DNA of 8,224 nt from Amoebophrya sp. A120 (taxonomy: Eukaryota > Protista > Dinoflagellata). Numbering within the stretch: position 1 is the stretch's first letter; the number at the start of each line of letters is the position of its first letter. The stretch spans positions 866,067 through 874,290 of the forward strand of contig CAJINV010000022.1 of NCBI GenBank assembly GCA_905178155.1, read 5' to 3'. Below the pieces are notes generated by a model, which made no database searches, was not told the origin of the DNA, and was given only the letters and a program-made list of their open reading frames with translations. Shown in pieces: positions 1 through 8,224 of this stretch. The position numbers and the translations under genes are program-made.

Positions 1-245
1 CGGGGCGCATGACCTCCAGCGGGCGGGGCGCATGACCTTCCGCGGCCGGGGCGCATGACCTCCAGCGGGCGGGGCGCATGACCTTCCGCGGGCAGGGCGG
101 GGCGCATGACCTCCAGCACGCGGGGCGCATGACCTTCCGCGGCCGGGGCGCGTGACCTCCAGCACGCGGGGCGCATGACCTCCAGCTGGCGGGGCGCATG
201 ACCTCCAGCACGCGGGGCGCATGACCTTCCGCGGCCGGGGCGCGT
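1..245. repeat. GC-rich 23-bp minisatellite, 10 full units plus a partial unit, running off the window start
   Basis: Units start at 1, 24, 47, 70, 98, 121, 144, 167, 190, 213 and 236. Core CGGGGCGCATGACCT followed by CCAGC-type or TCCGCGG-type tails; one unit is 28 bp. Confidence 0.95.
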
Positions 246-409
246 CAGGACTTTGCTCGCTGTGGCCACAGCGAAGAAATTTCCCTGGCGGACCTGTGTT
301 TGCAGTCCGACGCGTCGGACTGCAAATGCAGCATGAGCCCAGGACTTTGTTCGCTGTGGCCACAGCGAAGAAATTTCCCTGGCGGACGTCGGACTGCAAA
401 TGCAGCATG
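246..409. repeat. Two-copy direct repeat containing perfect palindromes
   Basis: 246-293 matches 340-387 (one mismatch seen) and 314-335 recurs at 388-409. Palindromes at 257-274, 299-326 and 350-369. Confidence 0.9.
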
Positions 410-436
410 GCCTATCCACACACGAGCATCACACCT

Positions 437-466
437 TTCCACACCCAGGCATCTTTGCAGTGAATA
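437..466. mobile_element. Right TIR of a family A element whose left end is presumably upstream of the window
   Basis: ttccacacccaggcatctttgcagtgaata aligns without gaps to the family A right end ttccagacccagacatttttgcatttgata. Confidence 0.6.
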
Positions 467-580
467 TGCACTAGAACGGAGCAAGCATCCGCCTTCGTTC
501 AAGCACGACAAGGACCGAGAATCCGGCCTCGCAGCGCTTTTCGAAAGGTACGCGAACCTCGGCGAAGGGGCAGAGGGGAA
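467..580 (+). CDS. Predicted exon 1 in view (ALERSKHPPSFKHDKDRESGLAALFERYANLGEGAEG)
   Basis: Lies between a family A right TIR (ends 466) and element F (starts 581). Same frame as ORF 300..599 and joins exon 2 in frame. Confidence 0.65.
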
Positions 581-3500
581 TATGAGAGTGCACAATTAGC
601 CCTGGCTTTACCTCATTTGTCATGCAAAATCCCCAATCCGAATGCTGCGTCGTGGCACTGTTTGCATGACAAATTCCAGAAAAGCGCAGGCCTCTCCACG
701 TGTGGGTGTGCCGGTCATTTTTGTATCGCTGTTTATGCCAACATGCAAATGAGGGGAACGAGGGGGGGTTGTGCCTTGTGCCGTCTCATAGGAAAAACGC
801 TCGTGCTAAATGGCAAGCGGGAAGTACTGGACACGTTGGCTGCTGCCGCTGCAAGTGGAAATCGCGACACGTCATCAAAAAATGTGGAACAAGATGAAGA
901 ATCGGAACGCGATGAAGAAACGGCCGAGCGAGTGGACATCCTAAACTTGTTCTTCGACGTCCTACCCTGCCGGGAGTATCTCTTAACCCACGTCACCAGC
1001 TTCTTTCTCTCCCCCCTGTCAATATGCATTGCAGAAGCATCGCATTTCTAGTAGGACTCCTTGCATTACAAATTTTCTCCACAGCATTAAGAATGGAATT
1101 TGTCGTGCTAATTTAGCTTGGAGAGGGACATTTGTTATGCGTGGCTTTCAATTACAACTACAAGTGCGACGGTTCTGTTGCACAGCATGACCAATCCTGT
1201 TAGACGACTTGCTGTTGCCCAGCCTTTATTAAATGCAAAAATGTCTGGGTCTGGAAGGATGCAAGATTTGTCATGCAGATTTCTCATGATCCATGATAGC
1301 CTGTGATGTATGCCCTAGCATTACAGATTTTTAGAAACCTTCCTGATGCACCTTCCGCATGAGAAATGCCCTGTCCGTGTAGCACAAACCGGACCCTCTT
1401 GCTGGTGGTCATGCAATACAATTTTTTTTAGAGTCCAAAAACAGCATGATAAGTTGCATTCTACTTCCCGACCCAGACATTTTTGCATTTGATAGCCTCG
1501 TTGGAGTTGCGACGGAGATGGACGAGCACCAAATATGATTTGCAAAAATGTCTGGGTCTGGAAAGATGCAGCGAATTTGTGTTGCTGAGTCTTGCATGCC
1601 GAAGCGGTCTCTTGTACGGCTTTCACGCATCACAAATTTTTCCAGTGGTATTGCGAGCTCTACCGTGTTTCGCATGACAAACTGGCTTTAGCACGACAAA
1701 AAAGCTGGCCCATCGCAGTCATGCATTACAGATCTGGTCGTCCTCCGAATTTCGCATCACAAATCCAGACCCAGACATATTTGCAATGCATAAAAAGCCG
1801 GCGTGAGCAAAAGTGGTGGAGCACCGGCTGATCGTATGGATTGCAAAAATGTCTGGGTCTGGAAGAATGCGCGATTTGTCATGCAGCTTTTTCATGACCC
1901 ATGAGGTCTGGAATGCAGGACCTAGCATGACAGCTTCTGTGCGATCTCTCTCATGATGCCTATCCTGCATGAGAAACTCCCTCCCGACTTGGCCAAAACT
2001 GGACGACTTTTGGTGATCATGCAACACAGATTTTTGCATGCTTCAGATTTAGCATGACAAGTTGCATTCTTCCAGACATCCAGACATATTTGCACTTGAT
2101 AGGCCTCGTTGGAGTTGCGACGGAGATGGACGAGCACCAAATATGATTTGCAAAAGTATCGTATTCGTATCTATAAAATGCATTACAAATTTTCCCAGCA
2201 TGAGGAATCAAGTTTGTAATGCGGTTTTACCTTGAAAAAAAAATTTGTAATGCAAGACTTGCATTTATACGAGTACGATGCTTTTGCACAGGATACGTGC
2301 GCGAGCCGCGGTTCGTGGTGAGGGAAATGCAAAAATGTCTGGATCTGGAAACTTGTGATGCAAGGAAGGGAATACGGCGCACACTGTGATGCAAATACGC
2401 TGCCAAGCATGACAAGTTTTTTCGTGGTTCTGAGTTGCGTACTCCGCATGAGAAACTGGGTCTTTGCATGACAGGCAAGAGGAGCTCTTTGCGGCTACGC
2501 AACACAGAGTCCAGAGTCATGCCAGACTAGCATGACAAACCTCGCAATCTCCCTGACCCAGACATTTTTACATTTGATAACAACCTGGCGTGAGCAAAAG
2601 TGGTGGAGAACCTCCGGCTGATCATCGCGGGGTAACGCAATCCAGCTCTTTGTCCACGACCTTATTGAGAGGAAAAACCCCCCCTCCCCATATCAAAACG
2701 AAGTTTCTGATGCTGGATTTGCGTACTCAAATCAGATCTGTCTTGCTGGCGAGGACTGCGGGCTCCTGCCAAGCCTGAGTAGAGAGCTTTTGGCCTAGGC
2801 GCTTAGCATGAGAAACTTCTATGCTGTAGGCCCAACAGCATGACAAACCGCCTGCATAGTGCGGCAGAGCCTGCGGAGTTGTCTTCTTGCACTACAGACG
2901 TGATTTGCGACCTCAAATAAGCAGCACAAATATTCGGAAACATGCCTTTTCGATATGAGGAGGGGGGATTTTTCCTCACAATAGACCTCGCAAACAGCCC
3001 TGAACCCCATATCCTGTGAAAAAACGTGGTTCCCACCCCAGAGTTGTATCTACAAGAACATTTGTGATGCCCATCCCGCCAATGAGAGGCATTTCTAATC
3101 GTGTTTTGGCATCTGTAAAAATACTGTAAACTGGATAAAAGTTCGCGTGTCCGTGTGATGCGGCTGTCGTCCGTGCTAGCCTTTACTGTACTCTACAGAT
3201 ACTAGAAACTTGTCCTGCGTGACTCTCGAGGCTTCTAGATTTGTGTAGCAAAATCCTGATCCTGACACTGGGCTGTTGATGTACTGGAAGAGAACATAAA
3301 AATAAAGCACAGAAAACTTATGAATTTTCGGGGTGGGAGCAACGCTTTTCCACAGAATACCCCTCCAGCCTTATCAAAAGGAAAAATCCCCCCTCCCCAT
3401 ACTGAAAAGGTATGTTTCTAAAAATTTGTGATGCTGATTTGTGAGNAAAAATGTCTGGGTCTGGAAGAATGCGCGATTTGTCATGCAGCTTTTTCATGAC

Positions 3501-6500
3501 CCATGAGGTCTGGAATGCAGGACCTAGCATGACAGCTTCTGTGCGATCTCTCTCATGATGCCTATCCTGCATGAGAAACTCCCTCCCGACTTGGCCAAAA
3601 CTGGACGACTTTTGGTGATCATGCAACACAGATTTTTGCATGCTTCAGATTTAGCATGACAAGTTGCATTCTTCCAGACATCCAGACATATTTGCACTTG
3701 ATAGGCCTCGTTGGAGTTGCGACGGAGATGGACGAGCACCAAATATGATTTGCAAAAGTATCGTATTCGTATCTATAAAATGCATTACAAATTTTCCCAG
3801 CATGAGGAATCAAGTTTGTAATGCGGTTTTACCTTGAAAAAAAAATTTGTAATGCAAGACTTGCATTTATACGAGTACGATGCTTTTGCACAGGATACGT
3901 GCGCGAGCCGCGGTTCGTGGTGAGGGAAATGCAAAAATGTCTGGATCTGGAAACTTGTGATGCAAGGAAGGGAATACGGCGCACACTGTGATGCAAATAC
4001 GCTGCCAAGCATGACAAGTTTTTTCGTGGTTCTGAGTTGCGTACTCCGCATGAGAAACTGGGTCTTTGCATGACAGGCAAGAGGAGCTCTTTGCGGCTAC
4101 GCAACACAGAGTCCAGAGTCATGCCAGACTAGCATGACAAACCTCGCAATCTCCCTGACCCAGACATTTTTACATTTGATAACAACCTGGCGTGAGCAAA
4201 AGTGGTGGAGAACCTCCGGCTGATCATCGCGGGGTAACGCAATCCAGCTCTTTGTCCACGACCTTATTGAGAGGAAAAACCCCCCCTCCCCATATCAAAA
4301 CGAAGTTTCTGATGCTGGATTTGCGTACTCAAATCAGATCTGTCTTGCTGGCGAGGACTGCGGGCTCCTGCCAAGCCTGAGTAGAGAGCTTTTGGCCTAG
4401 GCGCTTAGCATGAGAAACTTCTATGCTGTAGGCCCAACAGCATGACAAACCGCCTGCATAGTGCGGCAGAGCCTGCGGAGTTGTCTTCTTGCACTACAGA
4501 CGTGATTTGCGACCTCAAATAAGCAGCACAAATATTCGGAAACATGCCTTTTCGATATGAGGAGGGGGGATTTTTCCTCACAATAGACCTCGCAAACAGC
4601 CCTGAACCCCATATCCTGTGAAAAAACGTGGTTCCCACCCCAGAGTTGTATCTACAAGAACATTTGTGATGCCCATCCCGCCAATGAGAGGCATTTCTAA
4701 TCGTGTTTTGGCATCTGTAAAAATACTGTAAACTGGATAAAAGTTCGCGTGTCCGTGTGATGCGGCTGTCGTCCGTGCTAGCCTTTACTGTACTCTACAG
4801 ATACTAGAAACTTGTCCTGCGTGACTCTCGAGGCTTCTAGATTTGTGTAGCAAAATCCTGATCCTGACACTGGGCTGTTGATGTACTGGAAGAGAACATA
4901 AAAATAAAGCACAGAAAACTTATGAATTTTCGGGGTGGGAGCAACGCTTTTCCACAGAATACCCCTCCAGCCTTATCAAAAGGAAAAATCCCCCCTCCCC
5001 ATACTGAAAAGGTATGTTTCTAAAAATTTGTGATGCTGATTTGTGAGCACAAATCCTGTCTCTCTTGCAAGAGGGCAAACTCAGAGACTCCGCCACGATA
5101 TGCAGGCGATTTGTAATGCTGCAAGGCCTATAGGGCAGACGTTTGCCACGCTAGGGGCCTACACCAAGAGGCCCCTCCTTAGGCTTAGGATCTCCGTGCA
5201 GTCCTTTACTGCAAGACAAATGTGATTTGTGTACTCAAATACAGCAACACAGATTTCGTTTTCGACATGGGGAGGGGGAATTTTTCCTTTTGATAAGCCT
5301 GTATTTCTTCGGGCATGTGGTCCCCGGAAGAAACCTCGAATCCGACAGCCGACGCTCGAAGGACACCGCAAGATGCGTTTTCCACCCGGATCTGGTTTTT
5401 CCGAAAAATGAAGACGACCACCCTACGGCGCTGCAGCTTCCACCTGCACGAAACAAAACGCGTTTTTTCATCGAGGTTGGCGGCCACCAGGGGGACTGCA
5501 TTTTGCCCTGGGTTCTGTCCGGGGTTGCGGAAAAAGGAGTCTTCGTAGACGCGCACAACCCCGCCGTAAAAGCCGTGGAGAAAACGATGGCAGATCTGTT
5601 TTCGACAACCGAAAAACCGTCTCCAGCACCGGCCGCTGGCGTTTATGTTAACTCGTCATCATCCAGCAAGGATGATGAAATCTTCCTCGCACTGCAAAGT
5701 GCTTCCTCGCTTGTGGTCACGAAAAGCCGCTTTCTCGCCGATGACGCGCACAACAACCAGTGCTTCCAGCTACTGGACGCCGACTCGGTGGCGCAGAACG
5801 CGTATCAAATGCAAAAATGTCTGGGTCTGGGAGGTTGCAAGATTTGTCATGCAGATTTTGCATGACCCATATTATGCCTGTAATGCGTGGCCTAGCATCA
5901 CAGATTTTTAAAGCGCTTCCTCATGCCTATTCCGCATGACAAATGCCATCTCCGCGGAGCACAAAATCTACTCCTCTTACTGGTCACGCAATACAAAATT
6001 TTTTCGAATCCAGAGACAGCATCACAAGTTTAGGATCTTCCAGACCCAGACACTTTTGATCATTTGATAACGCGGGGAGCACGACCATAAGCATCAACGC
6101 GTTCCACTCGGCAGCGTTTTCCCCAGTGGAGTGTGCAGTAGCTGACACAAAAATGAGTGCTGGATCTGCAAACGCACCTGCGCCACCGCATTCTCCCGCA
6201 GGAGCCACGGTAGTCCAGATGGCAAGCTTGGACAGCATCGTACCGCCAGAAGTGCTGGATCGTGCGCCGGAGATGAATTATCGCTACACAGATCCACTGG
6301 GTGCTCCTGGTGTGGTTGACGCAGCTTCCTCTGCCACGTGGCCTAGCAACAGCACAACGTCCTCCTGTGTTCTCTACATGCGGCTGGCGCGGAACGAGTT
6401 TGCGGTGCTCGATATCAAATGTAAAAATGTCTGGGTCTGGAAGAATTCATGTTTGTCATGCTTGTCTGGCATGACTCTTAAATCTGTCATGCACGTTACC

Positions 6501-7188
6501 CAAGAGCTTCGCTTTTCTGTGATGCAGAAGCGCAGTTTGACATGCAGAATAGGCAACACCTAGGAGCTCAGAAACTTGTCATGCTGAGCCAGCATCTGTA
6601 GCCTCATCATGAGACGCCACCCAGCATCACAAGTTTCCAGACCCAGACATTTTTACATTTGGTACTCGAGGGTGCAAGACGACTTTTAAAAAACTGCGAG
6701 TTTGTCATGCTGTTATGTGAGTAAAAACATCCCCACGACCACCCCATGTTTGTCATGCCAATCTGCATGCCTAAAAATCATGTTTCTCATGCCTAGTCTC
6801 ATGGCAACCGTTCTTTTGCGATGGTGTTTTGGACATGCTAGAATTAGGACAAGCTGATCGATTTGTGTTGCGGCTATTTTACCAGAGAACACTGATTAGT
6901 GCAATGCTAGCCCAATAAACTTGTCATGCGCAACAGCCAAAAGCTCTCGACCTGTCCCTCTGTAGCAAGACTCCCATCTTGACGCCGGTGCTGGGGCGAG
7001 GACGTTTTTACGCACGATAAATCTCCGGAATCCATCACGAGGATTATCTGCTCTTGCGGAAGTGGCTCTTCAAAGAAGCGGGCTTTGTGCAGTTGATGGA
7101 TTTAGGGGAGCCTAACTTCCCTCGGAAGTACTATCGAAATACGCTTTTTCGACGAAAATTTGCAGACGTTGATGGCAGTACAAGTTGA
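467..7188 (+). CDS. Multi-exon gene (5' end outside window) encoding an FkbM-like (class I SAM-dependent) methyltransferase, ~543 aa visible
   Basis: Manual join of inter-element segments 467-580, 791-1022, 1190-1226, 1495-1533, 1793-1834, 2102-2141, 2580-2662, 2984-3009, 3360-3371 (=4962-4973), 5296-5802, 6070-6412, 6665-6713 and 7020-7188, dropping 5 nt per junction and collapsing the 1.6-kb duplicate. This gives 544 codons from 468 with one stop (TGA 7186-7188). FkbM-like motifs occur in order: FFIEVGGHQG, GVFVDAH, MASLDSIV, EFAVLEGARRLL (formed across a junction), LRKWLFKEAGF, NTLFRR. Family call is from motif recognition, not a search. Confidence 0.8.
581..790. mobile_element. TIR element / putative introner, family F (210 bp)
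   Basis: Left tatgagagtgcacaa; right end reverse-complements to tatgagacggcacaa; flanks GGGAA/GGAAA. Confidence 0.7.
791..1022 (+). CDS. Predicted exon 2 (GKTLVLNGKREVLDTL...EQDEESERDEE...TSFFLSPLS)
   Basis: Protein-like part of ORF 617..1051, bounded by elements F and D; frame is continuous on both sides. Confidence 0.7.
1023..1189. mobile_element. Degenerate TIR element / putative introner, family D (167 bp)
   Basis: Left tatgcattgcagaagcatcgca; right tgcgacggttctgttgcacagcatg; ends resemble those of 2142-2295; flanks GTCAA/ACCAA. Confidence 0.55.
1190..1226 (+). CDS. Predicted small exon 3 (ILLDDLLLPSL)
   Basis: Between elements D and A1; open in the frame carried from exon 2. Confidence 0.55.
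1227..1494. mobile_element. TIR element / putative introner A1 (268 bp)
   Basis: tattaaatgcaaaaatgtctgggtc ... gacccagacatttttgcatttgata; flanks GCCTT/GCCTC. Confidence 0.85.
1495..1533 (+). CDS. Predicted small exon 4 (LVGVATEMDEHQ)
   Basis: Between A1 and A2; identical to 2103-2141; in frame. Confidence 0.55.
1534..1792. mobile_element. TIR element / putative introner A2 (259 bp)
   Basis: tatgatttgcaaaaatgtctgggtctgga ... tccagacccagacatatttgcaatgcata; flanks eroded (CCAAA/AAAAG). Confidence 0.8.
1793..1834 (+). CDS. Predicted small exon 5 (GVSKSGGAPAD)
   Basis: Between A2 and A3; paralogous to the start of exon 7, differing by an in-frame 3-nt indel. Confidence 0.55.
1835..2101. mobile_element. 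TIR element / putative introner A3 (267 bp)
   Basis: tatggattgcaaaaatgtctgg ... ccagacatatttgcacttgata; flanks do not match (GATCG/GGCCT); left-truncated duplicate at 3447-3703. Confidence 0.8.
2102..2141 (+). CDS. Predicted small exon 6 (LVGVATEMDEHQ)
   Basis: Between A3 and the composite element; duplicate copy at 3704-3743. Confidence 0.55.
2142..2579. mobile_element. Composite element: family D body (2142-2295), short linker, and a family A element lacking its first bases (2325-2579)
   Basis: Internal inverted pair tgcaaaagtatcgtattcgtat / atacgagtacgatgcttttgca, then aaatgcaaaaatgtctggatctgg ... cccagacatttttacatttgata; outer flanks CCAAA/ACAAC; duplicate at 3744-4181. Confidence 0.7.
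2580..2662 (+). CDS. Predicted exon 7 (QPGVSKSGGEPPADHRGVTQSSSLSTT)
   Basis: The only + frame without a stop in this segment, and it is the frame the join requires; duplicate copy at 4182-4264. Confidence 0.6.
2663..2983. mobile_element. TIR element / putative introner B1 (321 bp)
   Basis: tattgagaggaaaaaccccccctccccatatc ... gatatgaggaggggggatttttcctcacaata; perfect flanking repeat GACCT; duplicate at 4265-4585. Confidence 0.85.
2984..3009 (+). CDS. Predicted micro-exon 8 (TSQTALNP)
   Basis: Between B1 and C; in frame; duplicate copy at 4586-4611. Confidence 0.5.
3010..3359. mobile_element. TIR element / putative introner, family C (350 bp)
   Basis: tatcctgtgaaaaaacgtggttcccacccc ... ggggtgggagcaacgcttttccacagaata; flanks CCCCA/CCCCT; duplicate at 4612-4961. 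Confidence 0.8.
3360..3371 (+). CDS. Predicted micro-exon 9 (12 nt between elements, 7 nt net)
   Basis: cccct-cc-agcct: two target-site repeats separated by 2 nt. Needed to keep the frame. Duplicate copy at 4962-4973. Confidence 0.45.
4974..5295. mobile_element. TIR element / putative introner B2 (322 bp)
   Basis: tatcaaaaggaaaaatccccctccccat-type left end ... atggggagggggaatttttccttttgata; perfect flanking repeat AGCCT; truncated duplicate at 3372-3445. Confidence 0.85.
5296..5802 (+). CDS. Predicted exon 10 carrying SAM-binding motif I (FFIEVGGHQG)
   Basis: Core of ORF 5227..5865, bounded by B2 and A5, each with a perfect 5-bp flanking repeat. Confidence 0.8.
5803..6069. mobile_element. 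TIR element / putative introner A5 (267 bp)
   Basis: tatcaaatgcaaaaatgtctgggtctgg ... ccagacccagacacttttgatcatttgata; perfect flanking repeat ACGCG; body similar to A1. Confidence 0.88.
6070..6412 (+). CDS. Predicted exon 11 (GSTTISINAF...MASLDSIV...NEFAVL)
   Basis: Frame of ORF 6126..6563; in frame with exon 10 after removing A5 and one ACGCG. Confidence 0.8.
6413..6664. mobile_element. TIR element / putative introner A6 (252 bp)
   Basis: tatcaaatgtaaaaatgtctgggtctggaa ... ttccagacccagacatttttacatttggta; perfect flanking repeat CTCGA. Confidence 0.88.
6665..6713 (+). CDS. Predicted exon 12 (LEGARRLLKNCEFVML)
   Basis: Completes the FkbM-like E-x-x-V-L-x-G-A-x-x-L-L motif after removing A6 and one CTCGA. 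Confidence 0.75.
6714..7019. mobile_element. Degenerate TIR element / putative introner, family E (306 bp)
   Basis: Left tatgtgagtaaaaacatcc; right end reverse-complements to tatcgtgcgtaaaaacgtcc; flanks eroded, but the element+5 rule keeps the frame. Confidence 0.65.
7020..7188 (+). CDS. Predicted last exon (SGIHHEDYLLLRKWLFKEAGFVQLMDLGEPNFPRKYYRNTLFRRKFADVDGSTS*)
   Basis: Open from 7021 to TGA 7186-7188; FkbM-like C-terminal L-x-x-x-x-G-F and N-x-L-F pattern; absent from the ORF track. Confidence 0.75.
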
Positions 7189-7446
7189 ATAGCAACATGA
7201 TCCCGCAAATGTGTTTGCTGGGAAAACATCCAGAAACCACCTGCACTCCTGTTTTTTACCTCGCCGTGCAGCTCGTCGAAATGCTGGCTGCGCGGATCAC
7301 TTTCTTTGTTCGACGAAGAATGTTTGATTCGTTATAGCACGTTTTTCCTTAGCAAAATGAGTAGTAGAATGAATGGCAAATAAAGTTTGCACTGCATTCC
7401 GTTGGCGTGTGCTGCTGGGTTCCAGCAATGGCCCCGAATGGGAGTC

Positions 7447-8224
7447 AAAATGCGAAGTAGAATTGCGTCAAGTGTTTTCTTTCTCCGCACACTGGCTCAG
7501 GGGGTATCTTGTAATTGGGGCGCAAAAGCAAACCCAAAATGCGAAGTATAATCGCGTCAAGTGTTTTCTTTCTGCGCACACTTGTGTCTCAGCGGGTATC
7601 TTCTAATTGGCGCGTAAAAGCAAACCCAAAAAGCAAAGTAGAATCGCGTAAAGTGTTTCCTTTCTGCGATCACTTTCACAGTGGCTGTCTTCTACTTCTT
7701 GGGGTTTCCAAAATAGAGCCCGAATCCCAAGTAGAATCGCATCAAGTGCTTTTGCCATACAATGCAGGAAAGAGGTGTTGCTAACTCCTCTCGCTGAGTT
7801 GCATTTCAGAGTCTTGTGGCTCCGCATTCAGCAGGGGTGCTGAACTGCGGCCGTGATCCAGCGCGCCAATATTTCTTTCTGCGAGCATTTTCTCAGCGGC
7901 CGTCTTCTGCTTCTTGGGGTTTCCAAAATAGAGACCGAATGCCAAGTAGAATCGCATCAAGTGCTTTTGCCATACGATGCAGGCAAGTTGGAATTGGGGG
8001 CTGCATTTTCGGGACTTTTGGCTTTCCATTCAGCTTCAGTGGTGTTGAATCGTGGCCAGCATCCACCTTACCGCAGGCGCCCAGTGGAATTGGGGTCGCA
8101 TTTTCGAGGCCTTTGGCTTCACATGCAGCAGTGGCGCTGAATCGTGGCCAAGATCCACCATACCACCGGCGCCCAGTGGAAAGGGGGTCGCATTTTCGAG
8201 ACCTTTGACTTCGCATTCAGCAGT
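7447..8224. repeat. Degenerate ~90-bp tandem repeat array with several subtypes
   Basis: aagtagaatcgc-like core at 7455, 7544, 7636, 7729 and 7944; ~105-bp block at 7661-7767 repeated at 7876-7983; ggaattgggg-like units at 7990, 8086 and 8178. Confidence 0.85.

Follow-up and report, generated by a model that had tools for sequence, protein, structure and literature searches.

How a gene can stay in working order when inverted-repeat elements interrupt its whole length is the question raised by this locus, an 8,224-nt stretch of DNA (hereafter the window) from Amoebophrya sp. A120. The reading favoured here, with a probability of roughly 60%, is that of a working gene with 13 inverted-repeat introns carrying 5-bp duplications, cut, wherever the cut can be located and with one decayed element excepted, one nucleotide ahead of the element and four nucleotides past it (−1/+4), likely at the RNA level and likely by a modified spliceosome. 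The largest exon (5302–5799) is 100% identical to the public A120 protein P0001, which bears out the link to Amoebophrya made in the original prediction. That prediction also presented a hidden or new system. This part falls: the organism is the one in which the intron class was published and, as both the class and the model of this gene are already public, the locus is not a new discovery.

Thirteen unique TAT...ATA inverted-repeat elements interrupt the region (Table 1). The inverted-repeat architecture had been recognized correctly, whereas the count of 12 is one short: the interval 2142–2579 contains two introns flanking an 18-nt exon (2300–2317), which P0001 includes and to which an 18-nt gap in an X3 contig points. 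Nor are the termini all TAT and ATA. TAT opens 12 of the 13 elements, ATA closes 11 (the exceptions are E2 with ATG and E12 with GTA) and the left end reads TAT, seven nucleotides and AAA in 10 (not in E1, E2 and E7). The 5-nt flanks are perfect duplications in four cases, match at 4/5 positions in three and at 3/5 or worse in six. E8 and E10 represent one family in opposite orientations. Many of the elements form strong hairpins accompanied by direct repeats; stem positions 4–7 are often unpaired, and predicted in-register pairing over the first 20 positions has a mean below 0.5 in 5/13 elements. As the sense-strand stems show no excess of G-U over A-C pairs (87 versus 110, p=0.12), RNA-level selection on pairing is not detected. 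An Rfam search returned no match.

Table 1. Map of the window: elements, introns, exons and the repeated block (X3, X4 and X6 are likely-RNA contigs; P0001 is the public A120 protein).
Feature	Position	Strand	Details
E0, 3' part of upstream intron	1..470	+	Same-type right inverted repeat, ATA end at 466, plus 4 nt; 23-nt minisatellite at 1-245
E1, 210 nt	581..790		Intron 580-794; X6 joint 578->794, skip 215
E2, decayed right end, two registers (1184 or 1189)	1023..1189		In-frame intron 1022-1193, off-frame 1022-1188
E3, 268 nt	1227..1494		Intron 1226-1498; P0001 and A25 alignment only
E4, 259 nt	1534..1792		Intron 1533-1796; flank match 2/5; P0001 only
E5, 267 nt	1835..2101		Intron 1834-2105; duplication gone (2/5); X3 joint 1832->2105, skip 272
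E6, 154 nt	2142..2295		Intron 2141-2299; without target duplication (1/5); X3 record stops at 2140, then 18-nt unlisted gap; also P0001
E7, decayed left end	2321..2579		Intron 2318-2583, ends 4 nt past ATA; X3 record picks up at 2584 after 18 nt; also P0001
E8, 321 nt	2663..2983		Intron 2662-2987; perfect 5-nt duplication; X4 and X6 joint 2657->2984, skip 326
E9, 350 nt	3010..3359		Intron 3009-3363, then 7-nt micro-exon 3364-3370; at 3008 an X4 loose end continues into 3364-3370, next 5300 onward; skip 355
E10, 322 nt	4974..5295		First 74 nt also at 3372-3445; perfect duplication; skip 327
E11, 267 nt	5803..6069		Intron 5802-6073; perfect duplication; X3 and X6 records skip 272
E12, 252 nt, GTA end	6413..6664		Intron 6412-6668; perfect duplication; inside FkbM-like motif; pieces stop at 6407, then 48-nt unlisted gap (2 records)
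E13, 306 nt	6714..7019		Intron 6713-7023; duplication gone (2/5); X3 and X6 pieces start again at 7024
N and exact second copy of 1845-3445	3446..5047		Sequence identity, X1 depth, P0001
In-window coding span, 14 exons	471..7188	+	Equals P0001 residues 144-691
Exons 1-7	471-579, 795-1021, 1194-1225, 1499-1532, 1797-1833, 2106-2140, 2300-2317	+	
Exons 8-14	2584-2661, 2988-3008, 3364-3370, 5300-5801, 6074-6411, 6669-6712, 7024-7188 (stop)	+	

When all 13 elements are removed by the −1/+4 cut, the product matches its segment of P0001 exactly; the protein is reproduced by the standard code, which rules out reassignment of stop codons. The window misses the upstream start of the gene: P0001 carries 143 further residues and an X6 contig joins position 469 to an exon outside the stretch (212 nt outside). 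The claim that a single frame links the separately called ORFs holds: the 12-element model (element plus 5 nt each) gives 542 codons counted from 471, with the repeated copy collapsed, and 544 from codon 465, a count that takes in two intronic first codons. The frame opened in 7 of 20,000 trials with random extras of 0–9 nt per element. Since uniform extras of 2, 5, 8 and 11 nt each open it, the +5 cannot be fixed from the frame alone; it is fixed by the target duplications and the RNA. The joined protein aligns to an A25 orthologue with E=1e-78 and the alignment runs in frame through E2, E3, E11, E12 and E13. A working gene with a conserved protein is supported at this locus.

One complication is a block that occurs twice: 1845–3445 recurs as 3447–5047, identical in all 1601 nt, and an N at 3446 separates the two. 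Contig depth in X1 is that of a single copy (42–50 inside the copy versus 40–46 outside) and P0001 includes the exons of the block once, so the second copy is probably an assembly (scaffold) artefact; a real 1.6-kb tandem duplication is rejected on the single-copy depth. The reading frame joins only with the second copy collapsed.

Removal of element plus 5 nt is seen in likely-RNA contigs at 10 of the 13 sites, six directly (E1, E5 and E8–E11, without differences between contig and window exons) and four by record-length arithmetic (E6, E7, E12 and E13). The RNA status of these contigs (X3–X6) is guessed; a single sample is their source, and their data may overlap with those behind the public gene model, in which all 13 elements are removed. 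E3, E4 and the exons 1194–1225 and 1499–1532 lie outside contig cover, which has no bearing on removal. The raw RNA run X18 holds element fragments only, with no exon reads, and is not evidence on expression. Precise removal at the RNA level is highly probable, and a live gene in which excision covers element length plus 5 is supported, much as originally proposed; the expectation of such a gap at every site is borne out at these 10 sites, with E2 departing from it off frame.

At E2 the in-frame intron is based on P0001 and the A25 orthologue and the off-frame one on a 12-nt loose end of an X4 contig, the sole contig crossing this element, whose product has an early stop. The 1184 register is favoured by fold prediction, and both used acceptors lie 4 nt past an ATA-like triplet. 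At E7 a canonical-looking GT donor opens the intron 3 nt ahead of the in-register repeat start and appears to be combined with a non-AG +4 acceptor. The removal here equals element plus 7, the left edge of E7 having been set after the fact, and unspliced X6 pieces are found inside the element. None of the 11 junctions examined fits GT-AG, GC-AG or AT-AC on the sense strand at any equivalent cut position; the CT..AC option at E8 is antisense to the gene, and canonical splicing is rejected. Among the outcomes that the original prediction had named against itself, GT-AG sites were not found at these 11 junctions, nor frameshifts relative to an orthologue across the five elements aligned with A25.

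The cut can be placed more exactly. The total of +5 was predicted correctly and its position approximately: deleting 'one 5-nt flank' is close, but 1 nt is taken on the left and 4 nt on the right. Measured from the elements, the cut falls 1 nt ahead of the left TAT and 4 nt past the right ATA, fits all located junctions except E7 and holds at junctions without a duplication. The RNA permits left registers of −2 to 0 at E1, −2 or −1 at E5, −1 or less at E9 and −1 or 0 at E13; −1/+4 is therefore the only register common to them. P0001 rules out 0/+5 at E4, E5, E6 and E9, and at E4 allows −1/+4, −2/+3 or −3/+2. In a sister strain, −1/+4 splicing of locus L070 agrees with the A120 protein P0003 across 11/11 predicted junctions, one of which is strongly informative and compatible with −1/+4 or 0/+5 only. 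At locus L065, every +5 register at the junction without a duplication predicts one codon more than the A120 protein has, and the strains may differ there; another junction fell outside the aligned part. All nine predominant non-canonical A120 pairs in Table S4 of Farhat 2021 (PMC7789003) begin xT, motifs possibly shaped by aligner preference. The −1/+4 cut is likely to be general for intact A120-type elements; in literature texts and legends no description of this register at decayed duplications was found.

The elements are widespread. Across 155 loci of the sister strain, 12 of the 13 have matches that span more than 80% of the element, and perfect 5-bp duplications flank 185 of 245 sister-strain elements; perfect duplications of lengths 3, 4 and 6–9 occur in 0–4 of the 245, and perfect 6-mers in none. 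Most families are inserted about equally in both orientations (21:23 for E3 and 24:28 for E5, among 169 oriented elements). Summed X1 depth reaches ∼10^6 on element bins, compared with ∼50 on exons. No transposase-length ORF is present in the four longer elements (631–1031 nt; ORFs of at most 151 aa), no autonomous element was found and three inverted-repeat patterns had 0 matches in viral contigs.

These non-autonomous elements would spread as DNA through a DDE transposase whose staggered cut spans 5 bp. In the pre-mRNA, pairing between the element ends may draw donor and acceptor close to each other and stand in for U1 and the AG signal, and both orientations would work because the same motif is found at both ends. 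In a normal donor the +2 U and +3 A positions have a role tied to the U6/Prp8 core; an intron start that is always N-T-A would retain both for this core. As removal of 1+4 nt would cancel the 5-bp duplication, a new insertion should leave the protein unchanged and, the duplication could decay later. In A120, 83 of 89 spliceosomal proteins and U2, U4, U5 and U6 have been found, with no U1, according to Farhat 2021 (PMC7789003), whose text, like a 2024 review, states the splicing mechanism as open. A modified spliceosome is, on balance, the better candidate for the splicing enzyme. More tentatively, the introns of Amoebophrya that supposedly lack signals, tens of thousands in number, might obey one fixed rule, a U1-less spliceosome reading the transposon end as donor and counting 4 nt beyond the opposite end to its acceptor, with starts of N-T-A in A120 and T-T-A in A25 (the latter derived from Table S4 and the TTA motif), both of which would retain +2 U and +3 A; in A120 the cut would not depend on the target duplication.

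A rather unlikely competitor retains the same elements and the same −1/+4 cut, and assigns them to a spliceosome-independent endonuclease and ligase reading the stem with 1-nt and 4-nt overhangs. A route of this type has been suggested for euglenid nonconventional introns, whose stem is offset and which are released as circles according to the review PMC11282704. The acceptors here are compatible with it, having neither AG nor consensus (all 16 dinucleotides are present among the 169 oriented elements); no invariant A that could serve as branch point lies close to the 3' end (ATA, ATG, GTA), and U1 was not detected in A120 in the survey of Farhat 2021 (PMC7789003). However, the same survey describes a near-complete spliceosome, E7 is cut at a canonical-looking GT donor though without an in-register stem end, the stems lack G-U bias, and +2 T and +3 purine are kept in the donors.

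It is improbable that the direct repeat sets the cut, in any register within the duplication, in place of a fixed offset from the ends. The many perfect duplications kept in the sister strain would suit such a mechanism, as would the variable splice sites reported in the text of Farhat 2021 (PMC7789003) and the distribution of mismatches along the duplication, where position 1 mismatches in 13 of 162 and positions 4 and 5, beside the cut, in 5 and 2. Yet 9/13 of the position-1 mismatches fall on third codon positions, E5, E6 and E13 are removed at +5 despite flank matches of 1–2/5, and a single register fits all located junctions. Even less credible is excision from DNA, comparable to the eliminated sequences of ciliates, or absence of the elements from another strain, with X3–X6 being DNA. 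The RNA status of X3–X6 is not on record, the element ends are TA-like, and no informative opposite-orientation pair separates transcription from element polarity as the source of the −1/+4 asymmetry. Against this, X1 contigs read through E9 and E13 from one flank to the other without a difference, the X3 and X6 exons equal those of the window, their contigs end 92–182 nt past the stop codon, and their element-to-exon depth ratio is far below that of X1. The least probable reading, a transposon-wrecked gene whose joined contigs are reverse-transcription template-switch artefacts, can invoke the strong hairpins with direct repeats, the single sample and the one off-frame junction, but is contradicted by a junction microhomology of just 0–2 nt, by the alignment to the A25 orthologue and by the sister strain staying in frame through 11/11 predicted L070 elements.

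If the fixed −1/+4 register of the favoured reading is true, any insertion with a 5-bp TSD would be silent in either orientation, which would account for insertions tolerated both ways round. It would allow gene prediction from DNA alone, as done in the sister strain, and supplies exact positions for mutation or a lariat search. Natural test cases exist at the locus: E5, E6 and E13 (no duplication), E2 (competing acceptors) and E7 (decayed end, GT donor).

The assignment of the protein to the Methyltransf_21/FkbM family, for which a HMMER search had been proposed, found no backing in Pfam (no match at E≤1) or in the NCBIfam FkbM profile (no match), and the best PDB sequence gave E=1.2. The Atlas places the C-terminal half of the A25 orthologue among PF05050 clusters, both on features (0.95) and on predicted structure, where TM values are 0.52–0.59 from a model with mean pLDDT 0.49; an AlphaFold model from a 2-sequence alignment (pLDDT 33) was unused. 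Unlike the FkbM family, the protein has long low-complexity inserts, and its relatives number two among 1.84 billion representatives. It may be called FkbM-like by the Atlas, not by Pfam, as a predicted function.

The window elements are the introner elements described for A120 by Farhat 2021 (PMC7789003), the organism being the same by protein identity. In the text and legends of that paper these elements have inverted repeats of TAT, seven nucleotides and at least three A, as in the window, direct repeats of 3–5 nt (5 bp in the legend of Fig. S19) and a mean length of ∼240 nt; their introns show RNA-supported removal and no GT-AG, and nothing in the window differs in kind. The splice position is given there as variable or unknown, whereas here one register covers the located junctions, E7 apart. 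The A120 introner families of Gozashti 2025 (PMC12130899) are described as TIR DNA elements with tens of introns in one gene, features shared with the window gene. In its supplement, family 38 is labelled '5-bp TSD, TA/TA Termini', a likeness by label only: that family measures ∼810 nt with integrase-like ORFs and the window elements measure 154–350 nt with no ORF. Automated TSD calls for other A120 families range from 2 to 6 among 40 of the 58 rows of that supplement. IS3EU/GingerRoot elements (PMC10045372) share the TA..TA termini but usually have a 6-bp TSD, in contrast to the 5 bp found here. The nonconventional introns of euglenids and the MITE-derived introns of Fritillaria borealis, as summarized in the review PMC11282704, likewise combine TIR and TSD with non-canonical ends. 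In euglenids the stem is offset from the cut sites, as it is in the window introns, whose first and last bases are free of the TAT/ATA stem; euglenids pair CAG at +4 to +6 with CTG at −8 to −6, the window introns TAT at +2 to +4 with ATA at −7 to −5. The introns of F. borealis, in that review, are mainly AG-AC/AT, unlike those of the window.

The window contains an exact repeat of 1601 nt, revealed by an exhaustive scan, whose two copies flank the only N in the sequence. Contigs of run X1 have depths of 42.1 and 49.5 within the repeat versus 40.3, 46.2 and 44 outside it, among the longest pieces listed, and P0001, the public A120 protein of this gene, holds a single copy of the repeat's exons: the duplication is thus probably a scaffold overlap artefact of the source assembly. 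Once it is collapsed, 13 inverted-repeat elements of 154–350 nt (E1–E13) are present, together with E0, the right end of a fourteenth. According to PMC7789003, A120 inverted repeats open with TAT, followed by seven less constrained bases and then three or more A; a TAT + 7 + AAA start fits 10 of the 13 left ends. The right end of E0 is of the same type, and its intron, longer than 470 nt, carries a 23-nt GC-rich minisatellite and a direct duplication. Downstream of the gene lie a 116-nt repeat and two tandem arrays, each made up of 2.5 copies of a 92-nt unit; the likely-RNA contigs among those listed end at 7280 and 7370.

The original prediction was that deleting 12 elements would join the segments into one frame. 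The frame is open, for 542 codons from 471, but 13 elements are involved: the earlier count had merged away a six-residue exon that P0001 contains. With random extra lengths removed per element, the frame opened in 7 of 20000 trials. As uniform extras of 2, 5, 8 or 11 nt each open it, removal of element plus 5 nt needs evidence beyond the frame.

This evidence comes from contigs of runs X3–X6, which derive from one sample, are RNA by guess and may share data with the public gene model. Six of 20 runs were compared in all: X1, X3, X6 and X18 with 3447–7400, and X3–X6 with 250–3445. Run X1 behaves as DNA, since its contigs retain E9 and E13 between their two flanks, with zero differences; X18 has zero reads on the exons of 3447–7400. 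Direct skips are seen at E1 (215 nt), E5 (272), E8 (326) and E11 (272), and a contig loose end reading a 7-nt exon and then 5300 onward records the removal of E9 and E10. This micro-exon lies between two hairpin introns, and the end of an X4 contig contains its sequence. Four further removals are deduced by length alone: E12 and E13 from 48 nt that two records leave unlisted between 6407 and 7024, E6 and E7 from 18 nt that one record leaves unlisted between 2140 and 2584. Every removal equals element plus 5 nt, E7 only with its left edge set post hoc. The expectation of such gaps at all sites holds for 10 of 13 elements; at E2 the product seen is off-frame, and E3 and E4 have zero contig coverage in the runs compared. 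The sole contig crossing E2 (X4, 12 nt past the joint) resumes at 1189 instead of 1194, giving a stop after 116 codons, and the predicted fold favours this register; the in-frame form is supported by P0001 and its orthologue. The two acceptors of E2 are separated by 5 nt, both lying 4 nt past an ATA-like triplet, and the contig shows the off-frame one; X3 and X6 contigs halt exactly at 1021. E7 is the sole element with clear unspliced pieces of its own copy, in X6, where one contig breaks off at 2584, a sign that E7 may be retained or joined in other ways.

Sites with unlike 5-nt flanks reveal where the cut falls. RNA joints allow offsets of −2 to 0 at E1, −2 or −1 at E5, −1 or less at E9, and −1 or 0 at E13; the sole register common to the four is −1/+4, that is, 1 nt before the left TAT and 4 nt after the right ATA. 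P0001 rules out 0/+5 at E4, E5, E6 and E9, and −4/+1 or beyond at E2, E4, E5, E6 and E13. Flank matches are only 1–2 of 5 at E5, E6 and E13, yet all three are removed; removal can thus proceed without the duplication. No canonical pair occurs at any of 11 junctions examined, in any register. The exception is E7, whose left end has decayed and which seems to combine a GT donor, three bases before the in-register start, with a +4 acceptor.

Coordinates of features in the window and in sister-strain metagenome loci (L)
Feature	Position	Remark
Elements E1–E13	581–7019	
E0, right end	ends 466	
Minisatellite	1–245	
Direct duplication	near 246–410	
Exact repeat	1845–3445; 3447–5047	
Sole N	3446	
E2 region	1022–1193	two acceptors
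Tandem exon duplication	1499–1833; 2106–2625	
Six-residue exon	2300–2317	18 nt
E7 region	2318–2613	
Unspliced pieces in E7	2345–2427; 2498–2613	X6
Micro-exon	3364–3370	7 nt
Exon matched to proteins	5302–5799	
92-nt arrays	7446–7675; 7989–8224	
Longer end pair	L022:632–1465	perfect 5-bp flanks
Longer end pair	L045:3315–3945	perfect 5-bp flanks
Longer end pair	L065:3001–4031	perfect 5-bp flanks
Longer end pair	L072:4024–4995	perfect 5-bp flanks
Element with extra bases	L065:3329–3608	

A query with exon 5302–5799 identified two proteins among 876 candidates of 292–2000 residues: P0001 (A120, 691 aa, 100% identity to the exon) and P0002 (A25, 613 aa). A search with P0002 against 1.84 billion representatives found these two alone. 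Cutting the 13 elements at −1/+4 yields P0001 residues 144–691 exactly. P0001 and P0002 align (E=1e-78) with the frame unbroken through E2, E3, E11, E12 and E13, and the orthologue frameshifts that would have marked a wrecked gene are absent across these junctions. The proposed check against Methyltransf_21/FkbM profiles returned zero Pfam or NCBIfam FkbM matches for the protein. Residues 310–613 of the A25 orthologue group with FkbM clusters in the Atlas (0.95 by features; TM 0.52–0.59 by structure), which makes the predicted methyltransferase motif plausible and an FkbM-like activity putative. Within the gene, two small exons are duplicated in tandem, a feature that the A25 orthologue lacks: one pair shares 34 identical nt, the second is close, and the first copy contains no equivalent of the six-residue exon. 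The copies carry different elements (E3 versus E5, 73%), and neither E5 nor E6 has a target duplication, as though inter-element recombination had rearranged these exons.

A metagenome scan by end motif, covering 15 of 64 parts, gave 157 stretches and 155 loci, with flanks for 80; these 80 carry a single common assembly prefix. Matches of single exons to A120 proteins (96% and 87%) mark the loci as a sister strain, not an independent lineage. Statistics on the ends are biased, as the element finder accepted only TA(T/C) with an A-run. Of 245 elements, 185 have a perfect flanking repeat of 5 bp and 25 one of 2 bp, against 0–4 for each other length. Coding frame oriented 169 of 306 elements, the remainder being dropped; their phases are 84:40:45 (p=3e-5), a phase-0 excess, and all 16 terminal dinucleotides are present. 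Mismatches by duplication position number 13, 7, 6, 5 and 2 of 162, fewest beside the cut, a gradient for which codon position accounts only in part. On the sense strand, G-U pairs do not outnumber A-C pairs (87 versus 110). Spliced at −1/+4, locus L070 matches the A120 protein P0003 at all 11 predicted junctions, with 97% and then 91% identity in two successive aligned blocks; the finder missed an additional element, which has a perfect duplication and ends in ATG. In L065, three junctions match P0004, another A120 protein, and one lies outside the aligned part; at the informative junction, every +5 register yields one codon more than P0004. One L065 element has 3 extra bases between left duplication and element end, and a +5 cut there would make the product a codon longer than the A120 protein.

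Inverted repeats, a sharp 5-bp duplication and the occurrence of families in both orientations suggest that the elements were mobilised as non-autonomous DNA transposons. No transposase was found in end-pattern searches of viral contigs or among ORFs of four longer end pairs (631–1031 nt), which lack a long ORF; the L065 pair appears to span adjoining elements and exons, with matching flanks. For removal from RNA, a modified spliceosome is favoured, with a probability of about 0.6. A −1 cut means that every intact intron begins N-T-A; in a normal donor, U at +2 and A at +3 are read by the U6/Prp8 core. In PMC7789003, the predominant pairs of Table S4, which aligner preference may shape, begin xT in 9 of 9 A120 cases and TT in 9 of 9 A25 cases, and the A25 repeat begins TTA. 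The same source reports most spliceosomal parts in A120, U1 excepted. An endonuclease-ligase route is the less probable alternative, at rather under one chance in three.

The original prediction was largely right in its observations and its interpretation is supported, except that nothing was hidden: intron class and gene are already public. PMC7789003 describes the class, regards the site of splicing as either variable or unknown, and mentions 5-bp direct repeats in the legend of Fig. S19; among 40 of 58 A120 rows in supplementary file 8 of PMC12130899, family 38 is entered as '5-bp TSD, TA/TA Termini'. The −1/+4 register is stated in no text found by a search of the accessible literature, and represents a modest, testable addition to a known intron class.

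Follow-up and report, generated by a model that had tools for sequence, protein, structure and literature searches.

How are inserts without GT-AG ends removed from the transcript of a protein-coding gene? We analyzed an 8,224-nt stretch of the genome of the dinoflagellate Amoebophrya sp. A120 (hereafter, the window), in which 13 inserts, each 154-350 nt long and bounded by inverted repeats, split a single reading frame of the plus strand (Table 1). An earlier note on this sequence had proposed that none of the junctions can be read as GT-AG and that the paired ends of the elements may define the splice sites.

Twelve of the elements start with TAT on the plus strand and their right ends read ATA in ten cases, ATG once (1189) and GTA once (6664), exactly as the earlier note had described them. 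The thirteenth element (2321-2579) starts with AGG instead of TAT, and the right end (ATA) of a fourteenth is found at position 466. The end-to-end complementarity reported for these elements was also recovered: 276 of 336 aligned columns are Watson-Crick pairs (first 25 nt of the arms, 13 elements). The arms vary between families yet match inside each element, at constant offsets. Elements 2321 and 6413 belong to the same family and are inverse copies; 2663 and 4974 are likewise inverse copies. Relative to 20 dinucleotide shuffles each, 11 of the 13 elements present a better predicted fold (z from -2.9 to -12.7; z = -7.4 for element 6413 with its flanks). The two exceptions, 581 and 6714, do not differ from their shuffles in this way (z = -0.9 and +0.5, respectively); they have 13 and 17 expected end-to-end pairs. 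The predicted pairing of the tips is low at elements 1023, 2142 and 2321.

We then compared the sequences flanking each element. At length 5, 42 of 60 flank letters are identical, relative to 22-38% at lengths 3, 4, 6, 7 and 8. The 5-nt overlap of the earlier note thus stands out as a length, but the direct repeat is perfect in just four of 12 elements. In A120, Farhat et al. (2021; PMC7789003) describe introner repeats made of TAT, seven nucleotides and at least three A, with direct repeats of 3-5 nt. The elements of the window present TAT followed by seven variable bases and at least three A (the A-run is loosely matched in 581 and 1023, two small elements, and element 2321 lacks the TAT), and the direct repeat at their exon/intron boundaries falls within the published range. 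They also present the properties of MITEs: they are short, non-coding and bounded by terminal inverted repeats and a target duplication of fixed length. The elements recur elsewhere in the genome, with 20,921 contigs of the DNA-like run X1 matching 3 kb. No Rfam model, of self-splicing or other RNA families, matched within the window at its gathering score. We read the inserts as non-autonomous copies of inverted-repeat transposons with 5-bp target duplications.

Table 1. Features of the window, with the element inside each intron and the first and last two bases of the intron
Feature	Positions	Strand	Element	Ends	Evidence or remark
Upstream intron, 3' part	1..470	+			right tip (ATA) of a 14th element at 466; left end beyond window
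Protein-coding gene, 3' part, 14 exons (predicted)	471..7188	+			last 548 of 691 aa of P0001
Intron	580..794	+	581-790	AT..AA	X3 joint 578 to 794, registers 3-5
Intron	1022..1193	+	1023-1189 (right end ATG)	AT..CA	gene model P0001, register at least 2; orthologue ungapped
Intron	1226..1498	+	1227-1494	TT..CT	gene model P0001; orthologue ungapped
Intron	1533..1796	+	1534-1792	AT..AA	gene model P0001, registers 2-4
Intron	1834..2105	+	1835-2101	GT..CC	X4 joint, registers 3-4, one contig
Intron	2141..2299	+	2142-2295	AT..TG	gene model P0001, registers 3-4; flanking 5-mers match 1/5
Intron	2318..2583	+	2321-2579 (without left TAT)	GT..AA	donor likely GTGAGG at 2318 (P0001)
Intron	2662..2987	+	2663-2983	TT..CC	joint 4259-4586 on second copy, X3, X6, X7
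Intron	3009..3363	+	3010-3359	AT..CC	joint 4610-TCC-5296, X3, X6, X7, registers 0-4
Intron	4973..5299	+	3372/4974-5295	TT..CC	joint 4610-TCC-5296; cut-off first copy 3372-3445
Intron	5802..6073	+	5803-6069	GT..GC	joint 5796-6069 in X3, X4, X6
Intron	6412..6668	+	6413-6664 (right end GTA)	AT..CG	joint 6407-6665, 4/4 runs
Intron	6713..7023	+	6714-7019	TT..TC	joint 6712-7024, 4/4 runs, registers 4-5; 5-mers match 2/5
N + exact second copy of 1845-3445	3446..5047	.			copy 3447-5047, 0 mismatches in 1601

None of the 12 TAT elements offers GT-AG or GC-AG on the plus strand in any of the six registers, which upholds the earlier claim for this strand, and the GT/GC-AG ends of a canonical U2 intron were found in 0 of 13 elements. 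On the minus strand, one of the registers reads GT-AG at element 2663 and GC-AG at elements 1227 and 4974; the gene itself lies on the plus strand. The minus-strand GT-AG of 2663-2983 could lead unstranded aligners to call a canonical intron on the wrong strand. When 5-mers are drawn from the exons, a canonical register is expected by chance in 3.4% of the elements, and the probability of finding none in 12 elements is therefore about 0.66. The missing GT-AG is by itself at chance level, and it is the exact removal of the elements that is non-random.

The predicted gene encodes the C-terminal part of protein P0001, 143 amino acids of which are encoded upstream. P0001 carries the name Amoebophrya sp. 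A120; the long exon 5302-5802 matches it at 100% identity and, among longer proteins, has one further match, an A25 protein. This A25 orthologue is 36% identical (E = 1e-78) and aligns without gaps over junctions 1023, 1227, 6413 and 6714. We defined the register as the number of letters of the left 5-mer that are retained in the exon. Once the 13 introns are removed, the 548 amino acids of P0001 are recovered without mismatch at registers 3 or 4, and registers 0, 1, 2 and 5 all give mismatches. Neither the exons nor P0001 or P0002 matched an entry of Pfam, NCBIfam or PDB. The conserved protein stretches encoded by 5296-5802 and 6070-7188 bear some resemblance to an FkbM-like methyltransferase. 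The coding sequence also contains an internal repeat (1495-1533, 2102-2141, 1793-1834 and 2580-2620). Elements 1534 and 2142 are preceded by the same exon sequence and have their first 14 nt in common, with different bodies; the left end of element 2142, whose direct repeat matches at one of five letters, may have arrived together with a duplicated exon. Several exons between elements are tiny (3360-3371, 7 nt; 2296-2320, 18 nt; 2984-3009, 21 nt), and those of 7 and 21 nt are present in joined contigs.

The removal of the elements was observed in assembled contigs from four runs of one sample, which are probably RNA, a status that is guessed, and which may themselves underlie the gene model. 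In these contigs the element plus 5 nt is skipped at eight of 13 elements (581, 1835, 2663, 3010, 4974, 5803, 6413 and 6714), in agreement with the exact, non-canonical removal that had been predicted. One contig (X3 record 9) enters the window at 469, next to the 3' end of the upstream intron. Junctions 1023, 1227, 1534 and 2142 are not among the joints listed and were taken from gene model P0001. The raw-read RNA runs X9 and X10 gave no reads on the exons of this gene and just reads of other copies of the elements. The joined contigs end 30-180 nt past the stop codon. Joints at canonical GT-AG sites near the elements, which the earlier note had named as the observation that would speak against its reading, were absent among these eight. 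Elements 1835 and 5803 are informative in this respect: each has a donor GT by coincidence and an in-frame AG (at 2101-2102, 3 nt from the acceptor, and at 6078-6079, 6 nt from the acceptor, respectively), and both AG are unused.

The position of the cut can be read at the joints with unlike flanks, two of which (1835 and 6714) the earlier note had singled out for this purpose. These joints allow registers 3-5 (581), 3-4 (1835), 0-4 (3010) and 4-5 (6714), so register 4, the sole one common to all, is defined by four informative joints, two of them from single contigs. One register fits all joints, and the intron is then N-TAT...ATA-NNNN, with cuts 1 nt upstream of the left TAT and 4 nt downstream of the right ATA. 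At this register, T is found at intron position +2 in 13 of 13 elements. Likewise, T is the second letter in nine of nine predominant A120 motifs given in Table S4 of Farhat et al. (PMC7789003). At element 2321 the acceptor is still 4 nt past ATA, as the contig pieces begin at 2584 and at 4186 (X3 and X4). We also considered 2142-2579 as a single compound intron and rejected this possibility: P0001 has a six-residue exon inside, and the pieces start at 2584 rather than at 2581.

We extended the analysis to a larger sample with a motif scan that yielded 134 loci from one metagenome assembly; no RNA stands behind these loci. This assembly comes from a close relative, since an A120 protein falls into the same 90% cluster as one protein of the assembly; a second protein had no relative within the lengths searched. 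After removing seven duplicates from 290 elements, we obtained 283 distinct TAT..ATA elements, of which 216 present a perfect 5-nt duplication. Across these 283 elements, the identity of the duplication reaches 0.88 at length 5 versus 0.23-0.31 at lengths 2-4 and 6-9, none of which rises above chance. Twelve of the 13 elements of the window match the 134 loci over at least 70% of their length, with up to 97.6% identity; element 581 has no match over 70% of its length in these loci. A codon model oriented 185 elements, with consistent orientations in 47 of 49 multi-element loci; 30 of the 283 were left out with fewer than three of five matching flank letters, and 68 more were not orientable. 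Among the 185 oriented elements, G at +1 (56), terminal AG (12) and GT..AG (3) are all at chance. The profiles of the 5' and 3' arms of the relative's oriented elements are alike, and G at +5 is not favored at the 5' arm (49 versus 66 at the 3' arm). A test of A/T drift in mismatched duplications (17 rows) gave, at positions 2-3, A/T on the left in six cases and on the right in none, a result partly contrary to register 4. At this register, the insertion phase is skewed to phase 0 (85/48/52; P = 0.001). We did not take this skew as support for the register, because a symmetric, codon-centered target preference could give the same result. The duplication also has relatively few T as its fourth letter (22 of 185). 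In one locus of the relative (L033, positions 2-2176), a long exon encodes TRIP4 and ASCH domains; PF13532 is present in addition in its relatives.

Do the paired tips define the splice sites? This claim of the earlier note was borne out in part, in that the distance between the cut and the element ends is constant, but the role given to pairing of the tips was weakened. On the sense strand, G.U pairs are not favored over A.C pairs, either in the window (21 versus 21) or in 176 elements of the relative (114 versus 142; the 185 oriented elements minus nine with gapped arms). With one tip left free in the search, a changed tip was found in 17 of 252 elements. We counted one change at the T/A of the 5' tip (+2/+3) and 11 at the 3' positions that face them (P = 0.006); without five weakly oriented cases, the orientation being given by the codon model, this becomes 1 versus 6 (P = 0.125). 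The lone 5' change is a G at +3, which is compatible with GU-R. Position +4 goes the other way (four changes versus one at its 3' partner). Pairing is lost in six of the 11 mutants of the two outermost positions of the 3' tip. Both tip variants of the window (ATG and GTA) retain a G.U pair, and the acceptor of element 2321 is in place although its tip is unpaired. Judging from sequence comparison, pairing of the very tips looks dispensable. No order of branch point, pyrimidines and AG is visible in these elements. The motif TTGAT before the last A was considered as a branch point and rejected: it fits about half of the right ends and sits inside the stem.

We infer, with slightly better than even confidence, that these introns are removed by a relaxed U2-type spliceosome that reads N-U-A and finds the acceptor by distance. 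The TAT of the element would supply the U at +2 and the A at +3 that a GURAG donor also has, and the first base and the last four bases of the intron would come from the duplicated target and be unconstrained. Because TAT fixes +2/+3 and the rest comes from the target, the donor would be read as N-U-A, with G+1 and the terminal AG ignored. The acceptor would be placed by its distance from the 3' arm of the element, the long terminal stem would likely join the two ends in place of the U1 step, and pairing of the three tip bases would likely not be required. Since both arms are alike, an element should work in either orientation, and, since the coding sequence is intact again once the element and one duplication copy are gone, such transposons could fill exons. 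In the gene model, the TAT-less element 2321 likely moves to the donor GTGAGG, which fits a donor that is read as sequence. According to Farhat et al. (PMC7789003), 83 of 89 spliceosomal proteins are retained in A120, as are U2, U4, U5 and U6; U1 was not found, and snRNP27 was not detected (Table S6). In yeasts, loss of SNRNP27K accompanies +4U donors (PMC11732430), and by weak analogy the +4U of these elements might be in line with the absence of snRNP27. A more specific version, in which a spliceosome without U1 dispenses with G+1 and the terminal AG, takes an N-U-A donor and cuts four bases past the transposon arm, is offered tentatively and may well prove wrong. If true, a single rule would account for tens of thousands of introns whose ends have been called "variable", and a symmetric transposon would be a perfect intron in both orientations.

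Two other readings concern the role of the stem. In the first, which we consider unlikely though worth keeping in mind, a non-spliceosomal enzyme, as has been proposed for euglenids, would recognize the terminal stem, cut at fixed distances and ligate the exons, releasing a circular or linear intron. The strong predicted stems of 11 of the 13 elements, the fixed offsets from the stem, the missing G+1 and AG and the retained G.U pair of the ATG and GTA tips are all consistent with such a route, and the paired-end introns of euglenids are indeed released as circles (PMC11282704). However, the tip mutations are one-sided, pairing is lost in six of the 11 3' mutants, and there is no overall bias toward G.U. 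In addition, the gene model gives the TAT-less element 2321 a textbook donor (GTGAG), and 15% of the canonical introns of A120 share the repeat anatomy (PMC7789003). Conversely, the spliceosome might act without any pairing of the ends, the inverted repeats being a transposon relic and each arm being read as sequence by a protein. Inverted repeats are expected of transposons anyway, there is no excess of sense-strand G.U pairs, and elements 581 and 6714 are removed although they fold like shuffled sequences. Those two elements still retain their expected end-to-end pairs, however, and the arms match within each element while differing between families at fixed offsets, so this reading appears improbable.

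The joints themselves might not reflect splicing. Template switching classically occurs where a stem adjoins a direct repeat, and removal is known here from assembled contigs; the joints could then be switches of the reverse transcriptase at the direct repeats next to a hairpin, or canonical ends could be produced by RNA editing. Such an origin is very improbable: the joints at 1835 and 6714 are exact though just two of five letters are repeated, and the spliced frame is open over 548 amino acids and ungapped relative to the A25 orthologue at the junctions given above. As for editing, Table S5 of PMC7789003 places it at the ends of about 3-4% of A120 introns. The elements could also be excised precisely from DNA in some life stage, like the internal eliminated sequences of ciliates, an alternative that the earlier note had listed. 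Their transposon anatomy would agree with excision, and the runs that carry the joints are RNA just by guess. However, contigs of run X1, judged DNA-like by its even cover of introns, are unbroken over 400-1255 and 2954-3397 and thus keep elements 581, 1023 and 3010, which speaks against common element-free alleles (rare alleles are dropped from contigs). The joined contigs also stop shortly after the stop codon, and introns of this kind were defined from RNA-seq (PMC7789003). Excision at the DNA level therefore has, in our view, hardly any likelihood.

The phenomenon is already known, since Farhat et al. (2021; PMC7789003) describe introner elements in the same strain with TAT+7+AAA repeats, direct repeats at the junctions, a length of about 240 nt and no GT-AG. 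The elements analyzed here are of the same kind; the differences are that the duplication is sharply 5 nt and that one register fits all joints, whereas the available text of that paper calls the splice sites variable relative to the hairpin. The same text proposes joining by the hairpin, notes the missing U1, and reports that an autonomous transposase partner was not found in A120. In the parts available, PMC11453091 restates these results, a 2024 review (PMC11282704) repeats them and leaves the mechanism open, and PMC13149111 does not mention these organisms. Gozashti et al. (2025; PMC12130899) trace A120 introners to diverse inverted-repeat DNA transposons, with tens per gene; in the text available, that study is about mobilization rather than splicing chemistry. 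The MITE-derived introns of Fritillaria borealis likewise present inverted repeats, target duplications and non-canonical ends, and their removal is ascribed to an altered U2 spliceosome (Henriet 2019, via PMC11282704). In F. borealis, however, AG-AC and AG-AT dominate, whereas here +1 and the last four bases are free. The nonconventional introns of euglenids also share an inset terminal stem, junction duplications and a probable MITE origin (PMC11282704), but their stem lies at +4..+6/-8..-6 and circles are formed, whereas here the stem starts from +2/-5 and it seems to be the sequence of the donor that is read. The single register, the one-sided conservation of the tips and the GT-donor variant were not found in the literature text searched; the figures or supplement of PMC7789003 may show the register. 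A fixed register would reduce many published splice motifs to one rule and would fix gene prediction in these genomes. If removal is spliceosomal, two near-universal contacts (G+1 and the 3' AG) would be dispensable in a living eukaryote. The gene itself contains natural test cases: one element that lacks its left tip, two whose tips form a G.U pair, two where an in-frame AG goes unused and one with hardly any direct repeat.

Finally, we examined the 1601-nt duplication of the window (Table 1). The depth of X1 contigs, a rough measure, is 42 and 50 inside the duplication versus 43 and 36 outside; no backward joint was found among the six joints listed, and P0001 holds the duplicated exons once. 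The duplication is likely an assembly artefact, in which two overlapping contigs were joined unmerged. The flanks of the window are repetitive as well. Within the upstream intron, positions 1-243 consist of 10.3 copies of a GC-rich 23-nt tandem repeat, and 3' of the stop codon we observed two 92-nt tandem repeats of about 2.5 copies each (7446-7675 and 7989-8224).
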